Assembly (NCBI GenBank): GCA_020348445.1 | Contig: CP070751.1 | Coordinates: 2,744,750-2,808,749, forward strand | Direction of reading: 5' to 3' | From: Thermoplasmata archaeon | GTDB taxonomy: Archaea; Thermoplasmatota; Thermoplasmata; GCA-020350865 | Length of the DNA stretch: 64,000 nucleotides | In this document: in pieces, positions 1 to 64,000 of the stretch | Layout: each line of letters begins with the position of its first letter | How positions within the stretch are numbered: position 1 is the first letter of the stretch | Translations under genes and position numbers: made by a program | The notes under the pieces: generated by a model | Seen by the model: the letters and a program-made list of their open reading frames with translations, nothing else | What the model was told of the DNA's origin: nothing | The model's database searches: none

Positions 1-447
1 GAGGAGCTCGTAGACAAGTTGAACTACAAGATCCAAAGAACTGCCTTTATGATCTCTTTGGATGACAAGAACGTGGATAAAGCATTGGCCATAATAAGAC
101 TTGCAACCAGTATCGAAGCCATTGCAGATGCTGCAATGGAGATTGCCGATGTGGTCCTACGGGATATCGAGCCCCATCCTATTTTCAAGATGAGTGTAAT
201 GGACTCTGATGTCATAATAACAAAAACCCCGGTTTCAAAATCTTCATTTTTAGCGAATAAAACCCTGGGTCAATCGAGACTAATGACTGATACAGGAATG
301 TGGGTCATCGCAATAAAGCGTGGAAAAACATGGATATACGGACCTGATGAGAATACCAAAATAAAGAATGGGGATGTTCTTTTTGCAAGGGGCCCTAGGG
401 AAGGGGAAAAAGAGTTTCTAAAGCTGACAAAAGGAAGAAAAAAATAA
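1..447 (+). CDS. PhoU-like plus TrkA-C (RCK_C) domain protein, 5' partial
   Basis: Frame is open from base 1 (EELVDKLNYKIQR...). PhoU-like helix LATSIEAIADAAMEIADVV, then TrkA-C pattern LANKTLGQ..TGMWVIAIKRG..P..NTKIKNGDVLFARG. Confidence 0.75.
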   Translation, partial: EELVDKLNYKIQRTAFMISLDDKNVDKALAIIRLATSIEAIADAAMEIADVVLRDIEPHPIFKMSVMDSDVIITKTPVSKSSFLANKTLGQSRLMTDTGMWVIAIKRGKTWIYGPDENTKIKNGDVLFARGPREGEKEFLKLTKGRKK

Positions 448-560
448 AAAGAGGGAGCGGTTTTATTAAGAAGTAACATTCATTTATCCCTTTTCATCAG
501 AGAATCCAGAAAGAACTGCTTCAATAAAATAAAGATAGATTCTAGTAGACATGATGTCCA

Positions 561-636
561 CATCCGATAAAATGGCTATTTAATTCCACCTCCCAAGAAT
601 CTATGTGATTCTGGTAGTTTCTGTTTCGCTTCCTCT
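561..636 (-). pseudogene. ~75-bp relic of the C-terminal domain of the PQQ/PKD surface protein family
   Basis: 561-636 aligns ungapped to 2855-2930; the first 23 nt (catccgataaaatggctatttaa) are identical. Minus strand reads KRNRNYQNHIDSWEVELNSHFIGC versus KKNSDHWNHIEPWEVDLNSHFIGC, with in-frame stops on both sides. Confidence 0.7.
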
Positions 637-711
637 ATACCATTGCGATCGGTGAAATCCATATATGGGAACTCACTTGCTCGAAGCGGATAGTTGGAAA
701 TTTATCACTTT

Positions 712-1197
712 CTAATATTTCCAACCTTGCTCTCTAAAGAATTCTATTAATGAAATACATTTCATATTATAATCTTTACAAACATCCGGTATTTTTGGCC
801 GAGCAGTGGGATCAGTCCTTGGGTGTTCAGATGTTATGACTGTCCATTTTCTTGTTTTTGCTAAAGCAATTAGAAATGGATCTGCTTCTGGAATAGTCTT
901 ATCAGGATCTATAAGTCTCTGGTATTTTGATGAAATAATACTGACTTCTTTAAGTTGTTCCTCATCTAAATCAATGAACATAGTTTTATGTTTCTTAGCC
1001 CATTCCAACATCTCATCATCAACTTTTTTAAGCTCATTATAAACTTCTTTTGGAGCGATTAATAATCTTTGTTTAATGAGAGCTTCAATATCTTTCCATA
1101 ATTTATTAAAAATATCTGGAGGATAAAATCTTCTCCATAAATCTATCAAGGCACATGTATCAATACAATAACCCTTGGTTAGCCTTGCTTGAATCAT
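712..1197 (-). CDS. DUF4411 family PIN-like protein
   Basis: YCIDTCALI PIN start, FYPPDIFNKLW, ADPFLIALA, VITSE, KIPDVC motifs. ATGA overlap with the upstream gene. Confidence 0.8.
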   Translation of the reverse strand: MIQARLTKGYCIDTCALIDLWRRFYPPDIFNKLWKDIEALIKQRLLIAPKEVYNELKKVDDEMLEWAKKHKTMFIDLDEEQLKEVSIISSKYQRLIDPDKTIPEADPFLIALAKTRKWTVITSEHPRTDPTARPKIPDVCKDYNMKCISLIEFFREQGWKY

Positions 1198-2393
1198 GCA
1201 TTAACCTCAAGTAACTTCTCCACCTTAGGAAGATATTTGAGATGAATATCGAGGTAATCAGCCACATCACTGCAGGTGATCCTATCATTCTTATATGATT
1301 CTAAGACTAATGTAACGAATGGAGTTCCATTTTTTTGAATGCATTCTTTAGGCGGATCTCGCCGCCCTCCCGTTTTTTTCTCTTGCTCTCTTTTTGCTTT
1401 TGTTTCCCATTCACCATGTTTTCTTTGATAATATCTTCTCGATGTTCGCTTGAATAGGAGTAACCGCCTAAGAATCACTTCTGGACTTACATTAAAATCT
1501 TTAGCAATTTTCCCAAGGGTTCTACTAGACCATTCTTGGGGGGTGTTTATTCCCCTAACAAAGTCATGATTTAATAGATCCTCTTCGGGAACCAAAAATG
1601 AACCTGAAAAATGATTACAAAATATTTCAATTGCTCTTATTTCCCCAGATGAGGTGATGCGGTTTTTGGATTCCCAATTCTCTACTCTAATTGGATCACA
1701 TATCCCTCCCTTTTTTAAAAGAAGATGTCCGAATTCGTGCCAAAGAGAAAAGGTTCGACCTGTAATACTATCTTTTGTATTTAGAATAATAACTGGAATG
1801 TCACCATCAGTTAAAGAAAAAGCTCTTAATTCTTCGATAGGCATGGACATCTGAAATACCAACACACCGAGATTTTCAATTGACATTTTCCATTGATTAA
1901 ATGCATCAGTATGGTTCTCCCAGCTGAATTGTTGATGGACTGGGATGTTAATAATTTTCCTCACCTTCTTTGCTAAACTTTCCGGATTCGCTGAGAGTGT
2001 AACATGACCGATTTTCTTCATAATGTCGCTATGAAAATCGCTTTCTAGTTCCTTAGTCAAAGAATGAAGCCGTCTCGCTCTTCTAATTGCTAGTCTAGTT
2101 TTAGGAGAAACAGGTATTTTATCTTCTCCCGGTAATGTTCGAAAATCCTTAGGAAGCGGGGGTTCTTTTGGAGGCTCTGTTAAAAAAAACACTGCAAGCG
2201 GTCTCTTGTAATAAGTAGAAAGGGTTTTTACTTGGTTCAATGTGGGTTTTTTATCTCCCGATTCCCACATTTCTACCAGATTAGTGCTGATATTAAGCCT
2301 AGAGGCGACATCATTTATAGTCCTTCCAATACTCTCCCTTGCCCATATAAGGACCTTTGGTTTAACATCAACCTCTAAAGATTTTTTTGACAT
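1194..2393 (-). CDS. XRE-family HTH fused to ImmA/IrrE metallopeptidase
   Basis: N-terminal XRE HTH (LIWARESIG.TINDVASRL....VEMWESGDKKPTLNQV), HExxH (HEFGH) and EIFCNHFSGSFLVP. Start moved from 2546 to ATG 2393, which has a GGAGGG SD. Confidence 0.9.
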   Translation of the reverse strand: MSKKSLEVDVKPKVLIWARESIGRTINDVASRLNISTNLVEMWESGDKKPTLNQVKTLSTYYKRPLAVFFLTEPPKEPPLPKDFRTLPGEDKIPVSPKTRLAIRRARRLHSLTKELESDFHSDIMKKIGHVTLSANPESLAKKVRKIINIPVHQQFSWENHTDAFNQWKMSIENLGVLVFQMSMPIEELRAFSLTDGDIPVIILNTKDSITGRTFSLWHEFGHLLLKKGGICDPIRVENWESKNRITSSGEIRAIEIFCNHFSGSFLVPEEDLLNHDFVRGINTPQEWSSRTLGKIAKDFNVSPEVILRRLLLFKRTSRRYYQRKHGEWETKAKREQEKKTGGRRDPPKECIQKNGTPFVTLVLESYKNDRITCSDVADYLDIHLKYLPKVEKLLEVNA

Positions 2394-2583
2394 AGCTATA
2401 TTCCCTCCAAATGCTGTTTCAGCTCCTATACACTCGGAATGGGCACACAGCTTTATCTTTTTATCGCTCCTCTCCTCAATTTGATATGTTTTTTCGCTAT
2501 AATCTGAATGCTCAAAAAAGCTATAAAATCGATTTTGGATTACCAAACCTCAACCTCATTTTAAGGCTTTGATGGGAGATACC

Positions 2584-4893
2584 TTATGTTATATCAATAG
2601 AATCAGAACCTTGACCCACTCCCAACCTGATATTATCATCATCTCTCACAACCAAAATCACTGTCCCAGGCCCTTCATATGTCAATGCAGTCGTGTCTAT
2701 GATGTCCATGGGACTTACTTTTGGTGAGGGATAGGGATCAGTATTTGGAGGATTGTTCAGGTATAAAACAGTCACGGTCTGAGTGCCATAGGAGTAAGTC
2801 AGAGTTAAATCATCACTTCCAGGTTCTGTGATATGAGAGGTAACCTCAAATGTGCATCCGATAAAATGGCTATTTAAATCCACCTCCCAGGGTTCTATGT
2901 GATTCCAGTGGTCGCTGTTTTTCTTCTTTGACTGCTGGACATTGAAGGTGTGGTGGATCTTTTTTATACTCCCGTTCTGGGATTTTAAATATATCCAGAC
3001 CGGATTACCCCCTACATTTGGCGGGTCTTCGGGTATGTAGGTAACTGTTGCGGAATATGATTTTGAAAAGTTGATGCGGACTGGAATCCAGGCCATCTGC
3101 TCGTCTGGTGAGCCTGGCAAGCGCTCAATAGAGACGTAGCCTTGGCTATTACCTTCTTCATAGAGTGTCATACTCACATTGTTGTACTTTCTACCTGCGA
3201 CTCTTAATCCTATTTCTAAATTCATGACCGCTGATTCGATGGTTGCTGTTGGGTTTACATTTACTACAGTGATGTTGCAGGTATCCATGGCTGTTAAATT
3301 ATCGTAATCTGTCACTCTCAAGGTCGCAACAAAAACACCATCATCGCCATAGATGTGGATTGGAGTTGGACCTGTTGCGTCGGGTGGTGCACCTGTTTGC
3401 CACCATAGGCCATCGCTTGAATCGAAGTCCCATTCGTAGGATTCGATTGTGCCATCGGTATCGTAGGAGGATGAGGCGTTTAGTTGGACGGGGGAGACTT
3501 CGATTATGGATTGATCTGGGCCCGCGTTGGCGATGGGTGGTATATTTGTTGATCCGATAGCATAAACATTATAATCGGTGGAACCGAAATAAATAGTTCC
3601 ATCATAATTTATTGCAGGAGAAGAGTGCAATGAAGAACCAGTTGCGAAATTCCATTTCTCGGTACCATTTGGATTGATTGCGTAAAGTATATCATCTTGA
3701 GAACCGATGTAAATAGTACCGTCGGAGCCAATTGTTGGTGATGAAGATATATAGTCATTTGTCTTGAAATCCCATTTCTTGGTACCATTTGGATTAATCG
3801 CATAAAGCTTTCCATCTAAAGAGCCCACATAAATTGTACCATCGTAACCGATTGCGGGTGACGAACGGACTGAGCCATCTGTTACGAAATTCCATTTTTC
3901 GGTCCCATCTGGATAAATTGCGTAAAGTTTATTATCGCGAGAGCCAACATAAATCGTCCCATCAGAGCCTATAGCAGGTGATGAATCTACCCATAATCCA
4001 GTTATAAAACTCCATTTTACAGTGCCATCTGGGTTAAACGCATATAATTTATGATCTTGAGAACCTACATAAATAGTTTTATCGAAATCAATAGCTGGTG
4101 ATGACGATATACGGTAACCAGTAATGAAGTTCCATTTTTCGGTTCCATCTGGATTAATTGCATAGAACTTGTGATCACTTGAACCGACGTAAATTGTACC
4201 ATCAGAGTCAATTGCAGGGGATGAACTTACACCCCAACCAGTAATAAAACGCCATTTCTCTGTGCCGTCTGGGTTTATTGCCCAGAAATAATAGTTATTA
4301 GAGCCCACATAAATTGTACCTTCAGCGCTTATTGCAGGTGAAGAGAGTATAGAACCTCCGGTTGTAAAATTCCATTTTTCGGTTCCATCTGGATTGATTG
4401 CATAAAGCTTTTTATCACCAATAGAACCGATATATATTGTCCCATCTGACCCTATAGCAGGAGATGATTCCACATTACTACCGGTTGTGAAACTCCATTT
4501 CAATTGCCCATTATTTCCACTTGTATCATATGGACTTTGACCTGTATGATTGAGATTCTGACGAAACATTGGCCATGGAGAGTTTGCGAGACCGCCTATT
4601 CCGTTGGAACTTAAACTTGTCTTTCTTTTATTTTGAGATGAGGAGCTTATAAGATCACTACTACCACTACAATTAGAAATAGGATCATTATCCTCCTGAG
4701 AAAACGAGTCTGCAAGATTCTTCGTTTCACTTGAGCTCGGATCTGAGTTACTAATATTTGGAGAAATAGGTTCGCCAAATTCTTCAGTCCCACTTAAAAC
4801 AGAACTCGAATTACTTTCATTTTGAGGGATTATCTCAAAATAATTTGTTATCATTATTGCACAAATAAATATGCTTGCAAACTTGGATTTCAT
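2584..4893 (-). CDS. Secreted PQQ-like beta-propeller + PKD domain surface protein
   Basis: Signal peptide, Ser-rich linker, WPMFRQN..HTG, eight SSPAIxxDGTIYVGS..KLYAINPDGTEKW repeats, PKD start PPIANAGPDQ...YEWDF. Confidence 0.85.
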   Translation of the reverse strand: MKSKFASIFICAIMITNYFEIIPQNESNSSSVLSGTEEFGEPISPNISNSDPSSSETKNLADSFSQEDNDPISNCSGSSDLISSSSQNKRKTSLSSNGIGGLANSPWPMFRQNLNHTGQSPYDTSGNNGQLKWSFTTGSNVESSPAIGSDGTIYIGSIGDKKLYAINPDGTEKWNFTTGGSILSSPAISAEGTIYVGSNNYYFWAINPDGTEKWRFITGWGVSSSPAIDSDGTIYVGSSDHKFYAINPDGTEKWNFITGYRISSSPAIDFDKTIYVGSQDHKLYAFNPDGTVKWSFITGLWVDSSPAIGSDGTIYVGSRDNKLYAIYPDGTEKWNFVTDGSVRSSPAIGYDGTIYVGSLDGKLYAINPNGTKKWDFKTNDYISSSPTIGSDGTIYIGSQDDILYAINPNGTEKWNFATGSSLHSSPAINYDGTIYFGSTDYNVYAIGSTNIPPIANAGPDQSIIEVSPVQLNASSSYDTDGTIESYEWDFDSSDGLWWQTGAPPDATGPTPIHIYGDDGVFVATLRVTDYDNLTAMDTCNITVVNVNPTATIESAVMNLEIGLRVAGRKYNNVSMTLYEEGNSQGYVSIERLPGSPDEQMAWIPVRINFSKSYSATVTYIPEDPPNVGGNPVWIYLKSQNGSIKKIHHTFNVQQSKKKNSDHWNHIEPWEVDLNSHFIGCTFEVTSHITEPGSDDLTLTYSYGTQTVTVLYLNNPPNTDPYPSPKVSPMDIIDTTALTYEGPGTVILVVRDDDNIRLGVGQGSDSIDIT
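3565..4510 (-). repeat. Eight ~120-bp intragenic beta-propeller blade repeats
   Basis: Recurring ttccatttttc/ggttccatctggatt units with ~120 nt period, matching the protein repeats. Confidence 0.85.
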
Positions 4894-5130
4894 TTCCTAC
4901 TCTCCACTATCGCCAGCTCTATTAGAAACACCCTTCCTGGTGTCTCCCTCCAGGCTTTGATAGTTATAATGGGAGTTTTGTGTATTTATAATTTTACCTA
5001 CTAACAATATTTCGGTGTTCTTCTTAAATAGAAGAAATGTTAAAATTGGATAATGAGACATTCATAAAAGATGTTATCCTAATCGATATCCATGAGTAGA
5101 GAACAACAAAATAAACAGACAAAAAAAAAA

Positions 5131-6771
5131 TCACATCATAGGCGGCATTCCACCCATCCCGCCTCCACCAGGTGGCCCACCTGCAGGCATCTCTGTGTGC
5201 TTTGCTGCAATCACATCATCTATCCTTAAGATCATGGTGGCAACCTCGGTTGCAGACTCAAGAGCCTGGGTTTTTACCCTGAGTGGTTCCAGAACCTTCA
5301 TCTTTGCCATGTCAGTGACCTTTCCTGTGATGACATTTATACCTGAGTTTTTGTTCTTCGATTTTCCACCATGCGCCTTTTTCAGGTCAATTATTGTATC
5401 AATACCATCCAGGCCAGCATTTTCTGCCAGGGCTCTTGGAATGACCTCCATAGCCTCGGCAAAGGCCTCGATTGCTAGCTGCTCCCTACCTCCAACAGTG
5501 GCTGCGAACCGCCTCAGATGAATTGCAAGCTCGATTTCTGTTGCACCTCCACCTGCCACTACCTTTTGATCCTCGATTGTTACTGCCACCACCTTCAGTG
5601 CATCATGCAGGGAGCGCTCCACTTCATCTACTACATGCTCTGTTCCTCCTCTTACAAGGATGGATACTGCCTTTGGATTCTTGCAGCCCGAAACAAAAGT
5701 CATCTCGTCATTTGCCACCTTCTTTTCCTCCACATGTTTTGCTTCTCCCAGTTCCTTTTTAGTGAGTTCGTTTAGGCTGCTTACGATTTTTGCGGAAGTT
5801 GCCTTTGCCAGTTTCTTCATATCTGATTCCTTTACTCTTCTTACCGCGTATATACCCTCCTTTGCCAGGTAATGCTGGGCCAGATCATCTATTCCTTTTT
5901 GACAGAATAAAACATTGGCTTTGGAATCTTTGACTTTCTCAACCATCTCCTTTAACATTCTTTCCTCTTCATCCAGGAATTTCGAAAGTTGTGAGACATC
6001 CTCTATCTTTATCTCTGCAGAAACCTCGGTCTTTTTCACTTCCATTGCCGCATTTAACAGGGCGATTTTAGCATTTTTCACGTGCTGGGGCATCCTCGGA
6101 TGTACCCTCTCCTTATCAACGATTATCCCATTTAACATCATGGTGTCGTGGGCTGAGCCGCCGTATTTCTTTTCCACCTTAATATTATCGATATCTGCTA
6201 TAGATTTACCATCGATCTTCTCCTTTATGGCCATGACTGCCGCAACCGCGATTTGGGAAAGATGCTCGCTTGCACCTATGCTCTTTCCAGTCATGGCTGT
6301 CTTTGCTATGTCACCAAGCAGTTTCTTATCCTCAGGTGATGTTTTTATACTCATTTTTACAAGCACCTTCTTTGCTTCGTCAGCTGCCAGACGATAGCCA
6401 TTGGCAACGATTGTAGCATGAATATTTGACTCAGTGAGCTCCTCAGCTTTCTTTAAAAGCTCACCCGCTATGACAACCGCCGTGGTCGTACCATCACCGC
6501 ATTCATTGTCTTGGGTCTTGGAGACCTCTACCACCATCTTGGCTGCAGGGTGCTCGATATCGATTTCTTTTAAAATGGTTGCACCATCGTTTGTAATCAC
6601 CACATCGCCAAGACTGTCCACAAGCATTTTATCCATGCCCCTTGGTCCCAAGGTGGTTCGAACCGCGTCTGCGATTGCTTTGGCAGCCGCGATGTTGTTG
6701 GACTGAGCTCCTTTTCCTTTATCCCTTTTTGTTCCTTCCTTTAAAATTACAATGGGTGTTCCTGTCATCAT
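5131..6771 (-). CDS. ths: Thermosome subunit (group II chaperonin)
   Basis: [30 protein letters not shown] and VAGGGATE motifs; GGM-rich C-terminus. Confidence 0.97.
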
Positions 6772-7123
6772 AACATTCCCTCCGACTCAAATCATTAACA
6801 TCTTTGAATTTCCGATTCTCTTGGATTTCAAGAGGGTATGATAGTTCTTCTATATATAATTTCCTTGATGGTGGGTGGATGGTTTTTATAAACGGTTTTG
6901 ATTAGTTTTCAGTCGTTGAATTGGTAATTATTTCCGCATTTAGCCCCATAAAATCGACTATTTACCAATAGAAAAATATATGAGGCAATCCAACTATTCT
7001 ATATAAATTAGTTTGTACAGGAAAAGGCTGTAAATAAACGCATAAATAGTGGGCGAAATTTATTGGCATTTTCCATTCGAATGGTGGAAAAACAATGATG
7101 TCGATTCGGGGGAGAAATGGAAA

Positions 7124-10100
7124 ATGAACCAGGGCGGTGAGAGAAAGACTCTTAAAGAGTTCCTAGAGGACCTTCCCAAGGAACCATGCTTTACTCCGCT
7201 TCCTAATCAATATTGTGTTATATGTTCAGTATCCAATAAAGATGTGGCCGAAGCATGCATAAAAAGCGGGAATATCCCTTCGAAACTTAAGGCATTGAAA
7301 AAGGATCAACTCATGGAAATCGCCGAGTGCTTTGGGCAATCCACAGAGGGATCCAAATCAGAATTGATAGAAAGGGTAATAAATGTAATTGAGGGAGCCG
7401 AGGAGGAGGTTGAAGAGGTTGCCCCTTCAGAGGAGGAGGTTGTAGAGTTCGAGGTAATGGAGGAAGGAGAGGAAGAAATCGAAAGGCCCCCTCCAACAAT
7501 GGAGAAAGAGGAAAAAGAAGAAAGGATTGCTGAAAATCCTCTTATGGAGTTTCGGGAAAACCTACCTATTGATCCGTGTTTCACACCCCTTCCAAATCAA
7601 CATTGTACAATATGTTCAATTATGAATAAAGATGTGGCCTCAAGATGTATAAAGGGTGGGCAGATACCTTCTAAACTCGCGGCTATGGAAAAGAACCAGC
7701 TAGTGGATATCGCCTCCTGTCTTGGCTTATCTTGGGAGGGAACAAATGATGATTTGATTCAAAGAATTATCACTGCATCTGAGGAAGGTGAAGTTGAATT
7801 GGAAAAGGTGGCTGAAGAAGAAGTGGAAGAGCAAGTACAAGAGGAGGAGGAAGAAGAGGTTCCAATCGAAGAGGAAGTAATTGAGGAAGAGGTTGTCGAG
7901 CCTGAAGAAGGTGGGGTAGAATTTGAATTGATGGCTGAAGAAGAAGTCGAAGAGCAGGCAGAAGAGGAAGAACCCTCGGAAGAAGAACCTGAAGAAGAGG
8001 TAGTTGAGGAACCAGAAGAGGAGGTTCCAATTGAAGAGGAAGAGGTTGCTGAAGAGGTCGAAGAGGAAGGTCCAACAGAAAAAGAAGAAGAAATTGAGAA
8101 ATCCCCTCTCAGAAAATTTCTTGACGAGCCTCCCAAAGAGCCTTGTTTTTCTCCACTTCCTAACGAATACTGCATCATATGTTCAATATCAAATAAAGAT
8201 GTTGCCTCAACATGCATAAAAGGTGGCCAAATATCATCGAAACTAAAAGCACAAAAAAAGGCTCAACTCATGGAGATTGCAGAATGTCTAAATCAATCTA
8301 CCGAAGGGACGAAGCCTGAATTGATAAAAAGAATCCTTCGTGTGTCTGGGGAAGCTGAAGAGAAGGATGAGTTGGTTGAGCCTGAAGAGGAAGAAATAGA
8401 AATCGAGGAGGAGGCAGAGGAAGGCGAGGAAGAAGTCAAAGCAGGTGAAATAGAAGAAGGAGTAAAAGAATCCCCTCTCAGAGAGTTTTTGAAAAATCTT
8501 CCCAAAGAACCGTGCTTTACTCCACTTCCCAACGATTTTTGCACCATATGTACAATTTCAAATGAAGATGTGGCCTCGGCATGTATAAAGGGGGGAGATG
8601 TGTCCTCGAAGCTCAAGCCCATGAAAAAGGCCAAGCTTATCGAAATCGCAGAGTGCCTCAGCCTCTCAATTAAGGGTACAAAATCAGATTTGTTGAAAAG
8701 GATACTTGCTCAAACGATAGAAGGTGAAGCAGAGGTTCCGGAGGAGGAATCACTTCCCTCTTTGCTTGAAGAGTTCACAGATAGGATGGAAAAGGCAGCC
8801 ATCGGGCCAAAAGAAGAAAAAGAACTGACCCTCAGGGGATTTATACTCGATCTTCCAACACAACCTTGTTTCACACCGCTTCCTGACAGCTATTGTATCT
8901 TATGCTCAAGGCTCAACAAAGAGGTTGCTGATTCATGCATAAAGGGTGGGCAGCCACTGTCGAAGCTCAAGCGTATGAAGAAGATTCATCTCATTGAAAT
9001 CGCGAGTTGCCTGGGCCTTTCCACAGATAGAACGAAGATGGAATTGGTAGAAGACATCTTGGCTGCAACCGAGCAACCCGAATTAGCTATAAGAGAGGTA
9101 AAAAAGGTAGAGGAGAAAAAAAGGATCGAAGCACCACCCGTTCCAGTGGTTGAAAAGGAAGCACCGAAGGTCATGGAAGGTGAACTGGAACTTGAATGTC
9201 CAGATTGTGGAACTTCGGTTGAGATCGATGCATCAGTGTGCCCTTCTTGTGGATTTGATTTTGCACTTGCAGAAAAGGAGGAATTGCCCGAGGAGGGGTA
9301 CGAGTGTCCAGAATGCGGCAGAATTTTTACTGAACCTGTTCCCTCTTGTCCGGATTGTGGGACCGAATTTGAAGGAGTAGAAGCATTTGAAGAGGAAGCA
9401 GAGGAGGAGCTTGAAGAGTACGAGTGCCCTGATTGCGGTTCCTTAGTCACTGTAAAGGATTCAGTGTGTCCGTGGTGCGGTCTGGAATTTGACGTGGAAG
9501 CCCGGGAAGAGGAAGTTATTGAACATGAATTTGAAGAGTTCGAGGAAGTGGGGGAAGAGGAAAGAGGTCTTGAAAGTCGTGTATCTGAGATTGGGGAACC
9601 TGAAAAAGCGGTTTTTACGGCAGGTATTACCAACGGTCTTCGCGAGGGCGAGGGTGGATTGACAAATGGCATTACCAATGGATTGAAGGTGGCCAGGCCG
9701 GGTCTCACAAATGGACTTACCAATGGCTATAGAAAGGGTAAGCCTGGTCTGACCAACGGTTTGACCAATGGCCTAACAAACGGTCTTCGAGCCTTGAAAG
9801 TGGGCATTACAAATGGATTGACCAACGGTAACGGTATTACAAACGGTCTGGGTCCTAAACGCCCTGTTATCAAGGAGAAAAGCAATAAATTGAAACTCAT
9901 TGCTGTACCGATAATACTGATTATGCTGATTTTAACTCCCTATATTATAGTGGACATGGCCGAGCCAGAAGAGCGGATTGAAATCGATGGTAGTTTCGGT
10001 GATTGGAGTGGCGTGGATAAATTCTCAGAGGAAGCCGATGTACCTCCAGAAAACATAAATGTCGATATCACCTCCTTTGGAGTTGACAGCAGGCAGCAGG

Positions 10101-12778
10101 AGCTCTCCTTCTATTTGGAGGTTAAGGGGCAAATGCTTCAAGGTGAGCCTGAAGATATTGGCAGACATATGGATACTGCCTACATTTTCATCGATGTAGA
10201 CCAATCTCAAGAATCAGGCTATCTCATAGATAATATAGGTGCAGATTACATGGTTGAGGTCGCTGGGTGGAGGGGTGAAATTTACTCACAAATTTTAAAT
10301 TCATATACAGAGGAAGTTAATGATTGGAATCTTTGGGAGTTTATTGGCCGGATTTCTGCAGATGCTTCAGACTCAAGACTTGAGGTGCAGGTTGATTACA
10401 GCGAATTGGGCATGAAGAACAATGAAAAGGTTGATGTCCTGTTCTACATGCAGGGATACGATGGATCTGAGGATTTTGCAGATACCGTGATTTCCAATGA
10501 AAAGGGAGTTTTAATTGTTAACCAACAACCATTGGGTGATTCCTTTGTAACAGGTGAGAAACAGGTTATGTTGATGCTTCAGTTGACAGCAAGAAACGAG
10601 GATATTACAGTAACTGGCATTAAGATCTCCAGAAAAGGAGTTGGCTCTGATGCTGATGTGAGTGAGGTAAGGCTCATTAGTGGTTCAACTGACAAAGGTA
10701 CATTGAACAACGGCGTGTGCGAATTCCAAACCGACATAAAACTGTCAAAGGATGTTCATGAAGCCGTGTTCGTTGAGGTTGATATAGCTCCTGCTGCTCT
10801 TGATATGGGAAGCATCGGATTTAAGGTTGATTCACCCCATGATATAACAACCAATAAAGGTACCATAACACTGAAGTCAGTGGAACCGGAATCCTATCAA
10901 TATGATATCAGCTATATCAAATCAATTCCCAAGGAAATAGTGGTTGATGGTGCATTTGCTGATTGGGAGATGATAAACAAGATTAGCGATGATGCAAATG
11001 ATGTGAATAAAGAAAACTTGAATATAAAAGAGTACGGAGTATCAAATTCATCGCAGATGGCCTCATTCTATCTAAAAGTTGATGGAAAAATGTGTTATGG
11101 GGCGGCTGTGCCGTATTGGAATTACGTGGCGGCAGCTATACCGCAAGAGCCTTCAGAGCCCGGGGAACCTGGATCTCCCGGGGAAACTCCAACTCTAAAG
11201 CCAAGAACTGGCGAGGATTTCGTGTATATTTTTATAGACAGCGACAATTTATCCACAACTGGTTACAGAATCGGTGACATGGGTGCAGATCACCTCATCG
11301 AAATCATAGGAAGGTACGGTGATATAACCTCCAGAACGCATCTGAGTTTCTTAGGCCCATCACAACATAATTGGATTTGGTTAAATGAAGGAGATGTCAA
11401 GGCAGAAACAAACAGTGCATGTTTGGAGACTCAAATCTCAGTTAGTGGGTTGAATATAACAGGGAATTTTCAGGTCTACTTTCAAACCACAGATTGGAGC
11501 AAGAGCGTATCTGATTATTCGGATGGCACGGTGTCAAGGGGAACAAGGGGAATCGTCACAATTCAGGAATTTAACGCTGCATCCATTGGAGCAACTGCAA
11601 CTTCGAATCAAAGATCCCTTATCAGAACAATAGGCCAGTCCACCAATTATTTCTTTAGTTTCTATTACAATGAAGATGTTCAGAATATTACGTGGAAATG
11701 GAGTTTGACAGGTGACGACAATCCATGGCCTAATCCCCCGCAATTTGTATTTACAGAGGCTCATCAAAACATGACAAATATATCGGTTTGGTACGATGAT
11801 ACCAATCAGAAGATATATGTTGTTGCTGATAATGATAGTGCTGACTATAATGTCACTGTTCGCAAAGGAACAATTTCTGGAAACACCATCACTTGGGGAT
11901 TTGAAGTCGATGTCAACGTATCAGCCATAGGTGTGGGAAATAAAAATGCCTTCATTTCAAGGGATGCAGATGGGCACCTCTGGGTGATATCAAGCATGAT
12001 GGAAGCAGTTGGGAATTATGGAGTTGTGGCAAATAGATCGGTGAGTCAAGATGATATTACTCAATGGCAGGTCGGTGAACCCTTGACCACATCAGCTGAT
12101 GATGATCCCTCACCAATAGACGTTTATCCCATAATCCTTTCAATAGGAACTTTAGGCGATCCAGACATGTACGCAATTTGGTATGACTCATCAGGTATCA
12201 TTCAAGGAAGACGTTATGATGGATCATCTTGGAGTGGAACTACCGATTATATTGATAATACGGGTACCGATGACGTTGATGGGCAAAAGTGGGGCCCATC
12301 TGCGGTTGTAGATTCTTCAAGTAGGGATGTCCATATTATATATGTGAACGCAACAGGGAATGTAAATTACACAAAATATAATACCGGCGGGACTTATGTT
12401 GAATCCCCAAAGACTCTCCGTTACACAGAAGCTGCTTTTCCCACTATATCATTGGTTGGATCAACTGGACTGAATGTTTATTGGATTAATGAATCAGTGG
12501 GAGGTAACAACCGGATTGAAGGTAACTCTTCAAATGATCTTGGCTCTACTTGGTCCTCAATTGTCGATTTTACCCCTGATACGTTTGCCAAACGATTTCT
12601 AACCTCCGTTTATTATGCACCAAACGAATTTTTTAGTGGATGGCATTGGACACAAAATGTGAGCAATGACAATGACGTTCTTTTTGAGCGTATTCCCGAA
12701 TACCAAGATGTTCTTATCCCGTTATTCGTAACGATTTTAATGGCAGCGGTCTGGCAAAGAAAGAGGAGAAAGTGTTAA
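7124..12778 (+). CDS. Giant membrane protein: 5 Cys-rich/SAP-like repeats, 3 double zinc ribbons, TNG repeats, TM, large extracellular region, PEF-CTERM-like tail
   Basis: Long ORF (track start 7049; ATG 7124 has a GGGGAG SD). TM near 9896-9952. Two IxxDGxFxDW extracellular domains. C-terminus IPEY-hydrophobic helix-RKRRK. Confidence 0.85.
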   Translation: MNQGGERKTLKEFLEDLPKEPCFTPLPNQYCVICSVSNKDVAEACIKSGNIPSKLKALKKDQLMEIAECFGQSTEGSKSELIERVINVIEGAEEEVEEVAPSEEEVVEFEVMEEGEEEIERPPPTMEKEEKEERIAENPLMEFRENLPIDPCFTPLPNQHCTICSIMNKDVASRCIKGGQIPSKLAAMEKNQLVDIASCLGLSWEGTNDDLIQRIITASEEGEVELEKVAEEEVEEQVQEEEEEEVPIEEEVIEEEVVEPEEGGVEFELMAEEEVEEQAEEEEPSEEEPEEEVVEEPEEEVPIEEEEVAEEVEEEGPTEKEEEIEKSPLRKFLDEPPKEPCFSPLPNEYCIICSISNKDVASTCIKGGQISSKLKAQKKAQLMEIAECLNQSTEGTKPELIKRILRVSGEAEEKDELVEPEEEEIEIEEEAEEGEEEVKAGEIEEGVKESPLREFLKNLPKEPCFTPLPNDFCTICTISNEDVASACIKGGDVSSKLKPMKKAKLIEIAECLSLSIKGTKSDLLKRILAQTIEGEAEVPEEESLPSLLEEFTDRMEKAAIGPKEEKELTLRGFILDLPTQPCFTPLPDSYCILCSRLNKEVADSCIKGGQPLSKLKRMKKIHLIEIASCLGLSTDRTKMELVEDILAATEQPELAIREVKKVEEKKRIEAPPVPVVEKEAPKVMEGELELECPDCGTSVEIDASVCPSCGFDFALAEKEELPEEGYECPECGRIFTEPVPSCPDCGTEFEGVEAFEEEAEEELEEYECPDCGSLVTVKDSVCPWCGLEFDVEAREEEVIEHEFEEFEEVGEEERGLESRVSEIGEPEKAVFTAGITNGLREGEGGLTNGITNGLKVARPGLTNGLTNGYRKGKPGLTNGLTNGLTNGLRALKVGITNGLTNGNGITNGLGPKRPVIKEKSNKLKLIAVPIILIMLILTPYIIVDMAEPEERIEIDGSFGDWSGVDKFSEEADVPPENINVDITSFGVDSRQQELSFYLEVKGQMLQGEPEDIGRHMDTAYIFIDVDQSQESGYLIDNIGADYMVEVAGWRGEIYSQILNSYTEEVNDWNLWEFIGRISADASDSRLEVQVDYSELGMKNNEKVDVLFYMQGYDGSEDFADTVISNEKGVLIVNQQPLGDSFVTGEKQVMLMLQLTARNEDITVTGIKISRKGVGSDADVSEVRLISGSTDKGTLNNGVCEFQTDIKLSKDVHEAVFVEVDIAPAALDMGSIGFKVDSPHDITTNKGTITLKSVEPESYQYDISYIKSIPKEIVVDGAFADWEMINKISDDANDVNKENLNIKEYGVSNSSQMASFYLKVDGKMCYGAAVPYWNYVAAAIPQEPSEPGEPGSPGETPTLKPRTGEDFVYIFIDSDNLSTTGYRIGDMGADHLIEIIGRYGDITSRTHLSFLGPSQHNWIWLNEGDVKAETNSACLETQISVSGLNITGNFQVYFQTTDWSKSVSDYSDGTVSRGTRGIVTIQEFNAASIGATATSNQRSLIRTIGQSTNYFFSFYYNEDVQNITWKWSLTGDDNPWPNPPQFVFTEAHQNMTNISVWYDDTNQKIYVVADNDSADYNVTVRKGTISGNTITWGFEVDVNVSAIGVGNKNAFISRDADGHLWVISSMMEAVGNYGVVANRSVSQDDITQWQVGEPLTTSADDDPSPIDVYPIILSIGTLGDPDMYAIWYDSSGIIQGRRYDGSSWSGTTDYIDNTGTDDVDGQKWGPSAVVDSSSRDVHIIYVNATGNVNYTKYNTGGTYVESPKTLRYTEAAFPTISLVGSTGLNVYWINESVGGNNRIEGNSSNDLGSTWSSIVDFTPDTFAKRFLTSVYYAPNEFFSGWHWTQNVSNDNDVLFERIPEYQDVLIPLFVTILMAAVWQRKRRKC
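7151..9073 (+). repeat. Five ~80-aa PCFxPLP..CxxC..C..SKL..KK.QL.EIAxCL..S..GTK.ELI.RI repeats separated by Glu-rich linkers
   Basis: Repeat starts at about 7151, 7541, 8108, 8477 and 8831; five Cys conserved in each. Confidence 0.9.
9623..9853 (+). repeat. Eleven [IL]TNG motifs just before the TM helix
   Basis: GITNGL...GLTNGLTNGLTNGL...GITNGLTNGNGITNGLG. Confidence 0.9.
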
Positions 12779-13980
12779 TCCTTTTTTTCATCCAGAACCT
12801 CTTTATAAACCTTCTCCAGCTTGTCCACCACTTTTGGCCAGGTAAAATTCTCCTTCACCCTTTTTCTTCCTGCCCTGCCCATGATTTTTCTCTTGTTCTC
12901 GTCCTTGAGTAACTCGATAATGGCATCTGCCAAGGCACCAGGGTTTCCGTATTCCACGAGCATGCCGGTTTTATGTTCGTCCAAAACCTCGGGAACTCCC
13001 CCCACTCTTGTTGCAACACAGGGTTTTTCACATGCCATGGCCTCCAGTAAAACCAGGCCAAAGGCCTCATATTCTGAGGGAAGAACAAAGACATCGCATG
13101 CAGAAAAGGCGCTTTTAAAAAGTTCATCATCTTTTATGTATCCTGTAAACAGCACTTCGTCACTTATTTTAAGCTTTACTGCCCTTTTCTCTAATCTCTT
13201 TCTTTCTCCCTCATCTTCACCCACCAGGACAAAGGTTGTGTCCTTTACCTGGGAAATGATTTGAGGCGCTGCGTCCATGAGATGATGAAGTCCCTTGTTC
13301 GAGGCTAATCTACCCGTGTAAAGTACGATTCTTCCATTGATGTTGTAGTAGTCCCTAAAGATATCGGGTGAAGGTATATTCTCGAACCTGTTAAAATCCA
13401 CGCCAGCGGGAATGATTCTAATCTTTTCATGGGGAATAGAAAATTCAGACAGCAGTCTTTGTTCATTTTTTGAATGACAGACAACGATATCAGGTGCATT
13501 GAGTATGGATTTGCCAAACATTTTATCATAAACTTTTCTCAGCTTTTTTCTTTTTTTACCGCCCCACATGCTCCATGAGGGATGAAAATGCGGTGTGATG
13601 ACCATGGGGATTTTCTTGAGTTTCTTGGTAAAGGCTCCTGCAGTGGTTTGGTAGTAACCATAGGAATGTGTATGGATGAGATCAGTTTCCTCTTTTAAAA
13701 GGGATTTTAACATGGATGAAATGAAGATATAATGCGCATCTCCCCCGAGAGAGTAGGATTTGAACCTTGTTACAGGAACACCATCATAGTTGGAGCTGGA
13801 TTTTTCAATTCGTACAAATGGTACCTCAGTATAAAGATCAGTTGTGAACACCTGTAAATCGTGTCCTCGGCTCATGAGCTCCTTTGATATGTGGTACACA
13901 TGATTTTCGGCTCCTCCTGGCCCTGGAGGAAAACGAATGCAGAGCTGTAAAATATTCATTTCATCACTTTTGAACTTCAA
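12775..13980 (-). CDS. Glycosyltransferase family 4 (GT-B)
   Basis: GGAENHV, GRLASNKG, VLPSEYEAFGLVLLEAMACEKPCVATRVGG. Confidence 0.92.
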   Translation of the reverse strand: MKFKSDEMNILQLCIRFPPGPGGAENHVYHISKELMSRGHDLQVFTTDLYTEVPFVRIEKSSSNYDGVPVTRFKSYSLGGDAHYIFISSMLKSLLKEETDLIHTHSYGYYQTTAGAFTKKLKKIPMVITPHFHPSWSMWGGKKRKKLRKVYDKMFGKSILNAPDIVVCHSKNEQRLLSEFSIPHEKIRIIPAGVDFNRFENIPSPDIFRDYYNINGRIVLYTGRLASNKGLHHLMDAAPQIISQVKDTTFVLVGEDEGERKRLEKRAVKLKISDEVLFTGYIKDDELFKSAFSACDVFVLPSEYEAFGLVLLEAMACEKPCVATRVGGVPEVLDEHKTGMLVEYGNPGALADAIIELLKDENKRKIMGRAGRKRVKENFTWPKVVDKLEKVYKEVLDEKKD

Positions 13981-14075
13981 CAGACAAACTGAAAATATCT
14001 ATGTCGATTTTAATGTTTTTCCCCCAAGTTCTAAAAACAGGCTAAAAAAGGATCCCTTTTATGGTAAAGAATGAA

Positions 14076-14594
14076 TTAGGAGACCAGTTCTGAACCTTTT
14101 TCTATAACGATTCTGCACGGGGTGGGCAGCTTCATACTGGCCCTTCTAAGGGCTTCTTTTGCCACTTTAAAATACGCTTTTGTGGTGGCTACGGAGATCA
14201 AGCTCTGGCCAACCTCCACCCGAGCTGCGGTCCCTACAGCCTTTCCAAAGGCACTTCTCATACCATCCGAGACCCTATCTGCCCCAGCACCTGTTGCCTG
14301 CTTATTCTCACGAAGAACAACGTTTGGATATATCCTGATCTTCAAATGGTAATTAATTGAGCCCGCTTTCTTGTTCAGATGCCTGACTGCTGCAATACGT
14401 GCAGCTTCCAAGGCATTATGCCTTATTTGGCATGCTTCCTCACCTTTTAAAGTGATCTTAAGTGGGAAATCCCCTCTGGGATTGCCCAAGTCGAACTGGG
14501 TTATCCTTGAGGCAGGAATGCCGCCCATATACTCCCGTCTCGTATATGCTTGACCTCTGATTTGCCTGTACATCCGCGCAGGTTTTCTTGACAC
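14076..14594 (-). CDS. rpl10e: 50S ribosomal protein uL16 (L10e)
   Basis: [54 protein letters not shown]. Confidence 0.97.
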
Positions 14595-14769
14595 GCCATC
14601 ACCAATTCTAGATTTCGCAGGTGGCCACTAATGCGAAACCCCTTTATAACGATTTTGCTTTTACACTTAAAAATGGCCTTTATTCCTTATACAATCCCTC
14701 TAAGTGTAAATTATCATTAATGATTGTGATTACTCAATTTTTAAATACAAAGAGAGCGTTTGAAAATCG

Positions 14770-14919
14770 ATGACCAAAGAAGATGACAGTATGTGGAAGG
14801 ACTGTAACTGTATGAACTGCAGACTCGCCCGCATAGAAGATAATGTCAATAGAATAATTACCTATATAAATACGAAATTCGAAGATGCTCCCAAGGGTAC
14901 AACCGGACATCCACGTTGA
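14770..14919 (+). CDS. Putative 49-aa micro-protein with CxCxxC motif (not in ORF track)
   Basis: MTKEDDSMWKDCNCMNCRLARIEDNVNRIITYINTKFEDAPKGTTGHPR. TTTTTAAATA at 14738-14747 is at leaderless-promoter spacing. Confidence 0.45.
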   Translation: MTKEDDSMWKDCNCMNCRLARIEDNVNRIITYINTKFEDAPKGTTGHPR

Positions 14920-15166
14920 ACAGATAAGGAAACATCTGCCGGTCAATTTCAAAAATGATGTATAATTATTTAATAAGATATTATCTATATGTATTATTAT
15001 ATAAGGGATGTTGTTTACTTTGATTCATTTTTTCTAAATTTATAGATGGAGAATTTAATAAACTTGGAGAGCGGGCTACCTATTTATTAAACATACAAAA
15101 AAAAAGCCAATTAAAGAGTCCCGAATTTCAGCAAATATTAAGTACACGGATATCTATGTTACACCC

Positions 15167-15328
15167 ATGGACCCGTTTTGGATTATGGTCTGTATACCTT
15201 TATTAGTGCTTGTGGCGATACTGGTTATTATTGGCATCGTCAAACTTATAAAAATGTTGATCATAGTGGGGATATTGCTTTTAATTTGCGCTGCGGCAGT
15301 TTTGTGGTACTTGGGCTATATACCGTAA
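15167..15328 (+). CDS. 53-aa two-helix membrane protein (not in ORF track)
   Basis: MDPFWIMVCIPLLVLVAILVIIGIVKLIKMLIIVGILLLICAAAVLWYLGYIP. TATTAAGTA lies ~27 nt upstream. Confidence 0.7.
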   Translation: MDPFWIMVCIPLLVLVAILVIIGIVKLIKMLIIVGILLLICAAAVLWYLGYIP

Positions 15329-15339
15329 TTGGTATCTTT

Positions 15340-15828
15340 TCAATGATCATTTTTTTCTAATGTCACTCCTTTTTGGCCCATATAGTTGCCTGATCTCTCT
15401 TCATATAATTTCTCTGGTAGGCTTTCCATCCTCTCGAAGATCATCTGTGCAAAGGTGTCCATGACTTTTATCTCCACAGGGTGATCGGAAGCATTAAAGG
15501 CTGATAAAGTCAAATTCCCCTCAAAACCTGCATCCACCTTTCCAAAGGAGCTTAAAATTCCGGATCTTGCATATGAAGTCCGAATCCAAAGTTGTGCTGT
15601 AATCTCCCCTCCCAGCTTTATATACTCCTTTGTACTTACCAAAAACCACCGCATTGCTGAAACACATGCAACCCCTTCGCAAACCTTCTCATTCAATTCT
15701 GGTATAAAGATCTCCTCTATTGTCAGATCATAGCCATTTGGAGTGAGATTTTTCTCCAAAAATGGTTCTATGTAGAGCTTCCCCTCCTTGATATGGTCTT
15801 TTATGTCCGAATCTGACAGTATTCCCAT
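15340..15828 (-). CDS. dcd: dCTP deaminase (trimeric dUTPase superfamily)
   Basis: ILSDSDI..IEP, PNGYDL, RTSYARSG, VDAGFEGNLTL, FAQMIF. Confidence 0.85.
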   Translation of the reverse strand: MGILSDSDIKDHIKEGKLYIEPFLEKNLTPNGYDLTIEEIFIPELNEKVCEGVACVSAMRWFLVSTKEYIKLGGEITAQLWIRTSYARSGILSSFGKVDAGFEGNLTLSAFNASDHPVEIKVMDTFAQMIFERMESLPEKLYEERSGNYMGQKGVTLEKNDH

Positions 15829-15851
15829 GAAAATCACTTACTTCAATCGTC

Positions 15852-16334
15852 TTAAAGTTTATATCCAATTTTTCTAAGAAATTCCTTCCTTGTCTTGCGC
15901 TGCTCCTCTTTTTCGATTCCTTTGGGTTTTTCCCCATCTATTACACCCAAAATTCCCCTGCCTCTTTCATTTTCTGCAACCACGACGTCCACCTTGTTTG
16001 CTGTTGCGCAGAATATAGAGCAAACCTCGGGTACATTCTTTAGGGCCCCCAAGACGTTGATCGGGTACGCCTCCTTCATTACTATTATGAATGTGTGCCC
16101 TGCCCCTATGTTCAATGCATTCTTTGCAGCTATTGATTTAAGCTCATCATCATTTCCCTCTACCCTCACCAGACATTCCATGGAGGCCTCGCAGAAAGCC
16201 ACTCCGAACTTAATACATGGTGCGGAGTTCACCAGGGCCTCATAAATGTCCTCTGCTGTTTTGATAAAATGCGTCTGGCCAATGATCACATTGGAATCTG
16301 GGGGCATTTCAACAGAAACCAGTTTTGTCTCCAT
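15852..16334 (-). CDS. Adenosine-specific kinase family protein (DUF355)
   Basis: NVIIGQTHFIKTAED, FGVAFCEAS, GAGHTF..AYPINVL, IFCATAN, RGILGVIDG, FLRKIGYK. Confidence 0.9.
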   Translation of the reverse strand: METKLVSVEMPPDSNVIIGQTHFIKTAEDIYEALVNSAPCIKFGVAFCEASMECLVRVEGNDDELKSIAAKNALNIGAGHTFIIVMKEAYPINVLGALKNVPEVCSIFCATANKVDVVVAENERGRGILGVIDGEKPKGIEKEEQRKTRKEFLRKIGYKL

Positions 16335-16405
16335 ACAAACCACCTGCTCCTATCATTGGGTGTAAAACATTGGAGCTTTAAATAGGATGCGGTGAGATCA
16401 ATTTT

Positions 16406-17080
16406 CTATTTGAAGATTTCCCCAGTCTCCTTGTACCACAATAGAAGGTCCAAGTGGGCCATGGGAATTTTGATTCTTTCTGCATAATTTTTCATCTTTC
16501 CCTCTATCTCAAGGTATCTTTTTTTGGATAATGAAGATGGTACCTCCTTTATCACCCCTTGCAGCTTCATATTCTTTAAAATGTGCCTATCGAGAATTGC
16601 CAATTCCTCCCCAAATCCTATGTTTCTTAAAAAGTGGCTTGCCTCCTTGTATCCCATTCCCTTTATGTTGGCTACCAGCCATTCTCTTGTATCTATCGGA
16701 TTGTCAAATTCTGCTATTCTTTTTTTGATTTGGAGCTTTCCTTTTTGAGTGAATAACTTTCTTGCATCCACGATGTTTTCTGCCTTTGTGTTGTGGAATC
16801 TAACACTGCCCCTCAACTCCTTGGCAATCTGTGTTTTACTTCCTTTAAGAAGCAGTTCCTTTTCTAGGATGGTCCTTACTGCTAAGTCGCAGGATTTTGC
16901 CTTGGACTGGGGTGTTAAAAGACAGAATATGAGTTCTGCGAAGATGTCTTTCTCAGATCCTTTATCCCTTACTCTCTTAAATTCCCTTAGCCGTGATACA
17001 ATATCTTTTTCGATTGGTTGGTAAAGCTTTTCTATTTCTTTGATTGGATTTTTTTTTATTGGGGAACCTTTACCTTGCAT
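16406..17080 (-). CDS. ogg: 8-oxoguanine DNA glycosylase/AP lyase (archaeal Ogg, HhH-GPD)
   Basis: ELIFCLLTPQSKA, VRFHNTKA, IKGMGYKEASHFLRNIG, LAILDRHIL, LDLLLWY. Exact start uncertain. Confidence 0.92.
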   Translation of the reverse strand: MQGKGSPIKKNPIKEIEKLYQPIEKDIVSRLREFKRVRDKGSEKDIFAELIFCLLTPQSKAKSCDLAVRTILEKELLLKGSKTQIAKELRGSVRFHNTKAENIVDARKLFTQKGKLQIKKRIAEFDNPIDTREWLVANIKGMGYKEASHFLRNIGFGEELAILDRHILKNMKLQGVIKEVPSSLSKKRYLEIEGKMKNYAERIKIPMAHLDLLLWYKETGEIFK

Positions 17081-17256
17081 CTTTTCGTCCGTCCTGTCTT
17101 TTTGGGTAATGAGCCTTAATGTCTTTTGCATATCTGTATTTTGCGTTGGTTGGTCTTAAATTAGAAGGAAAAACAAAAACCTTTATTATAATCTTATATT
17201 ATTCACAATCCAAATTTACAGTCATTTTATGTGGGACTGATATGGGGGAGATACGT

Positions 17257-19140
17257 ATGAATAAGATGAAGATAACAGTTATTGGAGCAGGAACAATGGG
17301 TGCTGGGATTGCCCAGCGCGCATCCCAATCCGGATTTGCAGTTTCTTTGGTGGATGTAAAGGACGAGTTTTTGAAAAAGGGATTTGAAGGCATAGAAAAA
17401 ACCCTGAAAAAAGGAATTGAGCTGGGAAAGGTCACTGAAGAGCAGTCAAAAAGCATCATCGAAAACATAAAGGGCACCACTGAATTAAAGGAGGGTGCAG
17501 CTGATACCAATTTGGTAATCGAGGCCATCTTCGAAGATATGGAGGTAAAGAAAAAATTGTTTACCGAGCTAGATGAACTTTGTGACGACAGCGTGATATT
17601 TGCATCCAACACATCCTCTCTGAGCATAACAGAACTTGCCAAGGCTACAAAGCGGGAAGACAAATTTGGAGGCCTACACTTCTTCTATCCTGCCGCCATA
17701 AACAGGCTTGTTGAGGTAATAGCAGGTGAAAAAACGTCATCTGATACAGTTGACAAATTAATGGACATATCCCAGGCCCTGGGAAAAACACCGATTTTGG
17801 CAAAGGACGCACCTGGCTTTGCAGTAAACAGATTCTTTGTGCCCTGGCTAAACGAAGCCTGCAGGATGCTTGAAGACAATACAGCAAACATACCAACAAT
17901 TGACAAGGGTGCCAAGGATGCCTTTGGAATTGGTATGGGTCCATTTGAGCTGATGAATGCAACAGGCATTCCAATTGCATATCATTCCCAGGAGTCCCTG
18001 CACAAGGGATTAGGCGAATTCTACAAACCAAGTGAACGCCTTAAGGTTCAATTTGAATTAAATGAAACATGGGATATGACAGGTGAGATAAATGATAGTG
18101 CTCTGGGTACTGTTAAAAGACGTTTTTATGGTGTGGTGTTCGGAGTGGCATGCCAGCTTGCACAAGAAAAAGTGGCAAGCAAGGAGGATACAGATCGGGG
18201 GGCCACAATTGGCCTGAGATGGGCGCAGGGTCCTTTTGCATTGATGAACGAGGTGGGAATTCAGGAAGCCTATGACATGGTTAACAACATTGCAGAGATA
18301 TCAAATGGTACATTCAAGGTACCTGACCTTTTAAAGGAACAGGCTGAATCTAAAAAGCCCTGGGATCTTAAGACAGTTCGTGTGACAAAGGAGAACAAAA
18401 CCGCGATTATCACAATGGACAGACCAGAGGCCCTAAATGCGTTGAACTCCAAGGTACTCTCCGATTTAAGGGATATAATAAAACAGATCCAAAAGGATGA
18501 AGAAATCACAACTGTAATAATTACAGGCTCGGGTAAAGCCTTTGTTGCAGGTGCAGACATCAAGGAGATGATGGAGAAAAGTCCAATTGAAGCCAGGGAG
18601 TTCACATATCTGGGTCAGGCCGTACTCAAGGAACTGGAAGATCTGAATAAGCCTGTGATTGCAGCAGTAAATGGAGTTGCCCTTGGTGGAGGCTGTGAAC
18701 TAGCACTTGCATGCGACATAATCCTAGCCTCTGAAAAAGCGAGGCTGGGATTTCCCGAGGTGGGTTTGGGAATACATCCAGGTTTTGGAGGAACACAGCG
18801 ACTGCCAAGACTTGTGGGAAGGGCCAAGGCAAAGGAACTGATCTTCACCGCCGATATCTTGGACGCAAAGGAGGCGGAGCGAATAGGACTTGTTAACAGG
18901 GTGGTTGCACCTGATAAGCTTCTTGAGGAGGCAAGGGGGATTGCAAACAAGATATCAAGACAGGCACCTATTGCGATTCGTCTGGCAAAATCCGCAATAA
19001 ACAAAGGATGTGAAATGGATTTGGATACAGGATTGGCGTATGAGGTTGAATCTGTATCCATGGCCTTCTCCACAAAGGACAGCAAGGAGGGTATGTCTGC
19101 CTTTACAAAAAGAAGAAAACCAGAATTTGAAGGGAAATAA
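17257..19140 (+). CDS. Bifunctional 3-hydroxyacyl-CoA dehydrogenase / enoyl-CoA hydratase
   Basis: VIGAGTMGAGIA, SNTSSL, GLHFFYP, PGFAVNR; crotonase part AFVAGADI, ALGGGCELALACD, PEVGLGIHPGFGGTQRL. Start moved to ATG 17257 (GGGGGAG SD). Confidence 0.95.
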   Translation: MNKMKITVIGAGTMGAGIAQRASQSGFAVSLVDVKDEFLKKGFEGIEKTLKKGIELGKVTEEQSKSIIENIKGTTELKEGAADTNLVIEAIFEDMEVKKKLFTELDELCDDSVIFASNTSSLSITELAKATKREDKFGGLHFFYPAAINRLVEVIAGEKTSSDTVDKLMDISQALGKTPILAKDAPGFAVNRFFVPWLNEACRMLEDNTANIPTIDKGAKDAFGIGMGPFELMNATGIPIAYHSQESLHKGLGEFYKPSERLKVQFELNETWDMTGEINDSALGTVKRRFYGVVFGVACQLAQEKVASKEDTDRGATIGLRWAQGPFALMNEVGIQEAYDMVNNIAEISNGTFKVPDLLKEQAESKKPWDLKTVRVTKENKTAIITMDRPEALNALNSKVLSDLRDIIKQIQKDEEITTVIITGSGKAFVAGADIKEMMEKSPIEAREFTYLGQAVLKELEDLNKPVIAAVNGVALGGGCELALACDIILASEKARLGFPEVGLGIHPGFGGTQRLPRLVGRAKAKELIFTADILDAKEAERIGLVNRVVAPDKLLEEARGIANKISRQAPIAIRLAKSAINKGCEMDLDTGLAYEVESVSMAFSTKDSKEGMSAFTKRRKPEFEGK

Positions 19141-19155
19141 GAGGAGGTATGATAT

Positions 19156-19632
19156 TTGGTAAAAATACTTGTTTGTTATTATTCGAGAAGTGGGAACACA
19201 AAGAGTATGGCCGAGTTCATTGCACAAGGGGCGCAAAGGGAAGGTGCAGAAGTTGACTTAAAGGAAGTCGAGAAAGTAGGGGCCGATGAACTTTTGGGAT
19301 ACGATGGTATCATATTTGGCTCACCAACGTACTACGGTACGTGTGCAGCTCCGATTAAGGAGTTGATCGATGAGAGCGTCAAGCTTCATGGAGAACTAAA
19401 TGGTAAAGTGGGAGGAGCCTTCTCATCCAGTGCAAACGTGGCAGGTGGAAACGAGACAACAATAATCAACATCCTTCAGATGCTCATGATTCACGGGATG
19501 ATAGTCAAGGGCGATCCCAGGGGTAGTCACTATGGACCCGTGTCCGTGGGCATACCTGATGAAAATGTCATAGAGGAGTGCAAAGCCTACGGCAGGAACA
19601 TAGCGAGCTTGACCAAGAAATTATTTGGGTGA
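19156..19632 (+). CDS. WrbA-like flavodoxin / NAD(P)H:quinone oxidoreductase
   Basis: YYSRSGNT, GSPTYYG, GKVGGAFSSS..GGNETT, HYGPV. Confidence 0.9.
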   Translation: MVKILVCYYSRSGNTKSMAEFIAQGAQREGAEVDLKEVEKVGADELLGYDGIIFGSPTYYGTCAAPIKELIDESVKLHGELNGKVGGAFSSSANVAGGNETTIINILQMLMIHGMIVKGDPRGSHYGPVSVGIPDENVIEECKAYGRNIASLTKKLFG

Positions 19633-19636
19633 AAGT

Positions 19637-20158
19637 ATGTTTGAAAAAAGGGACTACCGTGTTTATCAGGGTGTGGATAGAGAGCAAATCTACCAGCAGG
19701 TTTGTGATTTCTGGACAAGGCAGGGCTTCTATGTTGCTCAGATTTCACCTTTTCATATTCAGGGGCACAGCTATCATCAAAAAATTGGATTGCGAAGGGA
19801 GTTTTTTCTGAGGATGAACGAACATGATGGTAACACCTACATAGACCTCCAACTGCAGGCAAGGATATCTGATGAGGGTCTCATCGGTGGAGCTGCAGCA
19901 GCCATTATATTTTGGCCTGTTGCTGTTGTGGGTGGAGCATTGTCATATTCAGAATATGAAAACGATGCCAACAATCTCATGATAAACTTTTGGGGCTTTG
20001 TAGATCAAATTACGAATATTAGAGGCACAATGTCCCAGGCACCCCAAGTTCCTTCCCCCCAACCTCAGCCTCAGGATACTATTCCATGTCAGGGATGTGG
20101 GGCAATACTGCTTAAAAATTGGAAGGCATGCCCATACTGCGGTGATGCTTTGGAATAA
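19637..20158 (+). CDS. Hypothetical protein with hydrophobic segment and C-terminal zinc ribbon
   Basis: GLIGGAAAAIIFWPVAVVGG segment; CQGCG...CPYCG. Confidence 0.75.
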   Translation: MFEKRDYRVYQGVDREQIYQQVCDFWTRQGFYVAQISPFHIQGHSYHQKIGLRREFFLRMNEHDGNTYIDLQLQARISDEGLIGGAAAAIIFWPVAVVGGALSYSEYENDANNLMINFWGFVDQITNIRGTMSQAPQVPSPQPQPQDTIPCQGCGAILLKNWKACPYCGDALE

Positions 20159-20204
20159 AATAGAGTATTAAAAGTATGGTCTATATATGATGTCTTGTTG
20201 AATA

Positions 20205-20813
20205 TCATGAATGTTTTTTAGCCTCTGTAATTCCAAGCTCGAAGGCTTTTATGTTCTCATCTACATACTTAATAGGCACATTCTGTTTGATCGTTTCTTT
20301 AATAGTCTCATAAGATACAGGAAAATCTGGACATGCACCCAAGATTGCCCCGAGCATGATCATGTTACTTACAATATTAGGCAATCCAGAATCTAACGTA
20401 ATTTTCTCAGCATCGAGTTTAATAAGTTTTTTAGGGTAGGCTGATAGAATGGACAATAAATCTTCTAAATTGGGGTATTCCTCATCACCAGAAGTCACAG
20501 TAAATGGATACACAGGATTTGTGCTGGTAACTACAGTGGTATTCTTTGAGGCCATATTTAGATGACGATATGTTTCCACAGGTTCCATACCTAAAATGAT
20601 ATCAGCCTCCCCTTCTCCGATCATGGGACTGTGGACATCACCTATGCGAATTGTGGACATAACCTGCCCTCCCCTTTGGGCCATGCCATGAATCTCGCTT
20701 TCCATGACATTCAAATTCGAGTCCAGTGCAGTTTCACCGAGGATCCTCGTGAGTAAAATTATGCCTTGACCGCCCACACCCACGATCACCAAGTTCGTGC
20801 ATTCCCCGGTCAT
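20205..20813 (-). CDS. iorB: Indolepyruvate:ferredoxin oxidoreductase beta subunit
   Basis: IVGVGGQGII, SEIHGMAQRGG, NMIMLGA, NIKAFELG. Confidence 0.95.
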   Translation of the reverse strand: MTGECTNLVIVGVGGQGIILLTRILGETALDSNLNVMESEIHGMAQRGGQVMSTIRIGDVHSPMIGEGEADIILGMEPVETYRHLNMASKNTTVVTSTNPVYPFTVTSGDEEYPNLEDLLSILSAYPKKLIKLDAEKITLDSGLPNIVSNMIMLGAILGACPDFPVSYETIKETIKQNVPIKYVDENIKAFELGITEAKKHS

Positions 20814-22711
20814 TGCCCCTCCTCCTTTTCAGAAATCAGTTTTATGGAATTCGTGGGACAAACTTCTGCACACACCCCACAGCCAACACAGAGATTGGGA
20901 GAGATTCTGGGAAAATCATCCTCCCCTTTCCAGGATGCTGGGCATCCGAACTCGGAGGTGCAGGTATAGCACTTGATGCAAGTTTCATGGTTGACATAAT
21001 AGGGTACTATTTTTTCCCCTCTTCTTCTCTTTTGTCTTGTTTCTACCAATGCACATGGATGCCTTGATACTACCACAGAGAGTCCATTGTATGCGATGGC
21101 CTCTGAAAAGATGACGAGAGATTTCTTTAGATCGTACGGATCAATTAGAGATACAAAATCGACTCCGCAGCCCTTTACAACCTTAAATATATCGACTGCC
21201 TTGGCCTTGTCATCATTATCTTTGCGTTCTACACCAGGATGGGGCTGAAAACCTGTCATTGCAGTTGTGCTGTTATCAAGTATTGTCAAAACAAAATTGT
21301 GACCCTGGTGCACTGCATTAATCAAGCCTGGAATCCCAGCATGAAAGAAAGTAGAGTCCCCGATAAATGCAATCACATCCTGATCTGTGGCCTTGGAAAA
21401 TCCACAGGCTGTCCCCACACTTGAGCCCATGCATAAAACTATATCAGCAGTTTTTAGGGGGTGCTCAAACACCAATGTATAACAGCCTATATCCATGGGA
21501 TAAATGGTATCCTTTTTTGCCACCTTTTTTATTGCATATGCAGTGGCCCTATGAGGGCATCCAGGGCATAAGACAGGAGGACGCGAGGGCAGTTGCATTG
21601 GATTGATGGGAGCAAGCTCTACTTTAGAATCCTTTAATTGCATCATTGGTAGGTTCTTTTTAATCACCTTTACAATTCCCAATTCGACAATATCGGGAGT
21701 GTATTCATTTGTCCAAGGAAAATGTCCTGAGTCCTTTCCATATATATGTACCTGGATTTTATTCTCACCAGCAATTGATTTTATCTCATTTTCCAAATAG
21801 GGATCCAACTCCTCAAGAACGATTACATTATCAACACTCTTTAGAAAATCACAACACATCTTCTTTGGCATTGGATTTGTCATTCCCAATTTCAGAACCT
21901 TGGCTTGTACATCCAATTTCTTTAGAACATCCATTGCATAAGCATAGGAAACACCTGATGCTATAATTCCGAGCCTTGATTGCTTTTCTTTATTTGAAAT
22001 GAAGTTGAAGTTAGAGCTTTCACTTACCTCTTGTGCTGATTCCATTTTACATACAAGCAAGATATGGTTTTTTCGAGCAATTTCGGGAACCAGCATAAAC
22101 CTTGTGTGCTCCTTTTCAAATCGAGATTTCCCTTTCCCCCTTTTTATTTCTCCCAATGTAATTGGCGCCCTTGTATGGGCAACCCGCGTTGTGGTTCTCA
22201 AAAGAATGGGAAGCTTCAGTTCGTGGGATAACTCAAATCCACAAACTATCATGTCCTTTGCCTCTTGGGGTGAAGAAGGCTCAAGCATGGGTATATTGGC
22301 CAGCTTTGCATACCACCTGTTGTCCTGCTCATTTTGGCTTGAATGGGACCCGGGATCGTCTGCTGAGATTATCACATGAGCACCCCTGACGCCCACGTAA
22401 GCAAGGCTCACAAAGGCATCGGAGGCCACGTTGAGACCCACATGCTTCATGAAGGTCAGGGCATTCAAGCCTGAGATGGATGCCGCGATCCCTGATTCAA
22501 GTGCCACCTTCTCGTTTGCGGAGTATTCAAAATAAAGACCGGCTTTATCTGCGATCTGATAGAGGATATCGCCTATTTCAGATGAAGGTGTACCTGGATA
22601 AGTAGAGGCAAAGTCCACACCTGCTTCCAGGGCTCCTCTTACTATGGCCTCGTTTCCCAAGGCAAGGACTTTTTTTCCTTCCCCATCCATAATCCCCTTC
22701 ATTTTATGCAT
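20810..22711 (-). CDS. iorA: Indolepyruvate:ferredoxin oxidoreductase alpha subunit
   Basis: LGNEAIVRG, YPGTPSSE, KHVGLNVASD, RPPVLCPGCPHR, DIGCY, IGDSTFFH, C-terminal ferredoxin CxxCxxC. Confidence 0.96.
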   Translation of the reverse strand: MHKMKGIMDGEGKKVLALGNEAIVRGALEAGVDFASTYPGTPSSEIGDILYQIADKAGLYFEYSANEKVALESGIAASISGLNALTFMKHVGLNVASDAFVSLAYVGVRGAHVIISADDPGSHSSQNEQDNRWYAKLANIPMLEPSSPQEAKDMIVCGFELSHELKLPILLRTTTRVAHTRAPITLGEIKRGKGKSRFEKEHTRFMLVPEIARKNHILLVCKMESAQEVSESSNFNFISNKEKQSRLGIIASGVSYAYAMDVLKKLDVQAKVLKLGMTNPMPKKMCCDFLKSVDNVIVLEELDPYLENEIKSIAGENKIQVHIYGKDSGHFPWTNEYTPDIVELGIVKVIKKNLPMMQLKDSKVELAPINPMQLPSRPPVLCPGCPHRATAYAIKKVAKKDTIYPMDIGCYTLVFEHPLKTADIVLCMGSSVGTACGFSKATDQDVIAFIGDSTFFHAGIPGLINAVHQGHNFVLTILDNSTTAMTGFQPHPGVERKDNDDKAKAVDIFKVVKGCGVDFVSLIDPYDLKKSLVIFSEAIAYNGLSVVVSRHPCALVETRQKRRRGEKIVPYYVNHETCIKCYTCTSEFGCPASWKGEDDFPRISPNLCVGCGVCAEVCPTNSIKLISEKEEGQ

Positions 22712-23005
22712 CCACCGAGGCTAGGTAATGCTTTTGGGTAAATAATATTTAGCTTCTCATTCTCATGTAAATCATCGCCTCCTGGCCATATTATACTGCG
22801 ATGATTTACATAAGAGGATTATCGTATTCAATCAATCACCTAGATATATAAACTCACGATTATCAGTTAATCCCATTGAAGAGGGTTTATATGTTGAGGA
22901 TATTCGAGAATGAACGTTTTCCAAGATAGATGAGCCATCACAGATAAGCCTTGTCAAATCAATTCAGCCACATGTTTTTATAGAGGATAGTTCATTTGCG
23001 ACTTT

Positions 23006-23884
23006 GTGTCTAGAATGTCCAACGATAGCAACTTTGGATACAACCGCACAACACCCTTTCAAAACATCACAGAAAACTTGGTGATACCCACACATCTTAA
23101 GGTCTTCCTACCGAGAAAGTGGGAACTGATAGGTGATGTTCTACTCATGAAGATACCAGTGGAGTTGGAGCCTTTAAGGGAGGATATCGCCTGTGCATAT
23201 GCCAAGGAGCTGGGTGCCAAGACCGTACTTCAGGATATGGGAATTACGGGCAATCTAAGGGAGCCGAAGGTGGAGCTTCTTTGGGGCAGTGAAACTGAGA
23301 CCATACACAAGGAAAACGGTGTTTCGTTCAAACTCGACTGCGCAAGGCTCATGTTCTCTTCAGGTAACATAGACGAGAGAATCAGGATGGCTACAATTGC
23401 TGAAAAGGATGAGATTGTGGTGGACATGTTCGCGGGAATAGGATTTTTCTCAATTCCAATTGCAGTCCATTCTAAACCAAGGAAGATTTATGCCTGCGAG
23501 CTGAATCCAGCTGCCTATGATTATCTTTGTGAAAGTGTTCAAATAAATGATGTGGGGGACATTGTAAATCCTGTCCTTGGTGATAATCGGAATTTTCAAA
23601 GGGAGGGCATTGCAGATAGGATCGTCATGGGATATCTTGAGGATACACACCTTTTCCTTCCCAAAGCCCTTTCAATTCTGAAAAAAGAGGGGGGGGTGAT
23701 ACATTACCACGAGAAGTGTCCCAATGAACTACTAAATTCCCGGCCCCTTGAGAATGTGAAAAAAGAGGTAGTGAAGATAGGGCGGAAGATGGAGCTATTA
23801 GAAATGAGAACTGTAAAATCCTATGCTCCTGGAGTTTCACATGTTGTTTTGGATATTAAGATTGAAAGTAGGATCACTAAATAG
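23006..23884 (+). CDS. Trm5/Taw2-family (Met-10+-like) SAM-dependent tRNA G37/wyosine enzyme
   Basis: WELIGDV, ETIHKENGVSFKLD..MFSSGN..ER, DMFAGIGFFSIP, ADRIVMG, IHYHE, VKSYAPGV. HYHE leans toward Taw2. Confidence 0.85.
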   Translation: MSRMSNDSNFGYNRTTPFQNITENLVIPTHLKVFLPRKWELIGDVLLMKIPVELEPLREDIACAYAKELGAKTVLQDMGITGNLREPKVELLWGSETETIHKENGVSFKLDCARLMFSSGNIDERIRMATIAEKDEIVVDMFAGIGFFSIPIAVHSKPRKIYACELNPAAYDYLCESVQINDVGDIVNPVLGDNRNFQREGIADRIVMGYLEDTHLFLPKALSILKKEGGVIHYHEKCPNELLNSRPLENVKKEVVKIGRKMELLEMRTVKSYAPGVSHVVLDIKIESRITK

Positions 23885-23942
23885 GTAATTTATGGATGGA
23901 GAACCTAGAACTAATTACTTAAAGTTTGAGATAACGAAATGA

Positions 23943-24395
23943 TTACATGCTTTTATTTCGCGACCTAGGTGGCTCAGTATTTTGTAATGATTCTTTCCGC
24001 TTCTTCTCCTTTTGTTTTTTATAAATAGCGATTTCAATGGACGCCCGAATCTCCTGATCCTGTACAGGTTTGACTATGTATCCCGCTGGCTCGCAGATTT
24101 TCGCTTTTTCAACGATTTTATCATCTGCAAAGGCAGTCATAAAAATGACAGGTAAATCCAGTTCGTTTTTTATCTCTGCAGCTGCATCCATACCTGTTTT
24201 TTCTCCTGGCATTATTATGTCCATGATAATCAAATCTGGATATAATTCCCTAGCCTTCGTAAGAGCCTCTTCTGCATTTGATGCAGTTCCCACCACATTA
24301 TATCCCATGTTCGAGAGGAGTTTCTCCATGTGCATTGTTATTATTTTTTCATCATCAACAAGCAAAATTCTGATTTTTTCTCCTTTTTGTGGCAT
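23943..24395 (-). CDS. Single-domain response regulator (REC)
   Basis: ILLVDDE, PDLIIMDI, PVIFMTA, GYIVKP. Confidence 0.93.
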   Translation of the reverse strand: MPQKGEKIRILLVDDEKIITMHMEKLLSNMGYNVVGTASNAEEALTKARELYPDLIIMDIIMPGEKTGMDAAAEIKNELDLPVIFMTAFADDKIVEKAKICEPAGYIVKPVQDQEIRASIEIAIYKKQKEKKRKESLQNTEPPRSRNKSM

Positions 24396-27300
24396 TATTT
24401 AACATCCTCCCTTGGTACCTCTATTACGAATTCTGTTCCATCCTTTCTGATTATCTCTATATCTCCTGAAAGTTGTTCTGTTAAGTTCTTCACAATTTTC
24501 AATCCAAGTGTTTCCGATTTATTGATATCGATATCAGGTGATAATCCTATACCATCATCTTTTACCACCATTGATATGTTTGGGCCAAGATCCTTGAGAA
24601 TGATGCATATACTGCCCTGATCTTTGTTTACGAAGGCGTGTTTTAATGCGTTGAAAATAAGCTCATTGGCGATGAGGGCCATAGGTATGGCTTGGTCTGT
24701 GTTTAATTGGATGTCGTCTCCCTCAACACTGTAATTGACTTTCATATCTTTATGCGTTTTAAACTTCAAAAGGTCGGTTAACAATTCTTCAATGAAGTTC
24801 TTCAGATTCAAGCCACTGATTGTTTGTCCTTCATATGCTCTTGAATAAATGAGGGCAATAGTCTCTATCACGCTTTGAATCTCTTGAAACTTCTTTACCA
24901 TAGCATCATCTTTTGCCTGCATGCTTTGCATGCTCACCATGCTGGATAACAGTTGGAGGTTGTTCTTGACCCGATGTTTCAATTCCTTGAACAGGAGTTC
25001 TCTCTCCTTTAGGGAGCGTTTAAGTTCTTTTTCCTGTTTCTTGCGTTCCGTGATATCAGTTACTATACCAAGAATCGCGTTCTCCCCCTCGAATTTAATT
25101 AATTTAGTCGTACAAATTCCCTCGATTCGTTTACCTTCTTTTGTGATGATGGCATATTCAAGTGTGCCTACTTCCTCACCCCTCATATGAGCAGCGAAGT
25201 TGGACCTTAATTTTTCTTTATACTCAGGTGCAATTAATTTGAGATAGTCAAAATCTGTTGAGTATAATTCCTCTCTTTTATATCCCATAATTTCCTCGCA
25301 TTTCTCATTTGCATATACTATGGGACCCAATTTGTTTATAAAGATCATATTAGGTGATTTTTCTGCAAGATTCCTGAATTTTTCTTCACTTTCCCGTATC
25401 ACTTCCTCGACGTTTTTACGATCAGTTATATCATTGAATGTCGTGTACACTTGATATGGCTTGTCCTCCCCAGGCTTAAATTGCGGTATGGCATTGATAT
25501 TTATCCAATTATAATCCATCTTTTCTGGATTAAAAATACCCATTATCACATTCCGTACCTCGTTTCCAGTCCCAAGAGCAACCATTGATGGATGATCCTC
25601 TCCTAAAAAATCAGAGCCATCTTCACGTACTGCCTTCCATCGGGGGTCCTTAGATGTCCTACCTAGCATTTCATCCAATGTCAAACCTAAGATTCTTTCA
25701 GCGGCAGGATTAGCTGAAATAATTTTTCCATCTGCCGCTTGATATACAACACCTTGTGCCATAGTCTCGAATAAAGTTCGATGTTTCTTTTCACTTTCAC
25801 GAAGTGCTAATACAGCTTGTTTACTGTCCGTAATATCCTCTAATATGGTAGCAAAATAACCTTTTTCAGGACTATAAGCGGTGATAGAGAACCATTTCCC
25901 AGTTTGTTCCAGATACTCCTCAAAACGAATCTCCCCTTCCTGTAAAGCCACGGCAGCAGCCTTCTCTATCCAACCTGCCGCATCATTTTCGATATCGGGA
26001 AATATTTCAGTGACCCGTTTTCCTATGATTTCCTCTCTGCGTAAACCCGTCATTCTCTCAAAAGCTGGATTCACCTCTAGGAACGAAAAATCTACAGGAT
26101 TTTTATTTTCATCCAATTCGATTTTATGGTATGTAAAACCGTCGATCATATTGTTGAATAAAGCATGGTACCGCTTTTTGCTATTACGGAGAGCTTCTTC
26201 AGCCTGCTTGCGATCAGTGACATCATGAAGAATGGTCTGTATTGCTGGCTTGTCTTTGTATGAAAAGGAAGTGGTAAACCCTTCCACATATCGCGATGTT
26301 CCATCCATTCGAACTATTCTTGCATCAACAATTGGAGGTTCTTTTTCCCCATTTGCTATTTGACGCATTCGTCCCTTTACATTATCTTTACTTTCGGAGT
26401 GTACGAAATCGAGAAGAGGTTTACCAATAAGATCCTCTGGATTTTTTACACCAACAAGTTTCGCTGCTGCGGGATTGACAAAGATAATAATGCCCTCACT
26501 GTGTACAACTATGGCATTGGGAATCTGCTCTATGAGCACCCGATACTTTTTCTCGCTCTCCCGCAATGCCTTTTCGGTCTTTTTTCGCTCAGTTATATCG
26601 GAAAGAATCCCCTGCATTCCGATAGTCCCATCTTCCGAATATACTGGTCGACTTGAAGTGAGTACCCATCGAATCTCACCAGATTTGGTTAAAATTCTGT
26701 ACTCATTTGATGAAAGATTGCCTGATAGAATACTCTGGATATTCTTGGTTAAATAAGGTAAATCTTCTTCATAAACATATTCTTTAAAAGATCGGCCGAT
26801 TATATTTGAGGGATTATATCCCAATAAAGCTTCTATTGCAGGACTGACATAGGTTATTTCCCCATCTAAATTTACTCTGTAAATGACTTCGTTTATATTT
26901 TCTACTAAATCACGAAACTTATCCTCACTTTCCCTCAAAGCCTCCTCAGATATTTTTTGCTCGGTGATGTCGGTTATGATAAGTCCAAGACCATCGCCCA
27001 CTTTAAAGCTCTTAACTGCTAAATGAACATCTCCAAATTTTGGATGGGGAACAAGATCCTCAACAAATGAGGGATTTCCTGATTTAATAACCTCCATATA
27101 CTCATTGAGTCTATCAGTGGCCTTTATATATGGCATAATGTCCACGATATTCTTTCCCAGTATCTCCTTTCTGGGAATCCCAAAGGTCATCAATGTAGCA
27201 CTATTTACATCTAAAAGATTCAGTTGTGAATCGAAAAGAGCAAAGCCATCGGTTGCAGATTCCATAAATGTCCTTATCTGTTCTTCGCGTATTTGGAGCT

Positions 27301-28210
27301 GTTTTTCTGCCAACTTTCGCTCGGTTATATCCTGTTGGAAACCAATCATAGAGATAAAATTCCCTTTCTTATCCAACATTTTATAAATCAACGCTTGTAT
27401 GTAAAATAATTCACCATTTTTCTTTTTATTAAGAATTTCTCCTTCCCAATACCCCTTTTCCTCAAGAGCTTCATAGATCTCCTTTTGCGTCCCTTCTGCG
27501 TTTGAATCTGCGTTGAGTATGCCGGGATCCTTTCCTAAAAGTTCTCCTTTCTCATAACCAAACATTTTTTCAGTAGAGGGATTTACATAGTTTATCATAT
27601 AGTTTTTATCAGTTGTAATAACTGAAAATGGAACACTTCGCATCACTTCTTTGTAGAAAATGTTTTGAGCCTCTGCGCGCTTTCGCTCAATAACCTCTTT
27701 CCTCAAATCCTCATTAGCCTTTTGTAGATCAGCTGTGCGTTCTTTTACACGTTCCTCCAATTCATCCCGGGCTTTTCTTAATTCCTCCTCTATTTCTTTT
27801 CTTTGGGTGATGTTTCTCGCGATTCCGAAAGCGGCAGAAACCTTTTTCTCGGAATCAAAAATTGGAGCTGCATTGTTTAGGATATGGATATAAGAACCAT
27901 CTTTGGTTCTATATCTGTATTCGAGATCATTTACCGTTTTCCCTTCTATTAATAGGGCGAATCTCTCTTTAACAACCTCGAGATCATCTGGGTGGACCAA
28001 TTCAAATCCATTTATCTTTTTCATTTCCTCCTCAGAATAGCCTAGGTGTTTCTGAACCGCATTATTGGTAAACAGAAAATTTCCCATAAGATCTACAGTA
28101 AAAATTATATCGTCAGATGTTTCTACTAAAGTGCGGTATATTTCATCGGACTTTTGAAGAACCTTTTCTACAGAATCATGTTGGTATTCATTTTTTTTCC
28201 TTTCCATCAT
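24395..28210 (-). CDS. Soluble histidine kinase with eight PAS/PAC domains (HisKA_2 type)
   Basis: Eight PAS starts (e.g. YRTLVETSDD, FRDLVENINE, FRNLAEKSPN). H-box ELKHRVKNNLQ, ANELIFNALKHAF, DDGIG, TLGL. No TM helix seen. Confidence 0.93.
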   Translation of the reverse strand: MMERKKNEYQHDSVEKVLQKSDEIYRTLVETSDDIIFTVDLMGNFLFTNNAVQKHLGYSEEEMKKINGFELVHPDDLEVVKERFALLIEGKTVNDLEYRYRTKDGSYIHILNNAAPIFDSEKKVSAAFGIARNITQRKEIEEELRKARDELEERVKERTADLQKANEDLRKEVIERKRAEAQNIFYKEVMRSVPFSVITTDKNYMINYVNPSTEKMFGYEKGELLGKDPGILNADSNAEGTQKEIYEALEEKGYWEGEILNKKKNGELFYIQALIYKMLDKKGNFISMIGFQQDITERKLAEKQLQIREEQIRTFMESATDGFALFDSQLNLLDVNSATLMTFGIPRKEILGKNIVDIMPYIKATDRLNEYMEVIKSGNPSFVEDLVPHPKFGDVHLAVKSFKVGDGLGLIITDITEQKISEEALRESEDKFRDLVENINEVIYRVNLDGEITYVSPAIEALLGYNPSNIIGRSFKEYVYEEDLPYLTKNIQSILSGNLSSNEYRILTKSGEIRWVLTSSRPVYSEDGTIGMQGILSDITERKKTEKALRESEKKYRVLIEQIPNAIVVHSEGIIIFVNPAAAKLVGVKNPEDLIGKPLLDFVHSESKDNVKGRMRQIANGEKEPPIVDARIVRMDGTSRYVEGFTTSFSYKDKPAIQTILHDVTDRKQAEEALRNSKKRYHALFNNMIDGFTYHKIELDENKNPVDFSFLEVNPAFERMTGLRREEIIGKRVTEIFPDIENDAAGWIEKAAAVALQEGEIRFEEYLEQTGKWFSITAYSPEKGYFATILEDITDSKQAVLALRESEKKHRTLFETMAQGVVYQAADGKIISANPAAERILGLTLDEMLGRTSKDPRWKAVREDGSDFLGEDHPSMVALGTGNEVRNVIMGIFNPEKMDYNWININAIPQFKPGEDKPYQVYTTFNDITDRKNVEEVIRESEEKFRNLAEKSPNMIFINKLGPIVYANEKCEEIMGYKREELYSTDFDYLKLIAPEYKEKLRSNFAAHMRGEEVGTLEYAIITKEGKRIEGICTTKLIKFEGENAILGIVTDITERKKQEKELKRSLKERELLFKELKHRVKNNLQLLSSMVSMQSMQAKDDAMVKKFQEIQSVIETIALIYSRAYEGQTISGLNLKNFIEELLTDLLKFKTHKDMKVNYSVEGDDIQLNTDQAIPMALIANELIFNALKHAFVNKDQGSICIILKDLGPNISMVVKDDGIGLSPDIDINKSETLGLKIVKNLTEQLSGDIEIIRKDGTEFVIEVPREDVK

Positions 28211-29943
28211 TTCATCATCCCCTTTCTTTTGGCTATGGATTGTTCCAGAGTGGTTATAAGTTGGATCTTAGTTACAGGTTTTATAAGATATTCGTCCACA
28301 CCCATTGACGTTAATTTTGTCTTTATCTTGCTGTCTAGCGATGATGTAAAAACCACAATGCATGCTGAGGGATCATAGTCCATAATCCTCTTCGTTGCCT
28401 CGATCCCGTTTCCTCCTTTTACAAATATATCCATTAGGACAACATCGGGTTTAACATCGTTCTCGCACAGCTCCTTATAACGGTCGAAAGCGCCTTGGCC
28501 ATTGTCAACCGCACCAACAACATCGAAATCTGCCTCGGAAAAAATATCCTTTAATAAATCAACCATGACCTTCGAATCTTCTACAATAAGTACTTTATTC
28601 TTTTTTCCAGAATCTCCAAATCTATATTGAATATCGGTTAAGGCTCGCAGATAATTTAATTTCTCGATCAGCACAGCCTGCAAAGAGGTTCTATCATTTT
28701 TATTAAGTGGTAATATATATTTGGGTTCAGTTAGCAATTCCAATATCATGCTCAAGACCGTTTTTGAAGGGACTTTTTTAGAAGGTTCAAGATCCAAATC
28801 TTTTTTAACCTCTGTAATGATGGATGTTGCTTCCTCTAAAGCAAAATACTTCTTTAATATATTCATAAGTTGTTGTTCTGTATCTTCTGAAATCATGTCT
28901 TTTTTCTCTCCGGATGGTGAGGCAAACATTTTAGTGGTTGGCTCAGGATTTAAATTCACATTAAAACTGGAATTATCTAAAGAAAAATAATTAAAATTGA
29001 TGTTTTCGTAAGATATAATGGTATTGGACATGAAATCATTGATCTTTTGCTGGCCGTTTAACAGTTCCCTAATATTTAAAAAGACAGATAGTATAAATAT
29101 ATTATCTTTATCATTTACACATAATATTATAGTGGGATCAGAACACAAGTTGGAAAGTATTTTTTTTTCCACTACCTTACCCTCTAGTCTGATATTGAAC
29201 CATGCCAATATCGAGAAACCAAAGTCGCTGAGATTTGGTTTGATGGTGCTTTTTACGATACCCCGTTTAATAAGTGACTTTCTTAATTTGGTTATGGTTG
29301 GATGCGATACATTTATAGTTTGTGATCGTTGGAAATCAGAAGGCTGCGAATCTCTTAAAAGGCTCTGTATAATGATCTTCTCATTCTTTTTTAATTCATC
29401 AAAAGACCATGTTGATAAATTATGATTAATCTTTGCTGGTATATTTATATTGAGTGTTTTGCACAACAGATGACCGTAGTCAAAATATCTCCAAACTTTC
29501 ACATTATCTGTATCGAACCAGATTTTATTTATGTCAAAGGTCATTTCATTTATATATTGCTCATTGACTGTGGAGGTTTGTTCTTTTAAAAGATCGCTTT
29601 CCTTTGGAGGAACCAGACCCATAACCAACCATGATATATTATCTGAAGCCATGAAAAAGGGAGTAGCGGGGTGTGTAACAAAACCTGTTATAGTATTTCG
29701 GACATCATTGGGGAACTGAAACCGATATTTCCCACTTGCAATTATAACTAAACCCGAATCAATATTGAAGAACTCAGGAACATACTTTTTCTTTATCATC
29801 CCTTTCTCATTTAATCTTTGTTTAGCAGTAGAAATTGTGGAGGTATTAACAGAGAGTATTTTTGCTAACATTTTATTGCTTTCTTCTGGATAATGGGAGA
29901 TTCCGCACAGAACCTTTCTCATGTTTCCCGACAATTTCTGCAT
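28207..29943 (-). CDS. Tandem wHTH/Lrp-like domains fused to a C-terminal receiver domain
   Basis: HTHs LAKILSVNTSTISTAKQRL and SQTINVSHPTITKLRKSLIKRGIV. REC: VLIVEDS, PDVVLMDI, IVVFTS, YLIKP. Confidence 0.8.
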   Translation of the reverse strand: MQKLSGNMRKVLCGISHYPEESNKMLAKILSVNTSTISTAKQRLNEKGMIKKKYVPEFFNIDSGLVIIASGKYRFQFPNDVRNTITGFVTHPATPFFMASDNISWLVMGLVPPKESDLLKEQTSTVNEQYINEMTFDINKIWFDTDNVKVWRYFDYGHLLCKTLNINIPAKINHNLSTWSFDELKKNEKIIIQSLLRDSQPSDFQRSQTINVSHPTITKLRKSLIKRGIVKSTIKPNLSDFGFSILAWFNIRLEGKVVEKKILSNLCSDPTIILCVNDKDNIFILSVFLNIRELLNGQQKINDFMSNTIISYENINFNYFSLDNSSFNVNLNPEPTTKMFASPSGEKKDMISEDTEQQLMNILKKYFALEEATSIITEVKKDLDLEPSKKVPSKTVLSMILELLTEPKYILPLNKNDRTSLQAVLIEKLNYLRALTDIQYRFGDSGKKNKVLIVEDSKVMVDLLKDIFSEADFDVVGAVDNGQGAFDRYKELCENDVKPDVVLMDIFVKGGNGIEATKRIMDYDPSACIVVFTSSLDSKIKTKLTSMGVDEYLIKPVTKIQLITTLEQSIAKRKGMMK

Positions 29944-30304
29944 AAATATCGTCTATTGTAACTCAGAGCAAATATATTAATATATCTATTAAAATGAGAT
30001 ATATTGAAAAAAAGCAATAAAGAATCATCTGTATGCTCTTACTTTTTTCGAACTATCCCATATCTTTGGTAAAGGAAAAAGAGACCTTGGCCTTCCATCA
30101 ACAAGGCTGGTGTTCTACGGATGGGATATGGGGAGTTGCGTGAAAAAGGTTAATTAAATAACTCATCTAAGGAGAAATCGAGATGGGCAATAAGGTTGAT
30201 TTGGAGTCTCATAATCAAGAAAGGAAAGAGAAATATTTCAGAGTTGTAAGGAATTACAAGGCAGAGAGATCTAAAAGTGAGACCTAATAAAAATTCTGTT
30301 CTTT

Positions 30305-33205
30305 CTAATAAAGAGGAGGCTGTGACGGCGGCCTCCTGTATGGTTCTTGTGGATTTATCCTTCTGTTTGATTCCCATCCTGTGTTTTGCCCCTCATATGT
30401 CACAACTTTCGGAATAACTTCTTGTACCTGAGCTGGTTTATCTCCCTTTTTTCCTCCTAAAAGATACCCCACAAGTAATGCAACTACACCGATTATGATA
30501 CACAATAGTATCCATATGAAATCGAACTGCGATCCCTCACCTTCCTTATCTCCAGGTTCAGATCCACCATCTCCACCATCTCCATCTCCACCATCTCCAT
30601 CTCCACCATCCCCATCTCCACCATCACCACCAACCCCATCATCACCATCTCCATCACCGTCTCCATCTCCTTCGGCAACATCGATGGATTTGCTAGATTT
30701 TTCTTTTCTAGCTGCATCAGAATGGTCTATCTCCACTTCTAATATTAATGACTCACCTTCCTTATCAGGAACCTCCCAGTCAACGGACACCTCTTTAGTT
30801 TCTCCGAAGTCCAAATCAATGCTCTTTGAGCCGATGGCCTTTCCCCCGTACAGGAAAGTCACAGAGATATCGTCCGCATTCCCACCATTATTTTGCACAT
30901 AGGCAGTGATCGTGATCCTATCTTTGGGATTGGGATTGGAATTGTTGAATTTGATCTCTTCTCCATAAAATGAGAAATCAGGTCTGAGATCCAAGTATAT
31001 GGTAGCCTCATTGTTGCCCTCGTTTATCTCCTGTATCGGTACTGCCTTCACTTTTAGCTCTACCTGTTCAGCCACCACGGTCCATCTGAAGTCTACATCC
31101 CTCTGGCCCATTGGATCCAAGGAGGAAATGGATTTGGTATCCACCACAGTGCTGCCCTCGTAGAATTTGACCTGAATACTTTCGGCCCTACTTGTGCCCT
31201 CATTATGAACAGTAGCTGTTATCGTAATAGCAGTTCCCACACGACCTTTTAGATATTCTGTGTCTTCGAGTCCTGAAATGTCCCCCGAGGAAATAACCAG
31301 ATCTGGCATTACCACAGATATCGTGATAACCACATGCTGGGATTCCACTGATGGATCAGCTGATGATACAACATAAACATCCATTTCATAATCGTCCACA
31401 TCCCCATCAGGGGGTATTGTAAATTCTATTTGAAAGGTTATTGTTTCACCAGGTTCCAAAATATCAGGGATAATCTTGGGAGTAAAGTCCCAATCCTCTG
31501 GGAGATCCCCCACTATAACCTCTATGCTGTCCTCGTCTATGTTGCCGTAGTTGGTTACCCTGAATGAGAACTCTGGAGATTTTTCATTTGGATTATAATC
31601 CTTTTGGGGTAATCCACTGCCTGCATAAGCAAGATCCAGCTCCACCCATTGCTCTACATTGGTTGAAACCATTGCTGAATCGTGAACACCCTCTAAAATT
31701 GTTGAAGTCGCTTTTAAGGTGATAGGATATATCTGATATGCTATGGTTTCACCAGCACCTGGTATCGTTACCCTCACGATAACATCAACAAAGTAACCTG
31801 GAACGCCCAAAGCCTGCAGTGTAACTTCAGATATGGGATTCTCGGAGGTGTCCAAAATCTCTGCCCAATCCTTGTTGGGGCCTTCTAGCGTCAACAAAAA
31901 GGTATCTTGAGTGTTGCCGGAATTTTGGATTTCGACTAAGTAATCTATAATATCCTCCGGATAGCCATCATCCCCCTGATTATCGGGTGTTAATGTTACA
32001 TCTGGAAGGGGTGTAATCTCGACTGTGAGTACAATGAGATGACTTACACCGGGATCACCAATGGAATTAGCTCTGATTTCTATTTGGTATTCTCCAACTA
32101 GAGCCTTTGAACGATCAGGAGTAATTGATATGGAGACTGTGGTTGACTCTGTATAGTCAACATCAAGATTTGTTATATCTGCTATTGTCGAAACAGTAAA
32201 TATATCAGCGTCATAGCTGGTTGCAAAAAACTCGTACGAATCAGTTACCGTGCCTGTGTTTTTCACCTGTAATGTAAAAACAACGTCATCACCCGGCTCC
32301 CCTTCTTTTTTGTTGGAAGGTGCAGTCGAGGTGAGTTCAAAGGAATACGTTGGATTAACTGTTATTGTGATATCGAGAGTGTCATATGTTGGACCACTTG
32401 TATTACCTGTGGATGTGGCGTTCAACGTTATTGGGATAATATCAGGGCTGTGCTTTGCGTCTATTGAAAAATTGTAAAAGACGATCATGGTCTCGTCGGG
32501 TTCCAAATCAATATCAGGCACGCTCCACTGACCAAGTTCGGCCCCTGTATGGGAAAAAGAAAATGTATCGTTGCCGTTGCCATCATTTGTTACCCAGATC
32601 CCAAAAGATATGATCTCTCCTGGATCACCATCCTTGTTGGTTCCTCCTGGCGTTTCAATCCTGACTCCAAATTCCTGTACAACATTTGCACGGAGTTGAA
32701 GCGAATCCAGACATCCAACCTCCCCCTTATGCCCGATAACGTCCACAGTAATGTTGATGATTGCGGAATCTTGGTGCATTGCATCTCCAGGAGCCCTCAC
32801 TATTAAAGTCTCAGTAGTCCTATTCACAGAACCCATCTGAAGATTCGGTACTATCGTTGTGCCACTGGGTGTTACCGTCCACCCTACAGCTTGACTTTGG
32901 GCATCCAGCGTGACTGTGAAATTTATGTCTTCCCCTGTATTATTGTCTCCAGTGTTTATGATATCCACAGAATATTCAAAGTCAATTTGGGGAGTGACAT
33001 TACCGATGCCATTTGCAGGAGTATTGTATTGTACTTCGACTCCATAGTCGCCAGCTTGGGCATGGTTTGATATTAAAAGGAGTATTATCACCACACCTAT
33101 TATTACTAACATTACCACAAGTATTCTTGGAAAAATCCTTTTCGCGAGAAATCTCTCGCTGGCTAGATTCCCGTCAATAAAGGATTCAAACTCCCTTCCC
33201 ATCAT
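30305..33205 (-). CDS. Ig-like/CARDB surface protein, paralog 1
   Basis: Long signal peptide ending HAQA, repeated V.N.GN..D.F.L Ig domains, PDL...CARDB domains, Gly/Asp linker, C-terminal TM and Pro-rich tail. Confidence 0.85.
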   Translation of the reverse strand: MMGREFESFIDGNLASERFLAKRIFPRILVVMLVIIGVVIILLLISNHAQAGDYGVEVQYNTPANGIGNVTPQIDFEYSVDIINTGDNNTGEDINFTVTLDAQSQAVGWTVTPSGTTIVPNLQMGSVNRTTETLIVRAPGDAMHQDSAIINITVDVIGHKGEVGCLDSLQLRANVVQEFGVRIETPGGTNKDGDPGEIISFGIWVTNDGNGNDTFSFSHTGAELGQWSVPDIDLEPDETMIVFYNFSIDAKHSPDIIPITLNATSTGNTSGPTYDTLDITITVNPTYSFELTSTAPSNKKEGEPGDDVVFTLQVKNTGTVTDSYEFFATSYDADIFTVSTIADITNLDVDYTESTTVSISITPDRSKALVGEYQIEIRANSIGDPGVSHLIVLTVEITPLPDVTLTPDNQGDDGYPEDIIDYLVEIQNSGNTQDTFLLTLEGPNKDWAEILDTSENPISEVTLQALGVPGYFVDVIVRVTIPGAGETIAYQIYPITLKATSTILEGVHDSAMVSTNVEQWVELDLAYAGSGLPQKDYNPNEKSPEFSFRVTNYGNIDEDSIEVIVGDLPEDWDFTPKIIPDILEPGETITFQIEFTIPPDGDVDDYEMDVYVVSSADPSVESQHVVITISVVMPDLVISSGDISGLEDTEYLKGRVGTAITITATVHNEGTSRAESIQVKFYEGSTVVDTKSISSLDPMGQRDVDFRWTVVAEQVELKVKAVPIQEINEGNNEATIYLDLRPDFSFYGEEIKFNNSNPNPKDRITITAYVQNNGGNADDISVTFLYGGKAIGSKSIDLDFGETKEVSVDWEVPDKEGESLILEVEIDHSDAARKEKSSKSIDVAEGDGDGDGDGDDGVGGDGGDGDGGDGDGGDGDGGDGGSEPGDKEGEGSQFDFIWILLCIIIGVVALLVGYLLGGKKGDKPAQVQEVIPKVVTYEGQNTGWESNRRINPQEPYRRPPSQPPLY

Positions 33206-33237
33206 GGAATTACCTCAGCCAGGCAATATGGATGCGA

Positions 33238-33269
33238 TATCTTAAATGTTTCGGGAAATTGTGGATTTT
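33238..33269 (-). promoter_or_regulatory. 32-bp promoter block (BRE/TATA-like), copy 1
   Basis: Identical to 36223-36254 and 33 nt upstream of the ATG in both paralogs. Minus strand contains CCCGAAAC-ATTTAAGATA. Confidence 0.75.
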
Positions 33270-33325
33270 AGTAAAAATTCTGTGTCTTATAATAAGTCCA
33301 TACTTCTTAGGGGGAATTTCTCTTT

Positions 33326-36190
33326 TTAAAGTGGTGGAGGAGGTGGGGGGGGTGGAGGCGGAGGCGGAGGTGCTGTTATTGAAGGTTCTTTTAAATTTTC
33401 TTCTTCTGGTTTTATATGGTGAAATTCCTCTTTATAATAGGTTGTAGATGGGAGCTCTTTTTGAGCCTGAAAAGGTTCCACCCTTCCTTTTCTTCCTAAT
33501 AATAAACCTACCAATAATGCAACGATTCCAATTATGATATATGATAGTATCCAAAGGAAAGTAGAAGGTAGAAGGTCCCTGTCCCCATCTTCTTTCTCAG
33601 CAACCTTGACGTTTCCGCTCGATTTTTCTAGTTCAACTCCGTTTAGATGGTAGATCTCCACTTCAACAGACAAGGACTCGCCTGGTCTATTAGGAACCTC
33701 CCATTTAATGGAAACCTCTCCAGTTTCTCCGTAGATCAAATCTACCATCTTTGAACCGATGGCTTTTCCAGCATATAAGAAAGTCACCGAGATGTCCTCT
33801 GCATCTCCACCATCGTTTCGTATGTAGGCAGTTATGGTGATCTTCTCTTTAGGTTCTGGATTGGAATTACTGAAGTTGACCTCCTCACCAACAAATGAGA
33901 AATCGGGTCTGAGATCTAGGAATATGGTGTCACCATTGTTGTCCATATTGCTCTCCTTGATTGGGCTGGCCTCCACTTTTAGCTCCACCTGCTCGGCGAC
34001 AACTGTCCATCTGAATGTAACGTTCTCATATTTTCCAGGTCCTAATGAAGATATGGTTGCAGTCCCTCTGACGTTGATTCCATCATAGAGTTTGACCTGT
34101 ATGCTCTCTGCCGTACTTGTTCCCTCGTTGCAGACTTTGGCTGTAATTTGAATTTGAACTCCAATTTCTGCCTTCAACTCATCAGGATCCTCAAGGCCTT
34201 TGATGTCCCTAGAGGAAATGACGAGATCTGGTTTTATGACTGTTATCTTAATGGGCACTTCATTGGAATTTTTCGAGGGATCTACATTAGATTCCAGTAC
34301 CACTTTCATCTCGTAAGTGTCTTCATCGGCATCAGAGGGGACTGTGAACTCTATTGTAAAGGTCGTAGTTCCGCCGGGATCCAATGTGGTTGGAATGGTG
34401 TAGGGTGTGTAATCCCAATTTGATTCCTTAACTATTATCTTAACTGTACTTTCATCTTGGTTGCCGTTGTTAGTCACCCGAAACGAGAATTTCGGAGATT
34501 TTTTGTTTGGATCATAGTCCTTTTCGGGTTCTCCGCCGCCCGAGTATTCGAGATCCAAATCCACAAAATCTTCGACAGTGATGGTAACCTGGCCCTCTGC
34601 GAAAACATCCTCTGTGTTCAGGGATTCAACCCTTATGGTTATAGTATATGGCTTATTTGCTTGGGTTTCACCTGTGGTCGGTATCGTTACTCTGATGAGG
34701 ATTTTCTGCCAGGCACCGGCGTCCAGTGTTATCTGCTTCCCAGGGATCGGATTCTCTTCGATATCCAGAATCTCGCCCCATTCCTTATATTCACCTTCTA
34801 ATTCAATGGTAAAGTTGTCCCGGGCGTTGCCCTTGTTATATATTTTTATATCAAAAATGATGTTATCTCCTGGTTCGCCTCTGTCAGTTTGAGTGTCGGG
34901 ATCTATCTCAACCTCTGCCAAGGGTGTTATTTCAACTGTAAGTGTTATTACTTTACTGACACTGCGGTCCTTATTAGAGGTGACTGTTATCTCTATGTCA
35001 TAGGAGCCCACCAATGCCTTGGTTTTATCTGTTGTTACCAAGAAATCGGCATTTGTTGGATAAACATCATCCACTTGAACATTCGGAGTTGTCCGGGCGG
35101 AAGGATATTGTGGAAACACACTTTCATCGATACTCGAAATCCTGATCTCGAAGTTGTCTTCATTTGTTCCATTGTTTTTTACCGCCAAGGTGAAGTAGAG
35201 AGAATCTCCTGGTTTTGCCTCCTTTGTATTGAAAGGCGCCGTGCAGGAGAGTTCGATGTCATAAATGGCATTAACTGTGGTGGTTGTGGTAAAGGATTGA
35301 GGAGTAACTGTTCCCTTTTCTGATGAAACCTTCGCTTGCATTTCCAGTGGTGCTGTTAATACCGCAAAATCAGGATCGCTCTTGGATGGGACATTGATTG
35401 TGAATAATATTGTCTCGATCTCATCAGCATATAAGGTAATCGATGAAATCGGTGTTGTAGGCTCTGATCCTAATGCAAAAGAACCCCATCCAGACTGATC
35501 TCCTCCGCCATTAGGCGACTTATCTTGGTCATTCTTATCAAGAATATATGTATTTTCTGAATTACCAGTATTCTTAACTCTGAATTGATAGGTAACAGAG
35601 CTGCCTACATTTACTGCAGCACTTAGGGATGAGGGTTCAGTCAGCTCAAAGTCGTAAACCATTACAACATTAGCTCGTAATTGCAGGGAATCTAAGCATC
35701 CCACATCCCCTTTATGGCCAATAACATCCACGGTGATGTTGATTATCGCAGTATCGTCGTATATTGCATCCGAAGGTGCTCTAACCGTTACGATCTCCGT
35801 TGTTTTATTGTCGATACCCATTTCAAGGCCAGGGATAATTGTGGTTCCTGAAGGTGTCACAGTCCATCCTGCAGCAACGCTAGCTGCATCCAGTTCCACT
35901 GTGAAGTTGATGTCTTCACCTACGTTATCGATCCCTGTGTTTATGATGTCTAACGTATATTGAAAGTCGATACCGGGGGTCACATTACCGATTCCATTTC
36001 TGGGAGTATTGTGATGGATCACTACTCCATAATCCCCTGCTTGTGCATGGTTGGATATTAAAAGAAGTGTTATAACTACACCGATTATTACCAATGTGGC
36101 CACAAGTATTTTGGGAAAAATCGCTCTCGCGAGAAATCTCTCGCTTTCCTTTGTATCAAGACCATAAGGTTCAATCTCCCTTCCTGTCAT
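33326..36190 (-). CDS. Ig-like/CARDB surface protein, paralog 2
   Basis: Same architecture as 30305-33205 with near-identical N-terminal domain; TM, then a tail ending in 13 consecutive Pro. Confidence 0.85.
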   Translation of the reverse strand: MTGREIEPYGLDTKESERFLARAIFPKILVATLVIIGVVITLLLISNHAQAGDYGVVIHHNTPRNGIGNVTPGIDFQYTLDIINTGIDNVGEDINFTVELDAASVAAGWTVTPSGTTIIPGLEMGIDNKTTEIVTVRAPSDAIYDDTAIINITVDVIGHKGDVGCLDSLQLRANVVMVYDFELTEPSSLSAAVNVGSSVTYQFRVKNTGNSENTYILDKNDQDKSPNGGGDQSGWGSFALGSEPTTPISSITLYADEIETILFTINVPSKSDPDFAVLTAPLEMQAKVSSEKGTVTPQSFTTTTTVNAIYDIELSCTAPFNTKEAKPGDSLYFTLAVKNNGTNEDNFEIRISSIDESVFPQYPSARTTPNVQVDDVYPTNADFLVTTDKTKALVGSYDIEITVTSNKDRSVSKVITLTVEITPLAEVEIDPDTQTDRGEPGDNIIFDIKIYNKGNARDNFTIELEGEYKEWGEILDIEENPIPGKQITLDAGAWQKILIRVTIPTTGETQANKPYTITIRVESLNTEDVFAEGQVTITVEDFVDLDLEYSGGGEPEKDYDPNKKSPKFSFRVTNNGNQDESTVKIIVKESNWDYTPYTIPTTLDPGGTTTFTIEFTVPSDADEDTYEMKVVLESNVDPSKNSNEVPIKITVIKPDLVISSRDIKGLEDPDELKAEIGVQIQITAKVCNEGTSTAESIQVKLYDGINVRGTATISSLGPGKYENVTFRWTVVAEQVELKVEASPIKESNMDNNGDTIFLDLRPDFSFVGEEVNFSNSNPEPKEKITITAYIRNDGGDAEDISVTFLYAGKAIGSKMVDLIYGETGEVSIKWEVPNRPGESLSVEVEIYHLNGVELEKSSGNVKVAEKEDGDRDLLPSTFLWILSYIIIGIVALLVGLLLGRKGRVEPFQAQKELPSTTYYKEEFHHIKPEEENLKEPSITAPPPPPPPPPPPPPL

Positions 36191-36222
36191 ATGAAGACCT
36201 CGATTAATCTATGTCAATTGGG

Positions 36223-36254
36223 TATCTTAAATGTTTCGGGAAATTGTGGATTTT
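36223..36254 (-). promoter_or_regulatory. 32-bp promoter block, copy 2
   Basis: tatcttaaatgtttcgggaaattgtggatttt, exact match to 33238-33269. Confidence 0.75.
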
Positions 36255-36302
36255 GGATTGGAACTTAGATTTAGGTACAAAAAAAGCGTCAAAAACAAGA
36301 GC

Positions 36303-36980
36303 CTAGGCCGCTATTCTTTTTTCTCTTTTTTTAAGTCCTGCCACCTTCAGTTTTTTAAGTGCAGTAATCAGGTTATCCCTTCCTGCAAGCTCTGCTGCAA
36401 ATCCATCTGCCTTTGCCTCGTCCCTGTAGCTTCGAAGCCAAAGTGAGGCAACTGCAAGGAAGTTAGCCATGTACCTGTTTGGAGTGTGTTTGACATGATA
36501 GAGCTCATGCGCAGCCACAGCTATGATCTCCTCTGGTTCGAGAAGCTCCACAAGACCCACGGATACGTAGATTTTCCGCTTGTGTGTGAAGGCCTTGATC
36601 TTCTGCGTGTCCAAAAGGTATATCCTGCATCCTAGCTCTGCAGAGAGCCCTCTTAGAAATTGCGCATCCATGATTTCGAGATTCCGAATGTGCCTGTCAA
36701 AGGCAACATTCACCATTCCTAGAAACACCATGGCTCCTGAAATAATACCGAGATAAATCCAAACATAAGCAGCCATGGAACATGTCATTTGCCTAAAACC
36801 TTCCATCACTGCAAATGCAGTGACCATCTGGGAGAGGAACATATGATGGGATTTTTTTGTTAATAGAAAGATCGTACCAAGAGATAGAGCAATTATAATC
36901 ATACCGAACATGATGTATCCAGTTTCGGATCTTGCAAGACAGCTGAAGTAACATTCAAAAGCTTCAAACAACGTGTTCAC
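36303..36980 (-). CDS. Membrane zinc metalloprotease, M48/M56 (BlaR1-like protease domain)
   Basis: N-terminal TM helices; AFT....IYVSVGL...L...EI.AVAAHELYH; E..AD.FA. GTGA overlap with the repressor gene. Confidence 0.85.
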   Translation of the reverse strand: MNTLFEAFECYFSCLARSETGYIMFGMIIIALSLGTIFLLTKKSHHMFLSQMVTAFAVMEGFRQMTCSMAAYVWIYLGIISGAMVFLGMVNVAFDRHIRNLEIMDAQFLRGLSAELGCRIYLLDTQKIKAFTHKRKIYVSVGLVELLEPEEIIAVAAHELYHVKHTPNRYMANFLAVASLWLRSYRDEAKADGFAAELAGRDNLITALKKLKVAGLKKREKRIAA

Positions 36981-37336
36981 TCCTTCTTGTACTTACCAAG
37001 GGTCTCGGTTACAGTGTCGCCAAATGTATCAATTAGGCTCTCTATAATTCTTTCGGAAATCTGATTTCCAATCTCCTCTTTTGTGTACGCAGGACGGTAG
37101 ATATATTTGACCTTGGACTCTGACTCCAAAAGCTCCCTTTTTACAACTCCTGACTTTACCAATCTATCCAGGGTGCCTGCAATACATGCAAGGGAAAGGT
37201 CGTTGATACATCCATTTATATCACTTGAGGTCATGCTTTCCTTTTCCCAGAGCAATTGCAGTATCCTGACCTCGTTTGGAGAAAAGAATTTTTCAAGCCC
37301 ATCAGATTCAATGTTGATCCTGGAAAATTTCACCAT
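36977..37336 (-). CDS. BlaI/MecI/CopY-family repressor
   Basis: FSPNEVRILQLLWEKE..T..DI, TLDRLVKSGVVKRE, YIYRP. Start moved to ATG 37336, which places all three palindromes in the intergenic region. Confidence 0.85.
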   Translation of the reverse strand: MVKFSRINIESDGLEKFFSPNEVRILQLLWEKESMTSSDINGCINDLSLACIAGTLDRLVKSGVVKRELLESESKVKYIYRPAYTKEEIGNQISERIIESLIDTFGDTVTETLGKYKKE

Positions 37337-37337
37337 G

Positions 37338-37354
37338 TTTACATCAACCGTAAA
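37338..37354. promoter_or_regulatory. Operator 1 TTTAC-N7-GTAAA
   Basis: TTTACATCAACCGTAAA; one base separates it from the repressor ATG. Confidence 0.75.
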
Positions 37355-37371
37355 ATTCAATCCAGTGGTTA

Positions 37372-37388
37372 TTTACATCAATTGTAAA
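37372..37388. promoter_or_regulatory. Operator 2 TTTACA-N5-TGTAAA
   Basis: TTTACATCAATTGTAAA, near the predicted start site of the TTATATAAAT box at 37401-37410. Confidence 0.75.
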
Positions 37389-37452
37389 CAAGCACTCATC
37401 TTATATAAATTTTTTGGAACATCCTAATATATGACTTTGACATATTACTTGC

Positions 37453-37469
37453 TTTACAACAGGTGTAAA
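37453..37469. promoter_or_regulatory. Operator 3 TTTACA-N5-TGTAAA
   Basis: TTTACAACAGGTGTAAA; one base separates it from the permease ATG at 37471. Confidence 0.75.
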
Positions 37470-37470
37470 C

Positions 37471-38646
37471 ATGCTTCTTCGAGTCCTTGGAAAATCTCTA
37501 ATTCGCAGGAAGTCAAGGATTGCAATCGCCATAGTGGCAGTGATTATGGGTGCATCCATCACAGGTGCACTTGTTACCACATCCCTTAATATCAAAGAGA
37601 AAGTTGGCTTAGAATTCAGGCAATACGGTGCCAACATTCTGCTTGTGCCGAGATCAGAGAGCATACCAGTTTCCATAGGCGATGTGGATTACGGGTCAGT
37701 GACTGAGCAGAGGTATCTTGAGGAATCAGACCTGCCCAAGATCAAGGAGATATCCTGGGCAAAGAATGTCCTAGGATATGCGCCATACCTCTATTCAGTT
37801 GTCACAGTGGAGAATCAAAAGACAGTTTTATCTGGTGTTTGGTTCGACGAAATCAAAAGGATAAGTCCCTGGTGGGATGTGAGGGGTAGTTGGATAGATG
37901 ATAGAAACGATACCAATAGTGCCATTATTGGTATAGGTGTATCGGAAATACTTGGAGTGGGTATAGGAGATGCCTTTTCAGTTTCCTATAATGATACACA
38001 GAATGTATCTACACATGATGTGAATGTGGTGGGAATAGTCAGCACTGGAAGTTCAGAAGATAATCAGGTGTTTGTAACTCTGCATTTGGCCCAGAGCCTA
38101 ACAAACCTCCTTGGAAAGGTGAGCACAGTCCAGGTGAGCGCCCTCTGCATAGGGTGTCCTGTTGAGGTAATAGCCCAAGAAATCGAGGAAAAGATTCCCT
38201 ATGCACAGGCTAAATCAGTAAAGCAGATGGTGAGGGCCGAGATGGAAATTCTTGGAAAAATCGAGGAGCTGATGCTCCTTGTTGCTGCTGTAGCGCTTTT
38301 GGCTTCTGCCCTGGGTGTGATGACCACCATGACAACCTCAGTTGTGGAGAGAACAAAAGAAATAGGGATGATGAAGGCAATTGGCGCCGAGAATAAAAAG
38401 ATCGCCAGCCTTTTTCTCTTAGAGGCTCTGGTAATTGGTTTAATAGGGGGGTTGTTCGGTTACGTTGTTGGGCTCGGTGTAGCCCAGTTCATTGGAATGA
38501 GTGTCTTTGGCTCTTCTGTTTCACCAAGAATATCTGTTCTGCCCTTGGTTTTGGGAATCTCCATAGCAGTGGTTGTACTTGCAAGTGCATTTCCGGTGAG
38601 AAGGGCGATTTCAATAGAGCCTGCCAAGGTTCTGAGGGGGGAGTAG
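37471..38646 (+). CDS. ABC transporter permease (FtsX/MacB family)
   Basis: N-terminal TM, GANILLVP, periplasmic-type domain, ERTKEIGMMKAIGA, three C-terminal TMs ending PAKVLRGE. Confidence 0.92.
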   Translation: MLLRVLGKSLIRRKSRIAIAIVAVIMGASITGALVTTSLNIKEKVGLEFRQYGANILLVPRSESIPVSIGDVDYGSVTEQRYLEESDLPKIKEISWAKNVLGYAPYLYSVVTVENQKTVLSGVWFDEIKRISPWWDVRGSWIDDRNDTNSAIIGIGVSEILGVGIGDAFSVSYNDTQNVSTHDVNVVGIVSTGSSEDNQVFVTLHLAQSLTNLLGKVSTVQVSALCIGCPVEVIAQEIEEKIPYAQAKSVKQMVRAEMEILGKIEELMLLVAAVALLASALGVMTTMTTSVVERTKEIGMMKAIGAENKKIASLFLLEALVIGLIGGLFGYVVGLGVAQFIGMSVFGSSVSPRISVLPLVLGISIAVVVLASAFPVRRAISIEPAKVLRGE

Positions 38647-38647
38647 A

Positions 38648-39319
38648 GTGTCGAGTATAATCAACGTCCAGGATATTTTCATGGATTACAGCCCAAATAC
38701 AAGGGCTTTGGACGGAGTAACACTTGATGTAAAAAAGGGGGAGTGGGCCACAATAATGGGCCCCTCTGGAGGTGGGAAGACAACCCTTTTGAACATAATC
38801 GGCTGTCTTGAAAAGCCCACCAAAGGAAGAGTGGTTGTTGAAGACACCGAGGTTACCCGCCTTCGGGAAAAGGAGCTAACAAGATTCAGAAGAGAGAACT
38901 TTGGTTTCATATTCCAGCAGTTTCACCTGGTTTCGTATCTCACCGCCCTTGAAAATGTTATGCTATCCCAGTATTTCCTTTATGGCAGAAAGTTCGATTA
39001 CGATGATGCGCAAGCTGCCTTGGAGCGGGTGGGGCTTTCGCACAGGATGGATCATATCCCATCTCACATGTCTGGGGGAGAGCAGCAGAGGGTTTCAATT
39101 GCAAGGGCCCTTGTTTGCGAGCCCCAGATTCTTCTTGCAGACGAGCCAACAGGAAACCTTGATCAAAAGACAGGCTCTGTGATATTAGAGCTTTTGAAAT
39201 CCCTTCATTCCGAGGGGCATACAATAATGCTCGTCACCCACGACTTGAGTATAGGTAAAATGGGTGAAAGGATAATTCAGTTGGTAGATGGAAAGATAAC
39301 TGAGGATTCATCAAATTAA
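38648..39319 (+). CDS. ABC transporter ATP-binding protein (LolD/MacB-like)
   Basis: Walker A GPSGGGKT, signature MSGGEQQRV, Walker [17 protein letters not shown]. Confidence 0.95.
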
Positions 39320-39344
39320 TTAATATGATTTATGAGGTGAATAA

Positions 39345-39926
39345 ATGGCAAAAAAAAGTGGATCTAGTAAAAATAAAAAAGGTTCGAACAATAGAAAGGA
39401 TCGGATGAGCAGAAAAAAGAGTGAAGAGGAGTTTAAAAAGGCAGAGACGGAAAAGAAGGTAATAAAAGGTGCCATAGCATTTTTTATCATAGTGGTTATC
39501 ATAGCCTTGGCAGTTCGAATAGCAAGCCCTCCGCCGGGTGGTGAAACCGACTATTCCTCCCCGTACGAGATAATCGGCAATGAGCTCGTTATACCGATTT
39601 CAGATGTTTCAACATCTGCTTCGTTCTACAGCTACGATTCAAATGGAAAGGATGTTAAGTTCTTTGTTGTCAGGGGATCGGACGGTGACATACATACAGC
39701 CTTTGATGCATGCGATGTTTGTTTTAAGGAAAAGAAGGGCTACTATCAGGACGGTAATAAAATGGTATGTAGAAACTGTGGCCAAAGATTCACCACTAAT
39801 GAAATCGGCACTGCAAACACAGGAACAGGGTGTTGGCCAGGTAATATCATACGTACCGTTGACAACTCTTACGTGAGGATCAAACTAAGTGAACTTGACA
39901 GGGGTAGAGCTATATACTTTCCTTAG
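39345..39926 (+). CDS. DUF2318 Fe-S-type membrane-anchored protein
   Basis: One TM, then FFVV...AFDACDVC...GYYQDG..MVCRNCG...GCWP. Confidence 0.85.
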   Translation: MAKKSGSSKNKKGSNNRKDRMSRKKSEEEFKKAETEKKVIKGAIAFFIIVVIIALAVRIASPPPGGETDYSSPYEIIGNELVIPISDVSTSASFYSYDSNGKDVKFFVVRGSDGDIHTAFDACDVCFKEKKGYYQDGNKMVCRNCGQRFTTNEIGTANTGTGCWPGNIIRTVDNSYVRIKLSELDRGRAIYFP

Positions 39927-39993
39927 AAGTTGATGCAGATAGGTATTTTTTGAAAAATGCCAGATTAAATTCCATTCTTAATCACGTCAGGTT

Positions 39994-41832
39994 TTAGTTG
40001 TCTATGCTGACCACAGTGATTTCGAAAATAAGTGTCTCTCCATATAAAGGATAACCTGGATAATTGTATCCCTTCTCGGGAGGGATTCTGACCACTGTTG
40101 TTTCATTTACTTTTAGACCCAAAACCGCTTCCCAGAATCCTTCTATTACTGTCATATATTCATCTGAGGGCTCAGGATCCATGGCACCCACTTGAACTTT
40201 GAGAGGAGAATAACTTGGCCAAAGTGTAAAGAATTCGCTTTTTGGGTAATCATCATTATTTGCCACTTCAGAATAGGAGGTGTTTAGAATCGAACCATCT
40301 ACCAGTGTCCCTATATAATTTACCTGAATCTTATCACCATCCATTACGACCCTGAATTCAAAATCCTTAATAGTTGATGTGTTCAGCCATATGCAGGCAG
40401 TGGGTCCCCCGCTTGATGTGGCAGTTATCTTTACATCGAATCTTCCCTTTGAGGTGCCAGGGTGAGTGGTGATGTTTATGATTACAACCTCAGAACTATA
40501 ACCATCAACAATGATGGGATTATATTCAAATGATATGATCCAGTTGCTTGGAAGGAACTCGTGCGAAAAGGAAATAGTATCCTCTCCGTTGCCTGTATTA
40601 TTGACCACTATGGCATAATAGGTTGACCTCCCGGAATCAGCATCATGAGAATTATTGTAGCATAAAAGCGCAACACCATAGCTCAATCTAAAAACTGTTA
40701 ATTTAAATCCTATTATATAAGTGTCTTGAGTATTTGCTGATGCGATATTCAACATGAATATATAGGTTTTGTTCACTGCTGTCTCAAGTGAAGGTGTAAT
40801 CGAGAACCCAGTTTTATTTGATTTATCACCATCAACTGATATGGTTGTTGGCATGGATATTATCCAATCAGAAGGCAGACCTGATATTTGGGGTGAAAAA
40901 ACATCGTCCTCATTTTCGGGATTGTTTATTGTAAAATTATAAAATAATTCTTCATCTGGGTAACCTTGCCTATGTGGTGTGTCTGTAATCAGTATCGAAT
41001 GTAAAGTGGTGTTTAACCAGATCAAATCACTTTTGCCCCCTTCAGAAGTGGCAATTACTGTAATATCGTACCTTCTTAATGGAGAATTTGAGTGAGTATT
41101 TATAGTGCATGTCACAGCCTCAGAAGACAAAGCTGGGACATTCATGGAATCAGATTCAAATGATATGCTCCAATCACTTGGCAGTTGGCTTTGATTGTAA
41201 GTTAAGGTTATTGTATCCTCGGCATTTCCATTGTTGTTAATAACTAAACTGTAATCGAGGGATTTCCCTTGAAATGCATCCTTGGAATTATTGGGGCAAA
41301 ATAGCTCAACACCATAGGTTCTTAATACTGTCAATTTATATTCTAGGGTATATATTTGATTAATGTTTTTTGAGGTGACTTTAAACGTAAATGAATATGT
41401 CTTATTCAAAGCAGTTGCAGAAGATGGTATAACAGAAATAAATTCTTGCTTGGATTCTTTCCCCTCAACTGTTATAGAGTCTGGCAAGATCACCACCCAA
41501 TCAGAAGGCAGGCCTGACACAGAAGGTGAAAAAACATCTTGCTTTGCATTTAGGTTGTAGACCGTGAAATCAAATTCTATTGTTTCACCAGGATAGTCTG
41601 CCTTGTGGAGGTTATCTGAGGTTAACTCAGCTTCTTCTTCCTTTTCCTCAGACTCTGGACTTAAGAACATGAAATAGATCACTGATGCCAAAATCGCAGC
41701 CAAAAGTACAACGATTACAATAATAATAAAAAATAATTTTTTACGGTTTTTTGTTGGTATATCAGAAGGTTCTTCAAAATCGCCATTTTCCTGTAGGCCC
41801 TCTTCATCTATTGTATCTCCTTCTTCTTCCAT
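39994..41832 (-). CDS. Membrane-anchored protein with four Ig-like domains and a C-terminal FKBP-type PPIase
   Basis: Acidic N-tail, TM, ABAB Ig repeats; FKBP GDKIQVNYIGTLVDG...VIEGFWEAVLGLKV..TTVVRIPPEKGY...GETLIFEITVV. Confidence 0.85.
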   Translation of the reverse strand: MEEEGDTIDEEGLQENGDFEEPSDIPTKNRKKLFFIIIVIVVLLAAILASVIYFMFLSPESEEKEEEAELTSDNLHKADYPGETIEFDFTVYNLNAKQDVFSPSVSGLPSDWVVILPDSITVEGKESKQEFISVIPSSATALNKTYSFTFKVTSKNINQIYTLEYKLTVLRTYGVELFCPNNSKDAFQGKSLDYSLVINNNGNAEDTITLTYNQSQLPSDWSISFESDSMNVPALSSEAVTCTINTHSNSPLRRYDITVIATSEGGKSDLIWLNTTLHSILITDTPHRQGYPDEELFYNFTINNPENEDDVFSPQISGLPSDWIISMPTTISVDGDKSNKTGFSITPSLETAVNKTYIFMLNIASANTQDTYIIGFKLTVFRLSYGVALLCYNNSHDADSGRSTYYAIVVNNTGNGEDTISFSHEFLPSNWIISFEYNPIIVDGYSSEVVIINITTHPGTSKGRFDVKITATSSGGPTACIWLNTSTIKDFEFRVVMDGDKIQVNYIGTLVDGSILNTSYSEVANNDDYPKSEFFTLWPSYSPLKVQVGAMDPEPSDEYMTVIEGFWEAVLGLKVNETTVVRIPPEKGYNYPGYPLYGETLIFEITVVSIDN

Positions 41833-42401
41833 TTCAATTACCTATTCGAGGTTGATATATGAACTTTTTTTTATTGTAGGAATACATTTCAGTTTAATTT
41901 ATTTTTGCCCTTAGGTTTTAGTATCGAAGAGATTAATAAAGAAGCGTCTATTAGGATAATACTCTCCTTTGGGGAGAAACATTCCAAGAATAATAAGACA
42001 CACGGCTACTGCCTCACAAATTCCATGTTGATTCAATGGTTATTTAGAGATCATTTTTAAAAAAACCATACTGACCCAGACATTTCTCTCCGATTATTGA
42101 TAACATAGTTGTTATTGATTGATGGATTACTCCCTTAGCCACCTCAGACTCCATAAATGACATCATTGATGATCTTCCTCCTTTTTAAATTGAACCTCTT
42201 TTTTTAAAAGAGAAAGATGAGCTATCCTTCTTGTTTTCCTACTTTCAGTTGATATTTGGTACTCCTTAATTATAAAATGGTTTTCCCCCTCCCATTTCAT
42301 ATAGTTGATGCCTTTATATGAGTCCTTTTGGCATCATATGTTACATTTGAATATTTTGGTTAGGGAGGGAAGTAGGGAGGGGGATATATTCTTCTTATTA
42401 A

Positions 42402-45386
42402 TTAGAGAAACGTTTCTCCTGGTATCTGGTCATCTGATATCGGATTTTGCGGTATACCTGGAGGTATGGTGTCTGCTTCCCATTGATGTGCTTCTTCGAT
42501 GGAGACGAAGTCATCATCGACGAGATAATCAGTGGGCGCCGATACTAACCCATCGTATATGTCATAATAGGGTGGAACGCCCCATGAACTCTCTGCTTCT
42601 TGACAGCTTAACACGACCAGCCTCATTGGGCCAGCACAATCGGGCAAGAAACCGCCAGCATGGCAAGCCATCATCTCGAAGATAAGTCTCCAGTATATAA
42701 TTTGATCATACTCTATGTCCAATTCGTCGTCATACCAGAAGTACGCGGGATCCCAAATATTGCTTGGGTTACCGTAAGTACAGAATGCTTCGTCCCAATC
42801 GTCTGTAGCCTCATCGTATGGTCGTGGATCGCCTGGCGAACCATCTAACCGACTCTGACCACCATGGTCCTTCATAGATATGAAAATCATTGTATCGGCG
42901 TCTGAGGCATCAAAGGTTTGCGTGTTTGTGGTTCCATCTGAATGTTCAAAGGTATAAGTACCACCTGATTCCAAAGCATCAAGTGCATCTTTTACATTCT
43001 GCCATGTGGCATCTCCATCTATGTACCATTCATTTGGTTCCACAGGGAAATTTTTCGTGGTGAGGTAAATAATCCGATCTTCTAAATAACCCCTATCCAG
43101 TAGATAATTTCTCATGTCCCTGATGTCTACTTTCAAACAATCTTCCCATTGAGCCCTTACCGGAGCTATTAGCAGGGCGTATCGCTTGAAACCAAGGGTT
43201 AACACAAGATCTATGTTATGATCCAGTGTCACGGTATCTACAGCCGCATAAGTATGTTTCCATGCATAAGCAGTATGTGGGGTGTAATAGTACTTCGTAA
43301 TTTGCCCATTGAATATCTTGTACTGTGTCAATGTTATTCTAGGTGTATATCCGTTCATCGCTGTGTAATCTTCCCATACAATCGTGTCCCAACAATCCCT
43401 TATTCTCACCTTTGCTTCAGCAACATGACCTCCATCTGCGGCCATGGTCCTTACTCTCATCCACCATTGTTGCCACACTCTTCCCCTAACATTTTCTGGT
43501 GTATATGTATTATCTGTTCCAATAGTGGCTGCGTTAACTGGGGCTTCATACTGCATCCATATCCCCCATCCATCATTAGAAATGACTTCGTTGTCCTCGA
43601 TTGCTGGCGAAGAATAATAACCATAGATACCGCCGTAGTCATCCTCCCATGTGTAGCCGTTTAAGGCTATAACATTATATTCGATAGTCGGTGAGGAGTA
43701 GAGCATGTAAATGCCTACGTATCCGTTAGAGCTGATTTCGTTATTTTCGATTGATGGTGAGGAGCTATACATATAGATACCATAATAGGTATTTGATATT
43801 ATGAAATTATTATCCTCTATACTTGGGGATGGAGTCCAGTATATAAGTATCCCATAGTAGCTACTGGATATGGTATTGCCGCTAATAGAAGCTCCCGATC
43901 GGGAGCATATTATCCCATAGCTATTTGAAGATATTATATTAAATGAAATCGTTGCTGAGGAATAATAGCAATATATTCCGTAAGTATTGTCGTATATTCT
44001 ATTAGAATTGATTGTAACTGCTGACGATGAATAGTAACAAAATACACCCATATAAGTATTATCATATATATTGTTAGTAAGAATTGTTGCTGAGGCACCA
44101 TCCTTTATCTTCATACCGTGACCATAGTTAAATATTCCACGGTTATGTCTAACCCAGCTCCACTGAATCGTTGGATTAGCTGATGATCCTTCTGCATATA
44201 AGCCTTTGCCAAAACCCCAAGGGGAAGGCCCTAAAATATAGCCGCAATATTCTAACACACAATAGGGGAAAATGATAGGCGAGCTACCGTAACATCCAAT
44301 GCCAATAGTATCGCACTCTTTAACAGTTGTCCATCTGAACGAAGATTGCTCTGAAGGATCTGTATTCCTTAACTCGATTCCGCCTGTCTCTATTCCACCA
44401 AAGTCTTGACCCCAAACATTTCTAATGGAACTTCGTCGGAGTCCGATTAAAGGAGGCCACCAATCGTACCAAATCCACCATTCCCTACATTCCAATATAC
44501 CGTCAACCCAAAAGTAGTAGGTTTTATCTGGCGGATTGTTAAAGACAGTCGAGCCCCAAAGGCGGAATATACCGGTCTGAAATGGAGTTTTATGAACCCA
44601 TATATAATATTGGCCACGATTAGAGCAACCAACATCAAAATCAACATTAATGAACCACACTAATCCCCATATGTCAAGGCTACCTGCTCTTAGATAACTG
44701 TCTCGCAAAGTGAGGCTTGCACCCTCGTTAACCACTATGTCACCCTCAAGGATAATCGTCACATTATCCATCTCGGTATCAGTATCTATTATCCAATCAC
44801 TTGAAATTTCTATAATCGGTAGGTCGTCTCTGAAAACATTGAATGTTAGCACTTCTTCATATCCTATATCGACAGAATCCTCGAGATAATTTATCACCAG
44901 CTTTATACTATGTTCTCCGATGTCAGTAGGTGTCCAAGAAAACGTCACCTCTTTTCCATCTGAAGGGAGGATTTCGCCACAATCTATTATGGTTAAATGA
45001 TTTTCTGTAGTTGTGTAGGGTCCGTCCGACAGATCGCCTCCATCGGGGACTAAATAGTGGTACTTAATCTCGTATATTTCGACTATCATGGCACTGATCT
45101 GATTTTGTCCCCTATTATTAAATGAGAGAGATACATCTGCCAATGCATTTACAAAGAGAATCTCTGGAAACATACTTTCTGATCTGGTTTCTACTTCAGA
45201 TAAATAGACACTATATTCGATCTCTGGGGGTCCGCTAGGTTCGTCCTCCATGGGTGTCGGGTATGTGGGGGGATCTTCGGGTTCCTCTGCCCTCACATTC
45301 ACATTTGCCAGGCTCACAAAGGCACTAATAAATAGCACCATACAGAGCATTAAGCTCAAAAATCTCCTTACTATTTTTCTTCTCAT
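42402..45386 (-). CDS. Secreted CARDB + parallel beta-helix protein with C-terminal clan CD peptidase-like domain
   Basis: Signal peptide ending VRA, NosD-like N.I..N.YGI repeats, then RYALLI...D...M...L..GY....I..L...AT, DHGG and MMACHAGGF. Confidence 0.75.
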   Translation of the reverse strand: MRRKIVRRFLSLMLCMVLFISAFVSLANVNVRAEEPEDPPTYPTPMEDEPSGPPEIEYSVYLSEVETRSESMFPEILFVNALADVSLSFNNRGQNQISAMIVEIYEIKYHYLVPDGGDLSDGPYTTTENHLTIIDCGEILPSDGKEVTFSWTPTDIGEHSIKLVINYLEDSVDIGYEEVLTFNVFRDDLPIIEISSDWIIDTDTEMDNVTIILEGDIVVNEGASLTLRDSYLRAGSLDIWGLVWFINVDFDVGCSNRGQYYIWVHKTPFQTGIFRLWGSTVFNNPPDKTYYFWVDGILECREWWIWYDWWPPLIGLRRSSIRNVWGQDFGGIETGGIELRNTDPSEQSSFRWTTVKECDTIGIGCYGSSPIIFPYCVLEYCGYILGPSPWGFGKGLYAEGSSANPTIQWSWVRHNRGIFNYGHGMKIKDGASATILTNNIYDNTYMGVFCYYSSSAVTINSNRIYDNTYGIYCYYSSATISFNIISSNSYGIICSRSGASISGNTISSSYYGILIYWTPSPSIEDNNFIISNTYYGIYMYSSSPSIENNEISSNGYVGIYMLYSSPTIEYNVIALNGYTWEDDYGGIYGYYSSPAIEDNEVISNDGWGIWMQYEAPVNAATIGTDNTYTPENVRGRVWQQWWMRVRTMAADGGHVAEAKVRIRDCWDTIVWEDYTAMNGYTPRITLTQYKIFNGQITKYYYTPHTAYAWKHTYAAVDTVTLDHNIDLVLTLGFKRYALLIAPVRAQWEDCLKVDIRDMRNYLLDRGYLEDRIIYLTTKNFPVEPNEWYIDGDATWQNVKDALDALESGGTYTFEHSDGTTNTQTFDASDADTMIFISMKDHGGQSRLDGSPGDPRPYDEATDDWDEAFCTYGNPSNIWDPAYFWYDDELDIEYDQIIYWRLIFEMMACHAGGFLPDCAGPMRLVVLSCQEAESSWGVPPYYDIYDGLVSAPTDYLVDDDFVSIEEAHQWEADTIPPGIPQNPISDDQIPGETFL

Positions 45387-45853
45387 TTTTTTACCTCCTA
45401 TTGAATTTTCATATCTTTTTCTAAATCGTATTATAAAAGCATTTCATGATAATTTAATAAAAATCTATTTATATCAGAACAGAAGCCAATGTATAGAAAA
45501 CTTAATATATTATTATATTTGAGTTTTAGAAAACTTTTATAAATATCGATTATTATCAAAATATGTATTCTTTATCGAAACATAGTAAATACTACATAAT
45601 TCCATTAATTATCGATAAATTATCTATCCTGTCACTCCTTTTGGAAATATAAATAATTTCTTGATAAAATACATAACCTTTTCTCAGTAATTTTATTTCT
45701 AGAAAATTAAATTTGAATAGCAAATAGTTTTTATCTCAATTTGTTTTTTTATACCCTTGAGACAATATCTGCCCTTTGTTTGAAATAAGATCGTGCTCTC
45801 TTCCGTTTACTGTAAATAGAGCATGTTTTTTCTTTTAATTGAAATATCTCAGA

Positions 45854-47476
45854 CTAAATGTAATTTTCTAAATTGGATTCATTTATTTTTTCAAGGATAT
45901 CAAGATATTCATTTGTATATCTGCAATTTAAAATAGAGTCCGAATGTTTGATGACAAGTTTAGAAGACATTTCATGATCTCCTGCTTTCAAATAATGATA
46001 AATAGATTCGATAAAATCTATCGCTTCATTTCTGTTTTCATACCATTTAGCTGCAATTAGATGATATTCCCTTTGTTTTGAAGAGCACAGTCTATCATAG
46101 AAGAATCGTTTTACAATATTATGTTCAAAGTATCGATTGTGAGTATCCTTTTTCAAAAGCAATTTCTCTGTAAGGGTATAAAGCTTCTCAAAATCGATAT
46201 TATCATGCATATTTATACAATCCCAAGAAATGGGCAAACGATATATAGAAATTATTTGTAGGATTTTTTTTTCATCATCGTCAAGATCTAAGCATAATTC
46301 GCCATAAATATAATCCTCAATATTTTCGTTTAATGCAATTATCCTAAGAAATTGAGGATTACCGCCAGTGAGCTTATATATATCATTAAAATTTTTATTA
46401 TCATAATTCATATCTTTAAGTAACTTCTTACTACTTTCAAAATCAAGACCTTCAAGTTCCAGATTAGCCATTAATTTCTTTATAATTTCATCCTTTTTTT
46501 CCTGAATCTGAACATTCTCCCTCGATAAGATTACAATCTTTGTTTCTGAAGAAAAGGCAAGTATCCTTAGAATATAAAATAAGAATCCTTTTATTTCATT
46601 AGAAGACTTATGGAAATTATCAAAAAATAATATTGCATTTATTTCACTTAGATCTGTTTTTAAAATTGTTGATATTTCTGAGTAATCTAGATGTATTCGT
46701 GTTCTTAAATATTTCTCAAGGTTGTCGTGTCCCAATTTCGAAAGAAATCTAGCTAACTTTGATAACATACCTCTTGTCGAATCTAGAGGATGAAAATTAT
46801 ACCAAAATAGATGCTTTATTCCACGATAACTATCCAATAATTTTACTGCTAAGGTGGTCTTTCCTATCCCAGCTATTCCATGTATATAGAGAATATTATA
46901 CCGTTTTTTATCCTCTATCCAATTTTTAAGTTGAATTAACTCTTTCTCCCTACCATAAATATCCCCAACATTTGGGGCCTCAGCGGAAAAATCTATAAAT
47001 TTCTTATTTTTGAAATTCTCAACATTTTTAATATCGATAACCCCATTTTTAGATATTAATTTACATAGATTTATAATAGTGATATCAGCGCATATTTTTT
47101 CTTTCCTTAAAAAGGGGATAATATCTTTGAACTTCAACATTTTTATTTTATTATTGGATAAAATTATTGTAATGGGAAGATTTGATAATCTTTTTTTCAA
47201 TTTCTTAGTGTAATTTTTTCCTTTATATGTTAAGAGGAAGTAATTTTGATTCTTTTTCCCATTTTTTACACGACCCATATACACTTGAACAAAACCTTGA
47301 CTTGCCATTTTTTTAATCAATGTTGAAATATAGCACCTATTTGTTCCCACCGATCGTGCAATACCTTTGGAAGTTAATTCAACTGGAACTTCATACATTC
47401 GCTTATAACCCTCAGAATCTAAAAGATGAATTAGAATTCTATCTTCTATTTGAACAAGGTTATCATGATTTGACAT
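45854..47476 (-). CDS. wHTH-STAND (NB-ARC-like) regulator, apparently C-terminally truncated
   Basis: N-terminal HTH (LTSKGIARSVGTNRCYISTLIKKM), YGREKEL, Walker A GIAGIGKTT, Walker B LFFDNFH, TGGNPQFL, start of a helical/TPR region, then TAG. Confidence 0.8.
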   Translation of the reverse strand: MSNHDNLVQIEDRILIHLLDSEGYKRMYEVPVELTSKGIARSVGTNRCYISTLIKKMASQGFVQVYMGRVKNGKKNQNYFLLTYKGKNYTKKLKKRLSNLPITIILSNNKIKMLKFKDIIPFLRKEKICADITIINLCKLISKNGVIDIKNVENFKNKKFIDFSAEAPNVGDIYGREKELIQLKNWIEDKKRYNILYIHGIAGIGKTTLAVKLLDSYRGIKHLFWYNFHPLDSTRGMLSKLARFLSKLGHDNLEKYLRTRIHLDYSEISTILKTDLSEINAILFFDNFHKSSNEIKGFLFYILRILAFSSETKIVILSRENVQIQEKKDEIIKKLMANLELEGLDFESSKKLLKDMNYDNKNFNDIYKLTGGNPQFLRIIALNENIEDYIYGELCLDLDDDEKKILQIISIYRLPISWDCINMHDNIDFEKLYTLTEKLLLKKDTHNRYFEHNIVKRFFYDRLCSSKQREYHLIAAKWYENRNEAIDFIESIYHYLKAGDHEMSSKLVIKHSDSILNCRYTNEYLDILEKINESNLENYI

Positions 47477-47872
47477 CCTTGTTACACCTCCCCTCTTTAT
47501 AAGATAGTTGATATAATTAAAATAGCTGTTAATAAAGTATTATCATCCATTAAAGTATTATTACCGATATGAGAACTATTCCTGAAAAAAGAACATCTAC
47601 TGTAAGTTCTTTGATGTATCAAAAGAAATTTTTCATACATCAGATGCTGAATACAAAATTTATTTATATTACCAATTTTATCATATATATGAGATCTCCA
47701 AATTGCATTAAAATAAAAAATAAAGAAAATCAGGGGTCAGAAACACCAATATAATGAATACCTTATGCCGGGTTTAGGACTCCTATTGTTGCGAAGAAAT
47801 AGGAAGAACCGTTAAGCCGAAAAATCCCAAAAATGAAAACAACAAAATAAAAACTAAAAGGAAGGTGAGATA

Positions 47873-48616
47873 TTGAAAAAAATGGTAGCCGTTGGCTTGA
47901 TATTTATATTAGCAATATTAGTAAATACCGAAAGTGTGGTGGCATGGAATTACTGGACCCCAATTACAATACATGAGGTTCAGTTTGACGGATCGAATTA
48001 TTATGCTCCTGTAGCTGAACATGATCTATACAATAATAGTCCACTTCTAGTGTCAGAATATTTAATATGGGAGAATGAAACAAAATATTTACCAATTATT
48101 AAAGATGATAATGGTAAAGATTATGTTTCCGTGTCTGAAGATACCTCGGGTAGAATTTACATTGAGCTTCAAAATACCCCTGAAAAGAACAAGAATAACA
48201 AGGCTATTGCAGGTCTACCAATTTTGGCTTACTCTGATGCTCATCTGGGGGAAGACATTCTTAATCTACCAGTCTTGGGAAGCACAAAAACAGGAGGGGT
48301 TGATGGCCTAGAAGAGCCTCCCCTTGACTTCTACATAATGATTCCTTTGAAAAATTATCCCGAGGGAAAGAAAAGTTATGTAGCCTTTTTAATCGAAAAT
48401 CCAAATCCGCCGAATGGAAAAAATGGCAATCATGATTGGATTATACCTCTTATTCGAATCCCCACCTCTTCCCAGAAAAATACCAATGATATAGGGGGTG
48501 GCAGCGTAAATGAAGACGCCTTATTAAGTATTGATAATGATTGGGATATTCAAATGGATCTTGGTTTGATTTTGGACTATGAACCATTGGGTCCTAGTCC
48601 CAGTAAAGGGGGGTAA
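47873..48616 (+). CDS. Secreted hypothetical protein
   Basis: Signal peptide MKKMVAVGLIFILAILVNTESVVA; AAGGTGA-type SD; no recognisable family. Confidence 0.75.
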   Translation: MKKMVAVGLIFILAILVNTESVVAWNYWTPITIHEVQFDGSNYYAPVAEHDLYNNSPLLVSEYLIWENETKYLPIIKDDNGKDYVSVSEDTSGRIYIELQNTPEKNKNNKAIAGLPILAYSDAHLGEDILNLPVLGSTKTGGVDGLEEPPLDFYIMIPLKNYPEGKKSYVAFLIENPNPPNGKNGNHDWIIPLIRIPTSSQKNTNDIGGGSVNEDALLSIDNDWDIQMDLGLILDYEPLGPSPSKGG

Positions 48617-48623
48617 CCCTCGA

Positions 48624-49712
48624 TTGTCCCCAGAAAATGAAGATTTAAGACAGGTTATCTCTGAGCAAAATGCAGAATTGGAAAGATTAGACAATTCAAG
48701 AGAGAATAGAGTTAAAAAAGCCCAATTGTATTTGGATTTAGGGGATAATTACGAGATTATTGGTGAACGAGATAAGGCACTAAACTGTTATAAAGAATCA
48801 TTGATATTAAGTAGAGAATTAAACGAGATTATAATAATAGCAAAAGCTTATCAACGAATGGGGAACATAAAAGCTGATATGTTCTTATTTCCTACAGCGA
48901 TCGCCTATTATGAAAAGGCTATTACTATTTCAGAGAGAATTTTTAATGATGAGCTACTAGGAGAGTTATTCTGCGGCCTGGGTGGAATTTACCATCGTAT
49001 TGGTGCGAATGATAGGGCGATTGAATATTTTAATAAAAGCGCAGAAAAGGCTAATCTTATAAAGGATACGAAAACCATAATAAAAGATTACAATCAGCTT
49101 GGTGTAATGCATGCAGAAAAGGGGGATTTTAAAAATGCCTTATATTTTTGGGAATTGGCTCTTGACCGTTTGAGAATAATCGATGATCAAAGGACCAAAG
49201 CAAAGGTTCTCAATAACATTGGCATGCTATATTATGATAAGGGGGAGTATGAGAAGGCGATCGAAAGATTCGAGGAACTGAAACGATTAGGTGAAAAAGC
49301 ACAAATCAAGGATGCAGAAGGGCGTGCTCTGGTGAATGGTGCGCATGCTTATATAAAACTTGGACAAATAGGTAAAGCCCAAGAATATAATCAAAAGGGA
49401 GAAGAACTTTTTAAAAAATTAAATGATATAAACATGCTCATAGGGGTAAAACTAAATGTTGCCCTTGTCTACTCAACTAAGAAGAATTGGGATAAATCTA
49501 TAGCGGTATTTAATGAAATTTTTGACGATCTAAAAGACATTTACGCACCCTATATACACGGAATTATGCACTATGAATTTGGTATGGTTCTTAAAAATAT
49601 GGGAAAACGAGAAGAGGCGAGGATCCAGCTTAATGAATCCTTAGAATCTTTCGAAGAGGCATGGGCCGTATACTATGTGAATAAAGTCGAGGAAGAATTG
49701 GCAAAGATTTGA
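48624..49712 (+). CDS. Stand-alone TPR protein
   Basis: Serial TPR motifs (AKAYQRMGNI..., AKVLNNIGMLYYDKGEYEKAIERF). TTG 48624 follows GGGGGGT; the track start is 48579. Confidence 0.85.
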   Translation: MSPENEDLRQVISEQNAELERLDNSRENRVKKAQLYLDLGDNYEIIGERDKALNCYKESLILSRELNEIIIIAKAYQRMGNIKADMFLFPTAIAYYEKAITISERIFNDELLGELFCGLGGIYHRIGANDRAIEYFNKSAEKANLIKDTKTIIKDYNQLGVMHAEKGDFKNALYFWELALDRLRIIDDQRTKAKVLNNIGMLYYDKGEYEKAIERFEELKRLGEKAQIKDAEGRALVNGAHAYIKLGQIGKAQEYNQKGEELFKKLNDINMLIGVKLNVALVYSTKKNWDKSIAVFNEIFDDLKDIYAPYIHGIMHYEFGMVLKNMGKREEARIQLNESLESFEEAWAVYYVNKVEEELAKI

Positions 49713-49743
49713 ATTATTATTCGAATACAGTCAAAAATAACGA

Positions 49744-49793
49744 TTTAATCGCTAATTGTATTAGGCCTTTATTAAAGAATTAGAGCGATTAAA
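49744..49793. terminator. Inverted repeat between convergent genes
   Basis: TTTAATCGCT-AATT ... AATT-AG-AGCGATTAAA (14 pairs with a 2-nt bulge). Confidence 0.4.
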
Positions 49794-49906
49794 AAGACAA
49801 ATTCATATTAAAATACAGTTTATGAATGATATAAATATATATAATATCAAACAATAATCGAATTGTTAGGAAGAATGATGATGTTATAATCAAGAACGAC
49901 AAATAT

Positions 49907-50290
49907 CTATATCTTTTCTGTTTTTTCTTTAAATGAGGCTATTCCATATATCACATTATCAATAAAGTCATCATTTAATTTTACATAACGACGAAATTGA
50001 GAATAGGGTGTTATTTTCACCTCTTTATAATCTAATACTCCGAGTTCGATTAGATTTGGTATGGATTTTCTATAAAAACTCTCTTTTCCCCGGATTCCTG
50101 TTTCTTTAAGCAATTTATAAATAGTGACCCACCTTTCTTCGACCTTTACATCAAAATATCTTTTCATCATGTATCCTAATATTTCGCTTAGATATGGGGT
50201 CTCTTTGAGCTGTTTTATCCATTTTTGAACTGATTTCCTAAACTCATATCCCTCTAATTTATTTAAAATCTCATTTGTTGAGATATCCAT
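49907..50290 (-). CDS. Small basic protein, possible winged helix
   Basis: TIYKLLKETGIRGKESFYRKSIPNLIELGVLDYKEV...RRYVKLN resembles wHTH recognition helix and wing; AAGGAAGGTG SD. Confidence 0.6.
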   Translation of the reverse strand: MDISTNEILNKLEGYEFRKSVQKWIKQLKETPYLSEILGYMMKRYFDVKVEERWVTIYKLLKETGIRGKESFYRKSIPNLIELGVLDYKEVKITPYSQFRRYVKLNDDFIDNVIYGIASFKEKTEKI

Positions 50291-50584
50291 ATTAAGTAAA
50301 CACCTTCCTTTTACACAATTCATATAAATTATGAACGATATTTAATTCCTAATAATTTATGTATCACACCTATATATAATAAAGATTATTATGTTTTATT
50401 AGAAAGGCAATGCTAAATTTTTTATTAAAAATACAGAAAATAATTAATTATCACACTATGTCATTCGATAAACATCGTACCGTGGATGTATGGAATTATG
50501 CATCCTATAAATATGAGATTAAAAGCATTACTCAAGATTCTTTTTAAAGGATCTGAATTTAATTATTACCTTGACAGGAATCTA

Positions 50585-53527
50585 TTACGCACTTCCACTC
50601 AAACCGCAATTTGGGCATTGAATCTGTGGGCTTCTAGTGTCTGCTTGAAAAGCAAAACCACATTGTGGGCAACTCAAACTTTGAAGTGCACCTTGAGATT
50701 GTTTAATTTCGCTATCAGAACCGACGCCTGCCGCCTTTGATGATGATATCCCACCTATCAAAGCAGCTATGATGGCCACTATTAGTATCAAAATTACAAC
50801 CAGCAACAAAAGCATCCACAAGGGTAATTCACTTAAATCTTCTGCATTGTCAACTTCAATTGTCAATGTTTCCTCAACGGACTCACCCTCATCATCTGTA
50901 GCCCTTATCGTGATTGTGTGCTCGCCATCTGAAAGTTCTGTGGTATCCAATTGAAAGCTCCAGCCAGTTTTACCCTCTGCTTCTTCCCAACTTCCAGAAT
51001 CGATCTGAATCTCTACCTGTGTGATATCACCATCCTCATCAGAAGCGGTGCCTTCTATTGTAATGGTCCCTGAGACTTTTTCTGGTATATAAGAGGTGAT
51101 GGAAAGGGTGGGAGCATGGGGATTGTCCACATGAACAATCACAAATTCTACAATGGAGTAATCTGTTCCATCGAAGGCCCTGGCCGATATATTGTATTCC
51201 CCGTCATCCAACTCTGTTGTATCCCAGTTATATGTCCAATCTGTTGTACCTTCTGCTTCTTCCCATGTACCTTCGATTTTAACCTCCACAGATGTTATAG
51301 TGCCGTCACCATCTGGATCCGATGCTGTACCCGCAATCTCCACAATTCCAGATACGGTTCCTTCGGCTGGAGATATGATTTCCAAGGTAGGCGGATAGTT
51401 TATACTATTATCGACAGTAACAGCCACTGATATAATAGATGAGTGCTCATTTCTATCATCCTCTGCCCTGGCATATAAGGCATGTTCACCATCGACTTCA
51501 GAGGTTGTGTCCCAGGAAAAACTCCAGGATGATGTTCCAGTGGCTGTGAACCATCCCTTATTATCGATTTTAATTTGCACTTTCTGAACATTTCCATCCA
51601 AATCTGATGCTGTACCTTTGACAATGACTGTACCCGAAACCGTATCCTCATCATGCGGTGAGGTGATAGCCACTGTGGGGGGATTATTGGGTTGTGGGGA
51701 AACATTATTTACAGTAATATTTACCCTCTGTTCTGTTGAGTAGTTCAATCCGTCATAACTTCTTACGTATATTGTGTATTGTCCATTATCCATCGTTGTA
51801 GTATCCAAGGGGTAGGTCCAGGAAGTTGTTCCTTCCACCTCGATCCAATTACCATTATCAATTCTCAATTCTACATGTTCCACGGTTCCATCTGTATCAT
51901 ATGCCGTGCCTTGGATATCAATGGTATCTGAGACAGTCTCACCTTCATAAGGTGATGTGATGCTAACAGTTGGTGGATTATTGGTGGCTATGTTACTCAC
52001 AATTATATTCACCTGCTGCTCTATCGAGTAATTAAATCCATCATAACTTCTTGCATAAATCGCGTATGGTCCATTATCCATCGTCGTAGTATTCAAGGAA
52101 TAGTTCCAGGATGATGTTCCTTGCACTTCGATCCAATTTCCATTATCGATTTTCAATTCCACAAATTGTATGGTTCCATCCACATCTGCGGCTGTACCTA
52201 GGACATAAACGATACCTTCAACCACTTGTCCTTCAAAAGGTGATGTGATTTGTACTGTGGGGGGAATGTTTATTTGAGTCTCGAAATATCTTTTGTAATA
52301 TATCTCCATCCTGTCCCCATCTAAATAATCCCTGCCGTCAGCCCAAACCACGTTGGCTTTATCGTTATGGTCCAATTCGACTACCGGAAAAAGAGATTTT
52401 GAGGCATTTATAGTGAGCCTCAACTCGTCTTTTAAAATATTTCCTTCATTATTGACTTTCATATAATATATCTCGGAGTTTTGGTTGCGCTCATCCTCCC
52501 ATACTATATGAACATTTTCCTGGGAATCAAGATGAAGAGATGGATGCGTTGCATTTTCCTCGTCATTTGTCAATCTTTTTTCATCTACTATGGGAGCACC
52601 ATCATTATCCAATTTCATGTAGTAGACCTGTTTGTAAACATTTCCCTTCCAGTTCGGCATGCTGCCGCAGGTCAGATGGATCAAATCGTTTGAGTCTATG
52701 ACTATATTGGGTCTGAAGTGATCGGCACGGACAAAGGTTTTGGTATCATCTATTATCGTGTTTCCGTTGTTGTTCAATTTTGTATAATAGACATCCTGAC
52801 ACTTTGTGGTTCCTGTCTCATTTCTGTCATCCAGCCAGACCACATGGATATTACCCTCAGAATCTGCTTCGCAGTCGGGAAACAGTGATTCCTCACCGTC
52901 CTGCCCTGTCAGAGGCAGGTCGTCCACCAGAGTCTGCCCATTGTTGTCAAGTTTGGTGTAGTAGATCTCCTCCTGCAGAACACTCATTATGTTCACTTCT
53001 TCGGACCACACGATGTGGAGGTTGTCAGATGGATCCACAGTAATTGATGGGTACAGTGAATAATGGGGGGCATGGGTGATTCGCAACTCATCCACAATTG
53101 TATTGCCCATGTTATCCAGTTTCTCGTAGTACAATTCGATATTGGAAACAGGTCCCGTATCTCTGATATCGCTCCAGATGATATGGATATTGTCATTTGA
53201 ATCGCAGGCCACATCCACATGGTACGATGTTGCAGCGTCCTGAACTGTAATTAAGGTCTCGTCAATTATTATGTTTCCTTCCTCATCCAATTTCATATAA
53301 TAGATTTCAGGTGGTCCATGTCTGTAATCGACATACGCAACATGCAGGTTGTTTTGGGAGTCTGAGGCAATTCTTGGTCTTAAGGAAGAATTACCCTCCA
53401 CTTCTGTTATTCTGATATCCTCTGTCCATCCTGATGGAGTTTCCTCAGCGGCTGTTGGGAGAGTCATTTGCAGAATTGAGATCAGTAACATGAAAATGAA
53501 TGCTTGTGCCCATATCTTCTTTTTCAT
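50585..53527 (-). CDS. Surface protein: beta-propeller, five Ig-like (Big) repeats, TM, cytoplasmic zinc ribbon
   Basis: Repeats H.VW.D.R....IYY.KLD..G; five PPT..ITSP..G..V.G.V.I.GTA.D.DG units; C-terminal CPQCG...CPNCG. Confidence 0.85.
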   Translation of the reverse strand: MKKKIWAQAFIFMLLISILQMTLPTAAEETPSGWTEDIRITEVEGNSSLRPRIASDSQNNLHVAYVDYRHGPPEIYYMKLDEEGNIIIDETLITVQDAATSYHVDVACDSNDNIHIIWSDIRDTGPVSNIELYYEKLDNMGNTIVDELRITHAPHYSLYPSITVDPSDNLHIVWSEEVNIMSVLQEEIYYTKLDNNGQTLVDDLPLTGQDGEESLFPDCEADSEGNIHVVWLDDRNETGTTKCQDVYYTKLNNNGNTIIDDTKTFVRADHFRPNIVIDSNDLIHLTCGSMPNWKGNVYKQVYYMKLDNDGAPIVDEKRLTNDEENATHPSLHLDSQENVHIVWEDERNQNSEIYYMKVNNEGNILKDELRLTINASKSLFPVVELDHNDKANVVWADGRDYLDGDRMEIYYKRYFETQINIPPTVQITSPFEGQVVEGIVYVLGTAADVDGTIQFVELKIDNGNWIEVQGTSSWNYSLNTTTMDNGPYAIYARSYDGFNYSIEQQVNIIVSNIATNNPPTVSITSPYEGETVSDTIDIQGTAYDTDGTVEHVELRIDNGNWIEVEGTTSWTYPLDTTTMDNGQYTIYVRSYDGLNYSTEQRVNITVNNVSPQPNNPPTVAITSPHDEDTVSGTVIVKGTASDLDGNVQKVQIKIDNKGWFTATGTSSWSFSWDTTSEVDGEHALYARAEDDRNEHSSIISVAVTVDNSINYPPTLEIISPAEGTVSGIVEIAGTASDPDGDGTITSVEVKIEGTWEEAEGTTDWTYNWDTTELDDGEYNISARAFDGTDYSIVEFVIVHVDNPHAPTLSITSYIPEKVSGTITIEGTASDEDGDITQVEIQIDSGSWEEAEGKTGWSFQLDTTELSDGEHTITIRATDDEGESVEETLTIEVDNAEDLSELPLWMLLLLVVILILIVAIIAALIGGISSSKAAGVGSDSEIKQSQGALQSLSCPQCGFAFQADTRSPQIQCPNCGLSGSA

Positions 53528-53582
53528 ACTAAAATATCAATTGGATTGTTGGCTTTTAAATGTTTTGTTGATCATTAATGCA

Positions 53583-53606
53583 AAAAAGCGGGCCTGGCGG
53601 GATTTG
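53583..53606 (-). repeat. att-like copy of tRNA-Lys 3' end (distal)
   Basis: aaaaagcgggcctggcgggatt (22 nt) is identical to 55998-56019. Confidence 0.9.
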
Positions 53607-53672
53607 TTCCTCGGGTTTTTGGCTAAGATGAAATTTCAGACGCTAAGAAAGCTCAAGGCTTCTACTTCCATT

Positions 53673-53695
53673 TATACCTGCAAAAAACAGGTATA
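53673..53695. promoter_or_regulatory. Putative AbiEi operator IR1
   Basis: TATACCTG-N7-CAGGTATA, upstream of CCGAAAG-TAATAAAA (BRE/TATA-like, 53710-53724). Confidence 0.7.
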
Positions 53696-53742
53696 GCAAG
53701 GATTTTGCGCCGAAAGTAATAAAAAGCATGAACTCCTTATAC

Positions 53743-53761
53743 TACCTGTTAAAAACAGGTA
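53743..53761. promoter_or_regulatory. Putative AbiEi operator IR2
   Basis: TACCTG-N7-CAGGTA, 13 nt before the abiEi ATG. Confidence 0.7.
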
Positions 53762-53774
53762 TTACATTCATATT

Positions 53775-54599
53775 ATGCCGAGTGTGTCCCACATGAAGAA
53801 GATTGATATGGTATACGCGGAGATCATGAAAAGACAGGTTGTGAATACTGATGACTTAGATGAAATCATGTTCTCTGTATTCGGGAAACCTCTTCAATAC
53901 AAGTATTTTTATAATCAATATCTATCAAAACTTGTTAAAGAAAATAAATTGGTAAGGATTCGCAGGGGATTATATCACGGTATCGATATCTATTCCACAA
54001 GAAAATCAAAACCTGATAAATACCTGATCAGCGCGAAGCTCAGGAAACATTATTATTTGGGTTATCATACTGCCCTTGAATTGCATGGATGTGCTTATTC
54101 AGATTTCAATCGATGCTATATTGTTACAACCCCTAATTCGAAATTTGAACCTTTTTACTACGATAACCTGAATTTTCAAAAAGTTTTCACTCGGGATATT
54201 GAAAGTTTTATTGAAACAATAAAATATTCGGGACAAAGCATCTGTGTCTCCAATCCATCAAGAACATTTGTTGAATGCATAAATAGACCTGAGTTTTGCG
54301 GAGGATGGGAGGAGGTTTTAAAGAGCCTAGATTCTCTCGGTAACGTAAAAATCCATGAAGTGCAAAAGATCCTTAAAATATATGATAAGCAGATCCTTTA
54401 TCGAAAATGCGGATATGTACTTGACATCATGATAAAAAATTCTCCATATTATAAACATATTGAGAAACAAAAAGGGCTACATCCAATTGGGAAAAGCGCT
54501 CCAGATTTGTTTATTAAGAAGAACAATAGAGGTAAATATATTCCAAAATGGAAACTGTTTGCCCCATTCGATTTTGCTGAGCTGATAAGAGAGGTGTGA
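53775..54599 (+). CDS. abiEi: Type IV TA antitoxin AbiEi family
   Basis: N-terminal wHTH ending LVRIRRGLY; YLGYHTALELHG; VSNPSRTFVECI.RPE.CGG.EEV; RKCGYVL. Confidence 0.85.
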   Translation: MPSVSHMKKIDMVYAEIMKRQVVNTDDLDEIMFSVFGKPLQYKYFYNQYLSKLVKENKLVRIRRGLYHGIDIYSTRKSKPDKYLISAKLRKHYYLGYHTALELHGCAYSDFNRCYIVTTPNSKFEPFYYDNLNFQKVFTRDIESFIETIKYSGQSICVSNPSRTFVECINRPEFCGGWEEVLKSLDSLGNVKIHEVQKILKIYDKQILYRKCGYVLDIMIKNSPYYKHIEKQKGLHPIGKSAPDLFIKKNNRGKYIPKWKLFAPFDFAELIREV

Positions 54600-55507
54600 A
54601 CTTGGATCTCTCATTGTATCAGGATACCATTTCAGAAAAAATCGAGAGAATATGTGATATTTTGATTCAAACGAATAAAATAAGTACTCTTAGGGATCAT
54701 TTGAGTTTTTATGGCGGGACGGCATTGAATTTTCTCTATCTGAACGTTCCCAGATTGTCTGAAGATTTGGATTTTAATTATAGACAGGTCAATTCACAGG
54801 ACTGGGGGGAGGTCAGGAATGACATCGACATAGAAACCAAAAGGATCTTATATGATCTTGGATACCATCGAGAAAGTATTAAAATTCAGCCTATGTATAA
54901 CCTGTGCAGATTTTATATAGAATATATAAATTCTAAGAACCTAAAAGATCTCATTAAGATTGAGACAGGATATATGCGAAGAATTCCCATTCTAAAAAAC
55001 GACACGTTTAAAGAATTCATCCATCCTGTAACCGGACAGCATATTGATATAAAAACACCACAGAAAGAAGAGTTATTCGCAAATAAGTTCTGCACGATGT
55101 TCTCAAGAGAAAGCATGAGTGTAAGGGATATTTTTGATGTCTACAACATATCTAAAGCTGAGTTCGAATTTTCCTTGTTTTGTGATGTTGTAATGATCGA
55201 ATCAATATTCATGAATATAGATATCATGAATTTTTCGTTGACCTCATTGGATGAGAAAATGCAAATGGATCGAATCCAGGATTTTGTGGCAGGGGAAATC
55301 GATTGGACAGCCATCAACGAGGGAGTCAAATCATTTGTCATGAGGATCCAAGCTGAATTAAAGGTCCGTGACCATCCAAAATTGATCAGGGAATTTCATA
55401 AGTCCAAAACAATTAATATTGATCAGATCATTAACAAGAGTAAATTAAATGATGGGATACAAGAGCATCCGATATTGTTGTGGATAATTGAGGAAATCTC
55501 AAAATAA
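54596..55507 (+). CDS. abiEii: Type IV TA toxin AbiEii family nucleotidyltransferase
   Basis: FYGGTALN...RLSEDLDF, IKIE, EELFANK, RDIFD. GTGA overlap with abiEi. Confidence 0.9.
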   Translation: MNLDLSLYQDTISEKIERICDILIQTNKISTLRDHLSFYGGTALNFLYLNVPRLSEDLDFNYRQVNSQDWGEVRNDIDIETKRILYDLGYHRESIKIQPMYNLCRFYIEYINSKNLKDLIKIETGYMRRIPILKNDTFKEFIHPVTGQHIDIKTPQKEELFANKFCTMFSRESMSVRDIFDVYNISKAEFEFSLFCDVVMIESIFMNIDIMNFSLTSLDEKMQMDRIQDFVAGEIDWTAINEGVKSFVMRIQAELKVRDHPKLIREFHKSKTINIDQIINKSKLNDGIQEHPILLWIIEEISK

Positions 55508-55532
55508 GAATTTATACCAGATAGGTGAAATA

Positions 55533-55550
55533 CGGGCCTGGCGGGATTTG
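55533..55550 (-). repeat. att-like copy of tRNA-Lys 3' end (middle)
   Basis: cgggcctggcgggatttg: 16 nt identical to the tRNA end, 18 nt identical to 53589-53606. Confidence 0.9.
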
Positions 55551-55618
55551 TATCTCAAGGACCCAGAACAAATGAGAATTCGAGCATTAAAATCCGGATG
55601 TATCCTTTTTTCTTATTT

Positions 55619-55903
55619 TTATTTGCAGAATACTTTCTCTTCAAATTTATATTTTGCAAGAAACCGCCAAACAATCAACCAAAAGGGAATAATAAGAAAG
55701 ATACCTCCCAAAAGCAAGATTGGCCATGCAACCGACAATGTATGTATAGGCCAGATAAATCTATCTAATAATCCAAAGTGAATAAAGAGGAATAAAAGTA
55801 AAGCAATAAACCCAGTGAATATTACAAGCAGGATAAACATCAACAGTATCAAACGTGCAATCTCTCTTCCATGAATTGTTTCCATATTTGAAATGAGACC
55901 CAT
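55619..55903 (-). CDS. Small two-TM membrane protein (islet cargo)
   Basis: Two long hydrophobic stretches and a basic C-terminus; lies between two att-like repeats. Confidence 0.6.
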   Translation of the reverse strand: MGLISNMETIHGREIARLILLMFILLVIFTGFIALLLFLFIHFGLLDRFIWPIHTLSVAWPILLLGGIFLIIPFWLIVWRFLAKYKFEEKVFCK

Positions 55904-56003
55904 AATATCCCTCTATATCTAATCAATACATCTCAACTATAAAGTTTTTTTCATGAAATAGGGAAAAAAGACGATATATTACCTTGTCGAGATAGATAAA
56001 AAG

Positions 56004-56157
56004 CGGGCCTGGCGGGATTCGAACCCGTGACCGATCGGTGTCCCTGTGGCCAATGCCCCAACAACGAAGTTAGGCTGGAATTCACGCCAGGTTTCTTTGT
56101 CAGAACAAAGAAACGCACATAAGAGCCGATCGCTCTACCTAGCTGAGCTACAGGCCC
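56004..56157 (-). tRNA. trnK: tRNA-Lys(CTT) with 80-nt intron at 37/38; CCA not encoded
   Basis: GGGCCTG-TA-GCTC AGCTAGGTA GAGC-G-ATCGG CT CTT A [intron] A CCGAT-CGGTC-ACGGG TTCGAAT CCCGC-CAGGCCC-G; 74-nt mature length. Confidence 0.95.
56040..56119 (-). other. tRNA intron with bulge-helix-bulge motif
   Basis: C32-U33-C34-U35 pairs with intron AGGG; 3-nt bulges UAU and ACA; outer helix GUG/CAC. Confidence 0.9.
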
Positions 56158-56320
56158 AAGCGGATGTAAACCCTGTAGCGAAGCTATAAAGTGGCGGAAG
56201 CAAAGCGAACGCCACGGGTATAGCTGAGCTACAGGCCCAAATTGATGTATTGCGAATGGAGCTCAGCTATTTAGTGGTGTAAGCGAAGCGAGCACCACGA
56301 ACATGCTGAGCTACAGGCCC
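56158..56320 (-). repeat. Two tandem 81/82-bp palindromic units, each duplicating the tRNA-Lys 5' end
   Basis: (ta)gctgagctacaggccc at 56140-56157, 56221-56238 and 56305-56320. The intervening sequences are homologous to each other and contain nested inverted repeats. Confidence 0.9.
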
Positions 56321-56345
56321 CTTGCTCCGTCGTAATGGAATGAGA

Positions 56346-56354
56346 TTTAATAAA
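56346..56354 (-). promoter_or_regulatory. TATA box upstream of the most distal tRNA 5'-end copy
   Basis: TTTATTAAA on the minus strand, 26-34 nt upstream of G1 of the 56320 copy. Confidence 0.55.
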
Positions 56355-56591
56355 CGTTACCATAAAATCGAGTCTTTTTAAGCTATAAAAATACAGCTGA
56401 ACATTTTTCTTAGATAATTAACTATTTAATATAGTACAAATTAGGTACAAACTAAAATAACCTTATATATGATATATATTATTATGTAGCCTGGAAAGGG
56501 GGGTACGTACAGCCTAAAACTTGGATTTCGAGTTTGAGGTAAGAAGGCTGTATTGTTCGGCTCACTTTGACCGTACCCACTGCACAAATAA

Positions 56592-57623
56592 TTGAAATTA
56601 AGTATAAAAGGGAAGGTGAAGATCGTGAAAAGAATTGCATATCTGCTCATACTGATTGATAATTATCCAGAAGAAGGGGAGAAATATTTTACAGACCAGG
56701 TACTGGATAATTTGTATGCGGACGGAGATCCTTATCGGGATTTTGTGGATGAGAAAACCGTAATCGCTCTCAAGGAGGTGGGAGGTCAAAGTTATGACGA
56801 GGATTTGGTAGCGGCATCAACTATAAGATATTTTCTTTTAATATGGAACCACAAACCAAATCTCGAGGCTTTAACATATCAACAATTCGGTGGTGAAGGA
56901 GGTAAAGGAGTTACGATCTTGGAGTGGGGATACAAGCCAGAACCAGAAAAGCTTAATACATGCCTGCATTGCGGATCTGAAATCGAGCCGGGCGCTGCTT
57001 TTTGCGAAAACTGCAATAAACCCACCCAAGTTGAAACATTGGAGGTTTGGGCGTGTCCTTCCTGTGATGGTGTGAACCAGCCAGGGGATGAAATTTGTCA
57101 AATTTGTGGTATGGAAGGTCCCAAGCCCTCAAAAGAAATTGTAGAAGCTGATGAAGGAAGAAGTATCATAGATAAGTATATTCCTGCTTTATGGGGGGGA
57201 AACAGAGCTGATAGAATAAGAGCTGCACAGAGAATAGGTGAATCCAAGGATCCAAAGGGTGTGGAACTTCTTATTCAGGCGCTAAGGGATGAGGATAAGT
57301 ATGTTCGAACTGCGGCAATGGGCTCACTTGGAATTATTGGAGATGCAGCCATAGGACCCCTGATCCAAGCTGCAAGGGATTCAGATTGGCATGTCCGATT
57401 TGGCGCGGCAATGGCCTTGGGTATTTCAAGGGATCAAAGGGCTATTGATCCTTTAATTTCAGCTTTAAGGGATGAAGACTCTCGAGTACGAAGTGCAGCA
57501 GAATCTGCCCTGGAGCAGATGGGAAAGCCGGCCATAGAACCTTTGACACAAGTTTTGAACGATGAGAATAAACAGGTCAGTAAAACCGCCAAAAAAGTTC
57601 TAAAGAGGATAAAAAAACGGTAG
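56592..57623 (+). CDS. Zinc-ribbon and HEAT (PBS-lyase-like) repeat protein
   Basis: CLHCG..CENC, CPSC..CQIC; HEAT repeats LIQALRDEDKYVRTAA..LG. Start may be GTG near 56625. Confidence 0.8.
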   Translation: MKLSIKGKVKIVKRIAYLLILIDNYPEEGEKYFTDQVLDNLYADGDPYRDFVDEKTVIALKEVGGQSYDEDLVAASTIRYFLLIWNHKPNLEALTYQQFGGEGGKGVTILEWGYKPEPEKLNTCLHCGSEIEPGAAFCENCNKPTQVETLEVWACPSCDGVNQPGDEICQICGMEGPKPSKEIVEADEGRSIIDKYIPALWGGNRADRIRAAQRIGESKDPKGVELLIQALRDEDKYVRTAAMGSLGIIGDAAIGPLIQAARDSDWHVRFGAAMALGISRDQRAIDPLISALRDEDSRVRSAAESALEQMGKPAIEPLTQVLNDENKQVSKTAKKVLKRIKKR

Positions 57624-57803
57624 GTAAATGAAGAACGGAATAAAAATTGGTGGTAAATCGAAATTCTATTCTTATTTATCAGAGGCTGATATCCTAAAAA
57701 ATAAAAAACCCAAAAAACCCACCAAAAACTTTATTATAAGGCAGACTCTATACAATAATTGAAAGTTTCATTCTCAATTCCACCTCAACGGGGTGTGAGG
57801 CTG

Positions 57804-60230
57804 ATGAACAAAAGTGGCGTCTCATTGTTGATTATTATAATGGTAATATTTCCGTTGCTGGGAAGCTCAGGCGACATCTTTGCAGATACTCCCAGATCTG
57901 AGGTTTTGGATTCGGGCCTTTTAGCAAGGCTGAATCGCGCCGGTCCAGATGATACTCTAGAGGTTATAATCCAATTCAGAAACGAGGTTTCCACCGATGA
58001 CCTCAATCTCCTTTCTGCCCTGAATTTCGATGTTGGAAGGACTTTCTCCGTAATACCTGCTGTCTATGCCATTGGTACCAAAAATTCCATTGTAAGATTG
58101 AGCCATTACAAAAGAACGTCTCATATCGAATTCAACGAGCCACTTGAGTTGCTCATGGACGAGTCCACGAGTACAATAAACGCGACAAAAGTATGGGCCT
58201 CGCAGATCATCGATTCAAGGAACAGGACAAAGATGGATTATGACGACCTGCCCTTGCATATAGACGGCACCGGAATAACAATCGTTGTTTTGGATTCAGG
58301 GGTGGATGCAGGGCATCCAGACTTGGATTATGGAGAGAAGACCCTAAGGAACCTCAAATCTGATATGGACGGCAGTTACACAGAAGCCGAGAATACCGAC
58401 ACTTCTAGCGGTCACGGCACCCACTGCGCAGGTACAATCGCTGGAAACGGTGACGCCTCTGGAGGAGCCAGAAAAGGAGTTGCACCTGCTGCCAATCTGA
58501 TAGGTATAAGCACAGGCGAGGCCGTGGCCATCCTAAATGCCCTGGGTGCACTGGAATGGGTGTACGAAAATTCCCGACCCAACGCCAACCCTTTCAACAT
58601 CAGGGGAGTTTCCAACAGCTGGGGTTCATCTGGGGAATACAACGCCGATAACTCCATAAACCAGGTGACAAGAAGAATCGTAAATGACAACAACGTGGGA
58701 GTTATCTTCGCTGCAGGAAATGCAGGTGCAGAGAACCATGACGGCAGCACAGTTACAACCAATCCTTACTCCCTGGAGCCCTCTGTAATCAGCGTAGCGG
58801 CAATGGAGAGAGACGGAAGTGGAGTCGCCAGTTTCAGTTCAAGGGGGGCAGCAAACGACAATTTCACTTGGCCTGACATCGGAGCCCCTGGTGTGCATAT
58901 CTGGGCAACTGAGGCGAGAAAGACCTTGATTTCGGCCATGAGAAAGCAGGATCCCAGTGATGCGCAGGATGGTTACTATATGAGTATAAGCGGGACCTCC
59001 ATGGCCACACCACACGTCTCGGGTCTTGTGGCTCTTTTATTTCAGGCTGCCCCAAGCCTTGCAGTATCAGAGATACCAGATGATTACCAGGGTGAAGAAA
59101 GCGAGTACTGGGGTAATCCTGACTATACCATGCATGAGGTAGAGCTGATTATGAAATTGACGGCAAATTATGTACCTCCTAGTGGGGAGGACAACGGAGT
59201 GCCTTCAAACTTCAGTATAGGTTTGAACAACCAGCCTTACGATTTTGCCCAGGGTTATGGTATAATCGATGCTGAATCCGCAGTTGCCTTGGCATTGACT
59301 TTGGAGGAATTGAGAAGGGGAGATCCAGATACCACGGTCATGGATGCTTATCTTTGGTACCACAATATAACCACTAACGGTACAACCTCTGCAGAGACCA
59401 ATGTACTTGCCACAAGCTGGTCAGGGGACTGGAGCCAGTTCACGGACCCTGAAAACCTTATGAGTTCATTTACTACAACACATCCAAGAGGTGTATATGT
59501 TCACGATAAAACCAGCAGAATAATTGTTACACTGGCATATGATCCCATTAGCACTTCGGATATGTACTCATGCACACTCACACTTGTTATCGACTATGAT
59601 GGTGACGGGAGCATTGATTGGAGGGGTGATTCAAGCTTCTCCACAGAGGGATTGAAGATAGAAGAGATAGATGTGGGTGGAGGTGGCGGGACGACAGGAC
59701 AGTACTGGGAGTTCAACGTGGAGGGTAGGGCCCTATGGTCACCCACGCCCAAGGGCTTTGGGGCTGGGGAGAATGAGTTCAACGAGGCCCTTGTAGAATA
59801 TACAGTGAGTGTACAGATGATATTTGATATGTCTGGGAATGAGACCATATTGTACGATTCTGGTGACCTTCATGCAAAAATCGCTCAGCCAGAGTTCGGT
59901 GAACCTACACCAGAGTACAGCGGTAACGGCTCAATCGAGATGAGAACATACTTTTATGACCTAACCAAGGTTTATCCAAAGGAGGCCCCGCCGCCAAAAG
60001 AGTCCGAGGAATTCGAGTTTCCATGGTGGATTTTAGCATTGGCTGTCATTTTAGCTGGTTTGCTTGGATACTATTTATGGCAGAAGAAAAAGGCACCCAA
60101 GGAAGATACTGTATCATCCACTCCTATGGAGCCCGAAACTGGACAACCTGAACCTCAACTAACAGGAGAGATCGTGGAGGCCGAGGTCGTATCCGAGCCC
60201 CTTTCGGAACCCACAACTTCTGAATCGTAA
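57804..60230 (+). CDS. Membrane-anchored subtilisin-like S8 serine peptidase
   Basis: Signal peptide, propeptide, triad VVLDSG / GHGTHCAG / GTSMATPH, FAAGN oxyanion motif, C-terminal FPWW-TM-KKK. Confidence 0.95.
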   Translation: MNKSGVSLLIIIMVIFPLLGSSGDIFADTPRSEVLDSGLLARLNRAGPDDTLEVIIQFRNEVSTDDLNLLSALNFDVGRTFSVIPAVYAIGTKNSIVRLSHYKRTSHIEFNEPLELLMDESTSTINATKVWASQIIDSRNRTKMDYDDLPLHIDGTGITIVVLDSGVDAGHPDLDYGEKTLRNLKSDMDGSYTEAENTDTSSGHGTHCAGTIAGNGDASGGARKGVAPAANLIGISTGEAVAILNALGALEWVYENSRPNANPFNIRGVSNSWGSSGEYNADNSINQVTRRIVNDNNVGVIFAAGNAGAENHDGSTVTTNPYSLEPSVISVAAMERDGSGVASFSSRGAANDNFTWPDIGAPGVHIWATEARKTLISAMRKQDPSDAQDGYYMSISGTSMATPHVSGLVALLFQAAPSLAVSEIPDDYQGEESEYWGNPDYTMHEVELIMKLTANYVPPSGEDNGVPSNFSIGLNNQPYDFAQGYGIIDAESAVALALTLEELRRGDPDTTVMDAYLWYHNITTNGTTSAETNVLATSWSGDWSQFTDPENLMSSFTTTHPRGVYVHDKTSRIIVTLAYDPISTSDMYSCTLTLVIDYDGDGSIDWRGDSSFSTEGLKIEEIDVGGGGGTTGQYWEFNVEGRALWSPTPKGFGAGENEFNEALVEYTVSVQMIFDMSGNETILYDSGDLHAKIAQPEFGEPTPEYSGNGSIEMRTYFYDLTKVYPKEAPPPKESEEFEFPWWILALAVILAGLLGYYLWQKKKAPKEDTVSSTPMEPETGQPEPQLTGEIVEAEVVSEPLSEPTTSES

Positions 60231-60455
60231 ATTATTATCGAATCGCAATCACCCTTTTTTTTGCTCGAATTCGAGGATTTGGGTTATTTTCCGAAATATC
60301 CTGCCCTAAATCTGCAGAAATGCTCATATAGAGCTTTTGAGCGCAAATCCTATTTTATCTCATTTATTAAAAGAAAATTTTATCAACCTAAATCCCCTTA
60401 CTCTTATCATCAGTGCTTCGAGGGCAAGGCGCTGGGCAAAGAATTGGTGACAACC

Positions 60456-60803
60456 ATGGAGGACATAAAGGCATTGAAGATGCTTTTAAGGCGAATAAAG
60501 GGTCTAGACTCTGTATCAGACGCCTTGCTCATGACAAAAACCGGGATGTTCGTTTTAGGCAGCATGAGAAGAAGCAGAAAACTGGAGAGATTCATGGGTA
60601 TGGTGGCTATACTTGCTGGCTCAGCTGAGGCGACTTCCTTAGAATTCGACGATCCATTAAAAGGTGTAATTGTAAGCACCAAGAATTCCAAGATCGCGGT
60701 TTTGGTTCTAACAGAAAATATTCTTCTTGTTGTGACGTTTCTCGGTAAAAAGGACGACAGGAAAATCTTTGATGAGCTGTCGAAGGTTTTTTCCCCAGAG
60801 TAG
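60456..60803 (+). CDS. Roadblock/LC7 domain protein
   Basis: L.RIKGLDSV.DALLMTKTGM.V, A.L.GSAE.....L...L.GVIV......IAV..L.ENILLVV. Start moved to ATG 60456. Confidence 0.75.
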   Translation: MEDIKALKMLLRRIKGLDSVSDALLMTKTGMFVLGSMRRSRKLERFMGMVAILAGSAEATSLEFDDPLKGVIVSTKNSKIAVLVLTENILLVVTFLGKKDDRKIFDELSKVFSPE

Positions 60804-60882
60804 GGGGGCTCACACATAATTTAAAGGTATGTGATTAATATTCTTTAATGTAGATGGTAGGTCATATCAGGGGCATAGGATC

Positions 60883-61608
60883 ATGAATCTGGGGCAACTT
60901 GACGATCTCACATACATGTTCGGGAACCTTTGGGATGAACATTTTAAAAAAAGAAAAGAATCCACCAGAATTAAGGCGGAGTTCTACCCATATACATCGC
61001 TGAAGAGCACCATCCGAAGGCGGGAAAATTTGGTGTTCATTAGAATCAGCGATATGCTGAAGGATGCTCCTTTGGAGGTGATCTGTGCTCTTGGGGTAAT
61101 CCTGTTTTGTAAATTGGAGAGAAGGCCTCCGCCTAAAAAAGAGGCCAAAATGTACAAGGACTATGCAAACTCCAAGAAAATGCAAAACCGTATAAGTAAG
61201 TTCAGGAAAATCAGGGGAAAAAAGGTATATTTGGGCCCTAAAGGGGAAGTATATGACCTCAAAGAAAGCTTTGATCGTGTGAACCGTAAATACTTCAAAG
61301 AAAAACTAAAGGCGCCGAGTCTAACATGGAGTCTCAGAAAGACGAAAACCAGATTTGGTCATCACGATGATGTGTTCAACACGATAGTTATCAGCCGAAC
61401 CTTGGACAACAAAAGATTGCCATCGTACCTGTTGGATTATGTAATGTACCATGAGATGCTCCATATGAAGCACGAAAGGAGCTACAAAAACGGAAGACGT
61501 AGCATGCACACAAAAGTATTCAAAGAAGACGAGAAAAAATTCCATAATTATAAAAAGGCAAAGGCGCTTCTTAAAGAAATATCTGGCAGATCGCATTATT
61601 TGGATTGA
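60883..61608 (+). CDS. SprT/YgjP-like zinc metallopeptidase
   Basis: FDRVNRKYF, FGHHD....IVIS..LD....P.YLLDYVMYHEMLH, HTKVFK. Confidence 0.85.
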   Translation: MNLGQLDDLTYMFGNLWDEHFKKRKESTRIKAEFYPYTSLKSTIRRRENLVFIRISDMLKDAPLEVICALGVILFCKLERRPPPKKEAKMYKDYANSKKMQNRISKFRKIRGKKVYLGPKGEVYDLKESFDRVNRKYFKEKLKAPSLTWSLRKTKTRFGHHDDVFNTIVISRTLDNKRLPSYLLDYVMYHEMLHMKHERSYKNGRRSMHTKVFKEDEKKFHNYKKAKALLKEISGRSHYLD

Positions 61609-61637
61609 TCATGATAAGGTTGTCCCCAAAGGACAGA

Positions 61638-61802
61638 TTAATCCTTTATTTTCTCGAACCATTTCTTTTTAGCCCCGCATTCAGGACATCTGAAGCTCTC
61701 ACTTATGTTTTCAAATGGTGTCCCTGGATCGATACCTTGATCTGGGAGTCCAGCCTCTGGGTCATATATCCATCCGCAAATTGTACATTTGTATTTAGTC
61801 AT
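61638..61802 (-). CDS. rub: Rubredoxin (not in ORF track)
   Basis: MTKYKCTICGWIYDPEAGLPDQGIDPGTPFENISESFRCPECGAKKKWFEKIKD; TGAGGA SD; directly downstream of tiaS. Confidence 0.95.
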   Translation of the reverse strand: MTKYKCTICGWIYDPEAGLPDQGIDPGTPFENISESFRCPECGAKKKWFEKIKD

Positions 61803-61810
61803 CTAAATCC

Positions 61811-63106
61811 TCAAGAATATCTCTTAAGAGGCTTTGAAAGATGTCTTCTTGCACAGACAGGCACCTCATAGAATCCTTTTTTCATATCTCTTTTTACTTT
61901 CTCTAATTTTACATCTTCCTCTTTTACTTTAGCTCCGCATTTTATGCATCTGTAACCTGCGCCCCTTCCTATGGACTTCATCCTTTTTTTACATTTTTTG
62001 CAAACCGGATTTCCCACTTTTTCATATACATCAATCAGTTTTTTAATTTGTATCTTTTCTATATTTATGGTCAATGGATATTCCCGCACTCCTCCATATA
62101 CTGTGATCAAATCCCCAGGCTCCAGGGAGCGAATTAAAGTGCGGAACTCCTTTGTTGGTTCGTAGGCAGCACAGTCCATGGTTCCCCTATTTTTGATTTT
62201 GAATATGACATGTCCGCCTTCAATTGTCCTGGGTTTAGAACCTACCATACCAGAGGTTACAACTGAGCTGTACTTGGAGATTTTACCAAGTGTCTTCTTA
62301 TGCAAATGCTCGTCTGTTCCCTGGTTTGTCTCAAATAAGATCCATCTGTCCTTTTTTTCTGATTTTATACTGTCCTTAGCCTTTAAAAGATCTCTTGGTT
62401 TATCTCCTCTTATACCGAATAAAACCGGGCATGGACTATTGGGTGTAATTGCCACAACCTTGTTGTGCATATCGTAGTTGTTGAAGGTCGAAGGGAACTT
62501 GCGGTCCATCTCAATTACTGAATGAGTATCAACCCTCCTTTTTGTTCCCCATCTATTTTTTTCCCTGTAAACTATGACTTCATAGGTTCTGTCCCTGGGA
62601 TGCCATGAGATTGCAGATGTGGCACCAATAAGGCCCCTTTGGTTCTTGTACCCTTTGTAGCTTGCGTTGCCCATTTTCAATATATTTTTCACATCCTTTA
62701 GATTCACAACCTCCCGAACTGCCTTCCAGTATAGACCTGGGGTTGGCTTTTTTTCCATGACCACAAATGCGGGATTCGTGTTTTTATCTGAAAACTGTGC
62801 ATGTTCTTCCATAATCCTTTCGATTCTTTTTTTTACATTTGGAATTGCAACACTTCTTCCCCTGAGATAACCAAAATAATCCTTTTCCTCTATGTTTCCA
62901 ATCAAGAACCTTTTTCCATTACCCTTTCCAAGCCTTACTGCAATGGCCCCGTTTCCCCTAGTCTTCCAAGGAATATTTGGATTCAGCCTCACCAGTCTAG
63001 GATAGCCTATGACATCATATTCTGCAAATTCTGTTATAAGTTCTGATGCCAAATACGTGGTGCACATTGCAGAAACTGAATCAGTGTCGTCTATTCCGAT
63101 ATATAT
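61811..63106 (-). CDS. tiaS: tRNA(Ile2) agmatinylcytidine synthetase, probable AUA start
   Basis: GIDDTDS..MCTTY, PRLVRLNPNIPWKTRGNGA, RGLIGA, PCPVLFGIRG, TNQGTD, OB fold, zinc ribbon, RRHLSKP. The conserved N-terminus lies upstream of the track ATG. Confidence 0.93.
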   Translation of the reverse strand: MYIGIDDTDSVSAMCTTYLASELITEFAEYDVIGYPRLVRLNPNIPWKTRGNGAIAVRLGKGNGKRFLIGNIEEKDYFGYLRGRSVAIPNVKKRIERIMEEHAQFSDKNTNPAFVVMEKKPTPGLYWKAVREVVNLKDVKNILKMGNASYKGYKNQRGLIGATSAISWHPRDRTYEVIVYREKNRWGTKRRVDTHSVIEMDRKFPSTFNNYDMHNKVVAITPNSPCPVLFGIRGDKPRDLLKAKDSIKSEKKDRWILFETNQGTDEHLHKKTLGKISKYSSVVTSGMVGSKPRTIEGGHVIFKIKNRGTMDCAAYEPTKEFRTLIRSLEPGDLITVYGGVREYPLTINIEKIQIKKLIDVYEKVGNPVCKKCKKRMKSIGRGAGYRCIKCGAKVKEEDVKLEKVKRDMKKGFYEVPVCARRHLSKPLKRYS

Positions 63107-63186
63107 GGAAAAACCTCCTCCTCTACATTTTAATTAGGTGGAACTTTTCCCCAAATCGCCTTCTTTGCCCAGTTGAAATTGATACT

Positions 63187-63387
63187 CTACTTCCATGACT
63201 CAAGGAAATTCTCAAGCGATCTGTCGTACGTTCTCTCTCCCTCAGGAGGAAACAGACATCCTGGAAGACCGCCTCTATTTTTATGATATTTTATGCACTC
63301 GCAGCACTTTCCTTTTCTTTCACAGGGCTCGTATGTGCAGCCGCAGTCAGCCTTGTTTGCCTCTATATTGCATTCCAAATTCCACAC
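63187..63387 (-). CDS. Small Cys-rich protein (DUF6485-like)
   Basis: C.CTYEPCERKGKCCECIKYH...LPGCLFP...E.TYDRS.E.F. Confidence 0.8.
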   Translation of the reverse strand: MWNLECNIEANKADCGCTYEPCERKGKCCECIKYHKNRGGLPGCLFPPEGERTYDRSLENFLESWK

Positions 63388-63454
63388 CTCCCAGCCTGTT
63401 GATTTCTTTTAAGGGTAATGGACTTTAGGATATAATTGTTATGCCGATTTTCTT

Positions 63455-64000
63455 CTAAAAAGAGTGCCTCCTGTATACGGTATAAGCATCTCCTTCCCAA
63501 AAGAAGGTCCTGAAAAACATCCTCACAACCAAATAGAAAATCATCATGGTCGTGATGCTAATTGGTGCAAGCACGTAATAAAAAGACATACCTCTCTCCT
63601 CAATTATTTGACCCACCATATATCTGTATACCACGCAATAAACGTATCCTGCCGCCAAAATACCCAAGGCTAGAATCCAAAAGAATCCAAAAAGGTAGAT
63701 TATAATCCCTAAAATCAGCGCCACCTGAAATTGAAGGTTCTTTGCCACCATGGCAGGTACCTGGCTCCTTAATTTGTTATGTCCAAAAGAAGATATTGTT
63801 ATAACCCAACGAACCATTTTATCTTTAGTCTGTGAAAAACTTGAAAAAGCCTCATTGGGATGGTTCAAATTGGCAAGTTGGCTATAGATATAATACCCAG
63901 AGTCAACCACGGCATCTGCTAAAATCAGATCATCATTGAACGCAGTGCCCCAGATTTTCGCAATTTCCAGTTCATCGAACAGATTCCTTGAAATGGCAAT
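63455..64000 (-). CDS. Membrane glycosyltransferase family 2/21, 5' partial
   Basis: Frame is open to the window end (IAISRNLFDELEIAKIWGTAFNDDL), xxxRW motif DKMVRW, C-terminal TM helices. Confidence 0.7.
   Translation of the reverse strand: MAISRNLFDELEIAKIWGTAFNDDLILADAVVDSGYYIYSQLANLNHPNEAFSSFSQTKDKMVRWVITISSFGHNKLRSQVPAMVAKNLQFQVALILGIIIYLFGFFWILALGILAAGYVYCVVYRYMVGQIIEERGMSFYYVLAPISITTMMIFYLVVRMFFRTFFWEGDAYTVYRRHSF

Follow-up and report, generated by a model that had tools for sequence, protein, structure and literature searches.

The window analyzed here, a stretch of 64,000 nucleotides from a Thermoplasmata archaeon, contains a gene for a giant, doubly anchored surface glycoprotein whose cytoplasmic arm carries five copies of an 86-residue unit, each composed of a helical four-cysteine (Cys4) module followed by a SAP domain. 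The best explanation of the protein as a whole, to which we assign a probability of about 0.4, is that of an anchored surface protein with Cys4-SAP beads coupling the coat to the nucleoid. The structural description itself is given with high confidence.

Translation of the region yielded one open frame, for which a comparison with the orthologue P0002 (L001) suggests that the true start is probably the ATG at 7124. The order from the N- to the C-terminus is five repeats with Glu-rich spacers, three zinc ribbons, a TNGL repeat tract, a transmembrane (TM) helix, an ectodomain and a second TM helix:

7049-12778, forward strand: open reading frame of the giant membrane protein, 1909 aa counted from the GTG at 7049
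7142-7399, forward strand: repeat 1, Cys4 module (first ~46 aa) and SAP domain, delineated by motif, alignment and profile search
7532-7789, forward strand: repeat 2, Cys4 module and SAP domain; SAP half with a net charge of -2 and GTN in place of the GTK motif
8099-8356, forward strand: repeat 3, Cys4 module and SAP domain; the copy used for the AlphaFold model (pLDDT 86.6, pTM 0.77)
8468-8725, forward strand: repeat 4, Cys4 module and SAP domain; best Pfam SAP stretch (aa 525-553), SAP half with a net charge of +6
8822-9079, forward strand: repeat 5, Cys4 module and SAP domain, closest to the membrane
7400-7531, 7790-8098 (the longest), 8357-8467 and 8726-8821, forward strand: Glu-rich spacers
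9197-9481, forward strand: three zinc ribbons (aa 717-735, 753-771 and 793-811), each CxxC-x11-CxxC, in acidic surroundings
9623-9850, forward strand: basic [IL]TNG repeat tract adjoining the membrane, kept in all family members (as VNGTG in distant ones)
9890-9952, forward strand: TM helix 1 (aa 948-968), with a K/R-rich N-flank and an acidic C-flank
9953-12700, forward strand: ectodomain of ~910 aa, with two DGxFxDW beta-rich modules, a C-terminal beta-rich part, 15 N-x-S/T sequons and 3 Cys
12701-12775, forward strand: TM helix 2 and a basic cytoplasmic tail, QRKRRKC; the same arrangement in P0032, P0033 and P0029

The PCFxPLP motif occurs five times in the protein, and the five units built on it are pairwise 51-65% identical with 28 invariant columns. 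In a whole-genome search each of them matched the profile with an E-value between 2e-47 and 4e-44, and chance is therefore excluded; the description of five ~80-residue repeats separated by Glu-rich spacers in an initial annotation of this DNA thus stands. Nucleotide identity between the repeats is 59-69%, with pS of 0.64-0.78 (saturated), pN of 0.18-0.33 and dN/dS of ~0.1-0.3. Sequence comparison shows the repeats to be old copies, every one of them under purifying selection. The saturated synonymous sites rule out that they arose by recent tandem duplication or through faulty assembly, and TRF found no long-period DNA repeat. The four spacers are 44, 103, 37 and 32 aa long with net charges of -17, -57, -18 and -7, and the cytoplasmic arm as a whole is strongly acidic (net charge -135, pI 4.3).

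The assignment of the N-terminal arm to the cytoplasm is well supported by features of the sequence. The N-terminus is placed inside because the N-flank of the first TM helix is K/R-rich and its C-flank acidic; the inner flanks of both TM helices carry K/R, and the cytoplasmic part contains 37 Cys and a single N-x-S/T sequon (vs 3 and 15, respectively, in the outer part). While the cytoplasmic location of the repeats was correctly anticipated by the initial annotation, other elements of the layout had to be revised. Instead of a single TM helix followed by ~950 external residues, the ectodomain is closed by a second, C-terminal TM helix, with only 7 residues beyond it. The supposed three double zinc ribbons are three ordinary ones, matching the Pfam Zn_ribbon_3 model (PF13248) in three stretches between aa 717 and 811 with 52.8 bits (cut-off 27, E 2.2e-14), while the DZR model falls under its Pfam cut-off. 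The middle ribbon has the form YECPECGR.F..PV..CPDCG, common to the paralogues (DUF7129-like). An Atlas feature search with the ectodomain pointed to an archaeal zinc-ribbon cluster (score 0.87), which we treat as a lead only.

The second half of each repeat is, as judged from profile and model, a genuine SAP/helix-extended-helix domain. The Pfam SAP model (PF02037) matches the protein in three stretches with 44.9 bits (cut-off 23.9, E 7.9e-12), and in the genome-wide Pfam scan one repeat passes the cut-off with 25.9 bits. The AlphaFold model of repeat 3 displays a helix, an extended loop and a helix (helices at residues 54-63 and 72-83, pLDDT about 93 there), which Foldseek superimposes on the SAP domains of MKL1 and Tho1 (2kvu, 4uzw) with an rmsd of 1.3 Å across 39 columns. 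VIA-align gave Z-scores of 6.2 to both the E1B-AP5 SAP domain and Rho-N, 5.9 to PIAS1 and 5.5 to Ku70; the scores to the structures 1zrj, 2do1, 1v66 and 1jjr lie between 5.5 and 6.2, and the LEM domains of emerin and LAP2 are among the fold matches with Z of 4.0-5.0. With the SAP domains of Ku70, PIAS1, SAF-A, Tho1, MKL1 and DEK the repeats have in common the Pfam match, the fold and the pattern L..hL...GL...G.K..LI.RI. The archaeal protein differs from these known SAP proteins in having a Cys4 module in front, five repeats, acidic linkers and a location on the cytoplasmic side of a surface protein; its nucleic-acid binding is predicted. Basic KLKxxKK and G-T-K signatures, as are typical for SAP domains that bind nucleic acids, persist in the SAP halves, of which those in repeats 1 and 2 are neutral or acidic overall. 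Overall, we put nucleic-acid binding by the arm at slightly less than an even chance.

Among the best structural matches are RNA binders (Rho-N, Z 6.2; the SAP domains of Tho1 and of Hcc-1/SARNP), and zinc ribbons are common in archaeal RNA-binding and translation-related proteins. As in Tho1, SARNP and the Rho N-terminal domain, the beads could bind RNA; transcripts or RNA associated with ribosomes would then be retained at the membrane, close to a secreted protein of very large size. We regard this RNA-directed alternative as improbable. A likeness in fold cannot tell RNA from DNA binding, no RNA-processing genes are found nearby, and the winged-helix (wHTH) and helix-hairpin-helix (HhH) heads of the relatives (see below) favor DNA.

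The first half of each repeat is a different matter. The annotation of the whole module as unrecognized does not hold for the SAP half, which is a plain SAP domain, and does hold for the Cys half, for which no convincing match was found in Pfam, in NCBIfam or among the sequences and folds of the PDB. Originally counted as Cys5, this half is properly Cys4: the fifth Cys sits in SAP helix 1 and is replaced by Ser or Ala in several orthologous copies, whereas the four others are invariant in 24 of 24 copies. The copies come from four genomes, and P12, C16, L20, C25, C28, N32 and C39 do not vary among them; the Cys spacing is C-x8-C-x2-C-x10-C, and there is no conserved His. Pfam gave no consistent match over the 24 copies and NCBIfam none, and the best hit in a PDB sequence-profile search was to a designed repeat (E 0.034). 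With a model of the 46-residue module alone (moderate, pLDDT 78, pTM 0.51), the best VIA-align Z was 2.1 and Foldseek E-values were at least 8, the small size and pLDDT of this model limiting the sensitivity. The Cys4 module is described as a compact, conserved domain of 46 aa for which these searches of Pfam, NCBIfam and the PDB gave no significant counterpart. As suggested by their conservation, the four invariant Cys would hold one Zn ion stabilizing a three-helix unit; in the AlphaFold model this unit and the SAP domain form a single confident whole (pTM 0.77). Two other identities were weighed. A ZAS anti-sigma domain (zf-HC2) was rejected for the absence of the H-x3-C-x2-C motif, which in that family lies in an N-terminal helical domain ahead of a TM helix, and of any zf-HC2 Pfam match in the protein or the 24 copies. 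An Fe-S cluster was set aside by reasoning from the spacing, which is not of the CxxCxxC type, and from the helical nature of the module.

The best Foldseek match to nearly the whole 86-residue module (a helical extension followed by SAP) is the pseudo-SAP and SAP region of DEK, a weak match with an E of 0.09, a probability of 0.98 and a TM-score of 0.47; VIA-align gave a Z of 4.7 and an rmsd of 3.0 Å over 57 residues with 28% identity. DEK also joins SAP with long acidic stretches. On the other hand, we know of no Cys4 site in DEK, the Cys4 half modeled alone has no usable match, and a Pfam search of the giant protein found no DEK C-terminal domain.

The remainder of the protein places it in a large Thermoplasmata surface family, shown by comparison with its relatives to combine an anchor common to its members, made of zinc ribbons, xNG repeats, TM helix and beta-sandwich, with variable cytoplasmic heads. 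P0032 and P0033 can be aligned to 99% of the ectodomain and have the zinc ribbons, the xNG tract, the DGxFxDW beta modules, both TM helices and the basic tail in common (BLASTP spans aa 737-1908 and 694-1907, with 29% and 26% identity, respectively). With P0032, P0033, P0029 and P0031 the homology (27-50% identity) extends over the anchor, both TM helices, the basic tail and the first beta-sandwich modules; these four carry no annotation beyond "zinc ribbon domain-containing" or "S8 family serine peptidase". The anchor cassette occurs in 138 of the 301 genomes of the class, and at least 7 paralogues are present in this genome. Elsewhere in the family the head is lacking or is of the TPR, wHTH, HhH or plain SAP type, whereas Cys4-SAP heads are confined to a single orthologue group (the window protein, L001, G002 and G039). 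SAP heads are found in P0029 (24.2 bits) and in a G029 protein (31.3 bits), which is probably a paralogue and is not syntenic; an HhH head in P0035 (34.6 bits); and wHTH heads in L123 (28.6 bits) and in P0031, which matches Z-alpha and ArsR domains in the PDB (E 5.5e-5). The presence of three unrelated DNA-binding folds on relatives with the same anchor fits DNA binding by the arm. Two further membrane proteins of this genome have a terminal SAP domain.

The wHTH heads of the paralogue L123 and of P0031, together with an order of head, TM helix and ectodomain like that of ToxR and CadC, could also be taken to indicate a membrane-bound one-component regulator, with an ectodomain sensing the surface state and a DNA-binding head controlling specific genes. 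This is very improbable in our estimate, as SAP domains are generally without sequence specificity, and a string of five or six copies with long acidic linkers, in a number that ranges from 1 to at least 6 between orthologues, does not suit a regulator acting on an operator. Furthermore, the relatives have ectodomains of enzymatic or adhesin-like type (S8 peptidase, FG-GAP), not sensor domains, and no conserved target operon was seen.

In the coat-to-nucleoid reading, which we prefer, the five beads spaced by poly-Glu linkers of 32-103 aa would provide weak, sequence-independent, multivalent nucleic-acid binding through their SAP halves, most likely to nucleoid DNA just beneath the membrane, and the acidic linkers would keep the beads separate and extended. 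The net result would be a physical coupling of the surface coat to the nucleoid periphery, a functional analogue of the eukaryotic HEH/LEM proteins of the inner nuclear membrane. This archaeal lineage is generally wall-less; by the Pfam models used, the genome contains Alba, and histone, HU and MC1 were not found. The specific role as a nucleoid-to-envelope tether is plausible, though in our estimate clearly less likely than not. It is weakened by the strongly negative net charge of the arm (-135) and by the TPR heads found at the equivalent position in the paralogues L119 and L122. Since some paralogues with the same anchor carry TPR heads or nothing but zinc ribbons, DNA binders are not the only occupants of this position.

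The same observations lend some weight to an alternative in which the beads bind proteins (cytoskeletal, secretion or glycosylation factors, or soluble acidic and basic proteins with a Cys4 head, such as P0017) and recruit cytoplasmic partners to the surface-coat protein. TPR is a protein-binding fold, such a strongly acidic arm suits a DNA binder poorly, and the Cys4 module also heads a soluble family. In addition, the structural matches include SAP-like folds that bind proteins (MANF/CDNF-BiP, SLX4-MUS81, PIAS1-p53 and emerin LEM-BAF). On the other hand, the basic KLKxxKK and GTK signatures are kept in the SAP halves, the wHTH, HhH and SAP heads of the relatives are typical DNA binders, and, as detailed below, the gene neighborhood points to no partner. 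We consider protein recruitment less likely than not, though a serious alternative. Even if the arm binds proteins, it would still reveal the way in which such archaea connect their giant surface proteins with the cytoplasm.

For the preferred coupling of coat and nucleoid, the nearest known systems are the HEH/LEM proteins (Heh1/Heh2, Lem2, Man1, LAP2 and emerin), which likewise have an N-terminal helix-extended-helix on a membrane protein, facing the DNA compartment. The HEH domains of fission-yeast Lem2 and Man1 tie chromatin to the membrane (PMC3337167). HEH/LEM proteins have one HEH, whereas the archaeal protein has five and, on the other side of the membrane, a cell-surface ectodomain. 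Searched over its full length against Pfam with E-values up to 1, the archaeal protein showed no LEM family and no MSC (Man1-Src1 C-terminal) domain, the winged helix that follows the second TM helix in the eukaryotic proteins; no homology is detectable past the small fold. The likeness is best described as an analogy, not as membership. A stronger version, of a convergent archaeal counterpart holding the nucleoid at the membrane via Zn-stabilized SAP beads in tunable number, from 1 to at least 6, with Cys4 as a new zinc-binding fold adapting SAP, is a speculative proposal, which we would not expect to hold in full.

The positioning of archaeal chromosomes relative to the envelope is, to our knowledge, largely unknown, and we are aware of no characterized archaeal membrane-to-nucleoid tether; literature searches turned up no publication that connects SAP domains to the Thermoplasmata. 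The locus offers a concrete and testable tether candidate in which the number of DNA-binding-type beads varies between close species, and which belongs to a widespread surface-protein family that exchanges its cytoplasmic heads like cassettes. Whatever its function, the 46-residue Cys4 module is small enough for NMR and metal analysis.

The gene neighborhood revealed no conserved target operon and no partner or functional clue. A divergent thermosome gene is kept in synteny in L001 and G039, that is, in close relatives only, and a downstream glycosyltransferase gene converges on that of the giant protein. In a scan of genome contigs, the neighboring thermosome gene had its best match, of 69% identity, in uncultured Thermoplasmata MAGs. 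The gene context of the paralogue P0017 is unrelated and uninformative.

The distribution of the module is restricted to this lineage, with about 16 proteins among 1.8 billion representatives and 6 of the 301 genomes of the class. A scan of genome contigs with the whole giant protein found no relative. No match to the module was found in G029, a member of the genus with an 81% complete genome, and given this lack the module may be dispensable. The Cys4 module alone forms the N-terminal part of another, soluble family of proteins (P0017 of the same genome among them), whose members combine a zinc ribbon with long disordered stretches that are acidic or rich in Lys. Within the orthologue group of the giant protein the number of Cys4-SAP copies is 1, 5 or at least 6. 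The positional orthologues of repeat 5 from four genomes form one clade (support 97/94), and this repeat is the sole copy in G039. Repeat 5 is, by the sequence phylogeny, the ancestral copy, the ancestral state being one bead beside the zinc ribbons. The upstream beads were gained separately in different lineages, giving rise to the 1, 5 and at least 6 copies seen in the present-day proteins.

The giant membrane protein is encoded by one long frame, and its structural description, laid out below, can be given with high confidence. Translation probably begins at the ATG at 7124, because the orthologue on the metagenome contig L001 starts where Met26 of the window protein stands.

Features of the giant membrane protein (nt, window positions; aa, residues)
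nt 7049-12778, + strand: open reading frame, single long frame, 1909 aa
nt 7142-7399, + strand: repeat 1, 86-aa unit
nt 7532-7789, + strand: repeat 2, 86-aa unit
nt 8099-8356, + strand: repeat 3, 86-aa unit
nt 8468-8725, + strand: repeat 4, 86-aa unit
nt 8822-9079, + strand: repeat 5, 86-aa unit
between repeats: spacers 1-4 of 44, 103, 37 and 32 aa, net charge -17, -57, -18 and -7
aa 717-735, 753-771 and 793-811: three zinc ribbons, C-terminal to the repeats
nt 9623-9850: basic [IL]TNG tract, between the zinc ribbons and the TM helix
aa 948-968: TM helix 1
after TM helix 1: ectodomain, ~910 aa
C-terminal to the ectodomain: TM helix 2 and the tail QRKRRKC

The initial annotation proposed five repeated modules, and five units are indeed present: the PCFxPLP motif occurs five times in the frame, the units share 51-65% identity with 28 invariant columns, and every unit was recovered at E 2e-47 to 4e-44 when the whole genome was searched in six frames. 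Their nucleotide identity is 59-69%, with saturated synonymous sites (pS 0.64-0.78), a pN of 0.18-0.33 and, where computable, a dN/dS of 0.09-0.27; TRF found no long-period DNA repeat. The five units are therefore old copies preserved by selection, and the synonymous saturation together with the TRF result rules out recent slippage or an assembly artefact as their source.

The same gene is carried by L001 and by two other genomes sampled from the class (G002 and G039). In L001 and G039, as in the window, it is divergent to an adjoining thermosome gene. The thermosome gene of the window reaches no more than 69% identity to named records, of which uncultured Thermoplasmata and Methanomassiliicoccales MAGs are the closest. 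L001 has six units, with the CxxC deleted in the first, G002 at least six, on two contigs, and G039 exactly one, immediately ahead of the zinc ribbons. A maximum-likelihood tree built from 18 units places the membrane-proximal units of all four genomes in one clade (97/94) and clusters the upstream units by genome (89/88 for window repeats 1-4). This grouping and the saturated synonymous sites point to an ancestral single Cys4-SAP head that was amplified separately, and long ago, in different lineages, which is what selection for valency would produce. In L001 (6421-7182) the zinc ribbons and the TNG tract lie in different frames and the gene is called as two ORFs; the shift is either genuine or an error of assembly.

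The second half of each repeat, for which a SAP/HeH pattern had been claimed, can be assigned to the recognised SAP family because of a Pfam match (PF02037) to the giant protein (44.9 bits, cut-off 23.9, E 7.9e-12, in three stretches) and a predicted fold that superposes on solved domains, both of which bear out the claim. The AlphaFold2 model of repeat 3 (from 11 aligned copies; pLDDT 86.6, pTM 0.77) has helices at 3-9, 22-31, 33-37, 45-50, 54-63 and 72-83, and its residues 38-86 superpose on SAP and HeH domains. Foldseek matched the model to MKL1 and Tho1 (rmsd 1.3 A, 39 columns), and the VIA-align Z scores were 6.2 for both the E1B-AP5 SAP domain and Rho-N, 6.0 for Hcc-1, 5.9 for PIAS1, 5.5 for Ku70 and 4.0-5.0 for the emerin and LAP2 LEM domains. 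The SAP halves retain basic KLKxxKK and GTK motifs. Among 201 sampled genomes of the class a SAP match was found in 70, above cut-off in 62.

In the first half, 24 copies from four genomes keep P12, C16, L20, C25, C28, N32 and C39 invariant and F7 and P15 nearly so (signature F-L-x2-L-P-x2-P-C-x3-L-x4-C-x2-C-x3-N-x6-C). Judged by these alignments it is a Cys4 module rather than the Cys5 module first described, because the fifth cysteine sits in SAP helix 1 and varies among orthologues, being Ser or Ala in several copies. The invariance of the four cysteines, their cytoplasmic location and a CxxC at a helix start suggest that they are putative zinc ligands. No convincing Pfam match was obtained for this half with the whole protein, and none consistent over the 24 separate copies; NCBIfam gave no match, and the best PDB sequence-profile hit was to a designed repeat (E 0.034). 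A separate 46-aa model (24 sequences, pLDDT 78) was without a fold relative, at a best VIA-align Z of 2.1 and a Foldseek E of 8 or higher, and just one structure, the pseudo-SAP plus SAP region of DEK, spanned, weakly, nearly the whole 86-aa unit (Foldseek E 0.09, TM 0.47; VIA Z 4.7). The earlier description of an unassignable domain thus stands for the Cys half and falls for the SAP half.

When 1.84 billion representative proteins were searched exhaustively with the profile, 27 matched at E 0.001 or better, and the full Cys4-SAP module was confined to two of them (P0002 and P0003). Thirteen more (P0007-P0013, P0015-P0018, P0020 and P0027) carry the Cys4 half alone at the extreme N-terminus; in the long ones the module is followed by low-complexity sequence, acidic and rich in Lys, and there is no TM helix; most of these include a single zinc ribbon together with a poly-Lys tail. 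The others match in the SAP half only, and the majority of those inspected look eukaryotic; one, P0004, has zinc ribbons and a TNG tract in common with the window protein. The Cys4 module was detected in 6 of 301 genomes sampled from the class: the source genome, three of four other species of its genus, and two genomes from two further families, one from each. The remaining species of the genus (G029, assembly scored 81% complete) gave no match. Two elements are new here: the Cys4 module, a domain family that is small and lineage-restricted, and the amplification of the Cys4-SAP composite. Literature searches gave no paper joining SAP domains with either Thermoplasmata or zinc-ribbon membrane proteins of archaea. 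One Cys4-only protein, P0017, is encoded in the source genome (G000:C1:5059283; L008/L107 10251-12647). It belongs to a small family (P0007-P0018) and is soluble (798 aa), with a single N-terminal Cys4, one zinc ribbon, a poly-Lys tail and long repeats of acidic and proline-rich sequence; its gene neighbours (NFACT, AtuA, surface proteins) are uninformative.

K/R-rich flanks of both TM helices on the predicted cytoplasmic side, 37 Cys and one N-x-S/T sequon in the N-terminal 945 aa against 3 Cys and 15 sequons in the 910-aa middle part, and the lack of an N-terminal signal sequence place the repeat arm, by prediction, inside the cell and the large domain outside as a loop anchored at both ends. 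The cytoplasmic side proposed for the repeats is thereby upheld, as is an external domain, which is ~910 rather than ~950 aa and is followed by a second, C-terminal TM helix. An identity as a ZAS anti-sigma factor was rejected.

The window protein falls within the SAP and zinc-ribbon families and within an unnamed Thermoplasmata surface-protein family; its ectodomain and anchor are not unique. The relatives P0032 and P0033 (27-29% identity, 99% coverage) lack a head (the domain N-terminal to the anchor): they start with zinc ribbons, which a VNGTG tract, a TM helix and the same ectodomain follow, and they end in a further TM helix and a basic tail. In P0029 (46.9% identity over 753 aa) a single plain SAP head is combined with an exterior of S8 peptidase plus FG-GAP. 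P0035 carries an (HhH)2 head (HHH_2, 34.6 bits), and the head of P0031 is a winged helix, with PDB matches to Z-alpha and ArsR (E 5.5e-5) and HTH_DeoR at its cut-off. The cassette of TNG tract, TM helix and first beta module was found in 138 of the 301 class genomes, and the source genome has at least seven paralogues: L119 and L122 have TPR plus zinc-ribbon heads, L120 and L124 zinc ribbons only, and L123 a wHTH with one ribbon (HTH_24, 28.6 bits). G029 has a non-syntenic SAP-headed member (31.3 bits). The [IL]TNG tract (VNGTG in distant members), with K/R interspersed, is kept in every member regardless of head or ectodomain (paralogues L119-L127), always immediately N-terminal to the TM helix. 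The middle ribbon (window 9305-9361) has a strongly conserved, DUF7129-like form (YECPECGR.F..PV..CPDCG.EF) that is present in P0004, P0029, L120 and L125 and recurs across paralogues whose heads differ; family members may share it as a docking element.

DNA-binding folds of three unrelated kinds (SAP, wHTH and HhH) thus occupy the head position. These heads, the recurrence of SAP on membrane proteins of the source genome, the basic motifs and the independently raised valency favour multivalent, non-specific nucleic-acid binding by the predicted SAP beads beneath the membrane, to which we assign a probability of roughly 0.45. On the other hand, some paralogues have TPR heads or none, the net charge of the cytoplasmic arm is -135, repeats 1 and 2 have neutral or acidic SAP halves, SAP-like folds can bind protein, and the module went unmatched in G029. 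The main rival, an arm serving as a protein scaffold, seems rather unlikely to us. The simplest outcome of nucleic-acid binding would be a nucleoid-envelope link. Lem2 and Man1 HEH domains tether chromatin to the inner nuclear membrane (PMC3337167), and the likeness, an HEH-type domain on a membrane protein, suggests by analogy a tether role that we regard as decidedly doubtful. Membership of the LEM/MSC family itself is ruled out, since there is no Pfam MSC domain and only 7 residues follow TM helix 2.

The source genome encodes three further SAP proteins, two of them membrane proteins with a C-terminal SAP (G000:C1 ~2166023, L118, and 2888472, L116): one is multipass, 1387 aa long, with an AAA+ ATPase domain, and the other has four TM helices in 266 aa and looks RDD-like by eye. 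The third (L117) is a soluble coiled-coil protein with at least two Pfam-scored SAP domains and another similar stretch by eye. Among the chromatin-protein models tried on this genome (completeness score 81.7%), Alba alone matched (PF01918, 76.6 bits), with no match to archaeal histone (PF00808), HU (PF00216) or MC1 (PF05854). The genome, a single contig of 5.16 Mb, is unusually large, since most other sampled genomes of the class have ~1-3 Mb. Two adjacent genes at window 712-2546 (- strand) have frames overlapping by 4 nt. One product is DUF4411/PIN-like (E 2.1e-41), the other combines HTH_3 with Peptidase_M78 (ImmA/IrrE-type), and the pair looks like a toxin-antitoxin or phage-defence-type module.

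Follow-up and report, generated by a model that had tools for sequence, protein, structure and literature searches.

Fold-back units that copy the adjoining tRNA end upstream of tRNA-Lys(CUU) and at other tRNA borders in Thermoplasmata

Two hairpin-forming units, each carrying a direct and an inverted copy of the start of the tRNA, were found upstream of the tRNA-Lys(CUU) gene of an uncultured Thermoplasmata archaeon (G000, a single contig of 5.16 Mb), within an analysed stretch of 64,000 nt referred to here as the window. We favour reading them as dispensable, dispersed fold-back modules that are embedded in the pre-tRNA leader and belong to a gene-less, lineage-wide family of Thermoplasmata, and we give this reading an about even chance of being correct. 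tRNA genes are classic landing sites of mobile DNA, which in the cases known so far arrives as a large element at the 3′ end. The modules described here are small hairpins without genes that copy the adjoining tRNA end, occur at both gene ends in several Thermoplasmata lineages and border up to half of a genome's dispersed tRNA genes. No published description of such tRNA-end units was found; literature coverage was incomplete, so this is absence of evidence only, and the family is apparently undescribed.

The tRNA-Lys(CUU) gene (56004-56157, minus strand, like its units and promoter boxes) is intact and has an 80-nt intron at the canonical position. It matched Rfam RF00005 as a full-length tRNA (48.2 bits, model positions 1-71), and ARAGORN called a tRNA-Lys(CTT) with the 80-nt canonical intron once introns were allowed; with default settings ARAGORN made no tRNA call in the window and the gene was missed. 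The first 16 nt of the tRNA (56142-56157) are exactly repeated at 56223-56238 and 56305-56320, giving 3 matches against 0.15 expected, a number reached in 0 of 100 shuffles. The copies are spaced 81 and 82 nt apart, with 63-66 nt of hairpin-forming non-coding DNA between them. The proximal unit (81 nt, 56158-56238) consists of an 18-nt tRNA 5′ copy (56221-56238), a linker, an inner hairpin with a 6-bp GTGGCG/CGCCAC stem and a 13-nt loop (56191-56215), an antisense arm (56172-56187) that makes 14 of 16 pairs with tRNA positions 4-19 of its own copy, and a spacer (56158-56171) with a CCGCTT motif at the end adjoining tRNA position +1. The distal unit (82 nt, 56239-56320) consists of a 16-nt tRNA 5′ copy (56305-56320), an inner hairpin (56274-56298), an antisense arm that is an 11-nt perfect complement (56260-56270) and a spacer (56239-56259). 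Every element that a sequence-only reading had described at this locus was found where it had been placed, both TATA-like boxes included.

Searching with the inner hairpin pattern gave 2 matches against 0 expected by chance, and these two, both at tRNA-Lys, were the only ones across the 5.16-Mb genome. When the two units were folded together, the minimum free energy was -61 kcal/mol (z = -5.4 against shuffles) and the centroid fold displayed two separate hairpins. The two linkers beside the hairpin have no mutual complementarity, which sets the palindrome apart from what simple snap-back would yield.

The native promoter is represented by a TATA-like box, TTTATTAAA (56346-56354), with its centre approximately 30 nt upstream of the distal copy. 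This box is orthologous to the box standing before the first copy, or before the unit-less gene, in four relatives. The 5′ side of this orthologous A/T-rich box contains conserved bases. Its end lies 23-34 nt before the outermost copy in all four assemblies with units, and in the relative G003 the distance from the end of the box to the unit-less tRNA-Lys gene downstream is 39 nt. With the usual archaeal promoter spacing, transcription would start at or just before the outermost copy, which would place the units in the leader. Because the outermost copy lies behind this conserved native box in every unit-bearing genome, it marks the original promoter-gene junction, as had been proposed from the sequence; the proposed leader of approximately 165 nt likewise agrees with the position of the units downstream of the box, from which they would be transcribed. 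The second box, TTTATA (56185-56190), lies in the proximal unit 27 nt before G1. At this place G000 and G002 have a good box (TTTATA or TATATA), and G001 and the metagenome contig L072 a poor one (TCCATA or TGCATA); since the box is not conserved, the replacement promoter that had also been suggested is not a feature of the family.

In the favoured reading, a 5′ module is composed of X (a copy of the first 11-21 nt of the tRNA), a stable hairpin, an imperfect inverted copy, X′, and a spacer adjoining the next X. The Lys modules, situated between the conserved promoter and the intact gene, would be transcribed as the leader of approximately 165 nt, and each X would pair co-transcriptionally with its own X′. 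By such pairing the anti-tRNA arm would be neutralised and the real 5′ end left untrapped, so that the tRNA could fold, and RNase P would release tRNA-Lys at the true +1 (56157), thereby removing the modules. The folds of the units in sense and antisense were equally stable and had similar numbers of G-U pairs (62 vs 80), and the lack of preference for the tRNA-sense strand gives no pointer to action as RNA or as DNA. The cumulative GC skew of the 5.16-Mb contig, inspected for replication polarity, had no clear shape. Whether or not the modules move, RNase P and the 3′ processing enzymes would have to cope with long and highly structured pre-tRNA leaders and trailers, and these archaea offer a test bed for the effects of structured flanks on tRNA maturation.

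It could be argued that the true 5′ exon is the outermost copy, with everything up to gene position 18/19 being removed as a giant D-loop intron by non-canonical splicing. We assign this only a very slight probability. The unit-less tRNA-Lys of G003 (contig 20, L023, minus strand, from position 1448) does have a 36-nt D-loop insertion at position 18/19, exactly where the unit copies cease matching the tRNA; it opens with nearly the bases of the unit linker and is predicted to fold in a loosely bulge-helix-bulge-like way, but the contig ends within the gene. Splicing is unnecessary, since the units are followed by a complete tRNA that scores as full-length in Rfam, and no canonical bulge-helix-bulge was seen at the unit boundaries by inspection and RNAfold. 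Bulge-helix-bulge tRNA introns were reportedly found to transpose in Thermoproteales by Fujishima et al. in 2010; like the units, they are small structured inserts common to different tRNA genes of one genome. These introns interrupt the gene and need a splicing motif, whereas the units lie outside a full-length gene and duplicate its end, which also distinguishes them from split tRNAs.

Unit number at tRNA-Lys(CUU) varied in the genus, whose other members include CP070739.1 (labelled Methanomassiliicoccales archaeon) and one uncultured Thermoplasmata MAG. Three units were present in G002, two in the source genome and in L072, one in G001 and none in G003, so that the anticipated copy-number variation amounted to 0 to 3 units in four other assemblies. 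An assembly artefact was ruled out by the occurrence of the same architecture, with differing copy number, in these four independent assemblies. Since presence and number differ between close species, the modules are regarded as dispensable.

Eight Lys units from the four unit-bearing assemblies were aligned over 83 columns. Mean column identity was 82%, 91.8% of the cells were paired in a two-helix structure, and the covariation score was unmatched by any shuffle. The hairpin contains compensatory changes, with one pair appearing as AU (3), CG (3) and UA (2) and another as GC and AU. None of the 15 columns of X (columns 1-15) was variable, in comparison with 8 of 16 columns in the antisense arm and 14 of 16 in the spacer, and a 2 × 2 mismatch of the proximal antisense arm is common to 6 of the 8 units. 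The distal unit of L072 is a mosaic, its hairpin half being 97% identical to the proximal unit of G000 and its arm and spacer half 84% identical to the distal one; the single unit of G001 has the reverse pattern. Orthologous, mosaic units indicate that the units are older than the species splits and have recombined with each other. Together with the compensatory substitutions in the hairpin stem, the sharing of orthologous units between species marks the modules as old and structurally constrained. Arrays would grow, shrink and be reshuffled through recombination among X copies and among units.

The main rival of the favoured reading, although somewhat unlikely, is that the units are functional leader elements under selection, acting either in the biogenesis of tRNA-Lys or as small RNAs. 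They might form a structured, triphosphate-capped leader that shields the precursor, provide a decoy/antisense pair that times or throttles RNase P, or give rise to hairpin RNAs that are released by RNase P and mimic the tRNA 5′ end for some factor. The invariance of X beside diverging neighbours suggests, as far as the alignment goes, a constraint beyond the needs of a neutral or selfish element, and gene conversion across a 16-nt patch does not easily account for it. The compensatory changes, the position downstream of a conserved promoter, and an architecture kept across the order and in two class-level relatives despite differing hairpin sequences also favour a function, as does the distribution of CTTCGG, found 8 times in tRNA sense and 0 times in antisense in 3.4 kb of 5′ units (genome, 0.17 per kb); the units counted are mutually related, however, and the counts are not independent. 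Against a functional leader stand the patchy distribution between close species, with no Lys unit in G003 and empty sites at Ser(TGA), Leu(GAG) and Phe in G001, the lack of strand asymmetry in stability and G-U pairs, and the lack of units at about half of the dispersed tRNAs of G000.

Metagenome contigs were also scanned. An exact-pattern scan for the copy-plus-linker motif gave 0 matches. Two spaced copies of the 16-mer were found in 44 contigs, among which only L072 belonged to the Lys-unit family; those of the others that were checked by tRNA finder or by eye had bacterial-looking tRNA genes (Met, Ala) with an internally deleted tandem copy upstream. In the set L037-L078, much of which comes from one large group, many contigs have a bacterial-looking tRNA-Met gene with an upstream copy of its first approximately 26 nt, directly fused to a copy of the gene's own terminator hairpin; the arrangement is conserved across many contigs. 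This tRNA-Met pattern is an internally deleted tandem gene copy and not the archaeal unit family.

Units were not restricted to tRNA-Lys. A 12-mer from each tRNA's own end, recurring with at most 1 mismatch within 600 nt, was detected upstream for the 5′ end in 17 and downstream for the 3′ end in 24 of 69 predictions in G000, which include a 19-gene unit-less cluster and a few false calls; all ten control combinations of segment, side and strand in G000 gave 0-2. The corresponding figures were 9/27 and 14/27 in the congener G001 and 5/24 each in G005, from another family of the order. Five class-level genomes gave 6/35 (five in G006 and one in G017) and 1/35, and eleven phylum-level genomes gave 0/25 genuine 5′ cases, two matches being neighbouring tRNA genes, and 3/25. 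In the G005 units the parts are arranged in the same order and the hairpins differ, the G006 cases are clear units of the same architecture, and the single G017 case is weaker, with a copy and a short hairpin visible and no clear antisense arm. The architecture therefore reaches beyond one genus: it was found in a second family of the order and, among the five genomes at class level, in two. The specificity for 5′ ends that had been proposed did not hold, 3′ ends being decorated even more often in G000 and tRNA-Lys itself having 3′-end copies. Layouts at the two gene ends are mirrored, with the outward order spacer, inverted copy, hairpin and direct copy.

Units of 71-95 nt with the same internal order stand at about 20 tRNAs. 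The direct repeats are 11-21 nt long depending on the tRNA and are always the tRNA's own start, and the antisense arms of unit-bearing tRNAs fit their own 5′ end far better than the ends of other tRNAs, with z ≥ 2.8 at 13 of them (Lys, z = 3.3). The arms thus track each host tRNA, which the sequence-only reading had put forward as a check. A GTGG..CCAC hairpin with fixed C and T flanks is common to units at different tRNAs, and the spacer motif just before +1 was present in 7/20 unit-bearing and 0/45 unit-less tRNAs; hairpin flanks and spacer motif of the Lys units recur in units at Leu, Ser and Phe tRNAs. In an annotation-blind search for direct repeats enclosing an inverted copy, 23 of 60 matches lay within 700 nt of tRNAs, a zone covering approximately 2% of the genome, and in G000 the family members are confined to tRNA borders. 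Because hairpin and spacer modules are common to unrelated tRNAs, the units appear dispersed and not locally made, and they probably spread by an insertion or recombination process. First arrival at a tRNA would be an insertion-like event duplicating the tRNA 5′ end, and the leading candidates for dispersal are hairpin-dependent single-strand recombination and microhomology-mediated template switching between tRNA genes.

Three loci, Ser(TGA), Leu(GAG) and Phe, are occupied by units in G000 and empty in G001, and their flanks can be aligned. In all three the native flank upstream meets the distal copy, and X repeats enclose an extra block of 87-167 nt. At Leu(GAG), the native upstream flank reaches the distal copy, and the extra 167 nt are bounded by the repeated tRNA start. 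The extra block at Ser(TGA) is 87 nt long and includes a spacer to which nothing in the empty site corresponds. The Phe locus is longer by 113 nt, made up of a 48-nt hairpin-bearing filler and a 65-nt direct duplication of leader and tRNA start. By sequence, the occupied sites look like insertions with target duplication. Recombination between direct repeats would leave identical empty sites, so the direction, gain or loss, cannot be read from these three loci. As to the tiny element targeting tRNA ends that had been proposed, a family of varying copy number stands, and mobility is a matter of interpretation, the empty sites being equally compatible with precise deletions.

A purely local origin, next after a functional leader among the rivals, is unlikely in our judgement. 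It would involve replication template switching (snap-back, tandem inversion duplication) at a barrier located at the tRNA border, followed by unequal crossing-over, with nothing dispersed. Its appeal lies in the X...X′...X layout, which is that of a classic inverted triplication and is mirrored at both gene ends; tandem inversion duplications and inverted triplications have the same direct-inverted-direct order of one segment and likewise expand afterwards through unequal crossing-over. Exact recent tandem duplications were moreover found of a whole unit at Asp in G006, in the 3′ array at 5.062 Mb in G000 and of a 147-nt super-unit behind a Phe-like tRNA; the examination of Y1 HUH genes yielded no enzyme linked to the units, and the architecture recurs in distant lineages with unrelated hairpin sequences. 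Template switching uses local sequence only, however, whereas units at unrelated tRNAs (Leu, Ser and Phe for the Lys unit) have in common both the spacer motif and the hairpin with its conserved, asymmetric flanks, which unit-less leaders and empty sites lack. The non-complementary linkers flanking the hairpin and the Ser(TGA) spacer without counterpart in the empty site likewise speak against it. Should the modules be immobile, they would be a striking natural archive of repeated rearrangement at tRNA borders.

Known families of repeats were compared with the dispersed modules. REP/BIME/REPIN sequences, mobilised by RAYT Y1 HUH enzymes, are similarly short, gene-less, hairpin-forming and multi-copy, show compensatory change and are frequently arranged as tandem or inverted pairs. 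The arms of a REP are defined by the element itself and do not differ among its hundreds of copies, which lie at many intergenic sites; the outer arms of the units are copied from the adjoining tRNA end, and the units occur only at tRNA borders with very few copies per hairpin variant. Many dispersed copies of one palindrome were not found, the Lys hairpin having 2 copies in 5.16 Mb. Unlike the terminal inverted repeats of MITEs, which are part of the element and constant from copy to copy, the outer arms are the host tRNA end and differ per tRNA; in place of a short target-site duplication with a fixed length, the units have direct repeats that consist of 11-21 nt from the start of the tRNA itself. 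The stretches between the copies are mutually homologous (82% mean column identity over the whole unit alignment), in contrast to the unrelated spacers of a CRISPR array. The modules mislead repeat and CRISPR callers as well as tRNA gene finders.

Genes for Y1 HUH transposases (PF01797) were detected in all five genus genomes, with 5-17 matches each, and also in G005; none was found in G006 or G017, both of which have upstream 5′-end copies. The flanks of the solitary Y1 genes in G000 were without unit hairpins. In this examination of Y1 HUH genes, no enzyme could be linked with the units; the earlier reading had proposed looking for a co-occurring HUH/RAYT gene. Two identical solitary Y1 HUH genes of 149 aa lie outside the window in G000 (2,860,356-2,860,805 and 3,339,016-3,339,465, minus strand); they have 190 nt or more of upstream sequence in common, with a nested fold-back in the 5′ UTR as part of it, and look like IS200-like elements. 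This fold-back was considered as a link to the units; the 10-mer that it shares with the Lys antisense arm has 10 occurrences in the genome, which is chance level, and the Y1 HUH genes were the only ones examined as a possible autonomous partner of a MITE.

At the 3′ end of tRNA-Lys, the last 15 nt are found exactly at 53589-53603, 55533-55547 and 56004-56018 (minus strand). These copies bound two cassettes without an integrase, one of 456 bp with a 94-aa hydrophobic ORF (55619-55903, minus strand) and one of 1.93 kb with an AbiEi/AbiEii toxin-antitoxin pair (53775-55507, plus strand). The distal 15-nt copy retains the native T-run flank of the gene, which indicates that the cassettes were inserted into the 3′ end of tRNA-Lys. 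In relatives, copies of the tRNA-Lys 3′ end occur at +211 to +402.

These classical-looking cassettes count in favour of the possibility that the upstream units are integrase scars, each X being the att site of a mobile element that integrated in the tRNA 5′ end and decayed to approximately 65 nt, which we consider very improbable. Direct repeats of a tRNA segment do bound the inserted DNA beside an intact gene, and the native flank is displaced outward. These features and tandem stacking are shared with the archaeal tRNA-targeting integrative elements that use SSV-type and pNOB8-type tyrosine recombinases. Such elements, however, measure kilobases, encode an integrase, usually involve the 3′ part of the tRNA and have no inverted att copy, in contrast to approximately 65 nt of non-coding DNA with an inverted arm; no integrase gene, coding remnant or cargo was present in the 63-66 nt between the Lys repeats. 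To our knowledge, tyrosine-recombinase integration does not create an att site in inverted copy. Independent decay would not be expected to leave, at about 20 tRNAs, units of 71-95 nt with one internal order, and one integrase would need to act on many tRNA sequences.

The possible working of the modules, and not their membership, recalls the attC sites of integrons and the attP site of the CTX phage, which are imperfect hairpins with conserved unpaired bases that mimic, as single strands, a duplex recombination site. Folding of this kind would explain the need for both X and X′ and the conserved 2 × 2 mismatch. The arms of attC do not copy the target gene, whereas those of the units copy the tRNA end, and no integrase of this type and no R-box-like consensus was identified for the units. 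A bolder variant, improbable in our estimation, is that the units are miniature mobile elements whose arms can be re-written. Such an element would be a hairpin module in single-stranded form (DNA or RNA-templated) and would recognise a tRNA border by means of a folded copy of that border (X:X′ with the fixed unpaired patch). Insertion would restore the gene, and the arms would be rebuilt from the target on each move to a new tRNA. We know of no described transposon or integrase that uses arms rebuilt from its target; if the modules move, they would embody such a targeting principle and possibly a source of non-canonical tRNA introns, as the same machinery could yield hairpin inserts in the T-loop.

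Hairpin modules in the T-loop were observed at two places in G000 outside the window. A module of approximately 50 nt with the same GTGG..CCAC hairpin as the units lies between GAAT and CCC, once in a Glu-like tRNA gene and once in a 3′-end copy behind another tRNA (approximately 668,280-668,330, minus strand, and approximately 5,100,340-5,100,400, plus strand, respectively). In the 3′-end array, it is present in the second and not in the first 3′-end copy, a clean insertion polymorphism within one array. Such T-loop modules may be a source of non-canonical introns.

Further observations were made on unit-bearing and unit-less tRNA genes. Three G006 tRNAs, Thr-TGT, Thr-CGT and Asn-GTT (L144, L149 and L154), have identical first 26 nt and a near-identical upstream unit, which suggests conversion of the unit and the 5′ half between genes. 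The G006 tRNA-Asp (L139) has a repeat period of 68 nt with no mismatch over the approximately 1.6 periods unhidden by masking, as in a recent tandem duplication. The unit-less cluster of G000 comprises approximately 19 tRNA genes of unusual sequence in 3 kb (4,640,570-4,643,566, minus strand, outside the window) and may belong to a mobile element or virus.

Follow-up and report, generated by a model that had tools for sequence, protein, structure and literature searches.

A recent review of archaeal translation initiation lists only AUG, GUG, and UUG as start codons (PMC7531240), and ribosome profiling of H. volcanii detected near-cognate candidate sites that were set aside (PMC7261190). In bacteria, Shine-Dalgarno (SD)-directed near-cognate initiation at AUU, AUC, and AUA is established, and in E. 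coli an AUU start is confined to two genes, infC and pcnB (PMC5499595). Suboptimal start codons tend to be accompanied by stronger and better conserved SDs, as reported by Belinky, Rogozin, and Koonin in 2017 (PMC5622118). AUH starts (AUA, AUC, or AUU; ATH in DNA) are well known in bacteria, infC and pcnB being the examples.

Our search of the literature found no paper on a tiaS gene with a noncanonical start codon. By placing agmatidine at C34 of tRNA-Ile2, TiaS enables that tRNA to read AUA codons, and one tRNA species is all that it needs to act on. Here, we analyze tiaS in a window of 64,000 nucleotides from an uncultured Thermoplasmata archaeon (assembly GCA_020348445.1, contig CP070751.1, positions 2,744,750 to 2,808,749). 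A first-pass annotation of this window proposed that tiaS initiates at AUA, the codon its product makes readable. We give a probability of roughly 0.8 to the reading that the gene is intact, that it is translated from an SD-placed AUA at 63106-63104, and that this start has been inherited within part of the class Thermoplasmata and is no accident of this one locus.

Results

The tiaS frame opens without a canonical start codon

As redrawn, the tiaS coding sequence occupies 61811..63106 on the minus strand, as do all features described below, and comprises 431 codons, beginning with the proposed initiation codon ATA at 63104..63106, plus the stop codon at 61811-61813. The frame is closed upstream by an in-frame TAA at 63134..63136 and is open from 63133 to 61814. 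After the TAA come the codons TTA AAA TGT AGA GGA GGA GGT TTT TCC, then the ATA (63106-63104), then TAT ATC GGA ATA GAC GAC ACT GAT TCA GTT TCT GCA, and then an ATG at 63065..63067. That ATG, codon 14 (Met14), is the first canonical start in the frame and the one chosen by gene callers, which yields an ORF of 418 amino acids. None of the 22 codons between the TAA and Met14 is ATG, GTG, TTG, or CTG. The 13 codons ahead of Met14 encode I-Y-I-G-I-D-D-T-D-S-V-S-A, in which codons 4 to 10 (63077..63097) specify G-I-D-D-T-D-S, the conserved N-terminal motif of TiaS, and codon 5 is a second ATA (63092-63094). The first-pass annotation had described a motif-encoding stretch devoid of canonical starts, and each of its coordinates was confirmed on the minus strand. 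We estimate that a run of 22 codons would lack a canonical start about 1 time in 3 by chance, and thus the weight of the argument comes from the catalytic residues, the coding-like evolution of the stretch, and the same arrangement in relatives. Moreover, no ORF of at least 40 amino acids ends at the TAA, which excludes readthrough from an upstream gene.

The ATA follows a strong SD. The SD, GAGGAGGAGG, lies at 63114..63123 and is complementary to the 3' end of the 16S rRNA of the same genome, GGATCACCTCCT, with a duplex energy of -10.1 kcal/mol. The spacer between the last GGAGG and the ATA is 7 nt. Across the long ORFs of the genome, first canonical starts show a sharp peak at 7 nt from GGAGG as well (115 of about 390), against 65 cases at a distance of 8 nt and 49 at one of 6 nt. 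The earlier choice of this ATA as the start is supported both by that spacing, which is the mode of the genome, and by relatives in which ATG or GTG is aligned at the same position.

An out-of-frame ATG-TAG abuts the SD (63123..63128), as had been noted. It is found here (63128-63123) and is absent from all relatives in the genus and from all other ATH loci, and it is not preceded by an SD of its own. The ATG-TAG looks like a chance occurrence when the loci are compared.

The neighbors of tiaS are a small cysteine-rich gene and a rubredoxin gene. The former, a DUF6485 member (63187..63387; Pfam PF20095, 29.4 bits), lies upstream in another frame, 80 nt before the ATA. Adjacency of DUF6485 to tiaS is limited to three members of the genus and thus does not explain the start. 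The rubredoxin gene (61638..61802; Pfam Rubredoxin, E 6e-21) lies downstream, 8 nt past the stop codon of tiaS, and is probably cotranscribed with tiaS, and the two genes are adjacent in relatives as well.

The product is predicted to be TiaS

Domain-level and structural-sequence evidence agree that the predicted product is TiaS. Pfam placed TiaS_TCKD (PF22641) at residues 2-149 with 156 bits, TiaS_FLD (PF08489) at residues 157-267 with 141 bits, and Zn_ribbon_TiaS (PF23783) at residues 366-407 with 45.7 bits, the latter two above their cutoffs, and an OB fold scored 19.9 bits, below its cutoff, at the expected place in the domain order. The NCBIfam equivalog NF040849 matched with 378.8 bits (E 3e-113), below its naming cutoff of 600 bits, which is a pipeline threshold and not a biochemical feature. 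The protein also matched A. fulgidus TiaS (PDB 4rvz/3amt) with an E value of about 5e-98, in an alignment that begins with residue 1 of the predicted product on residue 3 and runs to residue 429. The two are the same enzyme with the same domain order, and residues 1-57 of the predicted product align to residues 3-61 of the A. fulgidus protein, including both GIDDTDS, which falls on its residues 6-12, and MCTTY. The solved protein differs in having two extra N-terminal residues before the aligned block. In a 16-sequence alignment (A1), D6, D7, T8, D9, S10, C15, T16, and T17 are invariant.

We note that the tRNA set recovered by ARAGORN from this bin is incomplete; among its members are a tRNA-fMet of bacterial type and an unusual tRNA cluster. 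From that incomplete set, ARAGORN recovered no archaeal CAU tRNA-Ile2 candidate.

Canonical gene calling truncates the enzyme. In the database, this genome is represented by the 418-amino-acid form (P0001), which begins at MCTTY and is without D6, D7, and D9. Among the 120 best database TiaS entries, 33 (about 27%) begin at MCTTY or MDDTDS, as expected if gene callers cannot use ATH starts.

A probable ATH start is conserved in the genus and the codons that follow it evolve as coding sequence

We compared the start region in eight genus-level sequences, which represent four species of the genus plus further close relatives and for which JGI, NCBI, and Logan supplied independent assemblies. The close relatives were obtained by fetching contigs that encode tiaS; a metagenome scan with a single protein gave three loci. 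The start-position codon is ATA in six of the eight sequences, ATC in one, and ATT in one. None has ATG, the reverse of what would have spoken against the AUA start. Protein identity in this comparison is 69 to 81%. All share one layout, a GGAGG-type SD followed after 5 to 8 nt by ATH, and the bases that flank the SD vary. G is absent from the third base of the start codon in all eight, while all 12 neighboring third positions vary.

Substitutions upstream of Met14 have the pattern of coding sequence. In codons 2 to 13, two first positions, two second positions, and 12 third positions are variable among the eight sequences, and 9 of the 12 residues are invariant. In the 24 nt upstream, 20 sites vary in the same sequences. 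Because the variation falls on third positions while the residues are kept, and because the upstream bases are free to change, we conclude that the 13 codons before Met14 are translated and that coding begins at or next to the ATH codon.

About a quarter of Thermoplasmata relatives carry an ATH tiaS start

To describe the wider distribution, 108 tiaS loci were collected, 30 from related genomes and 80 from GTDB species genomes, all of which are labeled Thermoplasmata, Thermoplasmatota, or synonyms. In 25 of the 108, the interval from the upstream stop to the GxDDTDS motif holds no canonical start in frame, and in two more the only canonical start is 21 to 30 codons upstream. Three further loci have probable ATC starts, as their GTG or TTG lies inside or abuts the SD or is the Val of Y-V-G in the sister of an ATC locus. 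In all such loci, ATH stands three codons before the Gly and is mostly ATC, and the same aligned position is most often occupied by ATG (33 loci) or GTG (14 loci) elsewhere. Over the 108 loci, the start-position codon is ATC in 24, ATT in 6, and ATA in 4. An ATH start of tiaS is thereby predicted for about a quarter (about 28%) of the sampled Thermoplasmata relatives. The check proposed earlier, whether AUA recurs at the Met position across the Thermoplasmatota, came out positive for ATH as a class. It came out negative for ATA itself, which is confined to the genus of the window, with ATC (about 20 loci) or ATT outside it.

The ATH state is scattered over the TiaS phylogeny. A FastTree phylogeny was built from the TiaS proteins minus their first three residues. 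Parsimony assigns 10 changes of the ATH state to it, well-supported branches compel at least six of them, and some ATH clades contain ATG forms. Thus, the state has, as reconstructed on this tree, flipped repeatedly.

ATH starts are accompanied by strong SDs and signs of selection

ATH starts and strong SDs go together. A strong SD precedes every one of the 27 ATH loci, with a mean duplex energy of -8.8 kcal/mol and none weaker than -5.6. Canonical loci average -3.6 kcal/mol even when the best-placed canonical codon is picked, and where a relative has AUG or GUG at this position, a strong SD is mostly missing. An SD of -7 or stronger precedes 26 ATH loci and 14 canonical ones. Lineages with canonical tiaS starts do use strong SDs on the gene for aIF1, and thus the difference in SD strength is specific to tiaS. 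When reduced to six phylogenetically independent contrasts, the association had about four in the same direction and zero to one in the opposite direction, with a median p of 0.25, which is not significant with so few pairs.

The third base of the start codon may itself be constrained. In an AT-rich clade (GC3 of 0.19 to 0.45), all 12 of 12 members keep an ATC start, and in eight of them ATC makes up 4 to 17% of the internal Ile codons. Retention of ATC at the start when it is rare among internal Ile codons argues for selection on the third base, and the codon usage points to selective constraint there in the AT-rich clade.

Other features of the start region were unremarkable. The minimum free energy of RNA structure around the start was no better than that of shuffled sequences (z of -0.15), and no Rfam family matched there. 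ATH and canonical loci did not differ in GC content, nor, in a rough ORF-based test, in whether the upstream neighbor is codirectional or divergent. Separately, AUA accounts for 0.27 of internal Ile codons in ATH loci versus 0.37 in canonical loci (uncorrected p of 0.003), an observation from which we draw nothing.

The noncanonical start is enriched in tiaS relative to control genes

Four control genes were anchored by motifs within 2 to 4 codons of the start and were scored in a panel of 40 genomes common with tiaS. For kae1, 2 of 30 loci were without a canonical start, both in one genus. No such locus was found among 29 for aIF1, all of which have ATG behind GGAGG, among 29 for ndk, or among 17 for a Rossmann-fold enzyme, for which only 17 of 30 loci could be motif anchored. 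Together, the controls have 2 noncanonical starts in 105 loci versus 9 to 10 in 29 for tiaS in the same panel, a difference with a Fisher p of 1e-5 if genomes are counted and 0.03 if families are. We conclude that noncanonical starts are truly enriched in tiaS, although the independent lineages behind this are few and the enrichment by family is modest.

ATH starts may not be limited to tiaS in this genome. First starts led by an SD are ATG in 310 cases, TTG in 70, and GTG in 24 (404 canonical in all). Among SD-led codons without a nearby canonical start, there are 13 ATA versus 6.5 expected and 10 ATT versus 6.1 expected, with expectations taken from the codon background, and 5 ATC. Some of the ATA candidates look genuine, as signal peptides begin at the ATA. 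At most, ATH is used by a few percent of SD-led genes in this genome; the overall excess is slight, and tiaS is where the trait is concentrated. Part of the ATH effect is thus a lineage habit, since a handful of other genes look ATA or ATT started.

Discussion

How an archaeal ribosome would begin at AUA can be outlined from the arrangement of the locus. The strong SD 7 nt upstream would place the ribosome on the AUA at 63106-63104. The initiator Met-tRNA would then accept AUA as a near-cognate codon, despite its third-base mismatch to AUG, such that residue 1 would be Met. The combination of a weak codon with a strong SD may keep TiaS output low or make it sensitive to start-codon proofreading, for example, by aIF1. 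Less probably, the codon actually used is the ATC at 63100-63098, 13 nt from the SD, or the ATA at 63094-63092.

Explanations that do away with the AUA start fit the data poorly. Initiation at Met14 (ATG 63067), with the upstream codons as a leader, has in its favor that Met14 is the first canonical start and is picked by gene callers. We find it scarcely plausible, however, as the kinase domain would lose its invariant D6, D7, and D9, and the 13 upstream codons are clearly substituted in the manner of coding sequence; moreover, Met14 has no SD before it and lies 46 nt from the SD of the ATA. The related idea of a decaying pseudogene fares no better, since the remaining ORF is intact and all domains are present. 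A sequencing or assembly error that hides a true ATG might be suspected, since the genome was binned from a metagenome, consists of 354 pieces with runs of N between them, and carries some contamination. Yet tiaS sits well inside a contig piece of 104.7 kb, and in close relatives, assembled independently, the base in question completes an ATA, ATC, or ATT and never an ATG, which makes an error barely credible. Initiation might also occur without the SD, either on a leaderless mRNA that begins at the AUA and is directed by the AT-rich, TATA-like TAATTAAAA (63136-63128), about 26 nt upstream, or by reinitiation after the ATG-TAG, 16 nt upstream. Neither the TATA-like element nor the ATG-TAG is found in any relative, while an SD at fixed spacing is kept, and we regard initiation of this kind as highly improbable.

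Why tiaS would start with AUH is a separate matter from whether it does. The AUA start could be real and yet have no regulatory meaning: if little TiaS is needed, loss of AUG would be near neutral in the presence of a strong SD, and the codon would drift among AUA, AUC, and AUU. Drift accommodates the variable third base within the genus, the 10 changes in both directions on the tree with ATG nested in ATH clades, and the apparent ATH starts of kae1 in one genus and of a few other genes in this genome. The SD association also fits simple compensation, as for GUG and UUG starts (PMC5622118). Against drift, ATC is kept in all 12 members of the AT-rich clade where it is a rare Ile codon, G is missing from the start codon in eight genus sequences in which 12 neighboring third positions vary, and the frequency in tiaS is far above that in the four control genes. 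Furthermore, selection generally favors AUG, with AUG-to-AUU switches at 1 in 61,358 (PMC5622118). We consider drift a tenable minority view. The strong SD and AUH could alternatively form a control device, an archaeal counterpart of infC, in which output is set by rejection of the third-base mismatch through aIF1, aIF2, or the supply of Met-tRNAi. Such a device might couple the AUA decoder to the pool of CAU-anticodon tRNAs or might guard tRNA-Met and the initiator tRNA from misagmatinylation by excess enzyme; as a full account, we think it unlikely.

The first-pass annotation tied the AUA start to the role of TiaS in AUA decoding and to possible feedback. Consistent with feedback, ATA is the commonest form in the genus of the window (six of eight sequences), and tiaS has 14 internal AUA codons such that synthesis of TiaS depends on its own product during elongation. 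TiaS, however, is not needed for AUC or AUU, and in the P site it is the initiator tRNA, not agmatidine-bearing tRNA-Ile2, that decodes start codons. AUC predominates among relatives, ATC and ATT are the forms outside the genus and occur as variants inside it, and neither a conserved RNA structure nor a tRNA-like mimic was detected at the start (z of -0.15, no Rfam match). Thus, the proposed link to AUA decoding is not supported, and a start codon that is AUA because TiaS makes AUA readable seems to us very unlikely. The A at the third base in this genus appears incidental to the role of TiaS. What does emerge is the predicted AUH start itself, placed by its SD and inherited in part of the class.

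An inherited AUH start has consequences for annotation and for the study of initiation. The Met14 start of gene callers removes catalytic Asp residues, and protein models, alignments, and presence/absence calls for TiaS, an essential enzyme of decoding, are systematically wrong in part of the Thermoplasmata. Moreover, near-cognate initiation in archaea, and proofreading by aIF1, could be studied cleanly on a gene whose AUC, AUU, or AUA start is conserved across great evolutionary distances, with signs of selection on the third base. Such a start also raises the question of why an enzyme that keeps AUA (Ile) decoding apart from AUG (Met) decoding would retain a weak codon, and dosage sensitivity is one candidate.

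Known systems provide partial parallels. The compensation of suboptimal starts by the SD (PMC5622118) is matched by tiaS, as all ATH loci have strong SDs. That study, however, concerned GUG and UUG, and AUG-to-AUU was so rare in it (1 in 61,358) that ATH starts in about 28% of lineages make tiaS an outlier. The analogy that was first drawn to bacterial genes with AUU, AUC, or AUA starts is apt in general. Many species share an AUU or AUC start of infC, a translation-related gene, at the orthologous position and behind an SD (PMC5499595). Unlike TiaS, which is a tRNA-modifying enzyme, the infC product IF3 itself proofreads start codons and thereby closes an autoregulatory loop, and no more than about one lineage in four has the tiaS trait. 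We know of no role for TiaS in start-codon selection or proofreading; the archaeal start-codon proofreader is aIF1, which has a plain ATG start in this genome and in 28 relatives. For a tuned-low reading of tiaS, the best functional analogy is E. coli pcnB, which encodes poly(A) polymerase I (PAP I), likewise an enzyme with a rare AUH start. The AUU of pcnB holds PAP I low, since overproduction is harmful. pcnB differs in being a single, well-studied bacterial gene in which the limit that the codon places on expression is experimentally proven, whereas the tiaS case is known from sequence and extends over part of an archaeal class.

Likely ATA and ATT starts elsewhere in the genome, and start codons of other genes

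Six further ATA starts are likely in the whole assembly (G000), all of them outside the window. Three are candidates in paralogous large membrane or secreted proteins (G000:3182635 and 4493037 on the plus strand and 2042584 on the minus strand) that have GGAGGGGGCGT-ATA-CAT in common, and three are candidates in other proteins (G000:2701244, 2143766 and 3986322, all on the minus strand) in which a signal peptide starts exactly at the ATA led by a Shine-Dalgarno (SD) sequence. A paralogous pair supplies candidate ATT starts at G000:1804494 (plus strand) and G000:1689874 (minus strand).

Two kae1 loci (for t6A synthesis) from a single genus, L126 in genome G027 and L131 in genome G016, are without a canonical start codon ahead of the GIEGTAHT motif. 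The other 28 relatives carry ATG or GTG at the position of ATC-ATC or ATA-ATC in this genus, whose kae1 start shows no recognizable strong SD. The ndk gene starts with TTG at 10 of the 29 panel loci, roughly one third (L188, L190, L204, L206 to L210, L213 and L215), usually preceded by a GGAGG-type SD, and is a second example of gene-specific start codon preference.

Assembly and tRNA genes

The 5.16-Mb single "contig" of G000, in which the window occupies G000:C1:2744750-2808749, consists of 354 pieces separated by 100-N spacers. A bacterial-type initiator tRNA (C1xA72, tRNA-fMet-like) is present at G000:2412747-2412823, and the bin therefore includes contaminating bacterial DNA. ARAGORN, when introns were allowed, called unusual tRNA-like genes packed closely together at G000:4641467-4643474, including an Ile(TAT) with an intron and an odd CAT tRNA. 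These may not be housekeeping tRNAs but repeats or a tRNA array of a mobile element. Within the window, ARAGORN reported no tRNA and missed a 154-nt minus-strand tRNA gene at 56004-56157 that matched Rfam at 48 bits and presumably carries a long intron.

Surroundings of tiaS

The tiaS gene and a rubredoxin gene (minus strand, window 61638-61802) are a conserved pair. Rubredoxin follows tiaS within 4 to 11 nt in the window and in several relatives (loci L176 to L181), among them the closed MAG chromosome CP070726.1. On the tree, SD-led ATC forms of tiaS adjoin a sister clade that, in contrast, starts with ATG and has no SD (L034, L046, L048, L051, L052, L056, L069, L070, L072 and L077). When 35 nt upstream of tiaS were compared, that clade had a conserved CATATACTAC...TATATAAAAATTTA-ATG in common, an arrangement that suggests a promoter positioned to yield a tiaS mRNA that is leaderless or nearly so.
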